Positions 1-64,000 of a stretch of DNA of 64,000 nt are shown piece by piece. Below the pieces are notes generated by a model. The model had not been told where the DNA came from. It saw nothing but the letters and a program-made list of their open reading frames with translations, and ran no database searches. Source of the stretch: Caldimonas sp. (GTDB lineage Bacteria > Pseudomonadota > Gammaproteobacteria > Burkholderiales > Burkholderiaceae_C); the NCBI GenBank assembly GCA_035995885.1, contig DASYKC010000161.1, positions 2,434-66,433 on the forward strand, given 5' to 3'. A program made the translations under genes and the position numbers. Numbering within the stretch: position 1 is the stretch's first letter; every line of letters starts with the position of its first letter.

Positions 1-2
1 TG

Positions 3-830
3 GAGACGCACGGCAAGCCGGTGGCCTTCTACAGCGACAAGGCCAGCATCTTCAGGGCGACGCGCCAGTCGACCGACTTCGGCCGCACCGTCACTCAGTT
101 CGGACGTGCCCTCTTCGAGCTCAACGTCGACATCATGTGTGCCAACTCAAGCCAGGCCAAGGGCCGCGTGGAGCGGGCCAACCTCACGCTGCAGGACCGG
201 CTTGTGAAGGAGCTGAGGCTGCGCAAGATCAGCTCCCGAGAGGCGGCCAACGAATTCGCCCTGCACTTCGTCGCCGACTTCAACGCCCGGTTCGCCAAGC
301 CAGCTCAGCGCGACCATGACGCGCACCGGCCACTACGCGCCGACGAGGACCTGGACCTGATCTTCAGCTGGCGCGTGCAGCGCAAGGTCTCCCGCTCGCT
401 CACCCTGCAGCACGACAAGATCGTCTACCTGCTCGAGAACTGCGAGGCCAACCTCGCGCTCATCCACCGCTACATCGACGTCTACGAGTACCCGGACGGC
501 CAGATCGAGATCAGAGCCGACGGCGAGAGCCTCCGCTACGAGCGCTACGACCGGCTCGGCCAGATCGACACCAGCGCGATCATCGAGAACAAGCGGCTGG
601 GGCACGCATTGCATGCAGCACAGATCCTTCAGGCTCAGCGCGACGACCGAAGGCTCAAGGCGCCGTCGCGAACACATCGTGGTCAAGCGTCACAGCCTCT
701 ACGGGCCGCCTTCGGCGCCAGGCCGGCGAGTCAATTCACGTCAGAAGACATGGCGATCGCCGTTCGCCAAGCCTGCAGCCCGCCAAGCCCACCGAGCGCC
801 GGCCGTCATCGAGCCGTGGCGGCGACTTGA
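3..830 (+). CDS. DDE transposase, IS1202/ISNCY family, 5'-truncated by window edge
   Basis: Frame is open from base 3. Motifs FYSDKASIF (second acidic residue) and SSQAKGRVERANLTLQDRL (E motif) belong to an rve-type catalytic domain. Confidence 0.85.
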   Translation, partial: ETHGKPVAFYSDKASIFRATRQSTDFGRTVTQFGRALFELNVDIMCANSSQAKGRVERANLTLQDRLVKELRLRKISSREAANEFALHFVADFNARFAKPAQRDHDAHRPLRADEDLDLIFSWRVQRKVSRSLTLQHDKIVYLLENCEANLALIHRYIDVYEYPDGQIEIRADGESLRYERYDRLGQIDTSAIIENKRLGHALHAAQILQAQRDDRRLKAPSRTHRGQASQPLRAAFGARPASQFTSEDMAIAVRQACSPPSPPSAGRHRAVAAT

Positions 831-872
831 CCACCGTCGGCGTCTGCGTGGCATGCGCCACGCCGCCGGTGG
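831..872. other. Stem-loop directly after transposase stop
   Basis: CCACCG(831-836)/CGGTGG(867-872) outer arms and CGTGGC(847-852)/GCCACG(857-862) inner arms; no clear U-tract. Confidence 0.4.
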
Positions 873-905
873 ACAAGTCTGCACCGAGCTACTTGCTATA
901 CCAAG

Positions 906-958
906 GATGCGACATTTCTATTTGGCTGGCGATGCGACATCTGAACTTGGCCTTGACA
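906..958. repeat. IS right end with two putative transposase-binding repeats
   Basis: GATGCGACATTTCTATTTGGC (906-926) and GATGCGACATCTGAACTTGGC (931-951), 25-bp period, then CTTGACA. Confidence 0.75.
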
Positions 959-965
959 GCGAAAC

Positions 966-1187
966 TCAGCCCTGATCACCGAACGAGTCGTCGATGACCT
1001 CGGTCGATTCGATCGCGTCGTCGAATGCCCGCAGCTCGACGAGCGGCTTCTCGGGCCGGGGCTTGTCGAGGGGTCGGCAGATCGTGCTCTTGAGGCGCGC
1101 GAGGCGATCCGACCGCTCGAGGGCGGCGAACACGGCTTCGGGCGACGTCATCAGGGCAAAAGGGTTCAGAACCTCGTTGGTTTGCAT
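966..1187 (-). CDS. Small hypothetical protein (~73 aa)
   Basis: ATG at 1187 (MQTNEVLNPFALMTSPEAVFAALERSDRL...); protein-like composition, unlike the Arg/Ala-rich shadow frames. Confidence 0.55.
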   Translation of the reverse strand: MQTNEVLNPFALMTSPEAVFAALERSDRLARLKSTICRPLDKPRPEKPLVELRAFDDAIESTEVIDDSFGDQG

Positions 1188-1394
1188 CGGAGAACCTGTC
1201 GGCAGTCGGGTATGGACTGCCACTGTAGGAACCCGCGTCCCTGCGCAAAAGCTGGTGCGCATCGGTATGCAGCGTCGCCGAAACGCTGACAGCGGCCGTC
1301 AGCGAGATTCTGAGACGTAGAAAATAGTCTTCTGAATCAAGTGCTTGGCCGAGAAACTTGAAGCTCTATCGCCAGACTTCCAGTTCTGCACTTC

Positions 1395-2195
1395 TCAAGA
1401 AAGCGCTGAGGATCGTGGAACATTGCCGAGAAAGAGGCGCTCGAAATTCCGTGAAGTCGCGCTAGCGATTTCATCGATCGCGAGCCTCTTGATTTCCGCC
1501 AGCTGGCGTGCCACGAGCGGCACGTTGGCCGGCGTATTGACCTTGCCGCGCAACGGCATCGGTGCGAGATACGGGCTGTCGGTCTCGATCAGACAGCGAT
1601 CGAGCGGAACGAATGCCGCGACCTCGCGAAGGTCGCTGGCGTTCTTGAAGGTCAGGATTCCCGAAAACGAGATGTAAAAGCCGAGGTCGAGCGCGGCGCG
1701 CGCCACTTCGGCCGTCTCGGTGAAGCAATGAAAGACGCCGCCCGCCTCGCCGCCCTCTTCCTCCCGAATCAGGCGCAAGGTATCGGCCGAGGCGCTGCGG
1801 GTATGGATGACGAGCGGGCGCCGGCTCGCACGCGCCGCCCGGATGTGGACGCGGAATCGCTCGCGCTGCCACTCCATCTCGGCGAGCTCACGGCCGGCGA
1901 GGCGAAAGTAGTCGAGGCCCGTTTCACCGATGGCGACGACCTTGTCGAGCCGCGTCAACGCGACCAGCCCGTCGACGCTCGGCTCGCGGCTGTCCTCCTC
2001 GTCGGGGTGGACGCCGGCGCTGCACCAGAAGCCTTCGTTCTCGAGCGCGAGCGCATGGACGCGATCGAATTCGTCGAGCGTCGTGCAGATGCAGAGGGCG
2101 CGATCGACGCTCGCCTGCCGCATTGCCGCGCGGATCTCGGGGATGCGGCCGGCGAGCTCCGGCGAGCTCAGATGGCAATGGGAGTCGACGAACAC
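1395..2195 (-). CDS. tatD: TatD-family hydrolase (YcfH-like)
   Basis: VDSHCHL, GVHP, AIGETGLDY, VFHCF, LIETDSPYLAP motifs; GTG start at 2195; downstream of holB-pilZ. Confidence 0.93.
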   Translation of the reverse strand: MFVDSHCHLSSPELAGRIPEIRAAMRQASVDRALCICTTLDEFDRVHALALENEGFWCSAGVHPDEEDSREPSVDGLVALTRLDKVVAIGETGLDYFRLAGRELAEMEWQRERFRVHIRAARASRRPLVIHTRSASADTLRLIREEEGGEAGGVFHCFTETAEVARAALDLGFYISFSGILTFKNASDLREVAAFVPLDRCLIETDSPYLAPMPLRGKVNTPANVPLVARQLAEIKRLAIDEIASATSRNFERLFLGNVPRSSALS

Positions 2196-2270
2196 GGGTG
2201 TCTTCCTGGCATTCGCCCGGCCTGGCCGGGGCACCGGGCCGCGAGCGCCTGCGCGGCTCGCCGCGCGGCG

Positions 2271-2669
2271 TCAGATCGTCTGGGTGGGCTTGACCGATGA
2301 GATCGACGTGCCGAGCGATTCCTCGATCCGCGCGCGCAGGGCGCGGCTCTTCTCGTCGGTGGGGAAACGGACGCCGACGCCCTGCGTGCGCCCCCCCGAG
2401 GCGTTGGCCGGAGTGATCCAGCCGACCTTGCCGGCCACCGGATAGCGCTGCGGGTCGTCGGGCAGCGAGAGGAGCAGGTAGATGTCCTCGCCCAGCTTGT
2501 AGTCGCGCGTCGTCGGCACGAAGATGCCGCCTTCGCTGAACATCGGCATGTAGGCGGCGTAGAGCGCGCCCCGCTCGCGAAAGACCAGCTGGATGACGCT
2601 CGGTCGCGTCGCCGCCGGCGCCGGCACGGTCAGTCCACTGGGGGCGGCACGGGCTGCGGGCTGATTCAT
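2271..2669 (-). CDS. pilZ: Type IV pilus PilZ protein
   Basis: LYAAYMPMFSEGGIFVPT...VAGKVGWITP...QGVGVRF; ATGA overlap with holB stop. Confidence 0.9.
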   Translation of the reverse strand: MNQPAARAAPSGLTVPAPAATRPSVIQLVFRERGALYAAYMPMFSEGGIFVPTTRDYKLGEDIYLLLSLPDDPQRYPVAGKVGWITPANASGGRTQGVGVRFPTDEKSRALRARIEESLGTSISSVKPTQTI

Positions 2670-3763
2670 CGGGCCGAGTTTAGCGACAAGCCTTCCCCGT
2701 GACGGCCCCGTGAACGCGGCGTTTTCAACGCTTCGCGGCCCTGCCCGACCAGGCTTTCGATCGCCAGGTCGACGCCCCACGGGTGATCGACCTCCTCGGC
2801 GACTCGCGCCAGCTCGCGCGACCAGCCGAGGAGCGCGCCGATGTCGGCGTCGCCATGGAGGCGTTCGCGCGGGAAGTAGCGCGGCGAAGCGCCGCAGACG
2901 AGCGACGCCGTGTCGTGGCAGATCTTCTGCAAGGCATCGACCGCCGCCGGCAGCGGCCAGCCTTGCAGTGCGGTGGCGTCGCCGGCGGCGACCCGACGCG
3001 GCAGCGCCAGCCAGGCCGCGCCGTCGATGCCGCGTGCCGAGAGCTCGAGCGCCTCCTGCGGCTGGCCGCCGCTGGCGGCGAGGAGCACCGCCGGCTGGCC
3101 GACGCCCTGGCGTGCCAGCCAGGCCTCGGCGTCCCGGGTCGGCGGAACGGGCAGGACGATCTGCTGGCAGCGGCTGCGGATCGTCGGTAACAGGCTGTCC
3201 GGCGCCGCAGAACAGAGCAGGAATCGAGCATCGCCAGCAGGTTCTTCGAGCGTCTTCAGGAAGGCGCTGGCGGCGACCTCGTTCATGCGCTCGGCCGGAT
3301 GAACGACGACGACCTTGCCGCGGCCGCGCGCCGAGGTCGTCGTCGCGAAGGCGATCGCGGCGCGAACGGCCTCGACCCGGATCTCCTTGCTCGGCTTTCG
3401 CTTCGTGCTGCCTTCGCCGGCCTCGTCGCCCTCGGCCGCGCCGGTGTCCCAGCCGAGCGATTCGCGCAGCGCTTCCGGGACGAGGACGAGGAGATCGGGA
3501 TGCGAGCGTGCCGCGTGCAGCTTGCAGCTGGCGCAGCGGCCGCAGGGCCGATCGACAAGCGGCCGGTCGTTCGCCTCGCAGAGCCAGCCCTTGGCGAGCG
3601 CGAGCGCGAGCTCGAACTGGCCGACGCCGCCCGGGCCGTGGATGAGGAGCGCATGCGCCTGCTGCGTCTCGAGGTTGCGCCGCAGCGGCGCGGCGAGCCA
3701 GGGCAGCTCGCGGTCCTCGCCGGATTCGCCCTGCTCGGGCGCTTCGCCGCCGCGCGTGCTCAT
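2666..3763 (-). CDS. holB: DNA polymerase III delta' subunit
   Basis: [12 protein letters not shown], Zn motif [29 protein letters not shown]; ATG at 3763 overlaps tmk stop. Confidence 0.93.
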
Positions 3764-4380
3764 CCGAGGCGATCGTCGAGGGCCGCGAGCGCCGCATCGA
3801 TCTGTCGCTGCACCGCGGCCTTGTCGGCGGCGCTGTCGATGCGAACGATCCGCGCCGGCGCCTCGCGCATTCGCGCCAGGTAGCCGGCACGGACGCGCTC
3901 GAAGAACGCCAGGTCCTCGGCCTCGAAGCGGTCGGCGGCGCGCGCCGCGGCGCGCCGCGACGCGGCCAGCGTCGGCTCGACGTCGAACCACAGTGTCAGC
4001 TCGGGCTGCAGCCCGTCCTGCACCCAGGTTTCGAGCGAGCGCAGCATGCGCTCGTCCTGGCCGCGCCCGGCACCCTGGTAGGCGAAGGTCGCGTCGCTGA
4101 AGCGGTCGCACAAGACGATCTCGCCGCGTTCGAGCGCCGGCGCGATGACGCGCTCGATGTGATCGCGCCGAGCCGCGAACACGAGCAGGGTCTCGGCGAC
4201 GCCGTCCATCGGCCGGTGCAGCAGCAGCTCGCGCAGCGTCTCCGCGAGCGGCGTCCCGCCCGGCTCGCGCGTGCAGACGACGCGATGACCGCGCGCGCGC
4301 AGGCGCTCGGCGAGCGGCGCGATGTGGGTCGACTTGCCGGCGCCGTCGATGCCTTCGAAGGTGATGAATCGGCACGTCAC
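3760..4380 (-). CDS. tmk: Thymidylate kinase
   Basis: [34 protein letters not shown]; GTG start overlaps mltG stop. Confidence 0.95.
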
Positions 4381-5375
4381 GGCGTCGCCTTGCGTTGGAA
4401 TCGGTTCACGGCCCGATTGTGATCGGCGAGCGTTTCGCTGAACTCGCTGCTGCCGTCGCCGCGGGCGACGAAGTAGAGCGCCCGGGTCGATTCCGGCCGC
4501 ACGGCGGCGAGCAGCGACGCCTTGCCCGGCACTGCGATCGGCGTCGGCGGCAGTCCCGTTCGCAGGTAGCTGTTGTAGGGGCCGTCGGCGAGCAGATCGC
4601 GCTTCCTGAGGTTGCCGTCGAAGGCCGCGCCCAAGCCGAAGATGACGGTCGGATCGGTCTGCAGCGGCATGCCGATGCGAAGCCGGTTGACGAACACGCC
4701 GGCGACGCGGCCGCGATCGGCGGCGGTGCCGGTCTCCTTCTCGACGATCGACGCCAGCGTCAAGGCTTCGTCGGCGCTGTGCAGCGGCGTCGCCGGATCG
4801 CGTTCCTGCCACGCCTCGGCGAGGCGGCGCTCCATCGCCCGGTGCGCGCGCTTCAGCACCGCGAGGTCGCTCGAGCCCTTGCTGTACAGGTAGGTGTCGG
4901 GGTGGAAGCGCCCTTCGGGCGAAATGCCGCCGGCACCGAGCGCCGTCATCACCTCGGCATCGCTCAAGGCCGCGATGCTCGGCTTCAGCGACTCGGCACG
5001 GGCGAGCTCGGCGCGGATCTGGCGGAAGGTCCAGCCCTCGTTGAAGCGAACCGCGGCGAGCGTCTCGTCGCCGCGCACCATCTTGTCGAGCAGGCGGATC
5101 GGCGTCGTCCCGGCGCCGATCTCGTAGCTGCCGGCGCGGATCTGGCGCGCCCGGCCGGACCAGCGGAACCATTCGTAAAGCAGGAGCGGCGAGGTCTGGA
5201 CGCCGGCGTGCACCCAGGCGTCGGCGATCTCGCGCGGCGTCCGGCCGGGCTCGATCGAGACCTCGACGGTCTCGCCGGCGAGCGCCAGCGGCCGCACCAG
5301 CCAGGCCGCGGCCAGTGAGACCACCGTCACCGCGAGCGCGAGCGCGACGAGCAGGAAGAAGCGACCGAATTTCAT
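4377..5375 (-). CDS. mltG: Endolytic transglycosylase MltG (YceG)
   Basis: N-terminal TM segment; [43 protein letters not shown]; upstream of tmk. Confidence 0.95.
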
Positions 5376-5453
5376 GCCGCGCGGCAGCCCAGAATCCCGT
5401 CAGTCGTCAAGACCCGTGTCTCTCGTCGCCATGGCGGCTGATGATAATGGCGC

Positions 5454-6392
5454 ATGGCTGAAGAGATTTCGATCGGCGGCGTCTGCCGCCTCGCCGACCG
5501 CGGCGTGATCCGCGCCAAGGGCGCAGATGCCGCGAGCTTCCTGCAGAGCCAGCTCACCAACGACCTCGCCAGCCTCGCTGCGGGATCGGCGCGCCTGGCC
5601 GGCTTCTGCTCGGCGAAGGGGCGATTGCAGGCGAGCTTCGTCGTCTGGCGCGATGGCGACGACGAGTTTCTGCTGTCGTGCCCGAGGAGCGTTCTCGCGC
5701 CGACACTGAAGCGCCTGTCGATGTTCGTCCTGCGCGCCAAGTGCAAGCTGAGCGATGCGAGCGACGAGATCGCGCTGTTCGGCGTCGTCGGCCCCGCGGC
5801 CGCGGCGATGCTCGACGACGCTGCGGTCTGGCAGGCCCGTCCGCACGGCGCGTCGACGGCGATTCGCCTGCCCGACGGCGCCGGCCTGCCGCGCGTCCTT
5901 CTCGCCGCACCGCTCGGCAGCGAAGTCGACGTCGCCGCGGCGCCGGCGATGGCGCTCGAGACCTGGCACTGGCTCGAGGTCGAGAGCGGCATCGTCACGA
6001 TCGAAGCGGCGACGGTCGATCGCTTCGTGCCGCAGATGGTCAACTTCGAGCTCGTCGGCGGCGTCGATTTCCAGAAGGGCTGCTACCCCGGCCAAGAGGT
6101 CGTCGCGCGCAGCCAGTACCGTGGCACGACCAAGCGACGCGCTTTCCTCTTCGATTGCGATGTCGTGCCTGCCGCGGGGCAGGACGTCTTCGGCGCCGGC
6201 GCCGGCAACGAGCCCGCAGGGACCGTCGCCAACGCCGCGCCGCACCCCGAGCATCCGGGCGGTAGCGCGCTCGTCGAGGTGCGCCTCGCCGCGCTCGACG
6301 GCGACCTGCGCCTCGGCGCGATCGACGGGCCGCGATTGCGCCAGCGCGCGCTGCCCTATCCCGTTCCGCTCGACGTCGCCGCATCGGCGTGA
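5454..6392 (+). CDS. ygfZ: Folate-binding Fe-S/tRNA-modification protein YgfZ
   Basis: Signature KGCYPGQEV; GFCSAKGRL; divergent from mltG. Confidence 0.93.
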   Translation: MAEEISIGGVCRLADRGVIRAKGADAASFLQSQLTNDLASLAAGSARLAGFCSAKGRLQASFVVWRDGDDEFLLSCPRSVLAPTLKRLSMFVLRAKCKLSDASDEIALFGVVGPAAAAMLDDAAVWQARPHGASTAIRLPDGAGLPRVLLAAPLGSEVDVAAAPAMALETWHWLEVESGIVTIEAATVDRFVPQMVNFELVGGVDFQKGCYPGQEVVARSQYRGTTKRRAFLFDCDVVPAAGQDVFGAGAGNEPAGTVANAAPHPEHPGGSALVEVRLAALDGDLRLGAIDGPRLRQRALPYPVPLDVAASA

Positions 6393-6401
6393 GCGGCGGC
6401 G

Positions 6402-6728
6402 ATGGCCGGCCGCGAGCTGTTCGTCTGGTACCGCGTCCGGCGCGAGCGCGCCGAAGCCGCGCGCGCGGTCGTCGCCTCGTTTCAGCGTGCGCTCGCGACG
6501 CGCTGGCCGGGGCTGCAGGCGCGCCTGCTCGTCCGCGACGACGGCGCGACGGCGACCTGGATGGAAGCCTACGCGCGATCGGCTCGCAGCGAGGCCGACG
6601 GTCGTGACGACGGCAATGGCGACGGCATCGACCCCGAGATCGAGGCGGCCATCGCCGCGGCCGCAGAGCCGCTCGCGGCGCTGATCGAGGGCCCGCGCCA
6701 CGTCGAAGCCTTCGCCGTCACCGGCTGA
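6402..6728 (+). CDS. Small conserved protein (DUF4936-like)
   Basis: RELFVWYRV...TWMEAY...RHVEAF pattern, directly after ygfZ. Confidence 0.65.
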   Translation: MAGRELFVWYRVRRERAEAARAVVASFQRALATRWPGLQARLLVRDDGATATWMEAYARSARSEADGRDDGNGDGIDPEIEAAIAAAAEPLAALIEGPRHVEAFAVTG

Positions 6729-6741
6729 CGTCGGCCCGGGC

Positions 6742-7599
6742 TCACAGCACGCGCAGCATCTCGACGTGGGCGATTCCCGTCTCGTCGAACTCCGGACCGC
6801 GGCGGACGAAGCCGGCGCGCTCGTAGAACGGCGCGGCGCCGAGCTGCGCGTGCAGCACCGCCTCGCGATCGCCGCGCGCGCGCGCGGCGGCGAGCAGGGC
6901 ATCGAGCACGGCGCGGCCGACGCCGGCGTGGCGCGACGACGCCACGACCGCCATCCTGCCGATCTTGGCAACGCCGGGAACGTGCTCGAGCATCCGCCCC
7001 GTGCCGAGGGCGCGGCCGAGCCGGTTGAAGGCGACCGCATGGACGGCGTCGGCATCGGCGTCGTCCCATTCCATCTCGGCGGGAATCTTCTGCTCGCCGA
7101 TGAACACCTCGGCGCGGATCGGCCGGGCCGCGGCCTCGAGATCGCGCCACGCACCGACCCGCACCTCGACCATCGACGCCCCCTTCTCGAAGGTCTCGAA
7201 CAGCGCGCGCAGCTCGGCCGGAACGGGGATCGGCGCCTTCGCGACCGGGTCGGCGAAGACGTAGACGAGCTCGCCGGTGACGAGCAGCTCGTCGGTGCGG
7301 AAGATGCCGCCGAAGAAGGTCAGCGACGAGGTGCCGATGCGGGAGCAGCGCATGCCGACGTCGACCACGTCGTCGTACTGCGCCGAGCCGAGATATTCGA
7401 CGGTCGCCTTGCGCAGGAACATGTCGCCGCCGAACGACTGCATCGTCGCCGCGTACGGCATCGCCAGGGCGCGCCAGTAGCCGGAGATCGCCGTGTCGAA
7501 GTAGGTCAGGTAGTGGCCGTTGAAGACGATCTGCTGCGCGTCGATCTCGGCCCAGCGCACGCGCAGGCGCTCGAAGAAACGGAAGTCCGAACGTTGCAT
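6742..7599 (-). CDS. YbgC/FadM-type acyl-CoA thioesterase fused to GNAT (ElaA-like) acetyltransferase
   Basis: N-half RVRWAEIDAQQIVFNGHYLTYFD (hotdog thioesterase); C-half KIGRMAV..RHAGVG, LHAQ, FDETGIAHVEM (GNAT). Confidence 0.85.
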   Translation of the reverse strand: MQRSDFRFFERLRVRWAEIDAQQIVFNGHYLTYFDTAISGYWRALAMPYAATMQSFGGDMFLRKATVEYLGSAQYDDVVDVGMRCSRIGTSSLTFFGGIFRTDELLVTGELVYVFADPVAKAPIPVPAELRALFETFEKGASMVEVRVGAWRDLEAAARPIRAEVFIGEQKIPAEMEWDDADADAVHAVAFNRLGRALGTGRMLEHVPGVAKIGRMAVVASSRHAGVGRAVLDALLAAARARGDREAVLHAQLGAAPFYERAGFVRRGPEFDETGIAHVEMLRVL

Positions 7600-7664
7600 G
7601 GTCAGGCCCCGGCGGCAGCGCGGCAGCGCTCGCACAGGGCCGCTCCAGTGTGCCAGACTGGCGC

Positions 7665-8813
7665 ATGGCCCTCATCAACTACATCACCCAGGTCCAGCTC
7701 GATTTCGGCGCCCTCGCCCTCCTGCCGCAGGAGCTGGAACGCGCCGGCATCGCCAAGCCGCTGGTCGTCACCGACGCCGGCGTTCGTGCCGCCGGATTGC
7801 TCGACCGCACCCTCGCCGCCCTCGGCGGCCGGGCCCACGCGGTGTTCGACGCGACGCCTTCGAATCCGACCGAGCGCGCCGTGCGCGCCGCCGCCGACGT
7901 CTATCGCGACGAAGGCTGCGACGGCCTGGTCGCGATCGGCGGCGGCTCGAGCATCGACCTCGCCAAAGGCGTCGCGATCGCGGCGACGCATCCCGGGCCG
8001 CTCACGACCTACGCGACGATCGAAGGCGGCAGCGCGAAGATCAGCGAGCGCGTCGCGCCGCTGATCGCGATCCCGACGACGGCGGGCACCGGCAGCGAGG
8101 TCGCGCGCGGCGCCATCGTCATCGTCGACGACGGCAGGAAGCTCGGCTTCCACAGCTGGCACCTCGTTCCCAAGGCCGCCATCTGCGATCCCGAGCTGAC
8201 GCTCGGCCTGCCGCCGTTCCTCACCGCGGCGACCGGCATGGACGCGATCGCGCATTGCATGGAAACCTTCATGGCGCCGGCCGTCAACCCACCCGCCGAC
8301 GGCATCGGCCTCGACGGCCTCGAGCGCGCCTGGGCGAACATCGAGCGCGCGACCCGCGACGGCAGCGACCGCGAGGCGCGCTTCAACATGATGAGCGCGA
8401 GCATGCAGGGCGCGATGGCGTTCCAGAAGGGGCTCGGCTGCGTCCACAGCCTGAGCCACAGCCTCGGCGGCGCCAACCCCAAGCTCCATCACGGCACCTT
8501 GAACGCGATGTTCCTGCCGGCGGTGGTGAAGTTCAACGCCAGCGCGCCGACGATCGTCAAGGACCGGCGCCTCGAGCGGATGGCGCACGCGATGGGCCTG
8601 GCCGCGGCGCACAACGCCGCCGAGGCCGTCGCCGAGGCGATCCGCGCCATGAACCGGCGCCTCGGCCTGCCGTCGGGCCTCGCCGCGCTGGGCGTCGGCG
8701 CCGCGATGTACGAGCGGATCATCGACGGCGCGATGGCCGACCACACCCACAAGACCAACCCGCGCCTGGCGACGCGCGACGACTACGCGCGAATGCTCGA
8801 GGAATCGATGTAG
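7665..8813 (+). CDS. Iron-containing alcohol dehydrogenase
   Basis: GGGSSIDLAK, PTTAGTGSE, GMDAIAHCME, HSLSH, HHG metal ligands. Confidence 0.92.
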   Translation: MALINYITQVQLDFGALALLPQELERAGIAKPLVVTDAGVRAAGLLDRTLAALGGRAHAVFDATPSNPTERAVRAAADVYRDEGCDGLVAIGGGSSIDLAKGVAIAATHPGPLTTYATIEGGSAKISERVAPLIAIPTTAGTGSEVARGAIVIVDDGRKLGFHSWHLVPKAAICDPELTLGLPPFLTAATGMDAIAHCMETFMAPAVNPPADGIGLDGLERAWANIERATRDGSDREARFNMMSASMQGAMAFQKGLGCVHSLSHSLGGANPKLHHGTLNAMFLPAVVKFNASAPTIVKDRRLERMAHAMGLAAAHNAAEAVAEAIRAMNRRLGLPSGLAALGVGAAMYERIIDGAMADHTHKTNPRLATRDDYARMLEESM

Positions 8814-9763
8814 ATCGTCGTCTCGGTCGTCTTCGTTTCGGTCGTCGTCTCGACGATCGCCACCGGCGCCGGATCGAGCACCGGCTCGGCCGCCTCGGCG
8901 GTCGGGGCGGAATCGCCCGCAGCCGGCTCGTCGCTGCGCGGCGACGGCGCGGCTTCGCGGCCCTCCTCGCGCGGCCACGCGGCCAGGTACTCGGCCCAGT
9001 GCGGCTCGTCGATCGCCGCCACCGCGTCGCGGGCGATCGCGATCTCGCGCAGGTAGCCGGCCTCGTCGAGCCGGCCGCGCATCTTCTCGAAGCGACACCA
9101 GAGCAGGTAGGTGTTCATCGCGTCGGTCTCGCAGTAGCGGCGGATCTCGTCGCGCCGCCCGTCGAGATAGGCGCCGTAGACCTGCGAGCCGTCCATGCCG
9201 AGCTTGCCCGGGTAGCCGCTCAGCTTGGCCATCGCGTCGAGCGGCGCGTTGGCGCGCGACTGGTACATCGCCAGCAGGTCCATCAGGTCGACGTGACGCA
9301 GGTGATAGCGGCTGATGTAGTTGTTGTAGCGGTAGTCGCGGTCGCTCTCGGCGTCCTGGCCCATGTCCCAGTAGCGACCGGCGACGACGCCGTGACGCAG
9401 GCCCCGCTGCTGCAGCACCGGCAGGTCGAAGCCGCCGCCGTTCCAGCTGACGAGCTGCGGCCGGCGCTCTTCGATCCGGTTGAAGAACTCCTGGATGATC
9501 GCCGCTTCCTCGCTCTTGCCGTCGCGCTCGAGATCGACGAAGGAGCGCACCTGCAAGCCCTTGCCGGCGCGAAAGATGCACGAGATGACGAGCACGCGCT
9601 GCAGGTGCAGCGGCATGAAGTCGCTCTTGCTGCGCGTGGCGCGGTCGGCGATCTCGGCGGCGTAGACGTCGGCGTCGCTCAGCGCCGGATCGGCGCCGCG
9701 CAGCAGGCGCAGGCCGGCGACGTCGGGAATCGTCTCGATGTCGAAGGCGAGGACGGAAGCCAT
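8783..9763 (-). CDS. Stand-alone PolB-like 3'-5' exonuclease (DEDDy)
   Basis: ExoI AFDIET, ExoII SWNGGGFDLPVL, ExoIII YCETD; follows nlpD. Confidence 0.88.
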   Translation of the reverse strand: MASVLAFDIETIPDVAGLRLLRGADPALSDADVYAAEIADRATRSKSDFMPLHLQRVLVISCIFRAGKGLQVRSFVDLERDGKSEEAAIIQEFFNRIEERRPQLVSWNGGGFDLPVLQQRGLRHGVVAGRYWDMGQDAESDRDYRYNNYISRYHLRHVDLMDLLAMYQSRANAPLDAMAKLSGYPGKLGMDGSQVYGAYLDGRRDEIRRYCETDAMNTYLLWCRFEKMRGRLDEAGYLREIAIARDAVAAIDEPHWAEYLAAWPREEGREAAPSPRSDEPAAGDSAPTAEAAEPVLDPAPVAIVETTTETKTTETTIYIDSSSIRA

Positions 9764-9785
9764 CGACGTGCTCGTTGAGCGTCGC

Positions 9786-10733
9786 CTAGCGCGCCGGCAG
9801 CAGGCGCGCCGGATCGATCGGCTTGCCCTGGCGCCGGATCTCGAAATGCAGCTGCACGCCGTCGGCGTCGGTCGATCCCATCTCGGCGATCTTCTGGCCG
9901 CGCTTGACGGTCTGGTCGTCCTTGACGAGAAGCGTCTGGTTGTGCGCATACGCGGTGAGGTAGGTCGCGTTGTGCTTGAGGATGACGAGGTTGCCGTAGC
10001 CGCGCAGCCCCGAGCCGGCGTAGACGACTCGGCCGTCGGCCGCCGCATAGACCGGATCGCCCGGCTTGCCGCGAAAGACGAGGCCCTTGTTGCGGGCGTC
10101 GTCGAACGGCGTCGAGACCGGCGTCGTCGCCGGCCAGGCCCAGTTGATGTCGTCGTCGCCTTCGCGGGACGCGGCGGGCGAAGGCGGCGGCGATGCGGTC
10201 GCCTCGCGCGCCGGCGCGGGTGCGCTCGCTGCCGATGCTGCCGAAGTCGATGTCGACGGCGCCGACGACGCCGCTTGCGGCACGATCGCGCTGCCCGGCT
10301 TCGGCTCGAGCGGCCGGGTCTCGACGCGCGCCGTCGTCACCGGCCGCGACGTTGCGGTCGCCGGATCGACGCCGGGCGGAACGATGCGGATCACCTGCCC
10401 GACCTCGATCAGGTTCGGATTGCCGAGGTTGTTCCAGCGCATCAGGTCTTTCCAGTTCTGGCCGTTGTCGAGGCCGATCCGGATCAGCGTGTCGCCGGAC
10501 TTGACTGTGTAGAAGCCGGGCTTGCCGTTGTTGTTGTCGACCACGATAGGCTTCGCCGGCTCGGGCGCCGACGCCGGACTTTGCGCCGGGCTGGCGGCGG
10601 CGACGGTGGCGCGCGGCGTCGCCGAGCGCTCCTCGACCGGGGCGCGGTTCGGCGTCAGCGAACAGCCGGCGACCAGGCCCAGCCCAAGCAGGAGGGCGCC
10701 ACGGCGCAGCGCCGAAGCTTCGATCAGGAGCAT
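9786..10733 (-). CDS. nlpD: Lipoprotein NlpD (LysM + M23 peptidase)
   Basis: Lipobox LVAGC; LysM YTVKSGDTL; M23 GYGNLVILKH...AYAHN...LHFEIR. Confidence 0.92.
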   Translation of the reverse strand: MLLIEASALRRGALLLGLGLVAGCSLTPNRAPVEERSATPRATVAAASPAQSPASAPEPAKPIVVDNNNGKPGFYTVKSGDTLIRIGLDNGQNWKDLMRWNNLGNPNLIEVGQVIRIVPPGVDPATATSRPVTTARVETRPLEPKPGSAIVPQAASSAPSTSTSAASAASAPAPAREATASPPPSPAASREGDDDINWAWPATTPVSTPFDDARNKGLVFRGKPGDPVYAAADGRVVYAGSGLRGYGNLVILKHNATYLTAYAHNQTLLVKDDQTVKRGQKIAEMGSTDADGVQLHFEIRRQGKPIDPARLLPAR

Positions 10734-10755
10734 TGAGTCGGTTCGACTTTCATCA

Positions 10756-11592
10756 TCAGCCAGCGAGGCCCGATTTTAAGGGGACGAACCTGACGGCCTC
10801 GTGGACGCTGCGGGTGTAGCGATCGGCGTGGCGATCGACGACGACGAGCACCTGGCCGCCGCCCGCCTGCTGCACCGGCGAGACGAGCCGGCCGCCGACG
10901 GCGAGCTGGTCGAGCCAGGCTTGCGGCAGCTCGCTGCCGCCCGCCGCTGCAACGATGCTGTCGTAGGGCGCACCGGGCGGATGCCCGCGCATGCCGTCGC
11001 CGAAGACGAGGCGCAGTCGGCTGTCGCGCATCGGCGCGAGCAGCTCGCGTGCCTTGTCGTGCAGCGGCTTCAGCCGCTCGACCGAGACGACGCGCTTGCC
11101 GAGGCGGCAGAGGAGCGCCGCCTGGTAGCCGCAGCCGGTGCCGATCTCGAGGACCGTGCCGAGATCGCCCGCGGCCGCGGCACGCACGCCGCCGAACAGC
11201 AGCTCGAGCATGCGCGCGACCACCGACGGCTTCGAGATCGTCTGGCCGTGGCCGATCGGCAGGCTGGTGTCCTCGTAGGCCTGGGTGGCGAGGCCGGCAT
11301 CGACGAAAAGGTGGCGCGGCACGACCGCGAACGCGGCGAGGACGAGCGGGTGGGCGACGCCTTCGCTGCGCAGTCGCTCGACCATGCGCGCACGCACGTC
11401 GGCGGAGTCGAGGCCGAGGCCGACCGCGGGCGCGCGCCGGCCGGCGTCGGCATGCGCGGCAGCGACGTGGCGCTGCGGCCGGATCAGATCGCGCCCGCCG
11501 CGGCGGTTGGCCGTATTCTCCTTGCCGGGGGTCGCGCCGTCGAGTCGGCCGAGCGCGAGCGGGAACCTGCGAGCCGGCCGCTCGGCCGTCAT
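10756..11592 (-). CDS. pcm: Protein-L-isoaspartate O-methyltransferase
   Basis: [32 protein letters not shown]; ATGA overlap with surE stop. Confidence 0.93.
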
Positions 11593-12344
11593 TGCGCGGC
11601 CGGATCGATCCAGCGTCGCCACGCCGGCAGCGTCGCGTGGTCGGTGAGGTCGACGTGCAGCGGCGTGATCGAGACGTCGCCGCTCGCGGTCGCGTGAAAG
11701 TCGGTGCCGGGCCCGGCTTCGCGCGCGTCGCCCGCCGGGCCGATCCAGTACAGCGTGTCGCCGCGCGGGCTCACCTGGCGGATCACCGGCTCGCTTGCGT
11801 GGCGCCGGCCGAGCCGCGTGATGCGGCGCGGCCGCGTGTCGGCGTCGGCGCGATTCGGGATGTTGACGTTGAGCAGGAAGTGGGGCGCGGCCGGCGGATC
11901 GCGCAGCACGTGCTCGATGACGCTGCGCGCGACGCGTGCCGCCGCATCGAGGTCCTGCCAGCCCTTCTGAACCTGCGAGAAAGCGATCGCCGGGATGCCG
12001 AACAGGAAGCCTTCCATGGCCGCGGCGACGGTGCCCGAATAGAGCGTGTCGTCGCCCATGTTGGCGCCCTGGTTGATGCCGGCGACGACGAGATCGGGGC
12101 GATGCTCGAGCAGACCCGAGAGGGCGAGGTGGACGCAGTCCGACGGCGTGCCGTTGATGTAGCGAAAGCCGTTGACGGCGCTGTAGACCGAGAGGCCGCG
12201 ATTGAGCGTCAGCGAGTTCGACGTGCCGCTCGCGTTCTGCTCGGGCGCGACGACGTCGAGATCGCCGAGCCCCTGGCACGCCTCGACGAGCGCGGCCAGC
12301 CCGGGCGCGAGGTAGCCGTCGTCGTTGGCGATGAGGATGCGCAT
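11589..12344 (-). CDS. surE: 5'/3'-nucleotidase SurE
   Basis: [42 protein letters not shown]. Confidence 0.95.
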
Positions 12345-12444
12345 GGCCAAGATTGTAGGCAGTCGCCCCCGGGCGAAAGCGCACGGACCGCTGCGTATCA
12401 TCTTTCGCACCGGCGCCCGGCCGGCGCTACGAAAGGTCCGAAAC

Positions 12445-13422
12445 ATGCAAGCGTGGCTCTGCGAGAACCCGACCGGCGTCGAGGCGCTGCAATGGAAGGA
12501 CCTGCCGACGCCCGAGCCGAAGGCGGGCGAGGTGCGTGTCGCGATCCGCGCCGCGAGCCTCAACTTCCCGGATCTGCTGATCGTCCAGAACAAGTACCAG
12601 ATGAAGCCGCCCCTGCCCTTCGTTCCGGGCTCGGAATACGCCGGCACGGTCGAGGCGGTGGGCGTTGGCGTCGAGCACCTCAAGGTCGGCGACGCGATCG
12701 CGGCATTCGGCGGCACCGGCGGCTTCGGCACGCACGCGGTCGTCAACGCCGCGCTCGTGATGCCGCTGCCGGCGGGATTTCCGTTCGACGACGCCGCCGC
12801 CTTCATCCTCACCTACGCAACGACCCACCACGCGCTCGTCGATCGCGCCCAGATGAAGAGCGGCGAGACGCTGCTCGTCCTCGGCGCCGCAGGCGGCGTC
12901 GGCACCGCCGCGATCCAGATCGGCAAGGTCCTCGGCGCGCGCGTCATCGCCGCTGCGTCGAGCGACGAGAAGTGCGAGCTCTGCCGTTCGATCGGCGCCG
13001 ACGCGACGATCAATTACGCCGCCGCCAACATCCGCGACGAGCTCAAGCAGCTCACCGACGGCAAGGGGCCCGACGTCGTCTACGACCCGGTCGGCGGCGA
13101 CCTCGCCGAGCCGGTGTTCCGCTCGATCGCCTGGCGCGGCCGCTACCTCGTCGTCGGCTTCGCCCAGGGCGCGATCCCGGCACTGCCGCTCAACCTCGCC
13201 CTGCTCAAGGGCGCGTCGATCGTCGGCGTCTTCTGGGGCGAGTTCGCGCGGCGCGAGCCGAAGGCGAACGCGCAGGCGCTGGCCGAGCTCGCGCGCTGGT
13301 ATGCCGAGGGCAAGGTCAAGCCGGTGATCGACCGGCGCCTGCCGATGCGCGAGCTTCGCGCGGCGTACGCGCTGATGGGCAGCCGCACCGTGCGCGGCAA
13401 GGTCGTGATGACCAACGGCTGA
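12445..13422 (+). CDS. NADPH:quinone oxidoreductase (zeta-crystallin/MDR family)
   Basis: [33 protein letters not shown]. Confidence 0.9.
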
Positions 13423-13533
13423 CACCGGACGCGAGGCGCGCACTTTCGCACGCGCCTTTGCGCCCGGCGGCCGAACGGCGGCGACGCCGTCGCGCGCGCT
13501 TCGTACCCTCTCGCGTCGTTCAATTCGCCTTCG

Positions 13534-13803
13534 ATGTCGACCGAACCCCTGCGCCTCGACGAGGTCGGCGCCCTCTTCCCCTACGTCAACACGACGAGCG
13601 CCTGGGTGCATCGCTGCGCCAAGCGGATGCTCGAGCTCGATCCCGAGCTCGATCCGCTCGCGGCGATGCACACGGTCGACGACATGGCGACGAGCTCGCG
13701 CTGGCGGCTGATGCTGCCGGAGGCCGTCGCCGAGGCGCTCTACGCGGACGATCCACGCACCGGGCCGCTCTCGTTTGCCCATCGCGATACCGGGCCGCGC
13801 TGA
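13534..13803 (+). CDS. Hypothetical protein (89 aa)
   Basis: ATG-started ORF with host codon bias and balanced composition. Confidence 0.55.
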   Translation: MSTEPLRLDEVGALFPYVNTTSAWVHRCAKRMLELDPELDPLAAMHTVDDMATSSRWRLMLPEAVAEALYADDPRTGPLSFAHRDTGPR

Positions 13804-13885
13804 CACGACGCATCGGCGTGCAGGCGCCGACCCCAGCCGGCTTACAAACGGCTACAGGAATGCGGAAAGCAGCCGATAGAGACGC

Positions 13886-14167
13886 GTGACCCTTCGACGC
13901 GCATTGCCCCTGCTGCTGATGAGCCTGGCCGTCGCCGCCGCACTGCCGGCGCGCGGCGCCGACGACGTCGCGCCTCGCCCGCGCGTCGGCGCCGACCCGG
14001 CCAAGGCGAAAGCGTGGGAGGCCGAGCGACAGCGCCTCATCGCCAAGCTGCGCATCGAGGCGCCGAAGGTCGACGACGATCCGCTGCCACCGAGCTCGAT
14101 CACCGCGCCGCTCTTCCACCGCTACGACCGGCCCTTCTGGCCGCGCGAGAGAGCGTCGTCTCTCTAG
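13886..14167 (+). CDS. Hypothetical exported protein (93 aa)
   Basis: Signal-peptide-like N-terminus MTLRRALPLLLMSLAVAAALPARG. Confidence 0.55.
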   Translation: MTLRRALPLLLMSLAVAAALPARGADDVAPRPRVGADPAKAKAWEAERQRLIAKLRIEAPKVDDDPLPPSSITAPLFHRYDRPFWPRERASSL

Positions 14168-14259
14168 GACCACGCTTCGGCGTGCAGGATTGACGCGTTC
14201 CCTCGCCTTCATCCCATCGAGGGATGCACGAAGAGCGCGCGCTGGTCTATGGTCGCGCC

Positions 14260-14403
14260 ATGCAATTCCCCGATTCCACCTTCGCCGCCTTGCGCATCGG
14301 TGCGGACAGCAGCGACGAGTCGCAGGGCTGGGGACGTCTCTTGCTGCTGGCGGTCCTCCTGACGATCGCCGCGGTCAGCGCAGGATTGCTCGCGGGAGGC
14401 TGA
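14260..14403 (+). CDS. Putative 47-aa single-pass membrane microprotein
   Basis: Manual translation MQFPDSTFAALRIGADSSDESQGWGRLLLLAVLLTIAAVSAGLLAGG*; shorter than any ORF in the track. Confidence 0.45.
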   Translation: MQFPDSTFAALRIGADSSDESQGWGRLLLLAVLLTIAAVSAGLLAGG

Positions 14404-14459
14404 GCACCGCGGCGCGCCTCAACGAGGCGCTGGAACAGAAGCAGAAGCAGAGGTGAGCG

Positions 14460-14536
14460 TGGGGTGGCTGATGGGGCTCGAACCCACGACAACAGGAATC
14501 ACAATCCTGGACTCTACCAACTGAGCTACAGCCACC
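14460..14536 (-). tRNA. tRNA-His (GUG)
   Basis: Reverse complement G-GTGGCTGTAGCTCAGTTGGTAGAGTCCAGGATTGTGATTCCTG...GGTTCGAGCCCC...CACCCCA; anticodon GTG, encoded G-1 and CCA. Confidence 0.95.
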
Positions 14537-14548
14537 ACCGAAGCGCGA

Positions 14549-14554
14549 ATTATA
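14549..14554 (-). promoter_or_regulatory. -10 element of tRNA-His
   Basis: TATAAT on minus strand followed by a GC-rich discriminator (TCGCGC), 12 nt before the tRNA. Confidence 0.65.
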
Positions 14555-14624
14555 GCGAGCGGGCCCTTCTGCCCCTCGCTGCGCGGCCGCTTCGTCGGCG
14601 CGGGCCGCCCTCGATCGGCGCGAC

Positions 14625-16550
14625 CTAGCGCGGCTCGCTGGCGGCGTCGCGCGGCGCCGTCGCTGCTGCCTCGTTGACGCTCACCTTGAAGCGCGACTTC
14701 AGCGCCGCGTAATACGCCTGCGCCTCGGCCTCGGCCCAGACCTGTGCGTACTGGGCCATGGCCTTGGCCGGATCGGCGACGACCGGATCGCGGCCGACCG
14801 TCTTGGCGATCTTGACGACCGCGAAGCCCTGGTCGCCGAGCGGAACGCCGACGAACGCCGGCAGCTTCGGCAGCGGCGCCTTCAGGATCGCGTCGAGCAG
14901 CGGCCGCGGCAGATCGCGCGGCTGCGCCCGCGAGACGACGATGGTCTCGCCAGTGAATGCCTCGGTCGGCGCAGCGCGCGCCTTGTCGAGGCGCTCGCTG
15001 CCCAGCTTCGTCGCCAGCGCCGCGGCCTGCGTCGCGGCGAGCTGCTGACGCACGCGGTCCTTGACTTCGGCAAACGGCAGCTGGTGCGCCGGCGCGTACT
15101 GGACGACGCGGCCGGCGGCGAGCTGGTTCGAGCCGACGTCGATCGCCTTCGTGTTGCGCTTGTCGCGCGTCACGTCGCTCGCGAACAGCGCCTCGAGGAA
15201 GCGCGGGTTGGCGAGCGCGCCGCTCGCGCCCGGCGCCGGCATCCGCGTCACGTTCTTGGCGGTGCGGATCTCAAGCTTCCACTTGTCGGCGGCCGGCTTG
15301 AGGCTGTCGGCCTGCTCGTAGACCGTGTCGCCGAACTCGACGGCGGCGTCGGCGAACTTCTTCTGCGCGAGCTGATTCTTGACCTCGGTCTCGATCGCGG
15401 CGCGCACCGAGTCGAAGCTCTTCTTGTCGCCGCCGCGCGCGCCGGTCACCTGGATGATGTGATAGCCGAACTCGCTCTCGACGATGCCGCTGGTCTCGCC
15501 CGGCTTCATGCCGAACGCTGCGTCCTCGAACGGCTTGACCATCGCGCCGCGGCCGAAGAAGTCGAGGTCGCCGCCCTTGGCGGCCGAGCCCTCGTCGTCG
15601 GAATTCCTGCGCGCGATCTCGGCGAACGACTGCGGGTTCTTGCGCACCTCGGCGAGCAGACCTTCGGCCTTGGCGCGGGCCTTGTCGCGCTCGGCCTTGG
15701 GCGCGTCCTTGTCGGCCTTGACCAGGATGTGGCTGGCGCGGCGCTCCTCGGGCGCGGTGTAGCGCTTCTCGTTCTCGGCGTAGTACTTGCGCAGGTCGTC
15801 CTCGGAGACGGCGATGTTCTTCTTCACCGAATCGAGGTCGAGCGTCACGTACTCGATCGTCGCCTGCTCGGGCGCCTGGAACTGGGCCGCGTGCAGCGGA
15901 TCCTTGTAGTACGCCTCGACCTCGGCGTCGCTCGGCTTCACCTTGGCGAGCTGGTCCTTGGCGTCGAAGCGCTCGACCTGCACTTCGCGCTGCTGGTACA
16001 TCGCCTCGAGCGCGGCCGACGCGGCCGCGGCCGGCGCGATCGCCGAGGTGCCGAGCGGCTGCATCACCTGGCGCCGCGACAGGTCCTGGCGCAGCCGCTC
16101 GGCGAACTGCTCGGACGACATGCCGAGCGCGGTCAGCGTGTCGCGGTTGATGCTGCCGTCGGGGTTGCGCAGCGACGCGTACTCCGGGTCGCCCTTGAAG
16201 GCGCGCTCGAGGCGGTCGTCGGTCATGGCGAGGTGGAGCTTGTCGGCGGCGACCAGCGTCACGCGGTCGCGGATCAAGCCGTCGAGCGCGAGGCTTCTCA
16301 TCTCGGGCGACTCGAACATCTTCGGATCGAGGCTCGGCATCTGGCGCCGCGCCCGGTCGACGCGCTCGCGCAGGGCCGCATCGAACTCGGCCTGCGTCAC
16401 CGGCTGGCCGGCGACCTTGGCGACGGTCTGCTGGTCGTTGCCGGCGAAGCGGCTGTAGCCCTGGATGCCGAAGAAGACGAACGACGGAAAGACGAGCAGC
16501 ACGAGCAGGAACTGCAGCGTGCGCGTGTGGCGGCGGAAGAAATCGAACAT
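14625..16550 (-). CDS. ppiD: Periplasmic folding chaperone PpiD (SurA-N + parvulin)
   Basis: N-terminal TM FVFFGIQGY; RRASHIL, SDDEGSAAKGGDLDFF, MVKPFEDAAF, FGYHII; downstream of hupB. Confidence 0.92.
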   Translation of the reverse strand: MFDFFRRHTRTLQFLLVLLVFPSFVFFGIQGYSRFAGNDQQTVAKVAGQPVTQAEFDAALRERVDRARRQMPSLDPKMFESPEMRSLALDGLIRDRVTLVAADKLHLAMTDDRLERAFKGDPEYASLRNPDGSINRDTLTALGMSSEQFAERLRQDLSRRQVMQPLGTSAIAPAAAASAALEAMYQQREVQVERFDAKDQLAKVKPSDAEVEAYYKDPLHAAQFQAPEQATIEYVTLDLDSVKKNIAVSEDDLRKYYAENEKRYTAPEERRASHILVKADKDAPKAERDKARAKAEGLLAEVRKNPQSFAEIARRNSDDEGSAAKGGDLDFFGRGAMVKPFEDAAFGMKPGETSGIVESEFGYHIIQVTGARGGDKKSFDSVRAAIETEVKNQLAQKKFADAAVEFGDTVYEQADSLKPAADKWKLEIRTAKNVTRMPAPGASGALANPRFLEALFASDVTRDKRNTKAIDVGSNQLAAGRVVQYAPAHQLPFAEVKDRVRQQLAATQAAALATKLGSERLDKARAAPTEAFTGETIVVSRAQPRDLPRPLLDAILKAPLPKLPAFVGVPLGDQGFAVVKIAKTVGRDPVVADPAKAMAQYAQVWAEAEAQAYYAALKSRFKVSVNEAAATAPRDAASEPR

Positions 16551-16567
16551 CGGGGTTTCAGATGCAG

Positions 16568-16593
16568 GAAAGGCGAACCGCGGTTCGCCTTTC
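16568..16593. terminator. Perfect 26-bp palindrome, probable intrinsic terminator after tRNA-Val
   Basis: GAAAGGCGAACCG/CGGTTCGCCTTTC. Confidence 0.6.
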
Positions 16594-16654
16594 GTCGAAG
16601 AGGCCGGAATTCTAGCCGAGCGGGTGCTTCCAACCGCGGCGCGCGGGCATGGGA

Positions 16655-16730
16655 TGGTGGGTGCTGAGGGGCTCGAACCCCCGACCTACGCCTTGTAAGG
16701 GCGCCGCTCTACCAGCTGAGCTAAGCACCC
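16655..16730 (-). tRNA. tRNA-Val (UAC)
   Basis: Reverse complement GGGTGCTTAGCTCAGCTGGTAGAGCGGCGCCCTTACAAGGCGT...GGTTCGAGCCCCTCAGCACCCACCA. Confidence 0.96.
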
Positions 16731-16750
16731 GCGCCGCGCCGGCGCGCGAA

Positions 16751-17023
16751 TCAGTTGAGCGCGTCCTTGAGCGCCTTGCCGGCGCGAAACTTGGGCACCT
16801 TCGCGGCCTTGATCTTGATCGCCGCGCCGGTGCGCGGATTGCGGCCGCTGCGCGCGGCGCGCTTGCCGACGCTGAAGGTTCCGAAGCCGACCAGCGACAC
16901 CGCGTTGTTCTTCTTCAGGCTGGTCTTGACGCCACCGATCATGGCCTCGAGAGCGCGCGACGCAGCGGCCTTCGAAATGTCTGCCTGCCTGGCGATGTGC
17001 TCGATCAGTTCGGATTTGTTCAC
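16751..17023 (-). CDS. hupB: DNA-binding protein HU
   Basis: VNKSELI...[23 protein letters not shown]...[14 protein letters not shown]; GTG start. Confidence 0.95.
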
Positions 17024-17107
17024 AAAAGTTTCCCCCTCAGGAAGCTGTCTCGGAAGTATTCGGTGGTGCGTCGCGCGACGGCATCGGGTGCTCGTCGGGG
17101 CGAAACG

Positions 17108-17136
17108 ATTACAGCGTTGCGAATCTGCAGTGTCAA
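17108..17136 (-). promoter_or_regulatory. Sigma70 promoter of hupB
   Basis: TTGACA (17136-17131), 17-nt spacer, TGTAAT (17113-17108). Confidence 0.7.
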
Positions 17137-17213
17137 GCAGGGTTGGAGATTCTATTTGTGAGCGGACCGAGTAATTCCGCCACCGCTCGTGCAATAGATG
17201 CTTGACAGCGCGC

Positions 17214-18311
17214 CTAGCGCGATGCAGCGCTCGCCGCGGCGAGCGCGCCGGCGACGGCGCGGCCGAGGTCGGATGTCGTCGCCGTGCCGCCGAGGTCGCG
17301 CGTCTTCGGGCCGCCGCCGCGCGGGTCGAGCACCGCTTCGATGGCGGCGATGATCGCGTCGTGCGCGTCGCGGTGGCCGAGGAAATCGAGCATCAGCGCG
17401 CCCGACCAGATCTGGCCGATCGGGTTGGCAATCCCCTGGCCGGCGATGTCGGGCGCCGAGCCGTGCACCGGCTCGAACAGCGACGGATGCTCACGCGTGG
17501 GGTTGATGTTGGCCGAGGGCGCGATGCCGATCGTTCCGGTGCACGCCGGACCGAGGTCGCTCAGGATGTCGCCGAAGAGGTTGCTGGCGACGACGGTGTC
17601 GAAGATCTGCGGCCGCTGCACGAAGTGGGCGGCGAGGATGTCGATGTGATAGCGGTCGACGCGGACGTCGGGGAAGCGCTCGGCCATCGCCTCGACGCGC
17701 TCGTCCCAGTACGGCATGGTGATGGCGATGCCGTTCGACTTGGTCGCCGACGTGAGGTGCTTCTTCGGCCGCGACTGCGCCAGCTCGAAGGCGTACTTCA
17801 GGACGCGGTCGATGCCGACCTTCGACATCACCGTCTCCTGGACAACGACCTCGCGATCGGTGCCCTCGAACATCCGCCCGCCGATGCTCGAGTACTCGCC
17901 CTCGGTGTTCTCGCGCACGATCATCATGTCGATGTCGCCCGGCACCAGCCCGGCGAGAGGCGAGCGGACGCCCGGCATCAGGCGCGCCGGCCGGAGGTTG
18001 ACGTAAAGATCGAAATCGCGCCTGAACTTGAGCAGCGACCCCCACAGCGAGACGTGGTCGGGGATCTTCGCCGGCCAGCCGACGGCGCCGAAGAAGATCG
18101 CGTCGTGGCCGCCGATGCGCTCCTTCCAGTCGTCGGGCAGCATGCTGCCGTGGCGCTCGTAGTAGCTCCACGAGGCGAAGTCGAAGTGGTCGACCTCGAG
18201 GGCGATGCCGAACCGGCTCGCCGCCGCTTCCAGCACGCGCAGCCCTTCGGGCAGGGTCTCGTTGCCGATGCCATCGCCGGCAATGGCGGCGATGCGGTGG
18301 GTCTTCTTCAT
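17214..18311 (-). CDS. ttuC: Tartrate dehydrogenase/decarboxylase (D-malate dehydrogenase family)
   Basis: [58 protein letters not shown]. Confidence 0.85.
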
Positions 18312-19213
18312 GTCGGTGTCTCCTTCGCTTCGTTGGCCGGACGGACGACCAGCGCCACGCCGACGACGGTCAATGCCACGCCCGCCATCATCGCCGGCGT
18401 CAGCGACTCGCCGAAGAGGGCCCACGCCATCAGTGCGGTGCACGGCGGCACCAGGTACAGCAGGCTGGTCACGGCGGTCGCTTCGCCGCGCTGGATGAGA
18501 AGGTACAGCAACGAGCTGCCGCCGAGGGTGAGGACGCCGACCGACCAGGCCATCGCCAGGACGAGGTTGAGATGCCAGTCCATCGGCTCGGTCTCGAGCA
18601 GGGCGAGCGGCAGGCAGACGATGAAGGCGGCGATCATCTGCACCGCGCTCGCCGTGCGGACGTCGCAGGGCGCGAGGAAGCGCTTCTGGTAGAGCGTGCC
18701 GGTCGTGATGCCGAGGAGCGCGACGGTCGCCATCGCCAGGTTCGCCGGCGTCACCTCGCCGCCGAGCTTCCTCCAGACGACCAGGCCGATGCCGGCGAAG
18801 CCGAGGACGAGGCCGAGCCACTGGCGCGCGGCGACCGCCGAAGCGACGCGCGACTTGGCGCTGCGCGTCAGCCAGAGCGCGGTCAGCACCGGCTGCAGGC
18901 CGACCAGCAGGGCGGCCGTGCCGGCGCCCAGCCCCGCCTTCACCGCCGCCCACACGCCGCCGAGGTAGGCCGCCTGCATCAGCACGCCGGTGACGGCGAG
19001 GTGGACCCATTGCCAGCGCCCCTTCGGCCAGGCAGCGCCGGCGATGACGATCCAGACGACGAGGCAGAGCGCCGAAAGCGCGAAGCGCATCGTCAGGAAG
19101 CCGAACGGCGGCGCATGCGGCATCGCCAGCCTTGCGACGACGAAGCCGGTCGACCAGATCAGGACGAAGAGCCACGGCATCGCCCGCACGAAGCCGGCAC
19201 GTTCAACGGACAC
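18308..19213 (-). CDS. EamA/DMT-family transporter (start may be ATG 19180)
   Basis: About 10 hydrophobic segments; LIWSTGFV...QPVLT EamA pattern. Confidence 0.88.
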   Translation of the reverse strand: MSVERAGFVRAMPWLFVLIWSTGFVVARLAMPHAPPFGFLTMRFALSALCLVVWIVIAGAAWPKGRWQWVHLAVTGVLMQAAYLGGVWAAVKAGLGAGTAALLVGLQPVLTALWLTRSAKSRVASAVAARQWLGLVLGFAGIGLVVWRKLGGEVTPANLAMATVALLGITTGTLYQKRFLAPCDVRTASAVQMIAAFIVCLPLALLETEPMDWHLNLVLAMAWSVGVLTLGGSSLLYLLIQRGEATAVTSLLYLVPPCTALMAWALFGESLTPAMMAGVALTVVGVALVVRPANEAKETPT

Positions 19214-19769
19214 GGGCGCGAATTTCCGGCAGAGCCTTTTGCAGGTAGTAGACCATCGACCAGATCGTCAGCACGGCCGAGACGATGATGAGGACGGTGC
19301 CCCAGCGCTGGGTGTCGATCAGCCCGAACAGCGTGCCGTGATAGAGCAGGAACGGGATCGCGATCATCTGCACGACGGTCTTCACCTTGCCGAGCATGTG
19401 CACGGCGACGCTGCGCGACGCGCCGATCTGCGCCATCCACTCGCGCAGCGCCGAGATCGCGATCTCGCGGCCGATGATGACCAGGGCGATCAAGGCGTGC
19501 AGCCGGCCGAGGTGGACGAGCACCAGCAAGGCCGCGGTGACGAGGAACTTGTCGGCGACGGGGTCGAGGAAGGCGCCGAACGACGACGTCATGTCGAGCT
19601 TTCGCGCGAGGAAGCCGTCGGCCCAGTCGGTGAGCGCGAACAGGATGAAGAGCGCGGTGCCGACGAGGTTCTGCGTCTCGGCCGGCAGGCCGGTGTAGTA
19701 GACGCCGACGACGAGCGGAATCGCGACGATGCGCGCCCAGGTCAAGAGCGTCGGCAGATTGAAGAACAT
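19203..19769 (-). CDS. pgsA: CDP-diacylglycerol--glycerol-3-phosphate phosphatidyltransferase
   Basis: NLPTLLTWAR, TDWADGFLAR...FGAFLDPVADK; follows uvrC. Confidence 0.95.
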   Translation of the reverse strand: MFFNLPTLLTWARIVAIPLVVGVYYTGLPAETQNLVGTALFILFALTDWADGFLARKLDMTSSFGAFLDPVADKFLVTAALLVLVHLGRLHALIALVIIGREIAISALREWMAQIGASRSVAVHMLGKVKTVVQMIAIPFLLYHGTLFGLIDTQRWGTVLIIVSAVLTIWSMVYYLQKALPEIRARVR

Positions 19770-19796
19770 CGCGGGATTGTGCCGGGCGACGGCCGA

Positions 19797-20312
19797 TCAA
19801 CGATCGAGCGTGCGCGGCTTGAACTTGCGGGCGTCGTCGAAGAGGAAGGTCTCGGTGAACTTCCACGGCCGGGGCAGGCGCGAGACGTCGCCGAAGGGCG
19901 CGGCGCGGCGCACCGCGTCGACGGCGATCTTCAGCGTGTCCTTGGCCTCGCGCGGCTCGCGCAGGATCTCGATGCGGCGAACGCTGCCGTCGCCGTTGAG
20001 CTCGACCTCGAGCACCGGGATCGCGAGCAGCTGGTCGGGAACGCGGCCCAGGTAGGTGATGTCGGGGTTGGCGGCGACCAGGCGCTCGGCCGCCTGCTGG
20101 CGCACCTCGAGCCAGTTGCGTCCGGGCTTCGGCACGCCGAGGGGGCGGCGCGCTTCCCCTGGCGGCGCGGCCGCGACAGCCGTGGCCGGCGCCGCAGAAG
20201 GCTTCGTCGATGGCGTCGTCGTCGCGCCGCGCCGGCTCGAATCGCCTTCGCCGGGCGCACGATCCGCGCTCGGACCCGTGCACGCGACGACGCCGATCGC
20301 GAGCGCTGCCAT
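19797..20312 (-). CDS. Putative lipoprotein with TonB-C-like C-terminal domain (start uncertain, 20312-20396)
   Basis: IGVVAC lipobox-like motif, Pro/Ala/Thr linker, VLEVELNGDGSV...AVDAVRRAAPF; similar to 46286-46741. Confidence 0.6.
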   Translation of the reverse strand: MAALAIGVVACTGPSADRAPGEGDSSRRGATTTPSTKPSAAPATAVAAAPPGEARRPLGVPKPGRNWLEVRQQAAERLVAANPDITYLGRVPDQLLAIPVLEVELNGDGSVRRIEILREPREAKDTLKIAVDAVRRAAPFGDVSRLPRPWKFTETFLFDDARKFKPRTLDR

Positions 20313-20358
20313 CGCGCGCTGCCAGGCGATGCCGCCGGGTCGCGAGCCTGGCTTGGAA

Positions 20359-22326
20359 TCAATGCAGGGCACGATAGATCTCCTCGGCGAGCTCATGCGA
20401 AATGCCTTCGACCGTCGTCAGGTCCTCGACGCTGGCCCGGCCGACGCCGCGCGCGCCGCCGAAGCGCTGCAGCAACCGGGCCCTCTTCTTCGGCCCGACG
20501 CCGGGGATGTCCTCGAGCGAGCTGGCACCGGTGCGGACGCTGGCGCGGCGCGCCCGCATGCCGGTGATCGCGAATCGATGCGCCTCGTCGCGGATCTGGG
20601 CAATCAGCATCAGCGCCGCCGACTCGCGGCCGAGGGCGATCTTCGGCCGGCCGTCGGCGAAGACGAGCTCCTCGAGGCCGACCTTCCTCGCTTCGCCCTT
20701 CTCGACGCCGACGATTCGCGACAGCTCGATGCCGAGCTCCTCGAACACCTCACGCGCGACCGAGACCTGGCCACGGCCGCCGTCGACGAGCACCAGATCG
20801 GGAAGCCGGCCGTTGCCCTGCGCCGCCGCCTCGACCAGCTTGGCATAGCGCCGCACGAGCACCTGGCGCATCGCGGCGTAGTCGTCGCCCGGCGTGATGC
20901 CGGCGATGTTGTAGCGCCGGTACTGCGAGCTCTGCATCTTGTGCGCCTCGAAGACGACGCACGACGCCTGCGTCGCCTCGCCCGCGGTGTGGCTGACATC
21001 CAGGCATTCGATCCGGAAGGCGTGCAGGTCCTCGACCGCGAGGTCGAGCGCATCGACGAGGGCGCGCGTGCGCGCCTGCTGCGAGCCTTCCTCGGCGAGC
21101 AACTGGGCCAGGCGCAGCGCCGCGCCGTTGATGCACATGTCGAGCCAGGCGCGGCGCGGCTCGCGCGGCTGATGCTGGACTGCGGCGCGGACGCCGCTGC
21201 GCGCCGCCAGCGTCTCGATCAGCGCCTTGTCGACCGGGTGGCTGACGATCAGCAGCGGCGGCATGCCGCCCTCGAGGTAGTGCTGGGCGATGAACGCCTC
21301 GAGGACGCGCACCTCGAGCGACTTCGGCGCGTCGACGAGCGCCTCCTCGCCCTCGCCGCCGGCATCGGCTTCGCTCTCGGCGGCGACGTCGATCGCGTTG
21401 TCGACGTGCTTCGGAAAGTACGGCCGGTCGCCGAGATGCCGGCCGCCGCGCACCATCGCCAGGTTGACGCAGGCGCGGCCGCCGTCGACCTTGACCGCGA
21501 GGACGTCGGTGTCGATCGCCCGGCCGCCGGTGTTGTCCTCGACCGCCTGCTGGTGCAGGACGCGCGAGAGCGAGCCGATCTGGTTGCGGATGTCGGCCGC
21601 CTGCTCGAACTGCAGCGCCTCCGCACGCGCCATCATCTGCCCCTGCAGCGAGTCCATCAGCTCCTGCTGCTCGCCGCGCAGGAAGCGCTCGGCGTTGGCG
21701 ACGTCGCGGGCGTAGTCCTCGGGCGATACGTAGCCGACGCACGGCGCCGAGCAGCGCTTGATCTGGTAGAGCAGGCACGGCCGCGTCCGATTCGCGAACA
21801 CGGTGTCCTCGCAGGTGCGGATGTGGAAGACCTTCTGGATCAGCTGGATCGAGTCCTTCACCGCCCACGCCGTCGGGAACGGGCCGAAGTAGCGGTGCTT
21901 CTGGTCGACCGCGCCGCGGTAGTAGGCGACGCGCGGAAAGCGGTGCGACTCGATCTTGAGGTACGGATAGCTCTTGTCGTCGACGAAGCGGATGTTGAAG
22001 CGTGGCGCGAGCGCCTTGATCAGGTTGTTCTCGAGCAGCAGCGCCTCGGCCTCGGAGCGGACGACCGTCGTCTCCATGCGGCAGATCCGCGCCACCATGT
22101 GGCCGGTCCAGATCGCGCCTTCGCTGCCGGCGTGGCGCTTGGTGAAGTAGCTCGAGACGCGCTTCTTCAGATCGCGCGCCTTGCCGACGTAGAGAACGTG
22201 GTCGGCGGCGTCGAAGAAGCGGTAGACGCCGGGCAGGTTCGGCAGCGCGGCGACCTCGGCGAGGAGCCGATCGCGCGCAGCGGCAGGGTCGCTGTCGCGC
22301 GGAAGATCGATCGTCGTCTCGCCCAT
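20359..22326 (-). CDS. uvrC: Excinuclease ABC subunit C
   Basis: [42 protein letters not shown], HhH GVGPKK. Confidence 0.96.
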
Positions 22327-22435
22327 CGCCGACGATTGTGCCGCGCGGGTCCGTGCCTCGGCGTCGCGCGGCGGGCCGCACTCCCGGCGCCGAGGTCTCC
22401 GCGGCGCCGCGGCGTGCCGTCTCGATAATCGGCGC

Positions 22436-23497
22436 ATGCAGTGGGACCTCTACTGCCGCGTCGTCGACAACTTCGGCGACGTCGGTGTCGCCTGGCGCCT
22501 GGCCGCCGATCTCGCCGGCCGCGGCGAATCGGTCCGCCTCGCCGTCGACGATGCGAGCGCGCTCGCCTGGATGGCGCCCGAGGGCAGGAACGGCGTCGAA
22601 GTCGTCGGCTGGAACGACGGCGCGTCGCCGGCGCCCGACGTCGTCGTCGAGCTGTTCGGCGCCGGCCGGCCGACGGCCGCGTGGCCGAGCGGCACGCCAG
22701 CGCCGGTCTTCGTCAACGTCGAGCACCTGAGCGCGGAGCCGTACGTCGAGCGCTCGCACTGCCTGCCGTCGCCGACGCGACGTTCCGACGAGCCGCCGTC
22801 GACGACGTGGTTCTTCTTTCCCGGCTTCAGCGACGCGACCGGCGGCCTGTTGCGCGAGCCGGGGTTGCTCGATAGCCGCCGCGCGTTCGGGCGCGGCGAC
22901 GAGTGGCTGACATCGATCGGCGTCGCGACGCGCGCCGGTGAGCGGCGCGTCAGCCTCTTCAGCTATCGCAACGACGCCGTTGCCGAGCTGCTCGACACCC
23001 TCGCCGCGGCACCGACGCTGCTTCTGCTGCCGCCCGGCCCCGCCGCCGACCAGGTCATCGCCGAGCTGGGCGCTGCGCCGGGCCGCGGCGCCCTGCGCGC
23101 CGTGCGCCTGCCGCTGCTCGCCCAGGCCGACTTCGATCGCCTGCTCTGGTCGTGCCAGCTCAACTTCGTCCGCGGCGAGGACTCGTTCGTTCGCGCCTTC
23201 TGGGCCGCCGTGCCGTTCGTCTGGCAGCCCTACGTGCAGGACGACGGCGCCCACGCCGCCAAGCTCGCGGCCTTTCTCGACCGCTTCCTCGCCGACGCGC
23301 CGCCGGCCCTCGACGGCGCGCTGCGGCAGCTCTTCTGGCGCTGGAACGCCAGCGGCAGCGGCTCGCTCGCGCCGCTGCGGCCCGACCCTCCCCTCTTGGC
23401 CGCCTGGATGACGCAGTGCGCGCACTGGCGCGACGCCCTGGCGGCGCAGGACGATCTGGTCACCCGGCTGGTTCGCTTCGTCGAGTCGAAACGCTAG
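22436..23497 (+). CDS. earP: EF-P arginine rhamnosyltransferase EarP
   Basis: [58 protein letters not shown]; upstream of efp. Confidence 0.93.
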
Positions 23498-23573
23498 AAT
23501 TCGAGGCTTTGCGCGCCGCTGACGGCACCGTTGTCAGTCATCCCCGCGGCCGCGCTTCCCTTGGATCAACGCC

Positions 23574-24128
23574 ATGAAAATCGCCCAGGAAATCCGCGCC
23601 GGCAACGTCATCATGCACGGCAAGGACCCGATGGTCGTGCTCAAGACCGAATACAGCCGCGGTGGCCGCAACTCAGCCACCGTGCGCATGAAGCTGAAGA
23701 GCCTGCTCAGCAACTCGGGCACCGAGGTCGTCTTCAAGGCCGACGACAAGATGGACCAGATCATCCTCGACAAGAAGGAGTGCACCTACTCCTACTTCGC
23801 CGATCCGATGTACGCCTTCATGGACGCCGAGTACAACCAGTTCGAGGTCGAATCCGAGAACATGGGCGACGCGATCCAGTACCTCGAGGACGGCATGCCG
23901 GTCGAGGTCGTCTTCTACGACGGCAAGGCCATCTCGGTCGAGCTGCCGACCACCCTCGTTCGCGAGATCGCCGACACCGAGCCGGCCGTCAAGGGCGACA
24001 CCTCAGGCAAGGTCTTGAAGAACGCCAAGCTCGCCACCGGCCTCGAAATCTCGGTGCCGCTGTTCGTGCAGACCGGCGACAAGGTCGAGATCGACACGCG
24101 CACCCACGAGTACAAGAAGCGGGTCTAG
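23574..24128 (+). CDS. efp: Elongation factor P (Arg32 type)
   Basis: SRGGR32NSA loop; TEPAVKGDT; VPLFV. Confidence 0.97.
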
Positions 24129-24149
24129 GACGCTTCGCCGAAATCCAGC

Positions 24150-24177
24150 GGGCCCGCGCTGCGGGCCCTTTTGTTTT
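24150..24177 (+). terminator. Intrinsic terminator after efp
   Basis: GGGCCCGC-gct-GCGGGCCC followed by TTTTGTTTT. Confidence 0.8.
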
Positions 24178-24184
24178 GGTGGAC

Positions 24185-25153
24185 ATGGGCTTCGATTTCT
24201 CCCTGGTCAGCGCCCCGTTCCGAATGCAGCCGGGGCTGCGACGGGTCGCGCCCCGCGCTGCGCAGCTGACGCCGAGCGAGCCCGGCGGCCGTCACCTGCG
24301 CGAGAAGACCGCGGTGATCGGCAGCTTCGCCGCCCAGGCGCTTCCGCCGGTCGACGACGCCGACGAGGCCGCGATCCTGTGCGCCGTCGCCGACGAGGCC
24401 GAACGTTCCTGCCCGGGCACCTTCGTGGTGGAGAGGACCGCCGCCGGCGCGACCCGGATCGACGCGCCTCGCCTTGGCTGGGCCCTGGACGAGAGCGGTC
24501 GACTCGGTGGTGCGGGCGATCCGGCCCTCGGCGCCCTCCTCGCCGCGCTTCCTCTCGCGCTTCGGCCGCGTGCCCTCCTCTCGCTCGCCTTCGTCGATGA
24601 CTTCGCCGTCATCGACGGCGCCACCGCGACGATCCCGTGGCTCGCGGTCTGCCTGCCGTCGCGCTGGGCGCCCGAGAAGAAGATCGGCCGCCATTTCGCC
24701 GAAGTGCACGCGCCGGTCGCCGACAACGAGGTGCTGATCGCGGCGAGCGCATCGCTCGCGCGGCTCGTCACCGGCAGCGACCGCTGGGAGCGCTTCGTCT
24801 GGACGATCAGCGCCGATTCGCGCCTGGACCAGCATCCCGGGCGCGGCGGCGTCGAGTGGCCGGGCGCGGCCGAGGCCGACGCCGATGCACTCGTCGCTCG
24901 GGCGTCGCTTCGCTGGGAGCGCCAGACCTTCGTTCCGATCGCCGGCCGCAGCCAGGCGATCTTCACGATCCACGTCGACAGCGTTCCCCTCGCCGACGCG
25001 GTGACGAGCGCGGACGCGGCGCTGCGCCTGCACGACGCCATCGCCAGCATGTCGCCGGCGGTCCTCGCCTATCGCCGCCTCGACGACGCGCGCGATCGCC
25101 TGCTCGCCTGGCTGTCAGCGCGCGCGGCGGCGGCGGACGGTGCGCCGCCGTGA
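24185..25153 (+). CDS. DUF3445-family protein (heme-dependent N-demethylase alpha-like)
   Basis: VCLPSRWAPEKKIG..FAEVHAPV, WERFVWTI, RWERQTF, IFTIH. Confidence 0.7.
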   Translation: MGFDFSLVSAPFRMQPGLRRVAPRAAQLTPSEPGGRHLREKTAVIGSFAAQALPPVDDADEAAILCAVADEAERSCPGTFVVERTAAGATRIDAPRLGWALDESGRLGGAGDPALGALLAALPLALRPRALLSLAFVDDFAVIDGATATIPWLAVCLPSRWAPEKKIGRHFAEVHAPVADNEVLIAASASLARLVTGSDRWERFVWTISADSRLDQHPGRGGVEWPGAAEADADALVARASLRWERQTFVPIAGRSQAIFTIHVDSVPLADAVTSADAALRLHDAIASMSPAVLAYRRLDDARDRLLAWLSARAAAADGAPP

Positions 25154-27201
25154 AGACGGCGCCGATCGTGCCGGCGCGCATCGTCAGCGACGACGACGGC
25201 ACGCCACGGTCGGAAGCGTACGGCGACCTCTACCACCCGCGCGCCGGCGCGCTCGCGCAGGCGCGTCACGTCTTCCTCGACGGCGCCGCGCTCGCGGCGC
25301 GCTGGCGCGGCAAGGATCGCTTCGTCGTCCTCGAGACCGGCTTCGGCCTCGGCAACAACTTCCTCGCCACCTGGTCGGCGTGGCGCGAAGATCCTGCGCG
25401 CTGCCGCCGGCTCCACTTCATCTCGATCGAGCAGTCGCCGCCGACGCAGGAAGCCTTCGCTTCGCTGCAACGCGAAGGCGAGCTGGCGCCGCTCGCCGCC
25501 GAGCTGGCGCCGCACTGGCCGCCGTTCACCTGCAACCTGCACCGCATCGCCCTCGACGACGGCGGCGTCGAGCTGCTCCTCGCCTTCGGCGCCGCCGACG
25601 GCTGGCTGCCGCAGCTCGTCGCCGACGTCGATGCCTTCTTCCTCGACGGCTTCGCGCCGGCGCGCAACCCGGCGATGTGGGACGCGCGGCTCTTCAAGGC
25701 GATGGCGCGCCTGGCGGCGCCCGGCGCGACGGTCGCGACCTGGAGCGCGGCACGTGCCGTTCGCGACGGCCTGCGCAGCGCCGGCTTCGCGGTCGAGAAG
25801 GCTGCCGGCAGCGGCGGCAAGCGCGACATCACGCGTGGCCGCTTCGCGCCGCGCTTCGCGCCGCGGCCGTCACCGCGCCGCGGCCCTTCGCCGTCGGCGC
25901 TGATCGGTGCGGCGCAGGGATGCGCTCCGGTCGTCATCGTCGGCGCCGGTCTCGCCGGTTGCGCCTTGGCGCGCGCCCTCGCCGAGCGCGGCACGCGAAC
26001 CCTCGTTCTCGAACGCGGCAGGACGATCGCCGACGAGGGATCGGGCAACGCCGCCGGCCTCTTCCACGGCGTCGTCCATCGCGGCGATGGCTGGCATGCG
26101 CGCTTCCATCGCGCCGCCGCGCTCGTCGCCGGCGCCGCCATTCGAATCGCGATCGAGCGCGACGGCGTGCGCGGGAGCGTCGACGGCGTCCTTCGTCTCG
26201 AGACCGGCCTCGATCTCGCCGCCATGACGGCGCTCGTCGACGCCCAAGGGCTGCCTGCCGACTACGTCCGGGCGCTCGATGCCGACACGGCGAGCCGCCT
26301 GGCCGGCGTGCGCCTCGCATGGCCCGCATGGCACTACCCGGGCGCAGGCTGGGTCGAGCCACGCGGCCTCGCCCGCGCCTGGCTCGCCGCCGCCGGCGCG
26401 CGCGCCGAGCTGCGCCTGGGCTGCGCCGTCGCCTCGCTGCGCCGGGACGGCGACGTCTGGGAAATCTGCGACGCGAGCGGCGCGACGATCGTCCGCGCGC
26501 CGGTCGTCGCCCTCTGCAACGGCGACGGCGCGCTGACGGCAGCGGCCGCGACGCCGTGGCCGATCCGGCGCCAGCGTGGCCAGCTCAGCGCGCTGAAAGC
26601 GTCGACGCTGGCATCGGTCGCCTTGCCGCGCCTGCCGATCGCCGGCGCCGGCTACGTACTGCCGTCGCTCGACGACGCGATCTGGTTCGGCGCAACGTCG
26701 GCCTGGGACGACGACGATCACGCGCTGCGGGTCGAAGACCAGCAGCACAACCTCGACCGCCTGACGGCGCTGCTCGGCCTGCGATCGCCGCCGGCGCTGT
26801 CGACGCTCGGCGGACGAGTCGGATTCCGCTGGACCAGCGACGATCGCCTGCCGATCGTCGGCGCGGTCCCGGCGAGCATCGCCGAGGCGGCGGTGGCGGG
26901 ATTCGTCGGCACGCCGTCGGCGCGCTTCGATCAGCCGCGCTTCGTCGCGCGGGCGCCGGGGCTGTTCGTGTGCGCCGCGCTCGGCTCGCGCGGCATCGCG
27001 TCGGCGGCTTTCGGCGCGGAGCTGCTGGCGGCAGCGATCACCGGTGCGCCGCTGCCGGCCGAGGCCGATCTGCTCGACGCGGTCGACCCGGCGCGGTTCC
27101 TCAGTCGAGGTTTCCGTCGCGGCGAGGCGGCGCGTCAGCGCGGCCCGGAGGGACTGGGTCAGCCGCCGGTCGGGCCCATCGCCGGGTCGGCCGGCGCCTG
27201 A
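25150..27201 (+). CDS. mnmC: Bifunctional tRNA mnm5s2U34 methyltransferase/FAD oxidase MnmC
   Basis: YGDLYH, VLETGFGLGNNF, FFLDGFAPARNP, GKR; FAD motif IVGAGLAG, GSGN, LGSRG; GTGA overlap with upstream ORF. Confidence 0.93.
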   Translation: MKTAPIVPARIVSDDDGTPRSEAYGDLYHPRAGALAQARHVFLDGAALAARWRGKDRFVVLETGFGLGNNFLATWSAWREDPARCRRLHFISIEQSPPTQEAFASLQREGELAPLAAELAPHWPPFTCNLHRIALDDGGVELLLAFGAADGWLPQLVADVDAFFLDGFAPARNPAMWDARLFKAMARLAAPGATVATWSAARAVRDGLRSAGFAVEKAAGSGGKRDITRGRFAPRFAPRPSPRRGPSPSALIGAAQGCAPVVIVGAGLAGCALARALAERGTRTLVLERGRTIADEGSGNAAGLFHGVVHRGDGWHARFHRAAALVAGAAIRIAIERDGVRGSVDGVLRLETGLDLAAMTALVDAQGLPADYVRALDADTASRLAGVRLAWPAWHYPGAGWVEPRGLARAWLAAAGARAELRLGCAVASLRRDGDVWEICDASGATIVRAPVVALCNGDGALTAAAATPWPIRRQRGQLSALKASTLASVALPRLPIAGAGYVLPSLDDAIWFGATSAWDDDDHALRVEDQQHNLDRLTALLGLRSPPALSTLGGRVGFRWTSDDRLPIVGAVPASIAEAAVAGFVGTPSARFDQPRFVARAPGLFVCAALGSRGIASAAFGAELLAAAITGAPLPAEADLLDAVDPARFLSRGFRRGEAARQRGPEGLGQPPVGPIAGSAGA

Positions 27202-27350
27202 GCGGGCTCGGCGCCGGTCTCGGCCGCCGCGTCGCCGTCACCGGCGCTGCCGAGCTTGCGCCCGGCCTTGTCCTTTTCCTTCTGTTCCTTCTTCTTCTTC
27301 TTGGCGAGCTCGCGTTGTCGTTTTTCAAATGAATAGTTGGGTTTGGCCAC
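27159..27350 (-). CDS. Small basic protein (63 aa)
   Basis: GTG start; VAKPNYSFEKRQRELAKKKKKEQKEKDK; AGGAAG RBS-like sequence upstream. Confidence 0.6.
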   Translation of the reverse strand: MAKPNYSFEKRQRELAKKKKKEQKEKDKAGRKLGSAGDGDAAAETGAEPAQAPADPAMGPTGG

Positions 27351-27434
27351 GGGCCGTCCTTCCTGTGAGCTGCACGAGGCGTGCACGGGTGCGGAGGTTA
27401 CGCGTTTTTCGCGCCCCGACTTTTCGCGCTGGTG

Positions 27435-28100
27435 TCAGAACGTCAAGGTGCGCACGCCCTCGGCCGTGCCGAGCAGACAGACGGTCGCCGGCCGGCGCGC
27501 GAAGATGCCGACGCAGACGACGCCCGGCCACTGGTTGACCTCGCTCTCGAGCGCCACGGGGTCGTCGATCGCGAGGCCGTGGACGTCGAGGATGATGCCG
27601 CCGTTGTCGGTGACGACGCCCTCGCGACGATGCGCGCGCGCGCCGAGCGCCGCGAACCGGCGCGTCACCTGCGCCGCCGCCATCGGAATCACCTCGACCG
27701 GCAGCGGGAAGCGGCCGAGCCGGGCGACGAGCTTGGAGCCGTCGGCGATGCAGACGAAGCGCTCGGCCAGGTCGGCGACGATCTTCTCGCGCGTCAGGGC
27801 GGCGCCGCCGCCCTTGATCATGCAGCCCGACGCGTCGATCTCGTCGGCGCCGTCGACGCAGACCGGCAGCGACTCGACGTCGGCCGCCTCGACGACCGCG
27901 ATGCCGCGCTCGACCAGGCGTGCCGTGCTCGCCGCGCTGCTCGACACCGCGCCGGCGATGCGGCTGTCGCCTTCGAGCCGCGCCAGCGCATCGATGAAGA
28001 GATTGACCGTCGATCCCGAGCCGACGCCGATGACGGCGCCCTTCGGCACGTAGGCGAGCGCGGCCTCGGCGACCCGGCGCTTGAGCTCGTCCTGCGTCAT
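27435..28100 (-). CDS. rpiA: Ribose-5-phosphate isomerase A
   Basis: [39 protein letters not shown]. Confidence 0.96.
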
Positions 28101-29494
28101 CGCGGCAGCTTGCCGACCATCTGCTCGGGGACGACCCAGGCATCGAACTGCTCGGGCGTGACCCAGCCCGAGGCGAGCGCCGCTTCGCGCAAGGTGCTAC
28201 CGCCTTGATGCGCCGCCTTCGCGATCTTGGCCGCCTTGTCGTAGCCGATGTGCGGATTGAGCGCCGTCACGAGCATCAGCGAGCGCTGCACGAGCTCATC
28301 GATTCGCGCGCGGTCAGGCTCGATGCCGCGCGCGCAGAACTCCTCGAAGCTGCGCGCGCCGTCGGCGAGGAGGCGAACGCTCTGCAGGAAGTTGTGGACG
28401 ATCACCGGCTTGAAGACGTTGAGCTCGAAGTTGCCCGACGCGCCGCCGATGTTGATGGCGACGTCGTTGCCGAAGACCTGCGCCGCGATCATCGTCAGCG
28501 CCTCGGCCTGGGTCGGGTTGACCTTGCCCGGCATGATCGAGCTGCCCGGCTCGTTCTCGGGAATGCGGATCTCGCCGAGGCCCGAGCGCGGCCCCGAGGC
28601 GAGCCAGCGAACGTCGTTGGCGATCTTGTTGAGCGAGGCCGCCAGCGTCTTCAGGGCGCCGTGGGCGAAGACGATCGCGTCGTGCGCGGCCAGCGCCTCG
28701 AACTTGTTCGCTGCCGAGACGAACGGCAGCGCGAGGCGCGCCGCCAGCTCGGCGGCGACACGCGCGCCGAACTCGGGCGGCGCGTTCAGGCCGGTGCCGA
28801 CGGCGGTGCCGCCGAGGGCGAGCTCAGAGAGGTGCGGCAGCGCTTCGCGAACGTGCGCGATGCCGTGATCGAGCTGGGCGACCCAGCCCGAGATCTCCTG
28901 GCCGAGCGTCAGCGGCGTCGCGTCCTGGAGGTGGGTGCGGCCGATCTTGACGATCGCCGCGAACGCTTCGGCCTTCTTCGCGAGCGTGTCGCGCAAGGCC
29001 GCGACCGCGGGCAGCAGCCGCGTCGCGATCGCGACGACGGCGGCGACGCTCATCGCCGTCGGGAAGACGTCGTTCGACGACTGGCTGCGGTTGACGTCGT
29101 CGTTGGGATGGACGAGGCGGCCTTCGCCGACCGGCCCGCCGAGCAGCTGCGAAGCGCGGTTGGCGAGCACCTCGTTCATGTTCATGTTGGTCTGCGTTCC
29201 CGAGCCGGTCTGCCAGATCGAGAGCGGAAACTCGTCGCCGTGCGCGCCGGCGAGGACCTCGTCGGCGGCGGCAATGATCGCCGCGGCCTTCTCGGCCGGC
29301 AAGGTGCCGAGGTCCCGGTTGACGACGGCGGCGCTGCGCTTGACGCCGGCGAGCGCGCCGATCAGCTCGGCCGGCATCTTCTCGGTCGAGATGGCGAAGT
29401 GATGGAGCGACCGTTCGGTCTGCGCGCCCCACAGGCGGTCGGCGTCGACGGCGATGTCGCCGAAGGTGTCTTTCTCGATGCGCTGCTCGGCCAT
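28097..29494 (-). CDS. fumC: Class II fumarate hydratase
   Basis: [41 protein letters not shown] signature. Confidence 0.96.
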
Positions 29495-29545
29495 GGCGGG
29501 TCCTGCCGCGAAGTATGCACGGCGATGCCAGAATCGGCGCCCGTC

Positions 29546-30583
29546 ATGGCGCTCATTCCCTTCCCGCTGGCCCGACCTTTTCTGTTCGGGCTCGATCCGG
29601 AACACGCCCATGACGTGACGCTGGCCGCGCTGGCGGCGATCCAGCGCACGCCGCTCATCGCGCTGGTCGAGCAGGTTCGGATCAGCGATCCGGTGACGAT
29701 CGCCGGGCTCAGCTTCCCGAACCGGATCGGCCTGGCCGCGGGCCTCGACAAGAACGGCCGCTGCATCGACGCCTTCGGCGCGATGGGCTTCGGCTTCGTC
29801 GAGGTCGGCACCGTCACGCCGCTGGCGCAGCCGGGCAATCCCAAGCCGCGCGTCTTCCGCCTGCCCGAGGCCGGGGCGCTGATCAACCGGCTCGGCTTCA
29901 ACAACGACGGCCTCGCCGCGTTCGTCGCCAACGTCAGGCAGGCGCGCTTTCGCGCCCGCGGCGGCATCCTCGGCCTCAACATCGGCAAGAACGCGGCGAC
30001 GCCGATCGAACGCGCCGCGGACGACTACCTCATCGGCCTCGCCGGCGTCTATCCGCATGCCGACTACGTGACGGTCAACGTCTCGAGCCCGAACACGCAG
30101 AACCTGCGCACGCTGCAATCCGACGCCGCCCTCGACGCCTTGCTCGCGACGCTGAGCGCGCGCCGCGCCGAGCTCGCCGACGAACACGGCAGGAAGGTGC
30201 CGATGTTCCTCAAGATCGCGCCCGACCTCGACGACGCGCAGGTCGAGGCGATCGCCGCGATCGTCTCGCGCCACCCGTTCGACGGCCTGATCGCGACCAA
30301 CACGACGCTCGCCCGCGACGGCGTCGCCGGCCTCGCCCACGGCAACGAAAGCGGCGGCCTGTCGGGAGCGCCGCTTGCTGCCCGGTCGAACCAGGTCATC
30401 GCCGGTCTGCGCGCCGCCCTCGGCCCGCGTTATCCCCTCATCGGCGTCGGCGGCGTGATGTCCGGCGCCGATGCGCGCGCGAAGCGCGAGGCCGGCGCCG
30501 ATCTGGTCCAGATCTACACCGGCTTCATCTACAAAGGGCCGGCACTGGTGACGGAGTCGGCGCGCGCGCTCGCGGGCGCATGA
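29546..30583 (+). CDS. pyrD: Quinone-dependent dihydroorotate dehydrogenase
   Basis: [45 protein letters not shown]. Confidence 0.96.
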
Positions 30584-30629
30584 ACGATTGCCGGCACACT
30601 CGTGCCACCAGGACTGCGGAGACAACGGT

Positions 30630-32045
30630 TTGAATCGATCCTCGACATCGGCGTGCGTGCGGCGGCTGTGCGCCCTCGCCCTGCTCGCCCTCGCCGGCTG
30701 CAGCTCGCTTCCCGTCATCACCCCCGACCTCGCCCGCGCCGATCCGGCGGGCGTCCAGTTCCAGGCCGCCAACGGCCGCATCCTCTCGCCCGAGCGCAGC
30801 AAGGAATTGCTCGCCAAGCTCGGCGGCGCCGAGAGCAGCGACGTGCTGGCGCGCCACCTCGCGCTCGAGCAGGCCGTCGCCGACGGCCCGCTCGTCCTCG
30901 GCAACCGCGTCGTCATCCTCGAGAACGGCCCGAATACCTACGCCGCGATGTTCAGCGCCATCGACGCAGCGCGCGACAGCATCGACATGGAGACCTACAT
31001 CCTCGAGGACGACGAGGTCGGCAAGCGGCTCGCCGACGCGCTCATCGCCAAGCAGGCGCAGGGCGTCCAGGTCAACCTGATCCACGACGGCGTCGGCACG
31101 CTCGGCACGAAGAAGGACTATTTCAAGCGCCTGAGCGACGCCGGCATCAACGTCCTGACGTTCAACCCCGTCAATCCGCTCGCCGCCAAGGCCGGCTGGA
31201 CCGTCAACAACCGCGACCATCGCAAGCTCCTCATCATCGACGGCCGCTCCGCGGTGCTCGGCGGCATCAACATCAGCAGCGTCTATTCGAGCAGCCTGCA
31301 GGGCAGCTCGGGCGGCAGCGTGAGCGGTGGCTCGGCGGGCAACGACAAGAAGACCTTGCCCTGGCGCGATACCGATCTCCTCATCGAAGGCCCGGTCGTC
31401 GCGAGGCTGCAGAAGCTCTTCATGGAAACCTGGACCGGCCAGAAGGGCGCGGCGCTCGCGCAGCGCGACTACTTTCCGACCCTGCAGGCGCAAGGCCCCG
31501 AGGTCGTTCGCGCGATCGGCAGCACGCCCGACGAGCCGTTCAGCCAGATCTACGTGACGCTGATCTCGGCGATCAACAGCGCCGAGAGCGAGATCCTCCT
31601 CACCAACGCCTACTTCGTTCCCGACCCGCAGCTGATGCGCTCGTTGATCGCTGCCGTCGCGCGCGGCGTCGACGTCAAGCTGATCGTGCCGAGCACGACC
31701 GATTCTTCGCTCGTCTTCCACGCCGGCCGCTCGCACTACGAGCCGCTCCTGCGCGGCGGCGTCAAGCTCTACGAGCGGCGCGAGGCGCTGCTGCACGCCA
31801 AGACCGCGCTCATCGACGGCGTCTGGGCGACGGTCGGCTCGACCAACCTCGACTGGCGCAGCTTCCTACACAACCAGGAGCTGACCGCCGTCATCCTCGG
31901 CGCCGACTTCGGCGCGAAGATGCGCGCAGCCTTCGAGCGCGACCTGGCCGTGTCGGACCCCATCACCCTCGAGGCGTGGCAGCGTCGCCCGCTCTCGACG
32001 CGGGCCAAGGAAATGTTCGCTCGACTCTGGGAGTACTGGTTGTGA
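30630..32045 (+). CDS. cls: Cardiolipin synthase/phospholipase D family, predicted lipoprotein (TTG start uncertain)
   Basis: Two HKD motifs ([16 protein letters not shown]); [10 protein letters not shown]; lipobox LAGC. Confidence 0.85.
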
Positions 32046-32923
32046 GCACCTCGCTTTCGGCGCGTGCGCTGCGCGCAGCCTGGCTCGCGCTGGCGGTCGC
32101 CCTCGTCCCGGCGGCCGCGTCGGCGCAGGATGCCGCCGCGCTGCGCGCCCGCGCCACGGCGCTGCAGGACAAGTTCGTCAACAACCAGTTCGGCCGGCCG
32201 CTGGTGCTCGAATCGACGCAGACCTCGGGCGATCTCAAGGGCGACGTCTACGCGATCGTCGAACACCCGTTCGCCATGGTCCAGCAGGCGCTGCAATCGG
32301 CCGACCACTGGTGCGACATCCTGATCCTGCACCTCAACGTCAAGCGTTGCCGGGCCAGCGGCGGCATGCCGAAGATGCTCAACCTGAGCGTCGGCCGCAA
32401 GTTCGACCAGCCGATCGAAGACGCCTACGAGCTCGACTTCGGCTACCGCGTCGCCGCGGCGACGCCCGACTACCTGCAGGTGCAGCTGAGCGCCGCGGAA
32501 GGCCCGCTCAGCACGAAGAACTATCGGATCCAGGTCGAGGCGACGCCGCTCGACGGCAAGCGCACGCTGGTCCACATGTCGTATGCCTACGGCTACGGCT
32601 TCGCCGCGCGCGTCGCGATGCAGACCTACCTGGCGACGCTCGGCAGCCAGAAGGTCGGCTTCACCGTGCTCGAGCGCAAGGACGGCAAGCCGGTCTACCA
32701 GACGGGCGTCCTCGGCCTGCTCGAGCGCAACACGATGCGCTACTACCTGGCGATCGACGCCTACCTGCAGGCCTATTCGCTACCGATGGCCGAGCAGGCC
32801 GAGCGGCGCATCCGCGGGTGGTACGCGAGCACCGAGCGCTATGCCGAGCAGCTCCACGAGATGGACCAGGACGAGTACCTCGAGATGAAGCGCAAGGAAA
32901 TGCGGCGCCAGCAGCAGGGCTAG
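32042..32923 (+). CDS. Hypothetical exported protein
   Basis: Signal peptide (...VALVPAAASA); GTGA overlap with cls stop; strong host codon bias. Confidence 0.75.
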   Translation: MSTSLSARALRAAWLALAVALVPAAASAQDAAALRARATALQDKFVNNQFGRPLVLESTQTSGDLKGDVYAIVEHPFAMVQQALQSADHWCDILILHLNVKRCRASGGMPKMLNLSVGRKFDQPIEDAYELDFGYRVAAATPDYLQVQLSAAEGPLSTKNYRIQVEATPLDGKRTLVHMSYAYGYGFAARVAMQTYLATLGSQKVGFTVLERKDGKPVYQTGVLGLLERNTMRYYLAIDAYLQAYSLPMAEQAERRIRGWYASTERYAEQLHEMDQDEYLEMKRKEMRRQQQG

Positions 32924-32957
32924 CGTCGGCGCGCATCGCCCCGGCGCGGCGGCCCGT

Positions 32958-33599
32958 TCAGAACAGCAGCGGAACGCCCGTCTTCGACTGCAGCTCGTCG
33001 CGGCCGACGCCGTCGGCGACGGCGAGCACGGCGAGACCGCGATCGGTGACGTCGAGCACCGCCAGGTCGGTGACGATGCGGTTGACGACGCCGACGCCGG
33101 TGAGCGGCAAGGTGCACGCGGGCAGGATCTTGAGGTCGATCGTGCCGTCCTTCTTGCGCGCGACGTGCTCCATCAGGACGATGACGCGCTCGACGCCGGC
33201 GACGAGATCCATCGCCCCACCCATGCCCTTGACCATCTTGCCCGGGATCATCCAGTTGGCGAGGTCGCCCTTGGCGCTGACCTGCATCGCGCCGAGGATC
33301 GAGAGGTTGATCTTGCCGCCGCGGATCATCGCGAACGAGTCGTGCGAGCCGAAGATCGACGAGCCGGGCAACGTCGTCACCGTCTGCTTGCCGGCGTTGA
33401 TGAGGTCGGCGTCGACCTCGTCCTCGGTCGGGAACGGGCCGATGCCGAGCATGCCGTTCTCGCTCTGCAGCCAGACCTCGATGCCGTCGGGCACGTGGTT
33501 GGCGACGAGCGTCGGCAGGCCGATGCCGAGGTTGACGTAGAAGCCGTCCTGCAGCTCCTGGGCGGCGCGCGCCGCCATCTCATCGTGGGTCCAGGCCAT
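32958..33599 (-). CDS. scoB: 3-oxoacid CoA-transferase subunit B
   Basis: VNLGIGLPT, catalytic [15 protein letters not shown]. Confidence 0.93.
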
Positions 33600-33600
33600 G

Positions 33601-34392
33601 TCAGGCTCCCGTCTTTTCTGCCGCCTTGGCGATCGCGTCGACTGCTTCCCGTTCCGCTGCGGCGGCCGACGTCCCCGGCGCGACGTCGACCGTGGCCGCC
33701 GCGCGCAGGGTGCGCTTCTCGATCCGCTTCTCGGGGTGGGCGTTGAGGACGATGCGGTGCACGTAGATGCCGGGCAGGTGGACGGCGTCGGGGTCGATCG
33801 CACCGGTCTCGACGATCTCCTCGACCTCGACGATCGTCACCTTGCCGGCCATCGCCACCGCCGGATTGAAGTTGCGCGCGGTGCGGCGAAAGACGAGGTT
33901 GCCGGACTTGTCGGCCTTCTGCGCCTTCACCAGCGACACCTCGGGCAGCAAGGCGCGCTCCATGATGTAGGTGTGGCCGTCGAACTCGCGCGACTCCTTG
34001 CCCTCGGCGACGAGCGTGCCGACGCCGGTGCGGGTGAAGAACGCCGGGATGCCGGCGCCGCCGGCGCGGAGCTTCTCGGCGAGCGTTCCCTGCGGCGTGA
34101 ACTCGAGCTCGAGCTCGCCGGCGAGGTACTGGCGCTCGAACTCCTTGTTCTCGCCGACGTAGCTCGAGATCATCCGCTTGATCTGGCGCGTCTCGAGCAG
34201 CTTGCCGAGGCCAAAGCCGTCGACGCCAGCGTTGTTCGAGATGACCGTGAGGTTCTTGACGCGCGAGTCGCGCAGCGCCTCGATCAGCGCCTCGGGAATG
34301 CCGCAGAGGCCGAAGCCGCCGACCGCCATCAGCTGGCCGTCGTGGACGACGCCGGCCAGGGCGGCAGCAGCGCTCGGGAAGATCTTGTTCAT
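33601..34392 (-). CDS. scoA: 3-oxoacid CoA-transferase subunit A
   Basis: [38 protein letters not shown]. Confidence 0.93.
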
Positions 34393-34468
34393 CGCCGATC
34401 CCTTGAGTCGAATCGACGCGATTATCAGCGCCCGCGCGCTGCCTAGAATGCCCGCAGGGAGAACGACG

Positions 34469-34882
34469 ATGACGATGGACGCAGCCGCCCTGCAGGCGAC
34501 GCTCGACACGCTGGCGGCCGACTACGTGAAACGGCTGGGGCTGCGCGTCGAGTCGATCGAGCCGGGCCAGGTGACGATGAGCCTGCCGGTCTCGGCCGAG
34601 ATCGTCCACGCCGGCGGCGTCGTCTGCGGCCAGGCGATCATGGCTGCGGCGGACACCGCCATGCTGGTGGCAATGATCGCCCAGCTCGGTGAGTTCCGGC
34701 CGATGACGACGGTGCAGCTGCAGACGAGCTTTGTGAGGCCGGTGCCGAAGGATGCGCTTCGGATCAACGTCGTGGCGCGAGTGTTGCGCGCAGGGAAGAG
34801 TCTGTCGTATGGCGACGTCGAGTTCAAGACGGCCGATGGCAAGCTGGCGGCGCACGCGACGACGACGTACGCGTTGCTGTGA
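34469..34882 (+). CDS. PaaI-family thioesterase
   Basis: [18 protein letters not shown]; [12 protein letters not shown]; RAGKSL. Confidence 0.88.
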
Positions 34883-34956
34883 GCGAGCACCCGCCGCGGA
34901 ATGAGTAACGCCGGTCGCGCGCCTTGGCGTACCTTCCACCAAAACCACAGGCATTA

Positions 34957-34985
34957 TTGACACCGGACCTGGGAACGCGTACGTT
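34957..34985 (+). promoter_or_regulatory. Sigma70 promoter of the acyltransferase gene
   Basis: TTGACA (34957-34962), 17-nt spacer, TACGTT (34980-34985); GGGAGG RBS before ATG 35033. Confidence 0.6.
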
Positions 34986-35032
34986 CACTTTACGACCTGC
35001 GCACGCTGGGAACGTGCAAATCGGGAGGACGG

Positions 35033-35719
35033 ATGCGCACGGAGTTATTGAGCTTCACGCTGAGACGAGCTGATACCCATCGGGATCTTCTACGCGCGTG
35101 CGAAGTTCGAGCCGCGGCATACGGCTACAAGGTTCCGGCGTATCGAGAGTCGATGGCTCAGCCGGACGCGATTGACGCCAGCCCGTGGACTACTGTATTT
35201 CTGTGCGAGGACAAGCTTTCCGGCGAGGCGGTGGGGACGATGCGCGTTCAGACCCGCGAGCACGACCGGGGCGAGCTCGAGATGGAACGCTACGTCAAGC
35301 TACCAGAGTATCTGGAAAACGCTACGTGCACCGAAGTCACGCGCTTGGCGGCGCCGGTCGGATCCGATCCATTCGTGCGACTTGCCCTGTGGAAGGCCGC
35401 CTATTTGTTCGCTGCAAGCCAAGGAATAAGTTGGATCGTCATGAGCGTTCGCAAGCCTGCCCTCATCCGTGCGTACGAGCGGATGGGATCCAAGGACGTT
35501 TTCGCGAATCGGGCCGACGGATTCTTTCTGCCTTACGTAGGCAACATGCCGCACCGGATCTATGCGCTAGACATCGACAACTTCTACGGTTTTTGGAGCG
35601 ACAGCAAGCATCCGCTGCTCGAGTTCATGACGGCCACGAATCATGAAGACATCATCGTCGGTCGCCCGTCAGTGGACCGCCTGTCCATAAGAGGAGTCGG
35701 GCTCCGAGTCGTCGAGTGA
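35033..35719 (+). CDS. LuxI/FeeM-fold N-acyl transferase (putative N-acyl amino acid or acyl-signal synthase)
   Basis: EVRAAAYGY, DAID..TTVFL..GEAVGTMRV, TEVTRLA, AYLFAASQGI..IV...LIRAYERMG follow the motif order of acyl-ACP-dependent GNAT-fold synthases. Confidence 0.65.
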   Translation: MRTELLSFTLRRADTHRDLLRACEVRAAAYGYKVPAYRESMAQPDAIDASPWTTVFLCEDKLSGEAVGTMRVQTREHDRGELEMERYVKLPEYLENATCTEVTRLAAPVGSDPFVRLALWKAAYLFAASQGISWIVMSVRKPALIRAYERMGSKDVFANRADGFFLPYVGNMPHRIYALDIDNFYGFWSDSKHPLLEFMTATNHEDIIVGRPSVDRLSIRGVGLRVVE

Positions 35720-37660
35720 TTTGGCGTACTCGTAGAGGGGATGGTTTCGATTGCAAACCCCGTCCGCCGCGTACAAGGCAATCGTCTGCAGTAGCTGCTC
35801 CAAGGTAAACGGTTTCATCAACAGGCCGTCCATGCCCGCCTCGTAGCACTCTCGCCTGTCCTCGTCACTGGGGCTCGCGGTGAGCGCAACGATTGGGACG
35901 CTGGGCAACCCAATCCTCGTTTCGATCGCACGGATCTCGCGAGATGCCGTCGGCCCGTCCATTACCGGCATTCGACAATCCATGAAGACGAAATCCGGTC
36001 GTGGCTTGGCAAACGCAGCGGAGATCGCCTCCTTGCCATTGTTGGCGCGAACCACTTCGGCACCTATGTTCGCAAGGTTCGCCGTCGCGATCAACGCATT
36101 GACCTCGTTATCCTCAACCAAAAGGACTCGGTATCCCTCTCGAACGTGGGGTAGCTTCGGCTGCGGTTGAGCCGACTGATCCGACGTCGCGGGCGCTTCG
36201 GGAAGAATGGCGGTGAACGTGAACTGCGAACCGACGCCCACCGCGCTGCTGACGCCGACGTCGCCTCCCATCGCCTGGGCGATCTCGCGGGCGATGGTCA
36301 GGCCCAGGCCCGTTCCGTCTGCCGGTCGAGTCGCCGAGTCGTCCGCCTGTCGAAAGGCATCGAAAATGTGCGCGGCATCTTTCGTCGCGATGCCCGGACC
36401 GGTGTCTCTGATCTCAAAGGAAAACAGCTTCCCTTGACGCTGGACCTTCAGCACGACCAAGCCCGACTTGGTGAATTTCACCGCATTGCCGAGCAGGTTG
36501 TGGAGAACCTGGCGAACCCGCGCTGGGTCTCCAATCACCCGGCACGGGGTGTCGATTCGGATCGAACTGCTGAAGTCGAGACCTTTGCTGTCGCACCTCA
36601 GCTTGTACAGATCCGCAACATTGGCAAGCTCAAGCGCCAGATCAAAAGTTGCGTGACGCAGTTCCAAGCGACCAGACTCAATTCTCGAGATATCGAGTAA
36701 CGACCCTATGAGTTCTAGCAAATGCGTTCCGGAAGATTCCAGAAGTGCCAGACGATGCTGCACGACGGGATCAGCGGCGGTCTGCTTGCGAATTAGCTGG
36801 GTCAGGCCCAGGATCCCATGCAAAGGTGTACGGAGCTCATGACTCATGGTGCCGAGAAACAAGGACTTGACAGCCCCCTGACGTTTCACCTCGAGCAACG
36901 CCGCAGCGAGAGCTTCGGCATTGCGCGTTTCGCGCAGACGCGCCTCCTCCGTCGCCTCGTGCGCCAGGAACTCGCTTCTTAGACGACGTTCAGACGCGTA
37001 GGCGGTCACGATCGACTGCAGCAAGACCAGGATCGTGCCCAGCGAAACGAAGACTCCCAGTGCGTCGCCCCGAAGCGCCACTGCGACGGCAAGTGGAACC
37101 AGCATCGAGGTCACGTAGGCTACGGACGCGGCTGCCATGGTGTTGAACCCGTGCGTGGCCATCAATGCAACACTGCAGAGCACGGCACAAGTCAGGCATG
37201 CGAACTCACTTGGACCAAATGCGCACCATGCGCCTGCCGCACCCCAAATGGCGCCATCTAAAGCTAGTAGCACCAACGTCAGTTGACGAGAGAAACCATC
37301 CCTGACCATTGGCCAACTCGAGCGCGAGTACGCCAAGGCTGCCAAGACTCGAACGACCGAGATTGCGAGCTTCACGCCCAGCCAGACGTGCGTCGGGGTC
37401 CAGCCGAATGTCGGGGTCAGGAATGGAACGAGCAGTGCGGCAAGCACCGAGTTGATAACCGCCGCTCTGATGACGTGTTTTTGCACACCATCGAGTTGCA
37501 ATCTTTGAAATCGACTCTTCACCTCTCCGGTCAGAGCGTTTGAAGTGGGTTTCGACGGCGTTCCAATGCGCCGCAAAACAGACGGCAACACAGATGACAC
37601 ACCCAAATCAATCACTTGACAGTTCTGCTCGTTGATGCCGACTTGCGGTTCAGCCGTCAA
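35669..37660 (-). CDS. Membrane-bound hybrid histidine kinase (HisKA-HATPase-REC); start uncertain
   Basis: About 5-6 TM segments; H-box MSHELRTP, N-box NLLGNAVKFT, G1 DTGPGI, G2 GTGLGL; REC FMDCRMPVMDG. Confidence 0.92.
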   Translation of the reverse strand: MTAEPQVGINEQNCQVIDLGVSSVLPSVLRRIGTPSKPTSNALTGEVKSRFQRLQLDGVQKHVIRAAVINSVLAALLVPFLTPTFGWTPTHVWLGVKLAISVVRVLAALAYSRSSWPMVRDGFSRQLTLVLLALDGAIWGAAGAWCAFGPSEFACLTCAVLCSVALMATHGFNTMAAASVAYVTSMLVPLAVAVALRGDALGVFVSLGTILVLLQSIVTAYASERRLRSEFLAHEATEEARLRETRNAEALAAALLEVKRQGAVKSLFLGTMSHELRTPLHGILGLTQLIRKQTAADPVVQHRLALLESSGTHLLELIGSLLDISRIESGRLELRHATFDLALELANVADLYKLRCDSKGLDFSSSIRIDTPCRVIGDPARVRQVLHNLLGNAVKFTKSGLVVLKVQRQGKLFSFEIRDTGPGIATKDAAHIFDAFRQADDSATRPADGTGLGLTIAREIAQAMGGDVGVSSAVGVGSQFTFTAILPEAPATSDQSAQPQPKLPHVREGYRVLLVEDNEVNALIATANLANIGAEVVRANNGKEAISAAFAKPRPDFVFMDCRMPVMDGPTASREIRAIETRIGLPSVPIVALTASPSDEDRRECYEAGMDGLLMKPFTLEQLLQTIALYAADGVCNRNHPLYEYAKSLDDSEPDSSYGQAVH

Positions 37661-38110
37661 CTTGGCGTAACGGCGCAGGCCTTAAGCAATGACCGCGGCT
37701 CCCTCCGAGGCACTGTGTCGCCATCACATCGGCGCTTTCGAGGAGGCGCGAACGTGATTTTCTGCACGATTCAACCGCAGCTGCTCCTCTTGGCGCCACT
37801 GTTGCCGAGGCGAGCCAAATTCGCGTTGTTGATCATCAAAGGGTTGCATATGTCCTCCACGACGCGACGGGCCATGGCTAGTGAGTCACTATCGGCAGTT
37901 GCGCGCCAACTTTTAGTCCGTTTCGCGGCGCTGGACCTACAAGTGACATCGAAGCCTTCTACGGCTTGATTGGCACCACTTTGGACGACCCTGGGCTCGG
38001 CCTTTCCACGGCCGTTCTCCGCAGCGAGTTGTCCCCGCGCGCGGAGGTGCCTCGCGCTACCGTCTCGTGTCGTTCAAGAATGCCGCCGGTACGCACGACG
38101 CGACGCCGCC

Positions 38111-38998
38111 CTACCCGTCGCCGAGCACCGGTTCCCCTGCGGGCGCGCGGGAGCGACCGCGAATCCACATGCCGAAGGAAAGGCCGAACAGCACCATCGT
38201 GATCGAATAGACGGCCGCGGGCAGGGCGAATTGAGTGTCGCCCAACGTCGTCATCGCCACGTACATCGACAAGACTGCGCTTCTTATGCCGAGTTGGAAG
38301 GTGATGGCGATGCCGTTACCTCGGCCAAGCCCCCAGAGCTGGGAAAATCCGTAGCCCAAGCCGAGGCTCAGCAAGTTGAACAAGACGACGCTACCGCCAA
38401 CCTCGGTGAAACCACGAATCAGGGACTGCCACTCCTTGACGATGGCTCCTGCCGAAAAAAGGACAAGGACCAGAACGCTGAAGATTCGCATTGGCTTGTC
38501 GGCTCTTGTCGCAAAAGCGGGAAATCGCGCCCGCACCGCCATACCGAGGATGACTGGAATCACCAAGCTCGCCATCGTTTCCACGAGCTTTCCCGTGATC
38601 GACGGCATCGCTGTATCGCGGCTCGCGAAGTAGCTCAGCGACCAGCTGCAGATAAGAGGAAGCGTGAAGAGGCTGAGAGCAGTGTTGACTCCGGTGAGCG
38701 TGACATTGAGCGCGACGTTTCCACCAAAGACGTGGCTATACAAGTTTGACGAGATGCTTCCGGGCGCCGCAGCCAAGAGCATGAGTCCAACCGCATAAGG
38801 GGTCGGCAACCGCAATGCAACCGCAATGAGCAGTGCCACCAGAGGCAATATCACCATCTGCAGGGTGAGGGCGATCAACACCGCGCGTCGCTCGCCGAAT
38901 GCCCGACGGAAGTCCGCCAATTCAAGCGATAGCCCGAGACCGGCCATCACCACCGCGAGGGCGACGAACAGGAGCTGCACAGTGGCCTGAGTTGACAT
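38111..38998 (-). CDS. Bile acid:sodium symporter (BASS/SBF) family transporter
   Basis: MAGLGLSL, LTLQMVILP, APGSISSNLYS..FGGNVAL; ~9 hydrophobic segments. Confidence 0.87.
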   Translation of the reverse strand: MSTQATVQLLFVALAVVMAGLGLSLELADFRRAFGERRAVLIALTLQMVILPLVALLIAVALRLPTPYAVGLMLLAAAPGSISSNLYSHVFGGNVALNVTLTGVNTALSLFTLPLICSWSLSYFASRDTAMPSITGKLVETMASLVIPVILGMAVRARFPAFATRADKPMRIFSVLVLVLFSAGAIVKEWQSLIRGFTEVGGSVVLFNLLSLGLGYGFSQLWGLGRGNGIAITFQLGIRSAVLSMYVAMTTLGDTQFALPAAVYSITMVLFGLSFGMWIRGRSRAPAGEPVLGDG

Positions 38999-39299
38999 TG
39001 ACAAGAGCGCAGACGATCGCCGTGATTGCAACGCTCCGACTTCTAACCTGCTCAATCGCGTAGCGGCTCAATTCTGTGTGCACGACCGTCAAATAATCAC
39101 GCAAGACGCGGCTTGTCGAAGATGAAGCCTTGTGCGGTAGTTCAGCGTCCAGCAAGCGGGAGCGTCAAACGCAGACGATGCCTCGGACAGTCCCTCGCCC
39201 GGTTTTCGCCCACTACAACGCCGCCCAGGCGAGACGTAGACTAGGAATCGAGAGCGATCCAGCCGATACGACAGGTCGGCCTCGACCCGGAAGCCAAGG

Positions 39300-41228
39300 A
39301 TGAACATGCCATCGCGTCAGCAGGCCAATCGTCCCAATCGATATCGGTTCACGGACGAGGAGTTCCTCGAGATCTATCGCAGGCCAGGTGCCCGCTACCT
39401 CGGCATCGCTTGCCTGTTCGGCGCCCTCGGAGCGCTTTCGTTCTATCTGATCGACGCCATCGGCATCGGACACCCGCTGATCGGCGGTATCCAAAGCATG
39501 CGCCTTGCGCTGGCCGGCGCCCTTTCCTCCCTTGCAACCTTCATTTGGTTTTCGCCGCGGCAGATCGCCAAGCACTACGCACCCATATTCGGCGGCTTCA
39601 CCAGCCTCGCCGTCGCGATCAGCGCGTATATCTCGTACCAAGGGCACTTGAAGGACCCACCGCTCGAGCTCCTCTACTCAGTGGACATGACCCTCGTCCT
39701 TTGCATCATCGTCATCTTCGGTTTCAGTCGACTTACGTCATTTTCCACGACGGTTCTGACGAGCAGTGTCGCTGTTGCAATGATTGGCTTTCTCTGGCTG
39801 CTCGAGGGCACAGATGCACGTCAACTCATGCGGATGACGACCCATCTCTCGATCATCACGGCCTGCTGCTTTTCGCTTCATCTCAGCATTCAGCGGCGCG
39901 AGTGGGAATTGTTTCTGCTTGCCAAGGAGAATCTGCGCCGAAACAAATACGCCGCCGAGCTCGAGCGCGCCAAGAGCGCGGCCGAGGACGCCGACGCTGC
40001 CAAGTCCCGGTTTCTCGCGAACATGAGTTACGAGATTCGAACACCGATGAATGGAGTCTTGCAAATACTCGACGTCGTAGGCGATCACGCAAAGGACGAC
40101 GATCGGCTACTCATAGAACAGGGCCGCAAGTCGGGTCATGCCCTGCTGCGAATCCTGAACAGCATCCTCGACTATTCCAAGCTGTCGCATGGAGCCGCGG
40201 GCGTCGAGATCTCCGCCGTCGACATCGCGGACGTCTGCCGCACCGTGCTGGATCTTCATGTCGCCGCGGCGACGACGAAGGGGATCGACCTGCGCTCGCA
40301 GTTGGACTTGCCTCCGGGCGGCGCGTCGCGGGTGCTTACCGATGAAGTCAAGCTGTTCGAGATCATCAACAACCTGCTGTCGAACGCCCTGAAGTTCACT
40401 CAGGTCGGATATGTCGATCTCAACGTCCAGCTCCTCCTTCCCGTTCCGGACAAGTTCCCGCACGCTGCCCTGGAGATCCGCGTTCGCGATTCCGGGCCGG
40501 GAATATCGACACTCGACCAGGCAAGGGTCTTCTTGCCCTTCTTCCAACGTGATGCCGCGCGCAACCCCCGTCACGGTGGCACCGGCTTGGGTCTGGCCAT
40601 CGTCAAGGAACTCGCGGAGAAGTTGCATGGTCGGGTTCGGGTGGAGAGCGAAGAAGGGCTCGGAAGCTTCTTCGAAGTTCGACTTCCGGTCACCCTGTCC
40701 GAGACCTCGAGTCACGCTGACGCGCGGTCCACGAGTCATCTGCCGGAAGCGGAGAGGGGGTTGACGAGGAGCTCGGAGGTCACGCAGAGCGAGTTCAGCG
40801 GTCGCTCCCTGCTGATCGTCGATGACAACGAGCTCAATGCCATGCTCGCATCGCGCCTGATGCAGGCAATGGGCTTTGAGGTCCAGCTCGCCGAGAACGG
40901 CGCTGTCGCCCTCGAGCTCTTCGCGAAGAAGCGCTTCGATCTCGTTCTGATGGACTGTCAGATGCCGGTGCTCGACGGGTACGAGGCGACCAAGCGAATT
41001 CGCGAGCTGGAAGCAAGGACCTCGACGCTGCGTACCCCAGTTATCGCCATCACTGCGTACACGCTGTCCGGCGACCGGGAGAAATGCCTCGCCTCCGGCA
41101 TGGACGACTATCTCGCCAAGCCCTATTCGGTTCAGGACCTTCGCCCGAAGCTCGACCGCTGGCTTGGACGGACTGTGTCTCCAACGGGACCGATCCGCAA
41201 CCCGGCAATCAGCAAACAAGCACTTTGA
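39300..41228 (+). CDS. Membrane-bound hybrid histidine kinase-like protein with Tyr replacing the H-box His
   Basis: About 6 TM segments; FLANMSYEIRTP, NLLSNALKFT, DSGPGI, GTGLGL; REC LMDCQMPVLDG. Confidence 0.9.
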   Translation: MNMPSRQQANRPNRYRFTDEEFLEIYRRPGARYLGIACLFGALGALSFYLIDAIGIGHPLIGGIQSMRLALAGALSSLATFIWFSPRQIAKHYAPIFGGFTSLAVAISAYISYQGHLKDPPLELLYSVDMTLVLCIIVIFGFSRLTSFSTTVLTSSVAVAMIGFLWLLEGTDARQLMRMTTHLSIITACCFSLHLSIQRREWELFLLAKENLRRNKYAAELERAKSAAEDADAAKSRFLANMSYEIRTPMNGVLQILDVVGDHAKDDDRLLIEQGRKSGHALLRILNSILDYSKLSHGAAGVEISAVDIADVCRTVLDLHVAAATTKGIDLRSQLDLPPGGASRVLTDEVKLFEIINNLLSNALKFTQVGYVDLNVQLLLPVPDKFPHAALEIRVRDSGPGISTLDQARVFLPFFQRDAARNPRHGGTGLGLAIVKELAEKLHGRVRVESEEGLGSFFEVRLPVTLSETSSHADARSTSHLPEAERGLTRSSEVTQSEFSGRSLLIVDDNELNAMLASRLMQAMGFEVQLAENGAVALELFAKKRFDLVLMDCQMPVLDGYEATKRIRELEARTSTLRTPVIAITAYTLSGDREKCLASGMDDYLAKPYSVQDLRPKLDRWLGRTVSPTGPIRNPAISKQAL

Positions 41229-41238
41229 GTGGCGACGC

Positions 41239-41898
41239 TCAGCGCTTGATATCCAGCTCGCCGTAGAGCCGCTCGACCAGGGCACGCAGGCGTTCGAGCT
41301 CGGTCTCCGCCATCGCCACCCTCGCCTTCAGCGTCGCCAGCTCGCTCACCGGCACGATCGTCTCGTCGTCGCTCGCCGCCGTGAACACGCTCAGGTCGAC
41401 TGGGCCGCCGAGGAGATGGGCCCAGCGCTGCTCGCGGGCGCCCGGGGCGCGCGGCAGCTTGAGCGCGAGCGGACCGCCCTTCTCTTGCGCGCGCGCCGCC
41501 AGCTCGTCGAGGAAGCCCTCGACCGCCGAGACGTCGGCGAAGCGATGCAGACGGTCGCTCGCCGCGCGCAGCTCCGACGCGGTCTGCGGGCCGCGCAGCA
41601 TCAGCGTCGCCAGCAAGGCGACCGACTGCGACGGCAAGCCCAGCACGCGGCCCAGGTTGTGCTCGTAGCGGGCGACGCGCGAGCCGCTCGACTCGAACGC
41701 GAGCGACAGCGACTTCAGGGCGTCGACCGCGCCCTGCACCTCGGCCTCGCTCGCCGCAAGCACCGGGTCGCGCGCCGTCTTCTGGTTGCAGCCGAGCGTG
41801 AGCGTGTTCAGCGACAGCGGATAGCTGTCGGGCACGGTCAGCGACTTCTCGACGAGCACGCCGAGCGCGCGCAATTCGAGCAACGACAGCGGCCGCAT
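41239..41898 (-). CDS. YceH/DUF480-family protein (alternative GTG at 41901)
   Basis: RALGVLVEK...PDSYPLSLN...CNQKTARDPV; LMLRGPQT; REQRWAHL. Confidence 0.85.
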   Translation of the reverse strand: MRPLSLLELRALGVLVEKSLTVPDSYPLSLNTLTLGCNQKTARDPVLAASEAEVQGAVDALKSLSLAFESSGSRVARYEHNLGRVLGLPSQSVALLATLMLRGPQTASELRAASDRLHRFADVSAVEGFLDELAARAQEKGGPLALKLPRAPGAREQRWAHLLGGPVDLSVFTAASDDETIVPVSELATLKARVAMAETELERLRALVERLYGELDIKR

Positions 41899-41996
41899 CA
41901 CGGCAAAGGGTCGCTCGCCCGGACGCCGCGCCGCGCCGAAACCGGCCGCGTCACCTCGCCGGGCAACGAACGCAGTGAGGCGCGGTCGAGCGCCAC
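41898..41996 (-). other. Intergenic 32-aa mini-ORF / repeat-like element (copy B)
   Basis: GTG overlaps the SDR TAG, and its TGA overlaps the yceH start; encodes VALDRASLRSLPGEVTRPVSARRGVRASDPLP. Confidence 0.5.
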
Positions 41997-42778
41997 TACA
42001 GCGCGAAGCCGTCGTCGGCCTGGATCACGGCGCCGTTGATGAAGTGGCTCTCGTTGGCGCAGAGCATCATCAGCACGACGTCGAGGTCGGCCGGGCTGCC
42101 GACGCGCCGGCGCGGCAGCATGTCGATCAGCTTCTTGCCCTGCTCGGTCGACCATTGCAGGTGGTTCATCTCGGTGTCGATGTAGCCCGGGCAGATCGCG
42201 TTGACGTTGATGCCGAAGCGGCCCCACTCGAGCGCCATGGCCCTGGTCATGTGGACGACCGCGGCCTTGCTCATGCAGTAGACGCCGATCTTCGGCATGA
42301 CCTTGAGGCCGGCCATCGAGGCGATGTTGACGATGCGGCCGCCGGTGAAGGTGCCCGGCGCCGCGCCCTTGGCGCGCGCGATCATCCGCTTGCCGACCTC
42401 CTGGGCGACGAAGAACGCGCCGCGCGTGTTGACGTCGAAGACGTAGTCGTAGTCGTCGGGGTCGACGTCCACGAGCGGCTGCGTCGTCGCCACGCCCGAG
42501 TTATTGACCAGGATGTCGATCGTCCCCATCTCCGTCTCGGTGTGGGCGACGGCCGAGCGGATGCTGTCGTGGTCGGTGACGTCGAGCGCAACGACATGCG
42601 CATCGCCGCCTTCGGCCTCGATCTCGGCGCGCAGGCTCTTCAGCCGCTCGACGCGCCGGCCCGCGAGCGCGACGCCGGCGCCGGCCTTGGCGAGAACGCG
42701 CGCGAACTGCGCGCCGAGACCGCCCGAGGCGCCGGTGACGAGGGCGACGCGGCCCGAGAGATCGATCTGATAGCTCAT
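41996..42778 (-). CDS. Short-chain dehydrogenase/reductase
   Basis: TGASGGLG, NNSG, NIAS, YCMSK, PGYIDT. Confidence 0.92.
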   Translation of the reverse strand: MSYQIDLSGRVALVTGASGGLGAQFARVLAKAGAGVALAGRRVERLKSLRAEIEAEGGDAHVVALDVTDHDSIRSAVAHTETEMGTIDILVNNSGVATTQPLVDVDPDDYDYVFDVNTRGAFFVAQEVGKRMIARAKGAAPGTFTGGRIVNIASMAGLKVMPKIGVYCMSKAAVVHMTRAMALEWGRFGINVNAICPGYIDTEMNHLQWSTEQGKKLIDMLPRRRVGSPADLDVVLMMLCANESHFINGAVIQADDGFAL

Positions 42779-42858
42779 GAATCGTGCAGCGACTGCGCTC
42801 CGTAGAATCGACCGCCAGTTTAGACGCGCGCCCGGCCGACAAGAAAAGCGAGACAGCG

Positions 42859-44541
42859 ATGACCCCTGACGAGATCCTCGCCCAGCACGGGCCGCGGGAA
42901 GCGATGGAATACGACGTCGCGATCGTCGGCGCCGGTCCGGCCGGCCTGGCGACCGCGATCCGCCTGAAGCAGCTCGCCGCCGAGCGCTCGCACGAGATCT
43001 CGGTCGTCGTTCTCGAGAAGGGCTCGGAGCCCGGCGCGCACATCCTCTCGGGCGCGATCATGGATCCGCGCGCGCTCACCGAACTGATCCCCGACTGGAA
43101 GGACAAGGGCGCGCCGCTGAACCAGCCGGTCACCGCCGACCGTTTCCTCTTCCTCACCGAGACCGGCGCGACGGCGACGCCGAACGCTCTCCTGCCCGAC
43201 TGCTTTCGCAACCACGGCAACTACGTCGTCAGCCTCGGCAACGTCGTGCGCTGGCTGGCGGCGCAGGCCGAAGCGCTCGGCGTCGAGATCTTTCCCGGCT
43301 TCCCCGCCGCCGAAGTGCTGTACGGCGAGGGCGGCGCCGTGCGCGGCGTCGCCACCGGCAACCTCGGCATCGGCAAGGACGGCCAGCCGACGGCGAGCTT
43401 CCAGCTCGGCATGGAGCTGCACGCCAAGTACACGATCTTCGCCGAGGGCTCGCGCGGCAGCCTCGGCCGCCAGCTGATCGATCGCTTCAAGCTCGACGCA
43501 GGCCGCGATCCGCAGAGCTACGCGATCGGCCTGAAGGAGCTCTGGGAAGTTCGCCCGGAGCAGGCCCGGCCCGGCCTCACCGTGCACACCGCCGGCTGGC
43601 CGCTCGACACCTCGACCTACGGCGGCTCATTCCTCTACCACCTCGACGGCAACCAGGTCGAGCTCGGCTTCGTCGTCGGTCTCGACTACGCCAATCCCTA
43701 CCTCAGCCCGTTCGAGGAATTCCAGCGCTGGAAGACGCACCCGGAGATCAGGAAGACGCTCGAAGGCGCCAAGCGCCTCGGCTACGGCGCGCGCTCGATC
43801 ACCGCCGGCGGCATCCTCAGCCTGCCGAAGACAGTGTTCCCGGGCGGTGCCTTCGTCGGGTGCGAAGCGGGCTACCTCAATGCGAGCCGGATCAAGGGCA
43901 GCCACGCCGCGATCAAGTCGGGGATGCTGGCCGCCGAGGCCGCCTGCGAGGCGCTGATCGCGGGCCGCCAGCACGACGAGCTCGCCGCCTATCCGGCCGC
44001 GTTCGAGAAGAGCTGGCTGCGCGCCGAGCTCGACAAGTCGCGCAACTTCAAGCAATGGTTCAAGAAGGGCTTCCTCGTCGCCTCGCTGATGACGGGGATC
44101 GAACAGTGGCTGCTGCCGCGCCTCGGCATCCAGGCGCCGCCCTGGACGATCCACCGCGCGAAGGCGGATCACCTCTACCTGCGCCCGGCGGCGGAGTGCA
44201 AGCCGATCGCCTATCCGAAGCCCGACAACGTGTTCACCTTCGATCGGCTGTCGAGCGTCTTCGTCAGCAACACCAACCATGCCGAGGACCAGCCGCCGCA
44301 TCTGACGCTGAAGGACCCGACCGTCCCGGTCAAGGTGAACCTCGCCAGGTACGCCGGCCCGGAAAGCCGCTACTGCCCGGCGGCGGTGTACGAGTTCGTC
44401 GACGACAACGGCACGGAGCGGCTGCAGATCAACGCGCAGAACTGCGTCCACTGCAAGACCTGCGACATCAAGGACCCGACCCAGAACATCGTCTGGGTCA
44501 CGCCCGAAGGCGGCGGCGGTCCCAACTACGTCGGCATGTGA
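42859..44541 (+). CDS. Electron transfer flavoprotein-ubiquinone oxidoreductase
   Basis: IVGAGPAGL, HILSGA, IKGSHAAIKSG; C-terminal CPAAVYE...NCVHCKTCDIKDP 4Fe-4S motif. Confidence 0.95.
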   Translation: MTPDEILAQHGPREAMEYDVAIVGAGPAGLATAIRLKQLAAERSHEISVVVLEKGSEPGAHILSGAIMDPRALTELIPDWKDKGAPLNQPVTADRFLFLTETGATATPNALLPDCFRNHGNYVVSLGNVVRWLAAQAEALGVEIFPGFPAAEVLYGEGGAVRGVATGNLGIGKDGQPTASFQLGMELHAKYTIFAEGSRGSLGRQLIDRFKLDAGRDPQSYAIGLKELWEVRPEQARPGLTVHTAGWPLDTSTYGGSFLYHLDGNQVELGFVVGLDYANPYLSPFEEFQRWKTHPEIRKTLEGAKRLGYGARSITAGGILSLPKTVFPGGAFVGCEAGYLNASRIKGSHAAIKSGMLAAEAACEALIAGRQHDELAAYPAAFEKSWLRAELDKSRNFKQWFKKGFLVASLMTGIEQWLLPRLGIQAPPWTIHRAKADHLYLRPAAECKPIAYPKPDNVFTFDRLSSVFVSNTNHAEDQPPHLTLKDPTVPVKVNLARYAGPESRYCPAAVYEFVDDNGTERLQINAQNCVHCKTCDIKDPTQNIVWVTPEGGGGPNYVGM

Positions 44542-44552
44542 AGGAACACGAG

Positions 44553-45500
44553 ATGGCTGAGACTGATCGGATCGAGGTGCTGACGGCAGCGCGGCTCTGG
44601 CCGCCGATGATGGAGGCGTTGCGCGGCGCGTTCCGCGTCCACGATCGCACGCACCAGAGCGACGCCGCCGCCTTCGCCACCGCCGCGCCGCGCATCCGCG
44701 CGATCGCCGCGAGCGGCGAATCGAAGGTGCCGCGCGAGCTGATCGCGCAGCTGCCGGCGCTCGAGATCGTCTCGGTGTTCGGCGTCGGCTACGACGGCGT
44801 CGACGTCGCCGCGGCGCGCGAGCGCGGCATCGCCGTCACCCACACGCCGAACGTCCTCAACGACGAGGTCGCCGACCTGGCGATCGCGCTCGTCCTCGCC
44901 GTCTCGCGCCGGCTGATCGAAGCCGACCGCTACGTGAGAAGCGGCGCCTGGGCGAACGGGCCGATGCCGCTGGCGCGCAAGGCGAGCGGCGCGCGCATGG
45001 GAATCGTCGGCCTCGGCCGCATCGGCATGGCGATCGCGAAGCGCGCCGAGGCGTTCGGCATGTCGATCGCGTACACCTCGCGCAACCCGAGGCCGGATTC
45101 CCCCTACCCTTACTTCGCAAACGCCGAGGCGCTGGCGCGCGAGGTCGATTTCCTCGTCGTCATCACGCCCGGCGGAGCCGGCACGAGGAAGCTGATCGAC
45201 GCCAAGGTGCTCGCCGCGCTCGGCAAGAAGGGCTATTTGATCAACGTCGCGCGCGGCTCGGTCGTCGACGAGCAGGCGCTGGTGAGCGCGCTCCGCGACG
45301 GCACGATCGCCGGCGCCGGCCTCGACGTCTTCGAGAGCGAGCCCCACGTGCCGAGCGAGCTGCTCGGCCTCGACAACGTCGTCCTCACGCCGCACGTCGG
45401 CAGCGCGACCTGGCAGACGCGCCAGGCGATGGCCGACCTTGCCTTTGCCAATCTGCAGGCGCACTTCGCCGGCAAGCCGCTGCTCTCGCCCGTGCCATGA
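44553..45500 (+). CDS. D-isomer-specific 2-hydroxyacid dehydrogenase
   Basis: FGVGYDGVD, GIVGLGRIG, INVARGSVVDE, LDVFESEP, PHVGS. Confidence 0.92.
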   Translation: MAETDRIEVLTAARLWPPMMEALRGAFRVHDRTHQSDAAAFATAAPRIRAIAASGESKVPRELIAQLPALEIVSVFGVGYDGVDVAAARERGIAVTHTPNVLNDEVADLAIALVLAVSRRLIEADRYVRSGAWANGPMPLARKASGARMGIVGLGRIGMAIAKRAEAFGMSIAYTSRNPRPDSPYPYFANAEALAREVDFLVVITPGGAGTRKLIDAKVLAALGKKGYLINVARGSVVDEQALVSALRDGTIAGAGLDVFESEPHVPSELLGLDNVVLTPHVGSATWQTRQAMADLAFANLQAHFAGKPLLSPVP

Positions 45501-46267
45501 GCAGCGCGCCCGGCTTCGATCTTTCCGGCAGGGTCGCCCTCGTCACCGGCGGCGGGTCGGGCCTCGGCCTGGCGATCGCGCGCGGCCTTGCCGCGGCCGG
45601 GGCGCGCGTCGTCCTCAACGGCCGCACTCGCGACAAGCTCGAAGCTGCCGCGGCGGCGTTGCGCGGCGACGGCCTTGCCGCCGAAGTGGCGTCGTTCGAC
45701 GTCGCCGATCCGGATGCGGTGCGGAGCGGCGTCGCCGCCGTGCAGGCGTCGATCGGGCCGGTCGACATCCTCGTCAACAACGCCGGCATCCAGCACCGCG
45801 CGCCGATCGTCGACTTCAGCGACGCCGACTGGCGTCGCCTGATGGCGATCAACCTCGACGCGCCGTTCTACATGGCGCGCGCCGTCATTCCGGCGATGCA
45901 GGCCAGGCGCGCCGGCAAGATCATCAACATCGCCTCGCTGATGTCGAGCCTGGCGCGGCCGACGACCGTGCCGTACCAGGTGAGCAAGGGCGGCATCGCC
46001 ATGCTGACGCGCGGCCTCGCGGTCGAACTGGCGCCGCACGACATCCAGGTCAACGCGATCGCGCCCGGGTTCTTTCGCACCGAGCTCAACGCGGCGCTCA
46101 TCGCCAACGCCGAGTTCACCGCCTGGGTCGAGCGGCGCACGCCGGCCGGGCGCTGGGCCGAGCCGCACGAGCTCGCCGGCGCGGCGGTCTTTCTCGCCTC
46201 GCCGGCGGCACGCTTCGTCACCGGCCAGGTCCTCTACGTCGACGGCGGCTTCACCGCCGGCATGTGA
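45497..46267 (+). CDS. SDR, gluconate 5-dehydrogenase-like
   Basis: TGGGSGLG, NNAGIQHR, YQVSKGGIAMLTR, PGFFRTELN, RTPAGRW; ATGA-coupled to upstream gene. Confidence 0.85.
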   Translation: MSSAPGFDLSGRVALVTGGGSGLGLAIARGLAAAGARVVLNGRTRDKLEAAAAALRGDGLAAEVASFDVADPDAVRSGVAAVQASIGPVDILVNNAGIQHRAPIVDFSDADWRRLMAINLDAPFYMARAVIPAMQARRAGKIINIASLMSSLARPTTVPYQVSKGGIAMLTRGLAVELAPHDIQVNAIAPGFFRTELNAALIANAEFTAWVERRTPAGRWAEPHELAGAAVFLASPAARFVTGQVLYVDGGFTAGM

Positions 46268-46285
46268 GGCCGGCCGCGGCCCGCG

Positions 46286-46741
46286 TCAGTCCTGCCCTTC
46301 GGTCAGGGCGTCGAGCTGGAAGCGGCCGTCCTTGTGGACGAGCCAGATCTCGGTGAACCTGACCGGGCCGGCGAAGCGGCTCGGCGCAGGCAGCGGGCCG
46401 GCGCGGCGGATCATCTCGATCACCGCGGCGCTCACGTCGGGGGCGTGGGAGGGGCCGCGAACGAGCTTGACTTCGCGCGGCTGGCCGCTCGCGTCGACGG
46501 TCGTCTCGACGACGACGACGCCGTGGATCAGCGGCGGCAGCCTGCCCTTGTAGATCCGCGACGCATACGACGCATAGATGTGGCGGGCCGCGTCGATCCG
46601 GTAGGCGCGCGCGTCGGCGGCAGTCGAGACCTTCTGCGACGCGATGCGCGTCGGCTCGGTCAGGTAGGCCACCTCGGTCGCCTGTGCGCCGAGGTGCGTT
46701 GCCAACACGACGGCACCGGCAGCGAGGTGAAGACGCTTCAT
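46286..46741 (-). CDS. Exported protein with TonB-C-like domain
   Basis: Signal peptide MKRLHLAAGAVVLATHLGAQA; VVVETTVDASG...AVIEMIRRAGPLP; similar to 19797-20312. Confidence 0.7.
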   Translation of the reverse strand: MKRLHLAAGAVVLATHLGAQATEVAYLTEPTRIASQKVSTAADARAYRIDAARHIYASYASRIYKGRLPPLIHGVVVVETTVDASGQPREVKLVRGPSHAPDVSAAVIEMIRRAGPLPAPSRFAGPVRFTEIWLVHKDGRFQLDALTEGQD

Positions 46742-46925
46742 GACGATCTCCGCGCGGCGTCGAAGCCGCAGAACCGAGCGGCTTTGTCGCCGTCATGGCG
46801 CAATCAGCCGATGGGTCCAGCGTAGGAGATCGCCTCGTCGTCGTGTCGGACCTGTCCTACCGGTCGACCGGCAGCCACCACGGAGCGTGGTGTCCGTCAC
46901 GATGTCAGGCGTAACCGGATCTGTC

Positions 46926-48008
<1,083 letters not shown>

Positions 48009-48018
48009 GGCGTCGCGC

Positions 48019-48870
48019 TCAGCTCTTCACGGCGCCGGCCGTGAGGCCCGACACCATGTAGCGCTTGAAGACGTAGTAGATCGCCGCCGGCGGCAGCGCA
48101 TAGATCAGGCCGGTTGTCATCAGCAGCTCCCAGGGCGAGTCGTCGGCCGAGAGGAAGCTGCCGAGGGCGACGCCGAGCGTCGTGCTCTTGTCGTCGGAGA
48201 GGAGCAGGAAGGCGTAGAGGTACTCGTTCCAGGCGAGCAGCAGCGCATAGGTGCCGACTGCGACCAGCGACGGCAGCATCAGCGGCAGGTAGACGAGGCG
48301 AAACAGCTGCAGCGGCGTCGCGCCGTCGATTCGCGCCGCCTCGTCGAGCTCGAGCGGCAGCTTGTCGGACGCCTGCTTCAGGACCCAGATCGAGTACGGC
48401 GTCGCGATCGTCACCATCGCCAGGATGAGCGCCCACTGGCTGTTGAGAAGCCCGTAGTTGCCCATCGTCTTGTACATGGGCACGGCGAGGAACGCGGCCG
48501 GGATGAAGTAGGTGAAGAGCGCCAGGTTCATGATCGTCCTGCCGCCCCTGACGCGGAGGCGACTGATCGCGAACGCCGCCGACGTGGCGATGAAGAGCGT
48601 GATCGCGCCCACGGCAACGGCGATCAGCACCGAGTTCCACATCTGCAGCCAGAAGTGGCTGAGGTAGTGGTGCTGCTGGTGGAAGACCATCGAGAAGTTA
48701 TGCAGCGTCGGGTGCTCGGGCCAGAGCTTGCCCGAGACCGCCTGCTCCTTCGGTGAGATCGCGAACAGCACGAGGTGGTAGATCGGCAGCAGCGTCCAGA
48801 TCGCGACCGGGATGCCGATCAGGAGCAGCTTCGCCTCGGCCGACGCCTTCTTCAGCGTCATGGCGCTCAT
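48019..48870 (-). CDS. Carbohydrate ABC transporter permease (MalG-like)
   Basis: [14 protein letters not shown] motif, [17 protein letters not shown]. Confidence 0.93.
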
Positions 48871-48947
48871 GGCCGGGCGCCCGGCCGCCCCAGGCCCGGC
48901 GCCGGCCCCTCGCAAGGAAGCGACCGAAGAGAGCGTGGCGGCGTCAT
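48867..48947 (-). other. Intergenic 26-aa mini-ORF / repeat-like element (copy A)
   Basis: Bounded by ATGA at both ends; encodes [26 protein letters not shown]. Confidence 0.55.
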
Positions 48948-49834
48948 CGCGACAGGCGCTTCATCATGAAATAGACGAGCGGCAGCACGAGCGGCATGGC
49001 GCAGACGACCGTCGCCATCGACATGTCGACCTGGTCGAGACGGAGGTAGCGCAGGCCGAGCGTCGCGAGCACGTGCGTCTGGTCGGCCGGGCCGCCGCCC
49101 GTGAGCAGGTAGACGCTGTTGAAGTCGCCGAGCGTCCAGATCATCGACAGGATCGTCGACGTGAGGTAGAGCGTCTGCAGCGACGGCCAGGTGATGAACT
49201 TGAACTTCTGCCAGGTCGTCGCGCCGTCGACCGACGCCGCTTCGTACATCTCGGCGGGGATCGCCATCCGCCCGGCGACGAGGATCAGGGTCCAGAACGG
49301 CAGCGACTTCCAGATGTGGACGACGATCGCCAGGCCGAGCGCGATCGTCGGGTTGTTGAGCCAGTTCGGTCCGTCGGCGCCGGTGAGCCGGAAGATCGTC
49401 GAATTGATGACGCCCCACTCCGGGTTGAGCATGAAGCGCAGCGACAGGATCGTCGGGATCGACGGCACCGCCCACGGCAGGATGAAGAGCAGCGACAGCC
49501 ACTTGATCCAGGGCCGCGTGCGGACGAAAAACCCCGAGAGGAAGAGCGCGACCAGCATCTTGACGTTGATGCCGACGATCAGGAAGAAGAGCGTGTTGAC
49601 GACCGTGCGCGCGAACACCGGGTCGTCGACGAGCTTGACGTAGCTCGCGGGATGGCGCGCCAGCCAGAGGCCGTAGACGACCGGGTAGAGAACGAAGACC
49701 GCGAAGATCAGGACGTAAGGCGCGACCAGGACGATGCCCCACGCCTGCCACGGCGTCAGCCGGCGCCGGGTCGGACCGACCGGTGCCGACTGGCGCTCGG
49801 GCTGCCCGGCGCCTTCGAGCGCGAGCGTCGACAC
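48944..49834 (-). CDS. Carbohydrate ABC transporter permease (MalF-like)
   Basis: LPWAVPS, WKSLPF, MYEAASVDGAT EAA motif. Confidence 0.93.
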   Translation of the reverse strand: MSTLALEGAGQPERQSAPVGPTRRRLTPWQAWGIVLVAPYVLIFAVFVLYPVVYGLWLARHPASYVKLVDDPVFARTVVNTLFFLIVGINVKMLVALFLSGFFVRTRPWIKWLSLLFILPWAVPSIPTILSLRFMLNPEWGVINSTIFRLTGADGPNWLNNPTIALGLAIVVHIWKSLPFWTLILVAGRMAIPAEMYEAASVDGATTWQKFKFITWPSLQTLYLTSTILSMIWTLGDFNSVYLLTGGGPADQTHVLATLGLRYLRLDQVDMSMATVVCAMPLVLPLVYFMMKRLSR

Positions 49835-49849
49835 GTTCTCCCCTGCCGG

Positions 49850-51217
49850 TCAGCCCGCGATCGCCTTGATGCGGGCGATCATCTCGGTCACCGCCTGGTC
49901 GACCGGAATCTTGTCGTTGATGACGCGGTTCATCGCCTTCGCCCACACGTTCTCGTTGTTGACGATCGTGAACTTGTAGTTCTTCGTAAATTCGAAGGTC
50001 ACCGTGCCGGCGCCGAACTGGTTGAACACCGAGCGCCGATGCGGGTCGGCCTGCCAGAACGGGCGCTGCGTCGCCGTCGTCACGACCGGGAACCAGCGGC
50101 CGAGCGAGCCCTCGACGTAGGGCGTGAGGTTCTCGTCCTGGAGCAGGAAAGCGACGAACTCCTTGGCGCGCGCCTTGTTCTTCGCGGCCGAGAAGACGAC
50201 GCCCGTCTTCACCGCGGCGCGATAGACCATCTTCGAGCCGTCGGGCTTGTTCGGGAAGCCTGCCGTGCGGATCAGCTCCTCGTAGTTCTTCTTGGCCGTC
50301 GCGCGCTGCTCGGCGTTGAGCGCCTCGTTGTTGGCGTCGTCGAGCCACTTGGCGGCGATCGAGATGGTCGCGTTGTGCGTCATCACCGTCGTCTTGTTGT
50401 GGAAGGCGACGTTGTTGTCCGGGTCCTTCCAGCTCGTCGACGACGGCGGCGTGCAGCTCTTGGCGGCCACGTCGGTGTAGTCCTTGAGCGCGCTGACCAG
50501 GCCGGCCTTGACCTTGGGGTCGTCGACCAGCAGTTTGCCGCTGTCGTCGACGAGCTTGACGTTGTAGGCGTCCATGAAGGTCAGGAACGAATAGAACGAG
50601 TCGCTCGAATCGACGCCCATCGGCTGGCCGATGCCGAAGATCCGCGTCCCGGTCTTCTGCCGGTAGGCGGGCTGCACCTTGTCGCACCAGAACGACCAGT
50701 AGTCGCTCCACTTGGTCGGGATGTCGGCTTCCTTGAAGCCGGCCGCCTGCAGCATGTCGAGCCAGATCTCGATGTGCATCGTCTGCTGCTTGAGCGGGAA
50801 CGCGTAGTACGCGCGCTTCTTCGCCTTGTCGTCCCACAGGTACGTGGTCTCGATCGTGTTCTTGAGGAATCGCGCCTTCATCGGCGTCAGGACGTCGCTG
50901 ATGTCCTCGAGCTTGCCGTCGAAGGCCCACTTGCCGGTGACCTGGAAGTCATAGACGTCGGCGTAGGCGACGTCGGGCGGCGAGCCGGCGTCGAGCGCGG
51001 CGACCGTCTTCGGGATCATGTCCTGGATCGGGTACTGCGAGAGCTCGACCTTGACGCCGCTCTTCGCCTCGTACTTCTTGATCGCCTCGAACAGCGCGTC
51101 GTCCTCGGACTTGTAGAAGCCCTTGACCCACCAGACGGTGAGCTTCTCCTGCGCCAGCACATGGCCGCAGAAGGCGAGCGCGCAGCCGGCGATGATGCCG
51201 GCGATCGTCTTTCTCAT
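49850..51217 (-). CDS. CUT1-family ABC substrate-binding protein
   Basis: Signal peptide MRKTIAGIIAGCALAFCGHVLA; AGSPPDVA; head of the permease-ATPase operon. Confidence 0.9.
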   Translation of the reverse strand: MRKTIAGIIAGCALAFCGHVLAQEKLTVWWVKGFYKSEDDALFEAIKKYEAKSGVKVELSQYPIQDMIPKTVAALDAGSPPDVAYADVYDFQVTGKWAFDGKLEDISDVLTPMKARFLKNTIETTYLWDDKAKKRAYYAFPLKQQTMHIEIWLDMLQAAGFKEADIPTKWSDYWSFWCDKVQPAYRQKTGTRIFGIGQPMGVDSSDSFYSFLTFMDAYNVKLVDDSGKLLVDDPKVKAGLVSALKDYTDVAAKSCTPPSSTSWKDPDNNVAFHNKTTVMTHNATISIAAKWLDDANNEALNAEQRATAKKNYEELIRTAGFPNKPDGSKMVYRAAVKTGVVFSAAKNKARAKEFVAFLLQDENLTPYVEGSLGRWFPVVTTATQRPFWQADPHRRSVFNQFGAGTVTFEFTKNYKFTIVNNENVWAKAMNRVINDKIPVDQAVTEMIARIKAIAG

Positions 51218-51307
51218 GCTGTCTCCTTGGTTCGGTCTCGGACGGCTCGGGCCGCGCCTCGAAAACATAACCGATGCCGATGGGGTTCTCAATCCGGGAT
51301 TGGCGGT

Positions 51308-51323
51308 GGTTGTCCGGACAACC
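51308..51323. promoter_or_regulatory. Perfect 16-bp palindrome upstream of the ABC operon (candidate operator)
   Basis: GGTTGTCC/GGACAACC, ~90 bp upstream of the SBP start. Confidence 0.55.
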
Positions 51324-51356
51324 GCGCGGCACCGGCCCTCATGGCGCGGCCGCGCG

Positions 51357-52154
51357 CTAACTCGGTGCCGGCTTTCGCTTGTCGATGAACGCCTGGATGC
51401 CTTCGAGCGCCGATTCGTCCATCATGTTGCAGGCCATGGTCCGGCCGGCCGCCTCGTATGCCGCCTCGACGCCGCCCTCGAGCTGGCGGTAGAAAAGCTC
51501 CTTGCCGAGGGCGATCGCGACGCGCGGCTTGGCGACGATCGCCGCGACCAGGGCCTCGACGGCGCCGTCGAGCGCCTCGGGCGAGGCGACGCGATTGACC
51601 AGGCCCCTGGCGCGCGCCTCCTCGGCGGAGATGAACTCGCCGGTGACGAGCATCTCGAACGCCGGCTTCCTGGCGAGGTTGCGCGAGAGCGCGACGCTCG
51701 GCGACGAACAGAAGAGGCCCAGGTTGACGCCGCTCACCGCGAAGCGCGCGACGTCGGCGGCGACGGCGAGATCGCAGGCGGCGACGAGCTGGCAGCCGGC
51801 CGCGGTGGCGATGCCCTGCACGCGCGCGATCACCGGCACCGGCAGGCGCTGGATCGTCAGCATCACGCGCGCGCATTGCGCGAAGAGCGTCTCGTAGTAG
51901 GCGAGCGACGGCGCGGCGCGCATCTCCTTCAGGTCGTGGCCGGCGCAGAACGCCTTGCCCTCGGCGGCGACGACGACGACGCGCGCCGTCGCGTCGAGCG
52001 CGATCGCGTCGAGCTCGGCCTGCAGCGCGGCGAGCATGCCTTCGCTCAGCGCGTTGAACGATTGCGGCCGGTCGAGCGTGAGCGTGACGACGCCGCGCGC
52101 GTCGACGGCGCGCCTGACAAAAGGAGCGAGCTCGCTGGCGACGCGGTCGTTCAT
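51357..52154 (-). CDS. Enoyl-CoA hydratase/crotonase family protein
   Basis: AFCAGHDLKE, VQGIATAAGCQL, NLGLFCS, GLVN. Confidence 0.9.
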   Translation of the reverse strand: MNDRVASELAPFVRRAVDARGVVTLTLDRPQSFNALSEGMLAALQAELDAIALDATARVVVVAAEGKAFCAGHDLKEMRAAPSLAYYETLFAQCARVMLTIQRLPVPVIARVQGIATAAGCQLVAACDLAVAADVARFAVSGVNLGLFCSSPSVALSRNLARKPAFEMLVTGEFISAEEARARGLVNRVASPEALDGAVEALVAAIVAKPRVAIALGKELFYRQLEGGVEAAYEAAGRTMACNMMDESALEGIQAFIDKRKPAPS

Positions 52155-52176
52155 GGCGGAATCCTTCTCCAGGCGA

Positions 52177-53823
52177 CTACTCGATCGCCGAGGCCGAACG
52201 CGCACGCTCGCGCAGCTGGAACTTCTGGATCTTGCCCGTCGACGTCTTCGGGATCGGCTCGAAGCGGATCTCGCGCGGCACCTTGTAGCCGGCGAGGAGC
52301 TGGCGGCAGTGCGCGACCAACTCGGCGGCGCTGACGCTGGCGCCGCTCTTCAGCTCGACGAAGGCGACCGGCGTCTCGCCCCACTTCGGGTCGGGCCGCG
52401 CCACCACCGCGCAGGCGAGGACGTCGGCGTGACGGTACAGCGCGTCCTCGACCTCGAGCGAGCTGATGTTCTCGCCGCCCGAGATGATCACGTCCTTGCT
52501 GCGGTCCTTGATCTTGACGTAGCGGTCGGCCTCGAGCACGGCAAGGTCGCCGGTGTGGAACCAGCCGCCGGCGAAGGCTTCGCCGGTCGCCTTCTCGTTC
52601 TTGAGGTAGCCCTTCATCACGATGTTGCCGCGAAACATGATCTCGCCCATCGTCCGGCCGTCGGCGGGCACCTCTGCAAGCGTCTCCGGGTCGCGCACCG
52701 TCATCGCCTCCTCGAGGACGTAGCGGACGCCCTGGCGGCCGTTCAGCCGCGTCTGCTCCGACAGGTCCTGCGCGAACCAGGACGACCGCTTCACCGCGAC
52801 CGCCGCCGGCCCGTAGGTCTCGGTGAGGCCGTAGACGTGGGTGATGTCGATGCCGATCCGCGCCATGCCGTCGATCATCGACGCCGGCGGCGCCGCGCCG
52901 GCGACCATCGCCCTCACCTTCTGCCCGATGCCGCGGCGCAGCTCGGCCGGCGCGGCGATCAGCAGGTTGTGGACGATCGGCGCGGCGCAGTAGTGGTCGA
53001 CGCGCTCGTCGCGCATCGCCGCCAGGATCGCCGCCGCCTCGACCTTGCGCAGGCAGACGTGGGTGCCGCCGAGGAGCGCCACGGTCCAGGGGAAGCACCA
53101 GCCGTTGCAATGGAACATCGGCAGCGTCCACAGGTAGCGCGGGAAATGCGGCATCGTCCAGGTCGCCGCGTTGCACACCGCGTTCAGATAGGCGCCGCGA
53201 TGGTGGGTGACGACGCCCTTCGGGTCGCCGGTCGTTCCCGAGGTGTACGAGACGGCGATCGCATCCCATTCGTCGGCCGGCGCGGCGAGCACCGGCAGCG
53301 GGTCGTGCGCGGCCAGCAGCGCTTCGTACTCGTGCGTGCCGAGCCGCTCGCCGGCGCCGCCGTGCTCGCTGTCGCAGACGTCGACGACGATCGGCGTCCG
53401 GCCATGCGCTTCGGCCAGGATTCGCAGCGCCGGACCGACGATCGGCGCGAGCTCGCGGTCGGTGATGAGCACCGCGCATTCGCAATGGTCGAGCTGCCAG
53501 GCGATGAGCGCGGCGTCGAGGCGAGTGTTGAGCGTGTTGAGGACCGCGTTCAGCGCCGGCACCGCGTAATGCGCCTCGACCATCTCGGGCGTGTTGTGCA
53601 GCATCGCGCTGACCGTCGTGCCGCGGCCGACGCCGAACGAGCGGAGCGCCGCGGCGAGGCGCGCCGAGCGATCGCGCGTCTCGCGCCAGGTGTAGCGGCG
53701 CGCGCCGTGGACGACCGCCTCGAGATCGCCGAAGACCTCGGCGCTGCGCTCGACGAAGCTGGTCGGCGACAGCGCGACGAAGTTCGCCGCCGTCTTGCCC
53801 AGGCCCTGTTCGTATGCGTTCAT
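52177..53823 (-). CDS. Acyl-CoA synthetase (AMP-binding)
   Basis: YTSGTTGDPKG, YGLTET, TGDLA, IKDRSKDVIISGGENIS, PKTSTGKI. Confidence 0.93.
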   Translation of the reverse strand: MNAYEQGLGKTAANFVALSPTSFVERSAEVFGDLEAVVHGARRYTWRETRDRSARLAAALRSFGVGRGTTVSAMLHNTPEMVEAHYAVPALNAVLNTLNTRLDAALIAWQLDHCECAVLITDRELAPIVGPALRILAEAHGRTPIVVDVCDSEHGGAGERLGTHEYEALLAAHDPLPVLAAPADEWDAIAVSYTSGTTGDPKGVVTHHRGAYLNAVCNAATWTMPHFPRYLWTLPMFHCNGWCFPWTVALLGGTHVCLRKVEAAAILAAMRDERVDHYCAAPIVHNLLIAAPAELRRGIGQKVRAMVAGAAPPASMIDGMARIGIDITHVYGLTETYGPAAVAVKRSSWFAQDLSEQTRLNGRQGVRYVLEEAMTVRDPETLAEVPADGRTMGEIMFRGNIVMKGYLKNEKATGEAFAGGWFHTGDLAVLEADRYVKIKDRSKDVIISGGENISSLEVEDALYRHADVLACAVVARPDPKWGETPVAFVELKSGASVSAAELVAHCRQLLAGYKVPREIRFEPIPKTSTGKIQKFQLRERARSASAIE

Positions 53824-53898
53824 GCTCGCTCTGCCGGTCGCGAGCCATATTACGCGCCGCCCGGGACCTTGCCGAGAGCGGAGAAACGCGAGTCGAGC

Positions 53899-55200
53899 CT
53901 AGGCAACGGACGCGGCGAGCGCCTGGTCGATGTCCCAGAGGATGTCGTCGACGTGCTCGAGGCCGACCGAAATCCGCACCATGTCCTGCGGCACGCCGGC
54001 GGCGAGCTGCTGCGCCTCGTCGAGCTGGCGGTGCGTCGTCGACGCCGGATGGATGACGAGCGTCCGCGTGTCGCCGATGTTGGCGAGATGGCTCATCAGC
54101 TGCGCCGCCTCGATGAAGCGCACGCCCGCGGCGCGGCCGCCCTTGACGCCGAAGGCGAGCAGGCCCGACGCGCCCGGGACGCCGCCGATCGACCGCATCT
54201 GCCGGGCGACGAGGGCGTGGTCGGGATGCTCGGGCAGGCCCGGGTAGTTGACCCAGCCGACCCGTGGATGCGACTGCAGGAAGCGCGCGACGGCGAGCGC
54301 GTTGGCGCAGTGGCGCTCCATTCGCAGCGGCAGCGTCTCGATGCCCTGCAGGATCTGCCACGCGCTCGTCGGCGCGAGGGCGGCGCCGTAGACGCGCAAG
54401 GTCTCCGTGCGCGCCCGCATCGTGAAGCCGAAGTCGCCGAAGGTCTCGAAGAACCTGACGCCGTGGTAGCCCTTTGACGGCTCGGTCATGCCCGGGAACT
54501 TGCCGTTGTCCCAGGGGAAGCGGCCGCTCTCGACCATCACGCCGGCGAGCGTCGTGCCGTGGCCGCCGAGGTACTTGGTCGCCGAGTGGACGACGATGTC
54601 GGCGCCGAAGCGGATCGGATTGCAGAGAAACGGCGACGGCACGGTGTTGTCGACGACGAGCGGAACGCCGTGGGCGTGCGCCACCTCGGCGACGGCGGCG
54701 ATGTCGAGCACCTGCAGACTCGGGTTGCCGAGGCTCTCGGCGAAGACGGCGCGCGTGGTCGGCCGTATCGCCGCGGCGAAGGCATCGATCGAGGCGCCGT
54801 CGACGAACGTCGTCCCGATGCCGAGCCGGGCGAGGTTGACCGCGAGCATGCTGACGCTGCCGCCGTAGAGCGCGCCGGCGGCGACGACATGGTCGCCCTG
54901 CTCCAGCAAGGTGAGCAGCGCCATCGCCTCGGCCGCCATGCCGCTCGCCGACGCCAGCGCCGCGCGACCGCCCTCGAGCGCGGCGACGCGCTCCTCGAGG
55001 ACGGCGACGGTCGGGTTCGAGAGCCGCGAGTAGACGTTGCCGAAGGTCTGCAGGTTGAACAGGCTCGCGGCGTGGTCGGCGCTGTCGAAGACGAAGCTCG
55101 TCGTCTGGTAGATCGGCAGCGCGCGCGCGCCGGTCGCGGCATCGGGAATCTGGCCGGCGTGGATCGCCAGCGTCTCGGGCTGGAAGCGATGGTCGGCCAT
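53899..55200 (-). CDS. metY: O-acetylhomoserine aminocarboxypropyltransferase
   Basis: PIYQTTSF, YSRLSNPT, PLP lysine HSATKYLGGHG, LANIGD..HPASTTHRQL. Confidence 0.88.
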   Translation of the reverse strand: MADHRFQPETLAIHAGQIPDAATGARALPIYQTTSFVFDSADHAASLFNLQTFGNVYSRLSNPTVAVLEERVAALEGGRAALASASGMAAEAMALLTLLEQGDHVVAAGALYGGSVSMLAVNLARLGIGTTFVDGASIDAFAAAIRPTTRAVFAESLGNPSLQVLDIAAVAEVAHAHGVPLVVDNTVPSPFLCNPIRFGADIVVHSATKYLGGHGTTLAGVMVESGRFPWDNGKFPGMTEPSKGYHGVRFFETFGDFGFTMRARTETLRVYGAALAPTSAWQILQGIETLPLRMERHCANALAVARFLQSHPRVGWVNYPGLPEHPDHALVARQMRSIGGVPGASGLLAFGVKGGRAAGVRFIEAAQLMSHLANIGDTRTLVIHPASTTHRQLDEAQQLAAGVPQDMVRISVGLEHVDDILWDIDQALAASVA

Positions 55201-55220
55201 GACGATGTCCAGCGGGTGGC

Positions 55221-55682
55221 TCAGACGGGTCGGCGCGCCGAGATCACGCCGGTGTTGACGCCGGCCCAACTCAGGCCGCCGAACAGGCGCGCGTGCTCGA
55301 TCTTGACGCAGCGGTCCATGACGACGTCGAGGCCGGCCGCGGCGGCGAGCGCGGCCGCCGCCTCGTTCGTGACGCCGATCTGCTGCCACAGGCACCTGGC
55401 GCCGACGGCGATCGCCTGCTCCGCGATCGGCATCACGTCCTCGGTGCGGCGGAAGACGTCGACGATGTCGATCGCGACATCGATCGTCGCCAGCGCGGCG
55501 TGACAGCGCTCGCCGAGGATCTCGTCGTAGCGCGGGTTGACCGGGATGATCCGGTAGCCGTGCTCCTGCATGTACTTGGCGGCGAAGTAGCTCGGCCGAT
55601 GCCACTCCGCCGAGAGGCCGACGACGGCGATCGTCCGGCTCGTTCGCAGGATGCGGCGAAGGGTGGCGATGTCGTCGGCCAT
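55221..55682 (-). CDS. CoA-binding protein (YccU family)
   Basis: IAVVGLS..RPS, IPVNP, DVFRR, WQQIGV, VMDRC. Confidence 0.9.
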   Translation of the reverse strand: MADDIATLRRILRTSRTIAVVGLSAEWHRPSYFAAKYMQEHGYRIIPVNPRYDEILGERCHAALATIDVAIDIVDVFRRTEDVMPIAEQAIAVGARCLWQQIGVTNEAAAALAAAAGLDVVMDRCVKIEHARLFGGLSWAGVNTGVISARRPV

Positions 55683-55747
55683 GCGGCGCCCGGCGGCGCG
55701 TGCGCGCCGCTGGGCGCGCCGACCTTACCCGAAACGCGCGGCGCCGG

Positions 55748-58057
55748 TCAAAGCGACGCGGTCGCGGCGATGCGATCGGCGTCGCCCGGCGCGCCGATGT
55801 TCGCCGGCTGCGGCGCGAGCTCGTCATCGCCCTCGGCTGCCGCCTCGTCCGCAGTCGGGAGACCGCCATCGGCATGCCACCAGTGGGGATGGGCGCGACG
55901 GGCGATGACCTCGCGGTGCAGGACGATGAGCGCCGCGCGGCTCGAGACGAGACGGAGCGCATCGTCGGCGCCGAGCGCCGCCGGCCCGTCGCGCAGGGCG
56001 CGTTCGATTCGCCCGGCCTCGGCAGCTGCCTTGGCGCCCTGCGGCGGCTCGCGCTGCGGCAGCGCCGCGATGACGCGCAGGTGAACGCCGCGATCGGCGA
56101 TCGCCGCGCGCAGCGTCGCGAGGTGCGCGGCGACCGCGGCGCCGGCGAGCCGAGTTTCCCGCAGCACGCGCGGCTCGCGGCTCTCCTCGGGGGTCAGCAT
56201 CAGGCCGCGGCGGTGCAGCGCCCGGCCGATCCTGACCCGGCTGGTGTATACCGAGAGCGGAATCGCCGAGAGCAGGCCGAGCAGGATCGGCGACAGCCAC
56301 CACGGGAACGCCGCGCTCGTGACGACGATCGCCGTGATCCAGATGATCGCGAGCACGGTGTGCAGGCCGTGGCGCGCGGCCGCCTCGCGCCACGACGTCG
56401 AGGCGTCGTCGCGCGGCGGCGACTTCCAGTCGAGGCGCCAGCCGGTCAGCGCGGCGAACACGAACTGGGTGTGGAAGAGCATCCGCACCGGCGCGAGCAG
56501 GAGCGAATGGAAGAACTCGATGACGGCGCTCGCGACCAGCCGCGCCCGGCCGCCGAAGCGGCGGGCCTCGCCGCGCACGAGAAGGGCGACGAGGGCCAGC
56601 ACCTTCGGCGCCAGCAGCAGCACGGCAGTCAGGCCGAAGAGCGTCAGCATCAGCTTGACGTTGGCGGTCGGCCAGACCGGGAACAGCTGGCCCGGCTCGG
56701 GGAAGTAGGTCGGGTCGTTGCCGGCGTGCTGCGCGAAGAGCAGCGTCGACAGGAGCAGGAAGCCGAGCCAGAGCGGCGACGACGCGTAGGCGAGGACACC
56801 GGTCAGGAAGGCCGTGCGGTGGACCGCGTGCAGGCGCGGCTCGAACATCAGGCGCGAATTCTGCAGGTTGCCGTGGCACCAGCGGCGGTCGCGCTGCAGC
56901 TCGGCGAGCAGGTTCGGCGGGACCTGCTCGTAGCTGCCGTCGATCTCGTCGGCGACCCAGACCTTCCAGCCGGCGCGCCGCATCAGCGCCGCCTCGACGA
57001 AGTCGTGCGACATCACCTCGCCCGAGAGCGGGCCGTCGCCGTGCAGCGGCGCGAGCGCGCAGTGGCCCATGAAAGGCGCCATGCGCAGGATCGCGTTGTG
57101 GCCCCAGTAGTGCGATTCGCCGAGCTGCCAGAAGCGCATGCCGGCAGTGAAGAGCGGCCCGTAGGCGCGCGCCGAGAACTGCTGGATCCGGCCGTGCAGC
57201 GTCTCGTGGCCGACGGCGCGCGGCGCGGTCTGGATGATGCCGGCGTCGACGTGCGCTTCCATCATCCGCACCAGCGTCGTCAGGCACTCGCCGGTCATGA
57301 CGCTGTCGGCGTCGATGACGACGAGGTAGCGGTAGGCCGCGCCCCAGCGGCGGCAGAAGTCGGCGACGTTGCCAGCCTTGCGCTTGACGCGCTGCTGGCG
57401 CCAGCGGTAGTAGATGCGCAGCGCCGGGCTCTCGCCCTCGCTGGCTGCGGCGATGCGGCCGGCGAGCTCGCTCCAGGCGGCGTGCTCGGCGGCGCGGATG
57501 TCGGCGTCGGAGGTGTCGCTGAGGATGTAGACGTCGAAGTTCTCCGACTCGCCGGTCGAGACCAGCGAGTCGATCGTCGCCGCGAGGCCGCCGAACACCG
57601 TCGGCACGTGCTCGTTGCAGATCGGCATGACGATCGCCGTTCGCGCCGCCGGATCGAGCGGCCGCACCGGCTCGCTGGCAAGGCCGCGCATGAGCGGGCC
57701 GCGGCCACGACCGAAGAGGAGGACGCCGGCGCCCATCACCCCGGTCCAAAAGCCCGCCGAGATCCAGGCGAAGAGGACACCGAAGAGGACGAGCAGGCCG
57801 CGCTCGGCGAGCGCCGCACCGCGCTCGGGGAGGACCTCGGCCATCGCCTGCGTGCCGACGTAGGCGCCGAGCACGACCAGGACGAGCAGGACGAGGCGGC
57901 GCAGCATCAGCGGCCGGGCGTCGCTCGCGCGCCGCTTGGGAACGCGCGGCAGGCGGCCGAGCAGGCGGCGCAGCGGCCGGCCCCAGGGCGAGCCCGCCCA
58001 GGGCACGGCTGGCATCGAGCTGCGCTCGAGCGGCGGCTGCGGCAGCGGCGCCGTCAC
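55748..58057 (-). CDS. mdoH: Glucans biosynthesis glucosyltransferase MdoH/OpgH
   Basis: PICNE, RKAGNVADF, DADS, YWGHNAI, MSHDFVEAA, RDRRWCHGNLQ; GTG overlaps mdoG stop. Confidence 0.94.
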   Translation of the reverse strand: MTAPLPQPPLERSSMPAVPWAGSPWGRPLRRLLGRLPRVPKRRASDARPLMLRRLVLLVLVVLGAYVGTQAMAEVLPERGAALAERGLLVLFGVLFAWISAGFWTGVMGAGVLLFGRGRGPLMRGLASEPVRPLDPAARTAIVMPICNEHVPTVFGGLAATIDSLVSTGESENFDVYILSDTSDADIRAAEHAAWSELAGRIAAASEGESPALRIYYRWRQQRVKRKAGNVADFCRRWGAAYRYLVVIDADSVMTGECLTTLVRMMEAHVDAGIIQTAPRAVGHETLHGRIQQFSARAYGPLFTAGMRFWQLGESHYWGHNAILRMAPFMGHCALAPLHGDGPLSGEVMSHDFVEAALMRRAGWKVWVADEIDGSYEQVPPNLLAELQRDRRWCHGNLQNSRLMFEPRLHAVHRTAFLTGVLAYASSPLWLGFLLLSTLLFAQHAGNDPTYFPEPGQLFPVWPTANVKLMLTLFGLTAVLLLAPKVLALVALLVRGEARRFGGRARLVASAVIEFFHSLLLAPVRMLFHTQFVFAALTGWRLDWKSPPRDDASTSWREAAARHGLHTVLAIIWITAIVVTSAAFPWWLSPILLGLLSAIPLSVYTSRVRIGRALHRRGLMLTPEESREPRVLRETRLAGAAVAAHLATLRAAIADRGVHLRVIAALPQREPPQGAKAAAEAGRIERALRDGPAALGADDALRLVSSRAALIVLHREVIARRAHPHWWHADGGLPTADEAAAEGDDELAPQPANIGAPGDADRIAATASL

Positions 58058-59586
58058 GGCTTGTCGGCCTCGGGCGGAAGGATGTAGCTCCATGTCTCTG
58101 TCAACGTCGATTGTTCTTGCTTCAGGTAGGCACGCAGCTCGACCGGTTTCGCGGCGTCGTTGCGCTTGATCCGAACCGTCATCCTCCATGCGCCGCTGAC
58201 CGCATTCTTGAACAGATTGCGCTCGCGCACCTCGGCGTTCGCGTCGACCCAGATCACCGGCTCGACGTTGGCCGACGGGGCCAGCGAGCGCAGCGCCGGA
58301 CCGTCGAAGTCGACGACGTAGTTGATGTCGCCGTCGGCCTTCTTGGCGAAGCCGCGGCCGCGCCGCGTCTGCACGACCCAGCCCTTGCCGGCAGGGGCCG
58401 TGCCCGCGCTCTGCCAGTGGATCTTGTAGGCGATGTCGAAGGGCTTGCCGGGCGCCGGCAGCGCCTGCGGCACCCAGAAGGCGACGATGTTGTCGTTGGT
58501 CTCGTCCGGCGTCGGGATCTGCACCAGCTCGACGCGGCCGGCGCCCCAGTTGCCGACCGGCTCGATCCAGGCGCTCGGGCGCCGCTCGTAGAGCGCCTCC
58601 GGGTCCTCGTAGCTCGCCGGCGAGCGGTCGCGCTGCATCAGGCCGAAGCCGCGCGGGTTGGTCGTTCCGAACGAGGTGACGAGAAGGCGGCGCGGGTTGA
58701 CGAGCGGCCGCCAGACCCAGTCGCCGTCGCCGAGCTGGATCGACAGGCCGTCCGAGTCGTGCACCTCGGGCCGATAGTCGTCGCGGCCGGGCTGGTTCTC
58801 GCCGAAGGCGTACATGCTCGTCAACGGCGCGATGCCGAGCTTGCCGATCTTGTCGCGCAGGTAGAGGCGAGCCGTCACCTGCATCGTCGTCTCGGCACCA
58901 GGCGTCAGGACGAAGCGATAGGCGCCGGCGACACGGCGCGAGTCGAGGAGCGCATAGATCGTCAGCGACGTCGCGATGGGGCGCGGCCGCTCGATCCAGA
59001 ACTCGACGAAGCGCGGGAACTCCTCGCCCTCTGCGGCAGCCGTATCGACGGCAAGCCCGCGCGCCGACAGGCCGTACGACTGGCCCTTGCCGAGAGCGCG
59101 GAAATAGCTGGCCCCCTGGAAGACGAGGATCTCGTCCTTGTAGCCCGGCTTGTTGAGCGCATGGTGGACGCGAAAGCCGTTGAAGCCGATGCCGCGCAGG
59201 ATCTGCGGGTCGAACTTGTTCTTGCCGTAGTCGAAGAGCGCCGGGTCGAACGCGACGACGCGCTCGCCGGCCGGCTCGATGACGTTGATCCGCACCGGCT
59301 CGGGAACCGCCCTCCCCTGGTGAAAGAACATCAGCTCGAATGGCAGCTTCTCGCTGTGCCAGAGCGCCTTCTCGGGTCGGAAGCGGATGTCGCGGTAGGC
59401 GTCGTAGTCGAGCTCCCGCAGCTCCGTCGGCAGGGTCGCCGTAGGCGCCTTGTACGGCCGCGCCGCGAGGCTGCTGGCGCGCGCCGCGACGTCGTCGAAG
59501 CCGAACGCCGACGCCGCCATCGACGTGGCAAACAGCAGCAGCGCCGGGAAGATCTGGCGAAAGAATCGGTCGGAAAGAGCGGTCAT
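58054..59586 (-). CDS. mdoG: Glucans biosynthesis protein MdoG/OpgG
   Basis: FQGASYFRA, YGLSARGLA, EEFP, RPEVHDSDGL, PTPDETNDNIV. Confidence 0.94.
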   Translation of the reverse strand: MTALSDRFFRQIFPALLLFATSMAASAFGFDDVAARASSLAARPYKAPTATLPTELRELDYDAYRDIRFRPEKALWHSEKLPFELMFFHQGRAVPEPVRINVIEPAGERVVAFDPALFDYGKNKFDPQILRGIGFNGFRVHHALNKPGYKDEILVFQGASYFRALGKGQSYGLSARGLAVDTAAAEGEEFPRFVEFWIERPRPIATSLTIYALLDSRRVAGAYRFVLTPGAETTMQVTARLYLRDKIGKLGIAPLTSMYAFGENQPGRDDYRPEVHDSDGLSIQLGDGDWVWRPLVNPRRLLVTSFGTTNPRGFGLMQRDRSPASYEDPEALYERRPSAWIEPVGNWGAGRVELVQIPTPDETNDNIVAFWVPQALPAPGKPFDIAYKIHWQSAGTAPAGKGWVVQTRRGRGFAKKADGDINYVVDFDGPALRSLAPSANVEPVIWVDANAEVRERNLFKNAVSGAWRMTVRIKRNDAAKPVELRAYLKQEQSTLTETWSYILPPEADKP

Positions 59587-59693
59587 TTTTTCTGGGATGC
59601 CGGGGACCTGCGACGACAGGGTCGCCGCCGCGGCCGACGCAACCCCGGCACATGGGGGCGACCGGCCGAATTCCAGCCCGCCGCGGCTGCCCG

Positions 59694-59727
59694 CAAACAA
59701 AATCGCCCGACGGGAGCCGTCGGGCGA
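59694..59727 (-). terminator. Intrinsic terminator after aceA
   Basis: TCGCCCGACGG/CCGTCGGGCGA stem (59703-59727) with TTTTGTTTG tail on the minus strand. Confidence 0.75.
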
Positions 59728-59778
59728 AGCAAGAGAGGGGCCCGGCCCGCGAGCGGGCAGGCGGGGCCGGAGTCTACG

Positions 59779-61077
<1,299 letters not shown>

Positions 61078-61205
61078 GAAATCCTCCTGAAGGGAAAAGG
61101 AAAAATCGTTGAGACCAGCGTAGCCAGTCCCGAGCTGGCGGGCTCGATTGGCACATCGATTAGCTGGTCGAAAAAATACTGCCTCGACAATGACTTAGCC
61201 ATGCC

Positions 61206-61304
61206 TTCCGCAATATGGGAGCCGGTTCTCCACCATGAGAAATTTTGCGGCAGCGCAGCACGACGTTATCTCACATCGCGAGACGAACGTTTTCTGATGC
61301 GGAA
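61206..61304. promoter_or_regulatory. Two pairs of imperfect 15-bp palindromes in the aceA divergent intergenic region
   Basis: TTCCGCAATATGGGA (61206), TTCTCCACCATGAGA (61226), TCTCACATCGCGAGA (61269), TTTTCTGATGCGGAA (61290). Confidence 0.45.
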
Positions 61305-61385
61305 GGAAGCGGACTTGCAGTTCTTCTAGACTCTGCGTTTTCTTTCGTTGGCCGCATCGGCCAGCAAGCTGCGGGAGACGCACAC

Positions 61386-62747
61386 ATGCACAAGGACCTG
61401 AACCCCGCCGCGGCGCCCGCCGCTTCGCCCACGAGCGCCGCGCCGGCCAAGCTCGACGCCTACTGGATGCCGTTCACGGCCAGCCGCCAGTTCAAGAGCG
61501 CGCCGCGCCTCCTGGCCAAGGCCAAGGACATGCATTACTGGACGCCCGAAGGCCGTCAGATCCTCGACGCGGCCGCGGGCCTCTGGTGCGTGAACGCCGG
61601 CCACGCGCGGCCGAAGATCGTCGCGGCGATCGCGGCGCAGGCGGCCGAGATGGACTTCGCGCCGCCCTTCAACATGGCGCATCCGAAGGCATTCGAGCTC
61701 GCCGAGAAGCTGGTCGCGCTCACGCCCGTCGGCCTCGACAAGGTGTTCTTCACCAACTCGGGCTCCGAGGCCGTCGACACCGCGCTCAAGATGGCGATCG
61801 CCTATCACCGCGCCCGCGGCGAAGGCCAGCGCACGCGCCTGATCGGCCGCGAGCGCGGCTATCACGGCGTCAACTTCGGCGGCATCTCGGTCGGCGGCAT
61901 CGCCGGCAACCGCAAGACCTTCGGGCCGATGCTCGGCGGCATCGACCACCTGCGCCACACCCACGACCTCAAGAAGAATGCGTTCTCGCGCGGCCAGCCC
62001 GAGCACGGCGCCGAGCTCGCCGACGACCTCGAGCGAATCGTCACCCTGCACGACGCGTCGACGATCGCGGCCGTGATCGTCGAGCCGATGGCGGGCTCGA
62101 CCGGCGTGCTGATCCCACCCAAGGGCTACCTCGAACGCCTGCGCGCGATCTGCGACAAGCACGGCATCCTGCTGATCTTCGACGAGGTCATCACCGGCTT
62201 CGGACGCCTCGGCTCGCCGTTCGCGGCGACCCACTTCAACGTCACGCCCGACCTGATGACGGTCGCCAAGGGGATCACCAACGGCGCCGTGCCGATGGGC
62301 GCGGTGTTCGCGCGGAGCGCGATCCACGACGTCTTCATGACCGGCCCCGAGCACGTCGTCGAGTTCCCGCACGGCTACACGTATTCGGCGCATCCGCTCG
62401 CCTGCGCCGCCTCGCTGGGAACGCTCGAGACCTACGCCGACGAGGGCCTGCTGACGCGCGGCGCGAAGATGGCGCCGGTGTTCGAGCACGCCCTCCATTC
62501 GCTGCGCGAATCGCCCAACGTGATCGACATCCGCAACATCGGCCTGGTCGGCGCGGTCGAGCTCGACTCGATCCCGGGCCACCCCGGCAAGCGCGCCTTC
62601 GACGTCTTCCGCGAGTGCTTCGAGCGCGGCGTGCTGATCCGCACGACCGGCGACATCATCGCCCTGTCGCCACCGCTGATCGTCGAGGAATCTCACATCG
62701 ACCAGGCGATCAGCACGATCGCCGATGTGCTGAAGACGCAGCGCTGA
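61386..62747 (+). CDS. Class III omega-amino acid:pyruvate aminotransferase
   Basis: YWMPFT, AGLWCVNAGH, SGSEAVD, YHGVNFGG, FDEVITGFGR, AKGITNG. Confidence 0.92.
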   Translation: MHKDLNPAAAPAASPTSAAPAKLDAYWMPFTASRQFKSAPRLLAKAKDMHYWTPEGRQILDAAAGLWCVNAGHARPKIVAAIAAQAAEMDFAPPFNMAHPKAFELAEKLVALTPVGLDKVFFTNSGSEAVDTALKMAIAYHRARGEGQRTRLIGRERGYHGVNFGGISVGGIAGNRKTFGPMLGGIDHLRHTHDLKKNAFSRGQPEHGAELADDLERIVTLHDASTIAAVIVEPMAGSTGVLIPPKGYLERLRAICDKHGILLIFDEVITGFGRLGSPFAATHFNVTPDLMTVAKGITNGAVPMGAVFARSAIHDVFMTGPEHVVEFPHGYTYSAHPLACAASLGTLETYADEGLLTRGAKMAPVFEHALHSLRESPNVIDIRNIGLVGAVELDSIPGHPGKRAFDVFRECFERGVLIRTTGDIIALSPPLIVEESHIDQAISTIADVLKTQR

Positions 62748-62812
62748 GCTTCCCTCTCCGGCGCCTTCGTGCGCGACGCTGACGGGCGGCCGCGCGCCGT
62801 CCCTGTGTGCCG

Positions 62813-63919
62813 ATGAGCGCAGAAGCCTTCCTGCAGATCAAGAACCTCGTCAAGGAGTTCGACGGCCACCCCGCCGTCGACAACGTCTCGATCGACATCG
62901 CCAAGGGCGAGGTCTTCGCCCTTCTCGGCTCGTCGGGCTGCGGCAAGACGACGCTGCTGCGCATGCTCGCGGGCTTCGAGACACCGACCTCGGGAACGAT
63001 CACGCTCGACGGCCGCGACCTCGCCGGCCTGCCGCCGTACGAGCGGCCGATGAACATGATGTTCCAGAGCTACGCGCTCTTCCCCCATCTCTCGGCGTTC
63101 GACAACATCGCCTTCGGCCTGCGTCGCGACGGCCTGGCGAAGGACGAAGTCCGGGCGCGCGCCGAGGCGATGCTGAAGCTGGTGCAGCTCGCGCCGTACG
63201 CGAAGAGGAAGCCGCACCAGCTCTCGGGCGGCCAGCAGCAGCGCGTCGCCCTGGCGCGCAGCCTCGCCAAGAAGCCGCAGCTGCTCCTCCTCGACGAGCC
63301 GCTCGGCGCGCTCGACAAGAAGCTGCGCGAGGAGACGCAGATCGAGCTCGCCAACATCGTCCACGACGTCGGCGTCACCTGCGTGCTGGTCACCCACGAC
63401 CAGGAAGAGGCGATGACGATGGCGTCGCGAATCGCCGTGATGAGCGAGGGCCGCTTCCTGCAGGTCGGCGCGCCGGCCGAGATCTACGAGACGCCGGCGA
63501 CCCGCTTCGTCGCCGACTTCATCGGCAACGTCAATTTGATGGACGGCACGCTGGTCGAGGACGAGGCCGATCACGTCGTCGTCGACTGCGGCGACATCCG
63601 CCACCGCGTCGGCCACGGCATCACCGGGACGCGCGGCATGGCGGTGACGGTGGCGCTTCGGCCGGAGAAGATCCGCATCCGGCGCGACGCATTGACTTCG
63701 CCGCCCACGACCGAGCCCGCCGTCAACCGCGCCCACGGCAAGATCAAGGAGATCGCCTACTTCGGCAGCTTCACCGTCTATCACCTGCAGATGGCGAGCG
63801 GGCGCGTCCTCAAGATCAGCCAGAGCAACGTCGAGCGCCAGCCCGGCGCGCCGCTGACCTGGGGCGATGCGGCGTGGGCGACCTGGACCGATCTTTCCCA
63901 GGTGGTGCTGACGCAATGA
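62813..63919 (+). CDS. potG: Polyamine ABC transporter ATP-binding protein (PotG-like)
   Basis: GSSGCGKTT, YERPMNMMFQSYALFPH, LSGGQQQR, LDEPLGALDKKLRE; TOBE-like C-terminus. Confidence 0.82.
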   Translation: MSAEAFLQIKNLVKEFDGHPAVDNVSIDIAKGEVFALLGSSGCGKTTLLRMLAGFETPTSGTITLDGRDLAGLPPYERPMNMMFQSYALFPHLSAFDNIAFGLRRDGLAKDEVRARAEAMLKLVQLAPYAKRKPHQLSGGQQQRVALARSLAKKPQLLLLDEPLGALDKKLREETQIELANIVHDVGVTCVLVTHDQEEAMTMASRIAVMSEGRFLQVGAPAEIYETPATRFVADFIGNVNLMDGTLVEDEADHVVVDCGDIRHRVGHGITGTRGMAVTVALRPEKIRIRRDALTSPPTTEPAVNRAHGKIKEIAYFGSFTVYHLQMASGRVLKISQSNVERQPGAPLTWGDAAWATWTDLSQVVLTQ

Positions 63920-64000
63920 AGGTCGGCTCACGACGCGGCCGCTTCGCCGCCGTCGCGGTTCCGTACGCGTGGCTGCTCGTCTTCTTCCTGCTGCCGTTCC
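63916..64000 (+). CDS. Polyamine ABC permease N-terminus (truncated by window)
   Basis: ATGA-coupled; VPYAWLLVFFLLPF is typical of PotH/PotB N-termini. Confidence 0.7.
   Translation, partial: MKVGSRRGRFAAVAVPYAWLLVFFLLPF

Follow-up and report, generated by a model that had tools for sequence, protein, structure and literature searches.

A predicted FeeM-related acyltransferase family encoded beside membrane sensors, and its probable role in chemical signalling

A low-G+C block of four genes

The window analysed here is a 64,000-nucleotide stretch of a contig from Caldimonas sp., a soil betaproteobacterium. Its ORF map places four genes between a hotdog-fold thioesterase gene and yceH: a proposed signal synthase (SYN; 35033..35719, + strand; 228 aa, placed in the GNAT acyltransferase superfamily by its homologs, fold and profile comparison), a hybrid histidine kinase (HK1; 35669..37660, - strand; 663 aa as the longest ORF, from Pfam, hydropathy and an AF2 model), a BASS/SBF-family transporter (38111..39055, - strand; 314 aa; PF01758 and TIGR00841) and a second hybrid kinase (HK2; 39300..41228, + strand; 642 aa, from Pfam). 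SYN and HK1 are convergent, and by their ORF coordinates they overlap by 51 nt at the 3' ends (35669..35719). A preliminary description had reported four genes of lower G+C content here, and the composition bears this out; G+C is 0.597 across 34950-41230 versus 0.698 in the remaining window, and GC3 is 0.68-0.75 in SYN, HK1, the BASS gene and HK2 versus 0.90-0.94 in the flanking genes. Nor does the block contain a LuxR, Hpt or DNA-binding response regulator according to the ORF list and Pfam, as that description had also held, since no other sizeable gene is present.

Both flanking genes are high-G+C core genes outside the module. The right-hand gene is yceH (DUF480; 41239..41901, - strand; PF04337 E 4.1e-54, GC3 0.94), as previously named. 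The left-hand gene (34478..34882, + strand; GC3 0.90) is indeed a thioesterase of the 4HBT hotdog fold (Pfam E 3.9e-11; TIGR00369 50.6 bits), but it scores only 25 bits against the PaaI model, whose cut-off is 118.9, so the earlier label "PaaI" was too specific. The same thioesterase flank was also found at loci L001, L009, L011 and L075.

The kinases match their earlier description as multi-TM HisKA-HATPase-REC proteins: each has HisKA, HATPase_c and Response_reg domains and lacks Hpt (Pfam, NCBIfam), and hydropathy gives about six hydrophobic helices in each. The linker motif described at the end of both TM regions is likewise present, as ...ASERRLRSEFLAHE in HK1 and ...SIQRREWELFLLAKE in HK2. 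No Pfam family covers either N-terminal region, and nor does any of the 25 NCBIfam matches listed per kinase. The longest HK1 ORF begins at TTG 37660, and alignment with homologs points to TTG 37606 or GTG 37600 as the likelier start. HK1 has both phosphorelay residues, in the H-box MSHELRTP (His274, codon 36841-36839) and the receiver motif FVFMDCRMP (Asp561). Its sensor is modelled by AF2 (pLDDT 88.2) as six long helices connected by loops of 1-4 residues, with invariant polar residues at D117, W121, T151, R179, D181 and Q197 (numbered from the 37606 start). These features would suit a membrane-resident ligand. The model has no fold match in the PDB (best E 0.07).

HK2 differs in its H-box. 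A TAC codon, read directly at 40029..40031 (+ strand), encodes Tyr244 where the H-box FLANMSYEIRTP should carry its phospho-acceptor His, while the receiver Asp552 is kept. All seven other HK2-type kinases examined (at L001, L002, L073, L074, L075, L112 and L113) have MSHE at this position. With the His lost, HK2 would be limited at most to receiver-mediated action, phosphatase activity or the role of a ligand sink. Its sensor is unrelated in sequence to that of HK1, both being 6-TM sensors (hhalign probability 0.1%). The LuxN_Vibrio model (NCBIfam) covers only HK2 residues 233-624, corresponding to the kinase core and receiver.

The synthase family and its fold

SYN itself has no Pfam or NCBIfam match at E<=0.1, and its 139 homologs are without exception annotated as "hypothetical". 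The LuxI/FeeM-like character attributed to 35033-35719 in the preliminary description becomes visible only in its relatives, in structure and in profile-profile comparison. The FeeM family PF21926 matches 10 of 26 SYN relatives (best E 2.1e-9), the window SYN not being among them; the SYN-B protein of locus L075 reaches 19.4 bits, under the cut-off of 27. PF00765 (Autoind_synth) gave no match at E<=10 in the window SYN or 25 relatives. When family alignments were compared by hhalign, the SYN family was nearest to FeeM (96.3%, 180 aligned columns) and then to LuxI (93.1%, E 3.3e-7, 134 columns). Identity between FeeM and SYN is 17-20%.

The structural comparison ranks these relatives in the same order. 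An AF2 model of SYN (pLDDT 88.5) was searched against the PDB with Foldseek, and the top six matches are all chains of FeeM (2g0b; E 2.9e-9 to 2.7e-8). TM-scores to these chains are 0.53-0.59 normalised to the query and 0.64-0.70 to the target (0.59/0.70 for the best match). The LuxI-type synthase EsaI appears only at rank 45, and many of the next-best matches are protein or polyamine N-acetyltransferases.

The conserved residues are also those of a LuxI-like core. Across 65 SYN sequences, R26, Y30, D48, G68, R71, K121, R140 and H204 are invariant, and E101, R104, Y148, H174 and D206 are kept in at least 97% (97-98% for E101 together with R104). The LuxI blocks "GC.RLLPT" and "WElsRFA" align with SYN R71, E101 and R104, corresponding in LuxI numbering to the core of Arg ~70 and Glu ~101/Arg ~104. 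An acidic residue at position 45 accompanies the invariant D48, matching the acidic [DE]-x-x-D block of LuxI (PF00765; EsaI 1KZF). On these sequence and model comparisons, we place SYN in the LuxI/FeeM fold group, as a predicted unnamed family that is sister to FeeM (PF21926; PDB 2G0B), with LuxI a more remote homolog. FeeM is a single-domain protein of similar size. However, the window SYN fails the FeeM Pfam model, and a separate, genuine FeeM-family gene lies elsewhere in this genome (E 1.1e-46 in the genome search, 1.4e-46 for the translated ORF). No canonical LuxI was found in the genome, and the literature searched yielded nothing on the SYN family.

Pairing of synthases with membrane sensors

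The neighbourhood analysis suggested in the preliminary description gave a strongly positive result: at 62 of 66 distinct SYN loci, the adjoining gene encodes a signalling protein with multiple membrane passes. This partner is a hybrid kinase at 42 loci (39 with an HK1-type and three with an HK2-type sensor) and a 7TMR-DISM-PAS-GGDEF-EAL protein at 20; four loci have no partner. The link between synthase and kinases proposed earlier thus holds for the hybrid kinase loci, but not for the sister clade, whose DGC partner (7TMR-DISM_7TM-PAS-GGDEF-EAL) is about 1000 aa long. The recurring pattern is thus a synthase with a membrane sensor, rather than specifically with a kinase. None of the 66 loci has a conserved LuxR-like neighbour.

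The pairing is seen in both directions. All 18 close loci on the genome contigs carry a kinase gene convergent with SYN, and its sensor is of the HK1 type and homologous at every one of them. In the reverse search of 301 genomes, 21 of 24 strong HK1-sensor matches had a SYN gene no more than 2 kb away; two of the remaining three are at contig ends and one is an orphan. HK1 is consequently the cognate partner of SYN, and the sole conserved kinase partner in the window block. The preliminary description had included both kinases in the module, but HK2 is present at only 2/18 close loci, besides its Tyr-for-His substitution. HK2-type sensors occur in only 5/301 related genomes, and at L073-L075 they adjoin a distinct SYN clade, which is monophyletic (100/98). 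The HK2 of the window is an orphan receptor, its usual synthase clade being missing from the genome. The transporter, identified earlier as a BASS-family protein, is confirmed as such by PF01758 (E 1.2e-28; 100.5 bits against a cut-off of 24.3), while it remains under the cut-offs of TIGR00841 (bass; 154.7 bits against 326) and PanS (80 bits against 400). It occurs at 8/18 close loci plus the window (9/19) but is missing from the DGC-coupled and HK2-coupled clades, making it an accessory member of the module only.

The geometry of the pair is also conserved. SYN and HK1 overlap by 30-99 nt at 20/20 distinct loci of the window's subclade; among the more remote HK-coupled loci, most pairs meet end to end (from a 39-nt gap to a 12-nt overlap), with some outliers. 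The genes are convergent at 39/44 HK-coupled loci and 50/64 partnered loci. Partner type follows the SYN tree, with five label changes versus 23.6 in shuffles (0/200 were that low). Distances between SYN proteins and between sensor domains correlate with r 0.93, and with a partial r of 0.70 given the kinase core (reached by 0/2000 permutations), values that are inflated by shared descent.

Adjacency alone says nothing about which of the two acts on the other, and it would be no less expected if the sensor did no more than regulate the SYN gene. The sensor could answer an unrelated cue and control SYN, or be co-regulated with it, the SYN product being a secondary metabolite or biosurfactant that goes unsensed. 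N-acyl amino acids have surfactant and antibiotic properties, and FeeM-type products were first known as antibacterial long-chain N-acyl amino acids. Three unrelated families of partner sensor would also fit a situation in which any membrane regulator will do. However, as neither hybrid kinases nor GGDEF-EAL proteins bind DNA, they could not directly control the adjoining gene, and at most loci the convergent orientation is incompatible with a common operon or promoter. Since partner type also tracks synthase clade, and sensor divergence tracks SYN divergence beyond that of the kinase core, we regard mere adjacency of regulator and target as a rather unlikely explanation.

The three sensor families show no detectable homology to one another, and no common segment was found in their sensor regions; there is therefore no case for a single conserved ligand pocket. 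The same result bears on the possibility that SYN is a protein acyltransferase comparable to toxin-activating acyltransferases or lysine acetyltransferases, acting on its adjacent sensor or on some other protein. Such an activity would fit the GNAT fold, the N-acetyltransferases among the next-best Foldseek matches and the close association of SYN with a single protein partner. Yet no detectable segment that could serve as substrate is common to the sensor regions of the three partner families, and the best relations of SYN are to small-molecule N-acyl synthases (FeeM and LuxI), with the LuxI-type Arg/Glu/Arg core kept. We find protein acylation very improbable.

The SYN family is patchily distributed, occurring in 80/301 genomes (27%) of this bacterial family and rarely outside it. 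Low G+C was seen in 18/18 modules, one genome has two paralogous SYN/sensor pairs, and there is a case of cassette replacement at one chromosomal site. These traits resemble those of variable signalling loci rather than housekeeping genes, arguing against a role in membrane aminolipid remodelling, where an OlsB-like SYN would make a structural lipid and the sensor would monitor or adjust the envelope with no cell-to-cell signal. OlsB and related aminolipid synthases do share the acyl-ACP N-acyltransferase fold group, a wholly intramembrane sensor would also suit the sensing of bilayer composition, and no dedicated exporter is conserved, the BASS protein being accessory. But the OlsB-type Pfam family matches none of 26 SYN members, and no OlsA-like second acyltransferase is conserved next to SYN. 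On this evidence, lipid remodelling seems an unlikely function.

A proposed make-and-sense mechanism

A quorum-synthase-shaped enzyme is thus almost always found tail-to-tail with a membrane sensor, in about a quarter of related genomes, and for this reason the SYN/sensor pairing probably represents a chemical signalling system not described before. On balance we lean towards SYN and HK1 forming a two-gene "make and sense" signalling module. The preliminary description had proposed a diffusible N-acyl molecule, made by the synthase, sensed by one or both kinases and moved, itself or as a precursor, by the transporter; the underlying observation is confirmed, and this interpretation partly supported. 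Orphan sensors and SYN loci without a partner were counted against a make-and-sense module.

By homology, cytoplasmic SYN would use acyl-ACP or acyl-CoA as donor of a fatty acyl chain and attach this chain to a small acceptor through its amino group; an amino acid is a likelier acceptor than S-adenosylmethionine. The resulting N-acyl product would be amphipathic and would partition into or cross the membrane, where the six-helix HK1 sensor, lacking a periplasmic domain, may read it inside the bilayer. Binding would shift the kinase/phosphatase balance of HK1, and phosphate would pass from His274 to Asp561 and on to an unlinked Hpt protein and a response regulator, both presumed to be encoded elsewhere in the genome. 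Seven Hpt-domain matches were found elsewhere in the genome, none linked to the module; one of them is a stand-alone Hpt protein of 113 aa, encoded on a different contig in a kinase-Hpt-receiver cluster with another hybrid kinase. The BASS protein could be an optional helper, exporting an anionic lipid or importing a precursor, and HK2 would represent a second type of receptor, for which the genome has no synthase of the matching clade. As there is no sign of the compound leaving the cell, its role may be autocrine or confined to the membrane, rather than that of a quorum signal.

The proposed module resembles several known systems without coinciding with any of them. A convergent, 3'-overlapping arrangement is known for some luxI/luxR pairs, and the SYN/HK1 pair is arranged like those of the esaI/esaR type. 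In contrast to LuxI/LuxR, the partner is a membrane kinase or c-di-GMP enzyme rather than a LuxR-type receptor, and nothing indicates S-adenosylmethionine as the SYN substrate. No report of FeeM-type genes paired with membrane sensors was found in the literature searched. A synthase beside a multi-pass kinase free of periplasmic domains is, however, familiar from Vibrio LuxM/LuxN and CqsA/CqsS, Legionella LqsA/LqsS/LqsT, Xanthomonas RpfF/RpfC and Ralstonia PhcB/PhcS, where a membrane histidine kinase reads a lipid-like signal. As with the SYN pairs, those systems can include several pairs and orphan receptors in one genome, and LuxN or CqsS, feeding LuxU, needs a separate Hpt just as an HK1-like HisKA-HATPase-REC hybrid does. 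Their synthases differ from the GNAT-type SYN, being LuxM/AinS, CqsA aminotransferase-like, crotonase or methyltransferase enzymes, and the LuxN and CqsS sensors are not matched by those of HK1 and HK2. The sister SYN clade departs further from these kinase-read systems, with an output through GGDEF-EAL rather than a phosphorelay. Its partner has the architecture of 7TMR-DISM (PF07695) fused to GGDEF/EAL, which is absent from the window, and we found no description of a dedicated acyltransferase beside 7TMR-DISM proteins in the literature searched.

The island and its conserved unit

The source genome was assembled from a soil metagenome (4.57 Mb, 245 contigs, completeness 96.8%), and the locus's nearest relatives carry the labels Caldimonas, Rhizobacter and Rubrivivax, all within Sphaerotilaceae (order Burkholderiales). 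Four genes lie between a hotdog-fold thioesterase (forward strand, ending at 34882) and yceH/DUF480 (41239-41901, reverse): SYN, the proposed signal synthase (35033-35719, forward; 228 aa); the hybrid kinase HK1 (35669-37660, reverse); a BASS/SBF transporter matching PF01758 (38111-39055, reverse); and a second hybrid kinase, HK2 (39300-41228, forward). Both kinases have the organisation HisKA-HATPase_c-Response_reg. The G+C content is 0.597 in this block vs 0.698 in the remaining window, GC3 is 0.68-0.75 in its genes vs 0.90-0.94 in the two flanking genes, and the module was lower in G+C than its flanks in 18/18 loci examined. Open reading frames, composition and domain matches thus bear out the low-G+C four-gene block of the preliminary description, and the ..RR...(E/L)FL linker it described after the last membrane helix is present in both HK1 and HK2.

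Pfam and NCBIfam domain scans found no Hpt domain in HK1 or HK2, and Rfam and promoter/terminator scans of the island gave nothing above background. The ~450-500-bp gap between BASS and HK1 contains a 41-aa ORF (37727-37849, reverse) with GGAGGA upstream, which is probably not a gene; we rejected ORF and gap as parts of the module because no related locus conserves either the peptide or the DNA of the gap. The flanking thioesterase was also rejected as a functional partner, having core-genome composition and being present in only a few loci.

On contigs representing one genome per species, 18/18 loci have a kinase that is convergent to SYN and shares a homologous N-terminal membrane domain with HK1; BASS is found in 8 of these loci and an HK2-type sensor in 2. 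Across the phylum, the SYN profile matches only 3/301 sampled genomes, one being the window's own; within the same GTDB family it matches 80/301 genomes (60/201 genera). Pooling gave 68 loci, 66 of them distinct. SYN neighbours a hybrid kinase with an HK1-type sensor in 39 distinct loci, one with an HK2-type sensor in 3 (L073-L075), a ~1000-aa 7TMR-DISM_7TM-PAS-GGDEF-EAL protein in 20, and no sensor in 4, one of which has an IS remnant adjoining SYN. An additional SYN match, in another family of the order, once more has a GGDEF-EAL partner.

The recurrence expected in the preliminary description is evident in both directions: a sensor adjoins SYN in 62/66 distinct loci, and when the HK1 sensor region alone was searched against the same 301 genomes, 21 of the 24 strong matches (E<=1e-15) lay within 2 kb of a SYN match (two more are on contig ends, and one is a true orphan). 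The conserved unit is therefore SYN plus one membrane sensor, here HK1. The module had initially been drawn as a synthase, two kinases and a transporter; the pairing of SYN with HK1 is conserved, but BASS is optional and HK2 an orphan. The earlier observation holds, and its interpretation is partly supported once sharpened to SYN and one sensor.

SYN as a predicted N-acyltransferase

With 139 homologs at 43-90% identity, all called 'hypothetical protein' where named at all, and a profile search of 1.8 billion representatives returning 687 clusters (50% identity), SYN is by its sequence conservation a real, conserved gene. SYN itself matches no Pfam or NCBIfam model. Searching PDB sequences with the protein and its family profile produced chance-level hits only, which we discarded (chitotriosidase, E 0.4; D-alanine ligase, E 1.2). 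The FeeM model PF21926 is touched by 10 of 26 SYN relatives (best E 2.1e-9), and a confident AlphaFold model built from the family alignment (pLDDT 88.5) has chains of the FeeM structure 2G0B as its best PDB matches (E 2.9e-9, TM 0.59/0.70); the AHL synthase EsaI ranks 45th among these structure matches. Profile-profile comparison with FeeM- and LuxI-family alignments, built from genomes of the same phylum and order, gave 96.3% for SYN-FeeM (E 1.9e-9), 93.1% for SYN-LuxI (E 3.3e-7) and 95.2% for FeeM-LuxI.

Several lines of sequence and model evidence thus support placing SYN in the acyl-ACP N-acyltransferase group, and the profile-profile and structure matches suggest a third family of that group, closest to FeeM. 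SYN is not a member of the LuxI family (the profile test is negative and LuxR is absent) and is no more than a sister family to FeeM. The original description of SYN as LuxI/FeeM-like is therefore right about the FeeM fold and a remote profile similarity, but not to the extent of a domain match for SYN itself.

Among 65 SYN sequences, R26, Y30, D48, G68, R71, K121, R140 and H204 are invariant, and 97% or more retain E101, R104, Y148, H174 and D206. The LuxI block 'GC.RLLPT' aligns to R71, and 'WElsRFA' to E101/R104. By homology, SYN is predicted to transfer the acyl chain of a fatty acyl thioester to an amino group, forming an amide.

Pairing of SYN with its sensors

The 3' ends of SYN and HK1 overlap by 51 nt. 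An overlap of 30-99 nt is found in 20/20 distinct loci of the window's subclade; farther from the window, the two ends usually meet or nearly so (39-nt gap to 12-nt overlap), apart from a few outliers both ways. The overlapping codons encode poorly conserved, low-confidence tails of the two proteins. Among the 64 partnered loci, pairs are convergent in 39/44 kinase-coupled and 11/20 GGDEF-EAL-coupled ones. A cultured isolate, Rhizobacter sp. Root404, carries a SYN-HK1-BASS version, its SYN ortholog being on NZ_LMDS01000004.1 (L006, 10001-10666). At locus L012 of a long-read metagenome-assembled genome, the HK1-type kinase (10634-11855, reverse) occupies two frames, switching near 11360, the mark of a frameshifted pseudogene or of a faulty assembly; at L010, a locus of a different metagenome-assembled genome with an identical SYN protein, the kinase is intact.

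In the model of the HK1 sensor (pLDDT 88.2), loops of only 1-4 residues connect six long helices, of which the sixth continues into the signalling helix; invariant polar residues are located inside the helices. This predicted architecture would suit a ligand dwelling in the bilayer. The model has no meaningful match in the PDB (best E 0.07, TM 0.23) that would tie it to a receptor of solved structure.

Two clades (support 100/99) emerge from a maximum-likelihood tree of 65 SYN proteins. One holds the 38 sequences that accompany HK1-type kinases and 3 partnerless ones; the other holds the 20 coupled to GGDEF-EAL proteins, and nested inside this second clade the three HK2-coupled sequences are monophyletic (support 100/98). 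Partner type changes 5 times on this tree vs 23.6 in shuffles, with 0/200 as low. In the HK1 clade, distances between SYN proteins and distances between their sensor domains are correlated (r 0.93), and the partial r with the kinase core controlled is 0.70, which 0/2000 permutations reach. This correlation fits co-evolution, as far as sequence distances inflated by shared descent can indicate. Chance adjacency of SYN and sensor can be rejected from the forward and reverse linkage and from the agreement of partner type with the tree.

We abandoned a single common receptor fold, since hhalign detected no mutual homology among the sensor regions of HK1, HK2 and 7TMR-DISM (probability <=0.2%). With three sensor families lacking detectable homology, the synthase family has therefore been combined with unrelated membrane receptors and, judging by their domains, with two different outputs, phosphorelay and c-di-GMP.

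By analogy, the module would resemble LuxM/LuxN, CqsA/CqsS, LqsA/LqsS/LqsT, RpfF/RpfC and PhcB/PhcS in joining a lipid signal to a membrane kinase. It belongs to none of them: its synthase is a LuxI/FeeM-group GNAT, and its sensor domains match no curated model. Full-text searches found no literature in which N-acyl amino acid synthases are connected with sensor kinases, GGDEF proteins or 7TMR-DISM receptors. Signalling is the best-supported reading of SYN plus sensor and, on sequence and model evidence, perhaps slightly better than an even bet. Its main rivals are regulator-target adjacency, in which the sensor would simply lie beside a gene that it regulates, and aminolipid synthesis by SYN.

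Cassette replacement and orphan receptors

The thioesterase-yceH site holds SYN-A (the clade type found in the window) with HK1 in the window, L001, L009 and L011. In G285, a genome of the same genus, the same site (L075, 3837-9116) instead holds SYN-B, a distinct SYN clade, together with an HK2-type kinase and a 145-aa single-domain receiver. This SYN-B is divergent from the kinase in orientation and 27% identical to the window's SYN; the SYN-A/HK1 pair of G285 is at another location. This is cassette replacement at one chromosomal site within a genus. L001 (JBBQVV010000398.1, 6560 bp), binned with a 'Chthonomonadales' (Armatimonadota) genome, carries thioesterase-SYN-HK1-BASS-HK2 with a SYN 83% identical to the window's, and is probably a mis-binned betaproteobacterial contig rather than a cross-phylum transfer.

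The window's genome has a second complete SYN/HK1 pair (G000:C152:23701-26127; L056, 6002-8539), convergent with a 57-nt overlap. It comes from another subclade, its SYN being 44% identical to the window's, and so the genome probably has two separate signalling channels, as the sequences suggest.

HK2-type sensors are rare (5/301 genomes), and in three genomes they adjoin SYN-B (L073-L075). The window's genome has only two SYN matches and no SYN-B, which the profile detects elsewhere at E 5e-32, and HK2 is therefore an orphan receptor here. At the phospho-acceptor position of its H-box, HK2 has Tyr244 (TAC at 40029-40031), while seven other HK2-type kinases (L001, L002, L073-L075, L112, L113) have His (MSHE); HK2 is the only one of eight with this substitution, a single-base change from CAC to TAC. 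Contigs of four other soil metagenomes aligned to the island only as short low-depth fragments, none informative at 40029-40031 on whether the Tyr codon is polymorphic. HK2 is thus an orphan, His-less receptor of another type.

Further orphans with an intact H-box and no SYN within several kb are the HK1-type kinases L114 (G071:C43) and L115 (G176:C1), and the HK2-type kinases L113 (G129:C20) and L112, the latter on contig C41 of the window's own genome (G000:C41). SYN was found nowhere in G071. These orphan kinases are analogous to LuxR solos.

BASS is confined to part of the window's clade and scores under the cut-offs of both subfamily models. We infer, purely by analogy, a putative role in the transport of an anionic amphiphile, for example an N-acyl amino acid; this would be chemically sensible because such a molecule is similar to a conjugated bile salt.

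The presence of several pairs, together with orphan receptors and cassette replacement, recalls variable signalling loci. A wider reading, which we offer tentatively and rate at somewhat under an even chance, is that the SYN family comprises unrecognised, lineage-restricted autoinducer-type synthases of Burkholderiales (Sphaerotilaceae/Comamonadaceae-like), with N-acyl products read in the membrane and cassettes that diversify and swap. The interchangeable receptors would be hybrid kinases of two unrelated 6-TM types or a c-di-GMP enzyme of the 7TMR-DISM kind, chromosomal hotspots such as the thioesterase-yceH site would be where synthase-receptor cassettes are swapped, and the outcome would be 'pherotype'-like signal dialects with orphan eavesdropping receptors such as HK2. 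Cell-to-cell signalling is poorly charted in Sphaerotilaceae/Comamonadaceae-type betaproteobacteria of soil, water and roots. If true, a family present in about a quarter of such genomes would supply new signal chemistry and receptors at once, and ligands would be assigned to three orphan membrane sensor families, including a 7TMR-DISM subgroup. If wired to phosphorelay or c-di-GMP receptors, it would be a natural case of one synthase family serving different output pathways.

The window's genome has no canonical LuxI. A FeeM-family gene (G000:C19:5541-5987; L094, 1366-2124; PF21926, E 1.4e-46) lies beside a family-1 glycoside hydrolase, giving the genome one true FeeM, unrelated to the module, and two SYN genes. 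None of the seven Hpt-domain matches in the genome is linked to the module, so a relay is only presumed. In one cluster (G000:C14:32782-36045; L022), a 113-aa stand-alone Hpt lies between a hybrid kinase (HATPase, two receiver matches) and a receiver protein of 196 aa; the cluster is a candidate to provide the relay for hybrid kinases that, like HK1, have no Hpt.

Follow-up and report, generated by a model that had tools for sequence, protein, structure and literature searches.

In non-hybrid HisKA kinases, the Thr at position H+4 is part of the phosphatase mechanism that acts on separate regulators. A hybrid arrangement is found in the Vibrio cholerae receptor CqsS, in which a multi-pass membrane sensor is directly joined to DHp-CA-REC without an Hpt domain (PMC3310172). 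A laboratory mutant of this receptor, H194Q, in which Gln replaces the phospho-acceptor His and everything else is intact, was reported to lack autophosphorylation and to keep the dephosphorylation of LuxU~P, for which Asp618 is needed (PMC3310172). A Tyr at the corresponding position, Tyr550, is carried by Caulobacter DivL inside a recognisable H-box, with the N, G1, F and G2 boxes kept; alphaproteobacterial homologues share this Tyr, and ATP binding by DivL is poor (PMC4211667). The gene described here, HK-B, has a Tyr at its phospho-acceptor position as well, which is probably a recent C-to-T variant, private to the haplotype of the metagenome-assembled genome (MAG), real, and segregating.

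The window, i.e., the whole stretch of 64,000 nucleotides that was analysed, carries HK-B and its parts as follows:

39300..41228, + strand: HK-B, a hybrid sensor histidine kinase of 642 aa (ORF and translation, Pfam, hydropathy, homologues)
39999..40193, + strand: HisKA (DHp) domain, residues 234-298 (PF00512, E 5.9e-11)
40029-40031, + strand: codon 244, TAC (Tyr), at the phospho-acceptor position (window sequence)
40341..40694, + strand: HATPase_c domain, residues 348-465, with the N, G1, F and G2 boxes at consensus (PF02518, E 3.6e-25, column counts)
40812..41150, + strand: receiver domain (Response_reg), residues 505-617 (PF00072, E 1e-26)
40953-40955, + strand: receiver phospho-acceptor Asp552 (invariant, 74/74 homologues)

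All three domains score above their curated cut-offs (PF00512, 42.7 bits against 26.9; PF02518, 89 against 26.4; PF00072, 93.7 against 30.2). A hydropathy scan placed a multi-pass membrane domain of about six helices at the N-terminus (about residues 30-200), giving the domain order membrane domain, HisKA, HATPase_c and REC, with no Hpt domain, which is the layout of CqsS. HK-B is also similar to membrane receptors of the LuxN/CqsS class in its general architecture, and its linkage to a FeeM-fold enzyme gene may be a further resemblance. It is not an orthologue of CqsS, LuxN or LuxQ, as its NCBIfam scores are far under the cut-offs (LuxQ_Vibrio, 266 bits vs. 1200; LuxN_Vibrio, 112 bits vs. 1550).

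The H-box of HK-B reads FLANMSYEIRTP (residues 238-249), and positions 40023-40043 of the window read ATGAGTTACGAGATTCGAACA, translated M S Y E I R T. The gene is thus a member of the HisKA-type hybrid kinase family whose allele in the window lacks the catalytic residue, i.e., the phospho-acceptor His expected of such kinases. Across the whole assembly (4.57 Mb, 245 contigs), 25 H-box-like frames matched a strict pattern, 24 of which contain His and one, HK-B, contains Tyr; because of this distribution, the anomaly is regarded as real in the window sequence and not as a genome-wide trait.

HK-B lies at one end of a low-GC island (GC 0.57-0.62 vs. 0.67-0.72 in the flanks), which is bordered by a 4HBT thioesterase gene and by DUF480/yceH and includes the following:

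34900..41230, no strand: low-GC island with the FeeM-like gene, HK-A, a 71-aa ORF, SBF and HK-B (composition profile, orthologous loci)
35033..35719, + strand: GNAT-fold, FeeM-like protein of 228 aa (sequence match to L026, AF2 model, Foldseek)
35669..37660, - strand: HK-A, the neighbouring hybrid kinase of 663 aa, H-box MSHELRTP (same three domains as HK-B)
38111..38980, - strand: SBF/BASS-family transporter gene between the two kinases (PF01758, E 1.2e-28; gene call on the contig L021, described below)

HK-A has an intact His, as stated in the earlier note, which was made from the letters of the window. The two kinases share 33% identity, in the catalytic core only, and no similarity was found between their N-terminal sensor domains. 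The 228-aa protein gave no Pfam or NCBIfam match by sequence. With the FeeM-flagged gene of the orthologous locus L026 it shares 31% identity (E 6e-28), and an AlphaFold (AF2) model of it (pLDDT 81.6, pTM 0.80) has as its best PDB matches in Foldseek the FeeM chains of 2g0b (E 2e-8, TM 0.74), followed by generic GNAT enzymes. FeeM is an N-acyl amino acid synthase, which makes the 228-aa protein a candidate for producing an acyl signal. A FeeM-fold acyltransferase gene is found in the same island as HK-B both here and in orthologous loci, and candidate stand-alone Hpt genes are present elsewhere in the genome. The 3' end of the FeeM-like gene overlaps that of HK-A by about 50 nt on opposite strands.

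At the same site, related genomes carry 4HBT, a kinase (-), a FeeM-like gene (+), HK-B (+) and DUF480 (comparison loci L025, L026, L029-L035 and L040). The minus-strand kinase of these relatives resembles HK-B over its full length (36-38% identity), whereas the HK-A of the window resembles it in the catalytic core alone. In the window, the FeeM-like gene is on the other side of this different kinase, and the SBF transporter and the 71-aa ORF are extra. Identity to the relatives is 27-62% for the island genes vs. 65-92% for the flanking genes. Judging from these comparisons, the locus is a variable one, of which the island of the window is a rearranged and divergent form, and the segment between 4HBT and DUF480 looks like a site where a signal-and-receptor cassette has diversified or been replaced.

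A search of a 5.8-billion-protein collection returned more than 100 clear matches to HK-B at 40-62% identity. Residue columns were counted in an alignment of 76 full-length sequences, of which 74 were counted after the window's own cluster was left out. In the column of residue 244, His was found in 74/74 homologues and Tyr in 0/74, confirming that the TAC codon, which the earlier note had read as Tyr in place of the phospho-acceptor His, does occupy that position. The columns of F238, L239, A240, M242, S243, E245, T248 and P249 are invariant in the alignment. The E-x-x-T motif, reported in the note as retained, is accordingly there in HK-B (E245 and T248). The ATP boxes match the consensus at N358/N362 (N), D397xGxG401 (G1), F411/F414 (F) and G427TGLG431 (G2), as do D509, D552 (LMDCQMP) and K607 of the receiver, and these residues are the same as those in 70-74 of the 74 homologues, in agreement with the note, which had described the ATP boxes and the REC Asp as intact. 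Every HK-B locus taken from 40 related genomes encodes His, and none of the genus relatives encodes Tyr. On this evidence, the ancestral and usual state of residue 244 is His. The alignment of orthologues that the note had called for was thus run, and Tyr is not conserved; His in all close orthologues, which that note had set down as speaking against a dedicated role for Tyr, is the pattern found.

P0003, which a Logan assembly of run SRR11678605 encodes, is the best match in the collection and is identical to HK-B at 639 of 640 residues, the sole difference being His in place of Tyr244. The Logan contig SRR11678605_764167 (L021, 7891 nt) corresponds to window positions 34307-42197 and has C at 40029, with the other 7890 bases identical. 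The protein cluster of HK-B has three members, i.e., the MAG protein, P0003, and a fragment of 393 aa found in two JGI metagenomes, and the JGI contigs that bear this fragment start at window positions 40030 and 40031, right after the variable base. The matching upstream JGI contigs were reached through the CoA-transferase gene that lies upstream of the island. One of these, Ga0372939_0001124 (L038, 19.7 kb, sample 3300035673), reaches window position 40156 and has CAC as codon 244; its end coincides with the start of the downstream contig of the same sample in a 127-nt overlap (40030-40156), the left edge of which is one base past the SNP at 40029. In sample 3300041409, the upstream contig ends at 39887, which equals 40028 minus 141, and the downstream contig starts at 40031. 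Contig ends with this geometry would be expected from a branch at one base in a de Bruijn graph whose largest k is 127 or 141. From the contig-end geometry together with this behaviour of de Bruijn assemblers, we infer that more than one base is present at 40029 among the reads of both JGI samples, and the breaks at 40029 in these two assemblies suggest that both alleles coexist there. T at 40029 was seen directly in one assembly only, that of the MAG.

Other look-ups added no further contigs. Those with the SBF, HK-A and 4HBT genes returned the Logan contig alone, as different start codons were chosen in the JGI gene calls. No near-identical fragment was obtained by exact look-up of ten guessed N-terminal fragments or by searching for homologues of the N-terminal 250 aa, and metagenome pattern scans across the SNP and just upstream of it gave no match, the near-identical records being perhaps outside the scanned set. 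The sample and run identifiers were not found in the literature searched. The MAG contains the island once only, with no strain-variant contig of it, and no paralogue anywhere in the assembly has a Tyr H-box from which a mis-join could have arisen.

Over about 43 kb, the MAG differs from the other contigs by 0 indels and 6 substitutions (about 1.3e-4), located at 6890, 20259, 30010, 30019, 40029 and 41907. Because there are no indels and so few substitutions over this length, the MAG consensus is judged to be clean, and the differences look like ordinary strain-level SNPs. Three haplotypes were distinguished over 40029/41907, namely T/A in the MAG, C/A in the Logan contig and C/T in JGI, a pattern in keeping with a recent, derived origin of T40029. 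The A shared by the MAG and the Logan contig at 41907, which is T in JGI sample 3300035673, falls within a mini-ORF (41898-41996) and is synonymous there. SNPs 30010 and 30019 are 9 nt apart, and the JGI contigs differ from the MAG at both; if the ORF at 28097-30916 (-) is a real gene, they are non-synonymous (F303L and R300G).

The history of HK-B in related genomes bears on what such a variant may mean. An orthologue was found in 2 of the 24 other genomes of the genus (G020 and G024). In each of these genomes the copy is damaged, and the six genes around it are intact. In G020 (L029, G020:C340, 7317-9135), a frameshift near residue 170 leaves the N-terminal part in another frame than the rest. 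In G024 (L030, G024:C38, 7670-9075), residues of about 121-233 are deleted, the frame shifts after the H-box, and two TGA stops are present. These two sister-species orthologues appear from their sequences to be pseudogenes. No HK-B or relic of it was found at the contiguous locus of G015, G006, G023 or G008, where the other kinase and the FeeM-like gene are kept, and intact copies with His are present in other lineages (L025, L040). Since HK-B is frameshifted in G020, internally deleted in G024 and absent from four more genomes, it looks dispensable in the genus. The locus L026 was set aside for the question of pseudogenes because all of its genes contain frameshifts. This 238-kb contig (ERZ25039547 contig_107855) has ETF-QO in three frames and DUF480 in two, and it is evidently an indel-rich assembly whose apparent pseudogenes are not trustworthy, given that the frameshifts hit several unrelated genes.

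The preferred reading is that HK-B is an ordinary, catalytically complete hybrid kinase in which one C-to-T transition at 40029 (CAC to TAC) would have exchanged His for Tyr, with the Tyr allele probably segregating beside the His allele in the natural population. The change is taken to be recent because the 7.9 kb shared with the Logan contig contains no other differing base, and private because it is absent from every orthologue and from two other same-strain assemblies. The main competitor to a real variant is that the T at 40029 arose in the MAG as an artefact, through a consensus, polishing, graph-path or systematic sequencing error, and that the organism has His. T does occur in one assembly only, with C in two other assemblies of the same strain, and errors most commonly take the form of a single transition; moreover, in a very large scan some random errors will strike a His codon and be picked for that very effect. 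However, the MAG shows 0 indels and about 1.3e-4 substitutions against three other assemblies, all other H-boxes in the genome are unaffected, and a mis-join is left without a candidate source, as there is no paralogue with a Tyr H-box. Most directly, the two JGI assemblies branch exactly at 40029, which a random error in a separate data set would not cause. We therefore consider an artefact unlikely, though not negligible. The earlier note had held a recent mutation and a sequencing error to be equally possible; the evidence supports this pair of explanations but does not weigh them equally, as a real mutation is favoured over an error.

The readings that give Tyr244 a function of its own fare less well. 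HK-B could be an evolved pseudokinase of the DivL kind, in which Tyr serves a phosphorylation-independent sensor or scaffold that works with the neighbouring His-intact kinase, and the note had put forward a dedicated pseudokinase or phosphatase of this style. The shared Tyr and the intact remainder of the H-box and ATP boxes agree with this (PMC4211667). However, the Tyr of DivL is conserved across homologues (PMC4211667), whereas that of HK-B occurs in 0/74 homologues, in no relative within the genus and in one haplotype of one strain, His being present in every orthologue and close relative and CAC in two contigs of the same strain. No accompanying change was found anywhere in the HK-B gene. 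The architectures differ as well, DivL having PAS domains and no receiver, and HK-B having a membrane sensor and a REC domain with no PAS domain by Pfam; in addition, DivL binds ATP poorly, whereas the ATP-binding boxes of HK-B, as predicted from sequence, are at consensus. This reading is highly improbable and was dropped, since it fails on both conservation and architecture. Even less credible, to the point of being almost negligible, is that Tyr244 is itself phosphorylated, making HK-B a tyrosine-autokinase variant that signals via phosphotyrosine. The precedent for this is general only and lies in the early description of DivL, which, in the older literature, was reportedly first described as autophosphorylating on Tyr. 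To our knowledge, transfer from phosphotyrosine to Asp is not a recognised phosphorelay step, and the Tyr allele is not conserved. Later work, moreover, found no autokinase activity of DivL (PMC4211667). HK-B Tyr244 is thus not a new pseudokinase family but the kind of thing that is already known.

What the Tyr allele would do can be approached through laboratory mutants of related receptors. By analogy with CqsS H194Q (PMC3310172), in which one substitution likewise affects the phospho-acceptor His and leaves everything else intact, the Tyr244 protein would be unable to autophosphorylate and hence would not feed a phosphorelay, while Asp552 could continue to accept phosphate from an Hpt protein and then release it, giving a kinase-off, drain-only state in which dephosphorylation of the Hpt protein is kept via the receiver Asp. 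Unlike H194Q, which is a laboratory substitution to Gln, that of HK-B is natural and gives Tyr. The note's suggestion of a receiver or sink role is therefore reasonable, on this analogy, for the Tyr allele, but it is the receiver Asp that would carry the drain, instead of the H+4 Thr that the note had invoked, as judged from CqsS H194Q (PMC3310172).

Since sister species carry broken copies of the gene or lack it, the Tyr allele is best seen as a possible early stage on the way to losing an accessory sensor that is dispensable. HK-B is like natural loss-of-function alleles of such sensors in that its lesion is a single recent point mutation of a catalytic residue, and like accessory-sensor pseudogenes in that sister species carry independent frameshift and deletion alleles or lack the gene. 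Unlike typical loss alleles, the lesion removes the kinase step only and leaves a full-length protein, which may retain a residual drain or sink function. Alternatively, selection could have favoured the Tyr allele as a separation-of-function allele that switches the kinase off and keeps the receiver drain, in a receptor that senses the acyl signal of the FeeM-like enzyme; it would then be maintained beside the His allele in the wild population as a signal-blind or permanently "signal-on" social variant, and the sister-species frameshifts and deletions would be later stages of a recurrent selection against the kinase activity of the receptor. We give this a low probability, and one SNP is unable to separate neutral decay from a selected change.

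If both alleles do coexist, HK-B would offer a small, clean natural case in which a phospho-acceptor knockout segregates within an uncultured population, the sensor gene concerned being one already lost from sister species. Such a case would be useful for a population-genomic study of sensor loss and would add no new mechanism. The case also advises caution: where a catalytic residue is missing in a lone MAG, orthologues and same-strain assemblies should be checked before the term pseudoenzyme is applied.

Among the database entries of the HK-B group, at least seven (P0081, P0083, P0085, P0086, P0090, P0094 and P0096) are products of 375-390 aa that start at M242 (MSHEVRTP) or M250 (MNGVLQ), i.e., at or just after the H-box. 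They include at least one call truncated by a frameshift (G020) and one at a contig edge.

Follow-up and report, generated by a model that had tools for sequence, protein, structure and literature searches.

The window, the whole stretch of 64,000 nucleotides that was analysed, belongs to a Caldimonas sp. genome of 4.57 Mb (70% GC, 97% complete), hereafter G000. It shows two mini-ORFs, each located between two genes of the same direction and each containing a copy of a short repeat, which by sequence match is the Beta-proteobacterial repeat element (BRE) described by Hot et al. (2011). The features are, in order of position:

41239 to 41898, minus strand: DUF480/YceH gene (E=4e-54), downstream of mini-ORF 1; its ATG at 41898 is the start kept in relatives
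41898 to 41996, minus strand: mini-ORF 1, 32 codons, with the translation VALDRASLRSLPGEVTRPVSARRGVRASDPLP*
41913 to 41981, minus strand: BRE copy 1, decayed (nhmmer E=1.4e-6 and 3.9e-6, with HMMs built without copy 1)
41961 to 41978, minus strand: SLRSLP codons of copy 1, TCA CTG CGT TCG TTG CCC
41996 to 42778, minus strand: short-chain dehydrogenase (SDR) gene (adh_short, E=9e-57), upstream of mini-ORF 1
48019 to 48870, minus strand: ABC permease gene (BPD_transp_1), downstream of mini-ORF 2; its start lies within the right ATGA
48867 to 48943, minus strand: insertion of 77 nt, formed by BRE copy 2 (48871-48943) and a duplicated ATGA (48870-48867)
48867 to 48947, minus strand: mini-ORF 2, 26 codons, with an ATGA at each end
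48915 to 48932, minus strand: SLRSLP codons of copy 2, TCT CTT CGG TCG CTT CCT, in which the covarying pair is T.G
48944 to 49834, minus strand: ABC permease gene (BPD_transp_1), upstream of mini-ORF 2; its stop lies within the left ATGA

Mini-ORF 1 opens with a GTG (41996-41994) which has one base in common with the TAG stop of the SDR gene (41998-41996; TAGTG), and closes with a TGA (41900-41898) which has one base in common with the ATG of the DUF480/YceH gene (41898-41896; TGATG). A sequence-only reading of this DNA had described it as touching both the SDR stop and the yceH start, and the coordinates and the translation bear this out. Two further observations of that reading hold as they were made: the two mini-ORF peptides align without gaps over 20 codons with 11 identities, and five of the six SLRSLP codons differ between them, every difference being synonymous.

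BRE is a GC-rich element of about 75-90 nt, dispersed in Burkholderiales. It contains, from 5' to 3', box A (CCCCCACGC), the variable P1 hairpin, box B (CTGCCCCCCGAGGGGGCG) and a further hairpin, P3. The stem of P3 changes in sequence among copies yet remains paired, and it closes the conserved loop CTTGGGGCGGCCCGGCG. An ATGA is often found directly 5' of the element, and cTGAcATG(A) often at its 3' end. The consensus reads (ATGA-N)GCCCCCACGC / TCACTTCGTTCG / CTGCCCCCCGAGGGGGCG / stem arm / CTTGGGGCGGCCCGGCG / complementary arm, then often cTGAcATG, and the element shows no stop codon in any of its three sense frames. Copy 1 of the window has lost most of box A, keeps an intact P1 segment (TCACTGCGTTCG) and shows a degenerate box B (CCCGGCGAGGTGACG), loop and P3 stem; it is also matched by the covariance model, of whose training set it is a part. 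Both window copies are single units. Tandem arrays of two to three units, with periods of 76-88 nt, are present in other Burkholderiales genomes (L030, L100, L094, L096, L114 and L020). Each unit of the L114 array begins with ATGA and ends with cTGAcATGA, giving a chain of mini-ORFs in which each stop lies 1 nt before the next ATG. The covariance model also gives weak matches in the window at 12824-12903, 63081-63150 and 2593-2667, all on the plus strand (E=0.04-0.11), which may be more decayed BRE copies or chance.

G000 contains 33 copies by iterated nhmmer (E<1e-3) and 36 by the covariance model, which finds between 2 and 74 copies per genome in 24 genomes of the same genus and none in 16 other families sampled from the order. 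This range among congeners (G001-G024) of similar genome size suggests recent bursts or losses. An exact-pattern scan with one genome per species gives more than 120 loci across Burkholderiales genera, among them Polaromonas, Variovorax, Hydrogenophaga, Acidovorax, Ramlibacter, Rubrivivax, Burkholderia, Achromobacter and Bordetella; the pattern requires intact boxes A and B, and the cross-genus sample is therefore biased to young copies.

The published BRE is about 90 bp long and was described from Bordetella, Polaromonas JS666, Delftia and Acidovorax; most copies are intergenic, some lie in coding sequences and some form tandem repeats, and no function was assigned to it (Hot et al., 2011; BMC Genomics 12:207, PMC3110155). 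Five published Bordetella sequences (supplementary List S1 of the same paper) match an HMM built from G000 copies only (E=1.7e-7 to 7e-5), and their E-values with the cross-genus HMM are as low as 1e-12. The reverse-complemented Bordetella element shows CCCCCACGCT, the P1 hairpin, CTGCCCCCC..GGGGGC, a variable stem and the loop TTGGrCGGCCCG, as the G000 copies do, and both are GC-rich, multi-copy and 75-91 bp long, mostly intergenic, with some copies in coding sequences and some in tandem. The P1 of Bordetella is about 20 nt long, whereas that of the short-P1 subfamily described here is 11-12 nt, and copy 1 of the window is heavily decayed relative to the published element. The covarying stem and the conserved loop are absent from the published description, and so are the mini-ORFs, except that some copies were described as overlapping ORF ends by a few bases. 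A literature search for functional follow-up of BRE found only Hot et al. (2011). Among the Rfam models, none reached its gathering score anywhere in the window, and canonical copies gave no hit even at E<=1.

The similarity of the mini-ORFs could have been a chance match between Ser/Leu/Arg/Pro-rich translations of GC-rich spacers, as Ser, Leu and Arg each have six codons, and Arg, Pro, Gly and Ala are frequent in translations of GC-rich DNA. The single-sequence fold energies of both copies are no better than those of shuffled sequences (z=-0.07 and +0.47), a measure made uninformative by the 78-80% GC of these sequences. Against chance, an HMM built from 12 other G000 copies, with the window copies left out, recovers both in a search of the whole genome (E=1.3e-8 for copy 2 and 3.9e-6 for copy 1), both align across the whole element with 38 other copies, and a canonical orthologous copy is found at the same SDR-DUF480 junction in the congener G017. 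These three results rule chance out and leave it with practically no probability: both mini-ORFs are copies of one repeat of about 75 nt. A six-frame translation of the whole genome contains SLRSLP 19 times, and about 15 of these occurrences belong to a single DNA repeat. Clear detection of the window copies was obtained only with an HMM from G000's own copies; HMMs from canonical copies of other genera alone missed them at E<=1e-3 (E=0.013 and 1.2).

BRE is inserted at both junctions of the window. The permease junction is empty in four relatives (G015, G013, G004 and G012), which show one plain ATGA, ...tcgcgATGAgcgc..., and filled in G000, which shows ...tcgcgATGA, then 73 nt, then ATGAgcgc...; the insertion duplicated the ATGA stop/start overlap, and the ATGA alone. 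The SDR-DUF480 junction is filled in three genomes (G000, G017 and G008) and empty in 14 congeners, where unrelated spacers range from a 6-nt overlap up to 40 nt. BRE is well preserved at this junction in G017 and G008 and decayed in G000, the copy being an older insertion common to the three congeners. The ORF that bridges both genes is kept in all three filled junctions despite differing start and stop contexts: its boundaries are TAGTG and TGATG in G000 and TGATG and TTGA in G008, and in G017 it starts at a GTG 5 nt past the TGA and stops 13 nt ahead of the GTG start, beside GGAGGG.

Among the BRE copies, direct repeats that the 5' flank shares with the 3' end, counted from a length of 7 nt and reaching 11 nt, were observed 12 times against 2.9 expected. 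At six loci (C188:51950-52030, C86, C218, L036, L048 and L117) the sequence directly 5' of BRE recurs at its 3' end; the recurring sequences are 7-11 nt long, for example GGAGGAT, GACATGGA and GACTGAGATGA, and the inner arm of P3 is complementary to them. The P3 arm matches the target in some copies (GGAGGAT in C188, CCGGCGATC in C102 and GACTGAGATGA in C218). At C188, where the inner arm is complementary to the repeated flank, the predicted hairpin would sequester the Shine-Dalgarno sequence of the downstream gene. The idea that P3 arms are copied from the target as a general rule fails at the permease copy: its empty site shows both arms to have been part of the insert. Two further G000 copies lie at gene starts: that at C54:1383-1458 is located between a terminator-like T-run with GAGG and a gene starting MATIPLTRRGAEKLREEL, greA-like by its N-terminus only, and that at C1:9223-9299 separates a TGA stop from a gene that begins with MAKEIKDLVVGLDIGT, ftsA-like by its N-terminus only. 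At both the Shine-Dalgarno sequence would now serve the mini-ORF, and the ATG of the gene comes after TGAc.

Conservation is clear at the level of the hairpins. P3 was analysed for covariation in an alignment of 40 sequences, both window copies included, with nine modelled stem pairs and a tenth pair. All nine modelled pairs, and the tenth, vary on both sides, and 86.9% of the paired cells are complementary versus 68% in shuffles (none of 500 shuffles as high) and 48% or less in slid controls. The P3 stem ranges from 5 to 12 bp and is almost purely Watson-Crick in 129 copies, which show no wobble bias of the sense strand (13 G.T versus 21 A.C); with no wobble signature of a sense RNA, wobble pairs do not distinguish a structure at the RNA level from one at the DNA level. 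P1 differs by 7-9 nt between BRE subfamilies in its SLRSL segment, and its length ranges from 11 to 20 nt. Within the 46 short-P1 copies, variation of the 42-nt core is confined to five positions: the third base of the Ser codon, the second and third of the Leu codon, and the first and third of the Arg codon. They lie in the motif A-C-TTC-G-T, where an outer pair and, inside it, an invariant C-G pair enclose a triloop; in copy 1 of the window these are the covarying pair A41976/T41970, the invariant pair C41975/G41971 and the triloop 41974-41972. The outer pair is A-T in 25 copies, G-C in seven, C-G in six and T-T in eight, with no mixed combination, a pattern that independent synonymous drift would not be expected to produce.

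These positions decide how the shared peptide is read. The sequence-only reading had taken the synonymous differences as selection on the peptide or on codon choice, and in its favour 54% of the changes in the 42-nt core are synonymous in the SLRSLP frame, versus 32% expected and 16-17% in the other frames. RSLRSL is also retained in 28 of the 46 short-P1 copies, and the C-runs read in this frame encode two Pro-Pro motifs. Pro-Pro motifs can slow ribosomes, and a peptide M..PPRSLRSLPPEGA.. selected for itself could be, for example, a regulatory or ribosome-stalling micropeptide. However, the synonymous excess rests entirely on the five hairpin positions: without them the SLRSLP frame shows 9 synonymous versus 28 non-synonymous changes and has no advantage over the other frames, and the two third positions that vary do so together, as a base pair without mixed combinations. 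The 45 bridging mini-ORFs described below read boxes A and B in all three frames, box A as PPR, APT or PHA, and box B as AAPRGG in 12, CPPRGR in 10 and LPPEGA in 23. Antisense copies located between co-directional genes are bridged in 9 of 15 cases, including all four in G000, by unrelated peptides. As all three frames are used and antisense copies are bridged too, the peptide is not what is kept. It would also have to tolerate the 7-9 nt by which P1 differs between subfamilies and a C-terminal half that is hypervariable because it is encoded by the covarying P3 stem, and the orthologous copies of G000, G017 and G008 have little in common besides SLRSLP. The conservation of one peptide in one frame across copies, expected of a leader or stalling peptide, was not found among the copies compared. 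A selected peptide is largely refuted by the hairpin-bound excess, the frame mixing and the antisense bridging, and we consider it very improbable. The 'synonymous' variation of SLRSLP is best read as compensatory change in a small hairpin, and the shared SLRSLP probably as the mere translation of conserved element DNA in one usable frame. The sequence-only reading had named conservation at the DNA or hairpin level with no frame preference as an outcome that would count against it, and this outcome applies to its peptide claim but not to its claim of a relay between genes.

The relay claim concerns how the open frame is placed between genes. An ORF was taken as bridging when, opened at the upstream stop, it ends at -4 to +15 nt relative to a possible start codon of the ORF downstream, with crude gene calls (long ORFs, high GC3). 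Of 198 copies with boxes A and B, most are in sense orientation between or beside co-directional genes and about 30% are antisense. Sixty-one sense copies have a gene on both sides, and in 55 of them a start codon lies past the upstream stop and ahead of box A. Any in-frame ATG, GTG or TTG was counted as a downstream start, a liberal definition that inflates the counts, the BRE-free control still reaching 18% and the +2 frame 33%; under it 45 of the 55 copies (82%) are bridged in the frame of their start codon, versus three in the +1 and 18 in the +2 frame, and 10 are not bridged. In most cases the left-boundary start codon and the right-boundary stop share one phase. The offset from stop to downstream start is mainly -1 (ATGA) in 22 copies, +4 in 12, and +2 and +7 in four each. 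Bridging ORFs range from 75 to 105 nt across the P1 length classes, so the phase is compensated. Within G000, 13 of 19 spacers with BRE are bridged (68%; six are not) versus 68 of 374 BRE-free spacers of 55-125 nt (18%; Fisher p=5e-6). The sequence-only reading had proposed a family of translated intergenic relay elements; its structural half stands, as the mini-ORFs touch both flanking genes well beyond chance, including in the count of copies that overlap or abut both neighbours, and the half that invoked selection on peptide or codons is not supported. The phase enrichment gives the relay idea statistical support. If every insertion duplicates ATGA and brings an element of one fixed length class, the phase could partly follow from the insertion itself, without selection.

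We propose, with a probability of about 0.7, that both mini-ORFs are BRE copies inserted at gene junctions, in which the fold and an open frame linking the genes are kept, and not the peptide, and that the frame probably serves as a relay by re-initiation. Ribosomes ending the upstream gene would restart on the mini-ORF, or others would start at its own duplicated start; they would read through the BRE hairpins, unfolding them, then terminate at the downstream start codon, or a few bases short of it, and begin again at that codon. Such a relay would make the insertion cheap, and copies that break the phase would be lost.

BRE could instead be a structured RNA or DNA element whose role lies outside translation: it might, for example, stabilise mRNA, bind a protein, give rise to an sRNA or be no more than selfish DNA. 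Its mini-ORFs would then have no translational effect, and the bridging ORFs would be a passive by-product of the ATGA duplication and of a stop-free, GC-rich body. The strong covariation of the stem around a conserved loop agrees with this, as do the near-pure Watson-Crick stems without G.U bias, which fit a palindrome at the DNA level, the occurrence of both orientations and of tandem arrays, the discovery of BRE within the transcribed sRNA bprJ of B. pertussis (PMC3110155), and the frequency of open frames in DNA of 70% GC. It accounts poorly for a phase that is held across ORFs of 75-105 nt and across P1 length classes, for the far lower bridging of shifted frames and BRE-free spacers, and for orthologous copies that still bridge after their boundaries have changed. 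On balance we regard it as unlikely, although a structural role and a relay are compatible with each other.

The BRE family and the layout resembling that of the mycobacterial MIRUs were known before; the value of the finding is the explanation and the order-wide evidence for the maintenance of phase. A false lead is removed, since a shared peptide with synonymous differences only, which resembled coding selection, is better read as compensatory change of a hairpin within a repeat. The copies add evidence that a little-studied element appears to behave as MIRUs do, on stop/start junctions and with the bridging frame in phase across a bacterial order. BRE mini-ORFs and the adjacent shifted start codons are easily mis-called in annotation, and the finding bears on how operons tolerate insertions and raises the question of what moves BRE.

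REP and REPIN sequences share with BRE that they are short, GC-rich, hairpin-forming, multi-copy intergenic repeats, often located within operons. In BRE, however, it is the stem that varies and the loop that is conserved, the opposite of REP, and unlike REP and REPIN it shows target duplication at the junction. The RAYT domain Y1_Tnp (PF01797) has no match in the 97%-complete G000 and matches in 6 of 14 control genomes, and no inverted BRE doublets are present in the copy lists. Membership in the REP/REPIN-RAYT system was rejected on these two results and on the stem sequence, which is not conserved. MITEs are expected to show terminal inverted repeats together with a target-site duplication. 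Duplication of the target is seen here in the ATGA and in the longer direct repeats, and on inspection of the consensus the two BRE ends do not look like inverted repeats of each other.

Rickettsia palindromic elements (RPE) are said to have been described by Ogata and colleagues in 2000 as able to sit in frame inside protein-coding genes. BRE is likewise a palindromic repeat able to lie within a gene: one G000 copy outside the window (contig C102:21686-21765) is in frame within a UvrA-like ORF of more than 1829 aa. This copy adds about 26 residues (APTLPAVAAPRGGAAGLGAARRPA...) immediately ahead of SIADVLDLTVAEA, a conserved segment, has the 9-nt direct repeat CCGGCGATC on both sides and resembles in-gene RPE. 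The RPE belong to an unrelated lineage, and BRE lies mostly between genes.

Mycobacterial MIRUs show a relay-type layout at gene junctions, according to the summary of Supply et al. (1997) in PMC12548453. By analogy with that summary, the layout and its presumed logic appear alike in BRE, which shows the duplicated ATGA and the enriched bridging. The junction is duplicated on insertion, as seen in the ATGA of the permease site and in the excess of direct repeats, and the repeat ORF overlaps or abuts the upstream stop and the downstream start. MIRUs belong to a different phylum and a sequence relationship is not expected, the likeness being one of layout only; unlike them, BRE shows a covarying hairpin with a conserved loop and is bridged in both orientations and in any frame. 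Going beyond the relay by re-initiation, we offer tentatively, and as less probable than not by some distance, that BRE may move actively in Burkholderiales and home to gene junctions, and that its conserved loop, closed by a stem free to vary, would be the recognition site of a mobilising or binding factor. It may be 'translation-transparent', with no stop in any frame and with start and stop-restart signals of its own. RAYT is absent, some copies have direct repeats of 4-11 nt at their flanks, and in some the inner stem arm can pair with the downstream ribosome-binding site. BRE and MIRUs may then be two cases of a convergent class of selfish repeats that exploit translational coupling.

What the first reader, a model, noticed from the sequence alone, without database searches (positions are those of the whole stretch)
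48867..48947. 26-aa mini-ORF bounded by ATGA at both ends bridges two ABC permeases
Seen: on the minus strand the upstream permease stops in ATGA (48947-48944). That ATG opens [26 protein letters not shown], whose stop lies in a second ATGA (48870-48867) that also starts the next permease. The 77-nt offset is exactly the phase needed to keep stop/start coupling on both sides. Inference: an element inserted at an ancestral ATGA junction (ATGA as target duplication) and was kept because it relays translational coupling, or it acts as a regulatory peptide. I recall similar RSLRSLPPEG..LGRPG strings at N-termini of predicted Burkholderiales proteins, but that is unverified memory, not a search result.
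Basis: partly seen in the sequence, partly recalled or inferred. Interest (0 to 1): 0.7.

Follow-up and report, generated by a model that had tools for sequence, protein, structure and literature searches.

The report
Repeat element bridging two coupled genes
The 26-codon mini-ORF is one copy of a known but unexplained betaproteobacterial repeat (BRE) that landed in the overlapping stop/start (ATGA) of two ABC permease genes, and, like mycobacterial MIRUs, it is built so that ribosomes can read across it into the next gene.

Summary
On the minus strand the upstream permease stops in ATGA (48947-48944). That ATG opens a 26-codon ORF whose TGA lies in a second ATGA (48870-48867), which starts the next permease.

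The 77 nt in between are an insertion. 21 of 22 same-genus orthologous junctions, and most of 80 more distant ones, have a plain stop/start overlap or a short spacer.

The insert belongs to a dispersed family with 37 copies in this genome. The family occurs in 24 of 143 sampled genera of the order. It matches the "Beta-proteobacterial repeat element" (BRE) of Hot et al. 2011, for which no function was proposed.

The family has a strongly covarying 3' hairpin. 57 of 72 copies carry a 5' ATG next to the upstream stop. In 38 of those 57 the ORF ends at the next gene's start, against 6 and 11 of 57 in shifted frames.

At this same permease junction, BRE inserts of eight different lengths are all 3n+2.

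The same DNA is read in two different frames in two subfamilies. Selection therefore acts on having an ORF, not on a particular peptide.

This behaviour matches mycobacterial MIRUs. Translation itself is inferred, not shown, and how the element moves is unknown.

The parts
48944..49834 (-). Upstream ABC permease gene (BPD_transp_1); its stop TGA is at 48946-48944, inside the first ATGA
48871..48947 (-). 77-nt BRE copy: the inserted DNA, counted with one of the two ATGA copies
   Evidence: Filled versus unfilled orthologous junctions; family membership by nhmmer and covariance model; collinear match to published BRE
48867..48947 (-). Mini-ORF of 26 codons plus stop ([26 protein letters not shown]); its start overlaps the upstream stop and its stop overlaps the downstream start
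48904..48921 (-). Degenerate copy of family hairpin 2 (consensus GCTGCCCCCCGAGGGGGC; here GCTTCCTTGCGAGGGGCC)
   Evidence: alignments
48871..48903 (-). Hairpin 3: variable covarying arms around the conserved core CTGGGGCGGCCGGGCG (48893-48878). In the minimum-energy fold of this copy the base of the stem also pairs the downstream AUG and codons 2-3
48019..48870 (-). Downstream ABC permease gene (BPD_transp_1); start ATG at 48870-48868, inside the second ATGA
41898..41996 (-). Second, more decayed BRE copy in the window. Its ORF starts at a GTG overlapping the upstream TAG (TAGTG) and ends in a TGA overlapping the next ATG (TGATG)

Best explanation
The stretch is a copy of the Beta-proteobacterial repeat element (BRE), a dispersed and sometimes tandem repeat of about 75-90 nt found in Burkholderiales. 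This copy inserted at the start codon of the second permease gene, inside the native 4-nt stop/start overlap ATGA, so ATGA now stands on both sides.

The insert is 77 nt (3n+2) and has no in-frame stop. The left ATG therefore opens a 26-codon ORF that ends in the TGA of the right ATGA.

Inferred mechanism:
- Ribosomes finishing the upstream permease re-initiate on the mini-ORF.
- They translate through and melt the stable 3' hairpin, which pairs the region around the downstream AUG.
- They terminate on the downstream start codon and re-initiate there.

Translational coupling of the two permeases would thus survive a 77-nt insertion.

Shown here: the insertion, family membership, the hairpin covariation and the family-wide conservation of the start/phase/stop arrangement.

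Inferred: that the mini-ORF is translated and that the downstream gene depends on it.

The element is most simply a selfish repeat that persists because it is translationally harmless, as proposed for mycobacterial MIRUs. How it is copied is unknown.
For: Family:
- 37 copies in the window's own genome.
- Present in 24/24 same-genus genomes searched.
- Present in 32/301 genomes, 24/143 genera and at least 12 families of the order.
- Published Bordetella BRE sequences (PMC3110155, List S1) align collinearly on the reverse strand, sharing CCCCCACGC, GCTGCCCCCCGAGGGGGC and CCTTGGGCGGCCCG.

Insertion:
- 21/22 same-genus and 64/80 distant orthologous junctions are unfilled.
- Filled/unfilled pairs at six other sites show the downstream start codon duplicated.

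Structure:
- On 70 copies 95.2% of cells pair, against 38-57% when partners are slid.
- Covariation score is 0.524 against at most 0.097 when slid; 0/500 shuffles reach it.
- 9 of 11 pairs of hairpin 3 show double changes.

Coupling architecture:
- 57/72 copies have a 5' ATG; 55/72 lie within -14..+4 nt of a sense-strand upstream stop.
- The ORF from the ATG ends at a stop overlapping, or at most 8 nt before, the start of a long high-GC3 ORF in 38/57 copies. Shifted frames give 6/57 and 11/57; Fisher p = 1.8e-11.
- This holds even where the ORF runs 8-32 nt beyond the element, and in tandem arrays in other families.

This junction:
- BRE inserts of eight distinct lengths (53, 77, 80, 86, 89, 113, 140, 158 nt) in Variovorax and other genera are all 3n+2 (p = 1.5e-4). 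For the ten copies read directly, the mini-ORF runs from the upstream ATGA to the downstream ATGA or GTGA.

Precedent: MIRUs insert at start codons with a coupled ORF at -4 spacing (PMC12548453; PMC3184786).
Against: - There are no transcript or ribosome data.
- The fold of this copy is no more stable than shuffles of the same GC-rich sequence (z = 0.40). The structure rests on covariation across the family.
- About a third of ATG-bearing copies are not coupled downstream. 15/72 copies lack the ATG, and some copies are antisense or lie inside ORFs.
- Bordetella BREs have A/T-run arms and mostly no ATG, so coupling is not a property of every BRE.
- Some inserts at this junction are orthologous (four Variovorax species), so the events are fewer than the loci.
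- The G-rich 3' arms could act as independent Shine-Dalgarno sites.
Confidence: 0.75

Rival explanations
1. The copy is a passive, neutral insertion. The element is a selfish repeat, and the mini-ORF is a by-product of GC-rich DNA that is open in all sense frames. The downstream permease is translated independently from a Shine-Dalgarno-like G-rich 3' arm.
For: All three sense frames of the consensus are open (read from the alignment). The 3' arms are often GGAGG- or GGGCG-like at -7 to -12 from the start. Some copies are uncoupled or lack the ATG.
Against: Neutrality does not predict frame-0 coupling of 38/57 against 6 and 11/57. It does not predict eight of eight insert lengths being 3n+2 at one junction. 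It does not predict that an internally deleted remnant (L112, 53 nt) and multi-unit arrays stay in frame. The SD-like arm lies inside a covarying stem.
Confidence: 0.13
2. The element mainly serves the host as an RNA structure. The hairpins would act as an intra-operon stabiliser, processing site or attenuator that sets the ratio of the two permeases, and the ORF is secondary.
For: There is strong covariation and a conserved hairpin core. Copies are mostly in the sense orientation inside operons. The BRE-containing region in B. pertussis yields small transcripts (PMC3110155).
Against: Most orthologous operons work without it. Presence or absence is patchy even within one genus. Copy number ranges from 3 to 77 among same-genus genomes. 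This looks like a mobile repeat rather than a conserved regulator. The two roles are not mutually exclusive.
Confidence: 0.09
3. The mini-ORF encodes a functional or regulatory peptide, for example a proline-rich stalling leader.
For: The string PPRSLRSLPPEG recurs in many copies and contains PP motifs.
Against: Subfamily B reads the same nucleotides in another frame (MN.PHAHFVRCPPRGRS.PFGRPGG), and the two frames merge again only after an indel. Indel variants change the peptide freely while keeping the start and stop positions. The conservation is therefore at the nucleotide level.
Confidence: 0.03

Closest known systems
BRE, Beta-proteobacterial repeat element (Hot et al. 2011, BMC Genomics 12:207; PMC3110155)
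   Same: It has the same conserved sequence blocks in the same order and the same size range (75-91 bp). It is high in GC, lies mostly in intergenic regions, sometimes overlaps ORF ends or sits inside ORFs, and forms tandem arrays with few or no bases between units. It is present in Comamonadaceae and other Betaproteobacteria.
   Different: The paper proposed no function. As far as I read it, it described no mini-ORF, no coupling, no covarying hairpin and no insertion at start codons. The Bordetella copies have A/T-run arms and mostly lack the 5' ATG. They were listed in the orientation opposite to the mini-ORF, the orientation of the bprJ1 small RNA.
MIRU, mycobacterial interspersed repetitive units (Supply et al. 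1997, as summarised in PMC12548453 and PMC3184786)
   Same: These are 40-100-bp repeats inside operons. They insert at start codons with short direct repeats. They carry an ORF whose ends overlap the neighbouring genes (-4 spacing), form tandem arrays of variable number, and have unfilled sites in relatives.
   Different: MIRUs are in an unrelated phylum, and no sequence relationship was tested or is expected. BRE has a long hairpin with hypervariable but complementary arms around a conserved core, placed directly before the downstream start.
REP/BIME elements mobilised by RAYT (Y1) transposases
   Same: Both are GC-rich, hairpin-forming, intergenic, often just after stop codons and inside operons.
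   Different: BRE has no GTAG-type head, is twice as long and has two hairpins. The Y1 transposase family PF01797 is absent from this genome and from other BRE-rich genomes.
MITEs and ERIC-like small mobile sequences that carry ORFs (Delihas 2007, PMC2759123)
   Same: They are small non-autonomous repeats. Their open frames become fused to or abut host genes, and filled and empty sites are found.
   Different: No terminal inverted repeats are evident in BRE. The flanking direct repeats vary in length (3-15 nt) rather than being a fixed target duplication.

Membership tests
BRE (Beta-proteobacterial repeat element) | Shared conserved sequence blocks in collinear order with the published BRE copies | tested here: met
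   A profile built from this genome's copies aligns to four published Bordetella BREs over profile positions 3-66 on the reverse strand. Shared blocks are CCCCCACGC, GCTGCCCCCCGAGGGGGC and CCTTGGGCGGCCCG. The E-values are weak (0.004-0.1 for a 5-Mb database) because of indels and A/T arms. L218 has intermediate A/T arms.
BRE (Beta-proteobacterial repeat element) | Unit of about 75-91 bp, GC-rich, dispersed in multiple copies, mostly intergenic, often tandem | tested here: met
   The unit here is 77 nt. There are 37 copies in this genome. Tandem arrays are seen in L205, L209, L212 and L213.
BRE (Beta-proteobacterial repeat element) | Restricted to Betaproteobacteria/Burkholderiales | tested here: inconclusive
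   It was found in 24/143 genera of the order and in named Variovorax records. Other orders and classes were not scanned.
MIRU-type coupling repeats | ORF within the repeat whose start overlaps or abuts the upstream stop and whose stop overlaps the downstream start | tested here: met
   This copy has ATGA at both ends. Ten of ten copies at this junction in other genomes show the arrangement.
MIRU-type coupling repeats | Insertion at start codons with short direct repeats; unfilled sites in relatives | tested here: met
   The duplicated piece is ATG, ATGA, GTGA, ATGGA or ATGCGC at seven sites.
MIRU-type coupling repeats | Sequence homology to mycobacterial MIRUs | not tested
   No MIRU sequence was compared, and none is expected to match. 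The claim is 'works like', not 'is a member of'.
REP/RAYT | Short imperfect palindrome with a conserved tetranucleotide head, plus a cognate Y1 (RAYT) transposase in the genome | tested here: not met
   PF01797 gives 0 hits in G000, G001, G011, G020, G023, G082, G312, G287 and G208, all BRE-rich. It is present in 10/15 BRE-free genomes. The consensus has no GTAG head.
MITE | Terminal inverted repeats and a target-site duplication of fixed length | tested here: not met
   The 5' end GCCCCCACGCTC has no complement at the 3' end (alignment). Flanking repeats range from 3 to about 15 nt.
Any Rfam family | Match to a curated covariance model | tested here: not met
   No relevant hit at E <= 1 on 11 loci that carry copies.

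The most novel reading that the evidence does not exclude
BRE may be a distinct class of start-codon-seeking element whose hairpin takes part in choosing the target. The 3' arm of hairpin 3 often resembles the sequence just upstream of the insertion point: 11/11 nt at C218, GGAGGAT plus GTGA at C188, 9 nt at C102. The 5' arm is its complement. The arms change far faster than the rest of the element while staying complementary. This would fit integration guided by base-pairing or short homology between the element's hairpin and the Shine-Dalgarno/stop/start region of operon junctions, without a Y1 transposase. It would be a mechanism not described for bacterial repeats, coupled to a built-in relay ORF.
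Probability: 0.15. Interest if true: 0.75.

Novelty: new member of a known kind. Interest (0 to 1): 0.5.

Why it matters
It gives a plausible role, or at least a persistence strategy, to a repeat family (BRE) that has had none since 2011. It also shows that the MIRU trick has arisen independently in Betaproteobacteria: insert at a start codon and carry an ORF that hands ribosomes on to the next gene.

Practical consequences:
- Gene callers will produce false N-terminal extensions (the RSLRSLPPEG strings) and spurious small proteins wherever BRE sits.
- Filled and unfilled versions of the same junction in cultured Variovorax offer a natural test bed for termination-reinitiation across about 80-160 nt and a stable hairpin.
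- The 3n+2 rule is a simple, checkable signature of translation-level selection on a non-coding repeat.

Tried and rejected
- **Rfam** scan of 11 copy-bearing loci found nothing relevant.
- **Thermodynamic test** of this copy: z = 0.40, uninformative in 70% GC DNA.
- **RAYT/IS200 (PF01797) as mobiliser:** absent from BRE-rich genomes and uncorrelated with BRE presence.
- **Arms copied from the target at each insertion:** C188 and C218 suggested this. It was weakened because several arm types recur at unrelated loci and genomes. GTCAGCGCCC/GGGCGCTGA and GTCAGTCCC/GGGACTGAC also occur in L110 and L200. At C188 the 5' arm matches the altered right copy, not the native sequence. Even so, a copy's own left flank resembles its 3' arm more than permuted pairs do (p < 0.0002). 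Homology-guided insertion stays open.
- **Fixed-length target duplication** (for example an IS5-like TNA): rejected, because repeat lengths vary.
- **Genus-specific element:** the first scan found 0/16 other families. Wider sampling and named Variovorax records overturned this.
- **Regulatory peptide:** rejected on frame grounds.
- **Not run:** a protein search for the peptide in public databases, because the DNA-level evidence made it unnecessary.

Full report
**1. Observation**

The minus strand of window 48700-49100 reads ...CTGTCGCG-ATGA-CGCCGCCACGCTCTCTTCGGTCGCTTCCTTGCGAGGGGCCGGCGCCGGGCCTGGGGCGGCCGGGCGCCCGGCC-ATGA-GCGCCATGACGCTGAAGAAG.
- The first ATGA (48947-48944) holds the stop of ORF 48944-49834.
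- The second ATGA (48870-48867) holds the start of ORF 48019-48870.
- Both ORFs are BPD_transp_1 permeases. A solute-binding protein gene lies upstream and a MalK-like ATPase gene downstream, so this is a sugar-type ABC operon.
- The ATG of the first ATGA opens [26 protein letters not shown], and its TGA is that of the second ATGA.
- The offset is 77 nt, which is 3n+2.

**2. The stretch is one copy of a dispersed repeat**

- A search of the window's own genome (4.57 Mb, 245 contigs, 70% GC) with the 81 nt found about a dozen related stretches.
- Sensitive blastn and an iterated nhmmer profile gave 37 copies.
- One of them is a second copy in this window, at 41921-41979 (ORF 41898-41996). Another first-stage note had flagged it independently.
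- The consensus is (ATGAn)GCCCCCACGCTCnCTTCGTTCGCTGCCCCCCGAGGGGGCGC-[arm]-CTTGGGGCGGCCCGGCG-[arm'].
- Rfam has no matching family.

**3. Structure**

RNAalifold on 32 copies predicted two features:
- a small hairpin, GCCCCC-CGA-GGGGGC;
- a long hairpin whose outer 7 bp differ widely between copies but stay complementary.

On 70 copies from many genomes:
- 95.2% of cells form standard pairs, against 38-57% when the 3' partners are slid by 1-3 columns;
- the covariation score is 0.524, against at most 0.097 when slid;
- no shuffle out of 500 reaches the observed values;
- 9 of 11 pairs of the long hairpin show double changes, in up to 36 of 70 sequences;
- inside the "loop", a G-C to C-G switch distinguishes two subfamilies (TTGGGGCGGCCCGGCG versus TTCGGGCGGCCGGGCG).

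This alignment was fitted to the model, which favours the structure. The slid controls argue that the signal is real. For the copy in question the folding energy is no better than shuffles (z = 0.40). In its minimum-energy fold, the base of the long hairpin pairs the downstream AUG and the next two codons.

**4. It is an insertion**

I searched same-genus genomes with the 701 nt around the junction and extracted the junctions.
- 21 of 22 same-genus orthologues are unfilled. Fourteen show the plain 4-nt overlap at the standard spacing, for example CTGTCGCGATGAAGGCATCGACGCTGAAGAAG; the rest differ by a few codons or have a short spacer.
- Only G020 carries the element, at the same spot.
- Among 80 more distant orthologues fetched from named records (Variovorax, Ramlibacter, Casimicrobiaceae MAGs and others), 64 are unfilled.
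- Removing 77 nt from the window sequence restores CGCGATGAGCGCC..., which aligns codon for codon with the unfilled orthologues.

Six other copies of this genome were compared with relatives. Each showed unfilled sites, and in each the duplicated piece was the downstream start codon plus 0-3 nt:
- ATG at the ftsQ/ftsA junction, at greA, and at C41;
- GTGA at the acetolactate synthase large/small subunit junction;
- ATGGA at C86;
- ATGCGC at C204.

**5. Distribution and identity**

- The covariance model found the element in all 24 same-genus genomes searched, at 3-77 copies each.
- It found the element in 32 of 301 genomes sampled across the order, covering 24 of 143 genera and at least 12 families. 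Per-genome counts there were capped at 14 scored candidates.
- It also hit named Variovorax records at this very junction.

The literature search led, through a review of small repeats (PMC3184786), to Hot et al. 2011 (PMC3110155). They described a "Beta-proteobacterial repeat element" (BRE) with these properties:
- 75-91 bp, about 69% GC, mostly intergenic, sometimes tandem;
- present in Bordetella, Polaromonas, Delftia, Acidovorax and Rhodoferax;
- no function proposed.

Their listed sequences are the reverse complement of my consensus and align collinearly to my profile. The element is therefore a BRE. Only those two papers in the held library mention BRE.

**6. The mini-ORF is a family property**

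Among 72 non-redundant copies from this genome and same-genus loci:
- 55 lie within -14..+4 nt of the stop of a sense-strand high-GC3 gene;
- 57 carry an ATG at the 5' boundary, usually -1 to +5 nt from that stop;
- the ORF from that ATG ends at a stop overlapping, or at most 8 nt before, the ATG or GTG of a long high-GC3 ORF in 38 of 57;
- frames shifted by one and two bases give 6 and 11 of 57 (Fisher p = 1.8e-11).

The pattern holds in at least 15 copies where the ORF runs 8-32 nt past the element before stopping in an ATGA, TGATG or TGAnATG. It also holds in other families of the order and in tandem arrays. There, either each unit ends in CTGAcATG, or a two-unit ORF stays open and ends at the next gene's start.

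At the permease junction itself, BRE inserts are seen in Variovorax species and several MAGs.
- They have eight distinct lengths: 53, 77, 80, 86, 89, 113, 140 and 158 nt.
- All eight are 3n+2 (p = 1.5e-4).
- In each of the ten copies read directly, the ORF runs from the upstream ATGA to the downstream ATGA or GTGA.
- The 53-nt copy in Variovorax gracilis is an internally deleted remnant that still keeps the phase.

**7. The peptide is not what is conserved**

Subfamily A reads ATG-AAG-CCC-CCA-CGC-TC... as MKPPRSLRSLPPEGA. Subfamily B starts one or two bases differently and reads the same nucleotides as MN.PHAHFVRCPPRGRS. The two converge again only near the end. Nucleotide sequence, hairpins, start, phase and stop are conserved. 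The amino-acid sequence is not.

Some copies read in frame into the next gene (C85, L035, L053).

**8. Mechanism**

Those insert at start codons so that an ORF within the repeat is coupled to the gene at -4 spacing, minimising harm (PMC12548453). They have tetranucleotide direct repeats, and their ORF ends overlap the neighbouring genes (PMC3184786).

Here a ribosome terminating on the upstream permease would restart on the mini-ORF. It would open the hairpin that occludes the next start, terminate on that start and restart there.

Comparative data show that selection acts on start, phase and stop, which implies translation.

**9. Mobility**

- There are no terminal inverted repeats, and the flanking repeats vary in length (3-15 nt).
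- A copy's own left flank resembles its 3' arm more than permuted pairs do (p < 0.0002). Striking cases are C218 (11/11 nt), L049 (10 nt) and C102 (9 nt).
- Several arm types recur at unrelated loci, so the arms are at least partly inherited.
- Y1/RAYT transposases are absent from this and other BRE-rich genomes.
- The same junctions are hit repeatedly in distant lineages: this permease junction, and the acetolactate synthase junction in G000 and G176.

Homology- or pairing-guided insertion at SD/stop/start regions is a possibility that I could not test.

**10. Verdict**

- The element is a known repeat (BRE) behaving like a known kind (MIRU).
- The new part is the link between the two, together with the covarying hairpin and the 3n+2 rule.
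- It is of moderate interest.

Noticed in passing
window 41898-41996 (-): A second, decayed BRE copy lies between an SDR-like gene and the next gene. Its ORF starts at a GTG overlapping TAG (TAGTG) and ends in a TGA overlapping ATG (TGATG), spanning 32 codons.
   Followed up: partly
G000:C102:21684-21753 (own genome, outside the window): A BRE copy lies inside a reading frame of more than 1000 codons that stays open across it. It is flanked by CCGGCGATC(T)CG(C)GAG direct repeats. This may be an in-frame intragenic insertion of the kind Hot et al. reported for some BREs.
   Followed up: no
L209, L212, L213, L205, L160 (other genomes of the order): Tandem arrays of 2-3 BRE units with periods of about 78-85 nt. 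In most, each unit's stop abuts the next unit's ATG. L212 is an antisense array next to a CAT, the start of a gene on the other strand.
   Followed up: partly
G000:C188:51946-52017 and L202 (G176): The GTGA/ATGA junction between the acetolactate synthase large and small subunit genes carries BRE copies of different subfamilies in two distant lineages, yet is unfilled in the three closest relatives read. The same junction types seem to be hit repeatedly.
   Followed up: partly
L112 (Variovorax gracilis), permease junction: A 53-nt internally deleted BRE remnant has lost most of hairpin 3. It still forms an 18-codon ORF from ATGA to ATGA.
   Followed up: partly
G000:C188, C218, C86, C1 and relatives: The 3' arm of hairpin 3 often looks like the native Shine-Dalgarno/stop region just upstream of the insertion point, and the 5' arm is its complement. 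The arms diverge much faster than the rest of the element. This is unexplained.
   Followed up: partly
G000:C211:6525-6573: A half copy (5' part and hairpin 2 only) abuts the CAT of a LivM-like permease gene on the other strand. It continues into a different hairpin (CCTGC-GCGGA...TCCGC-GCAGG), which may be a variant or chimeric element.
   Followed up: no
L091, L075:2682, L067:2349 (same operon in other genomes): In some relatives the next junction of the same operon (permease 2 to ATPase) carries a BRE with CAGGCCT arms. That junction is unfilled in this window (48008-48019).
   Followed up: no
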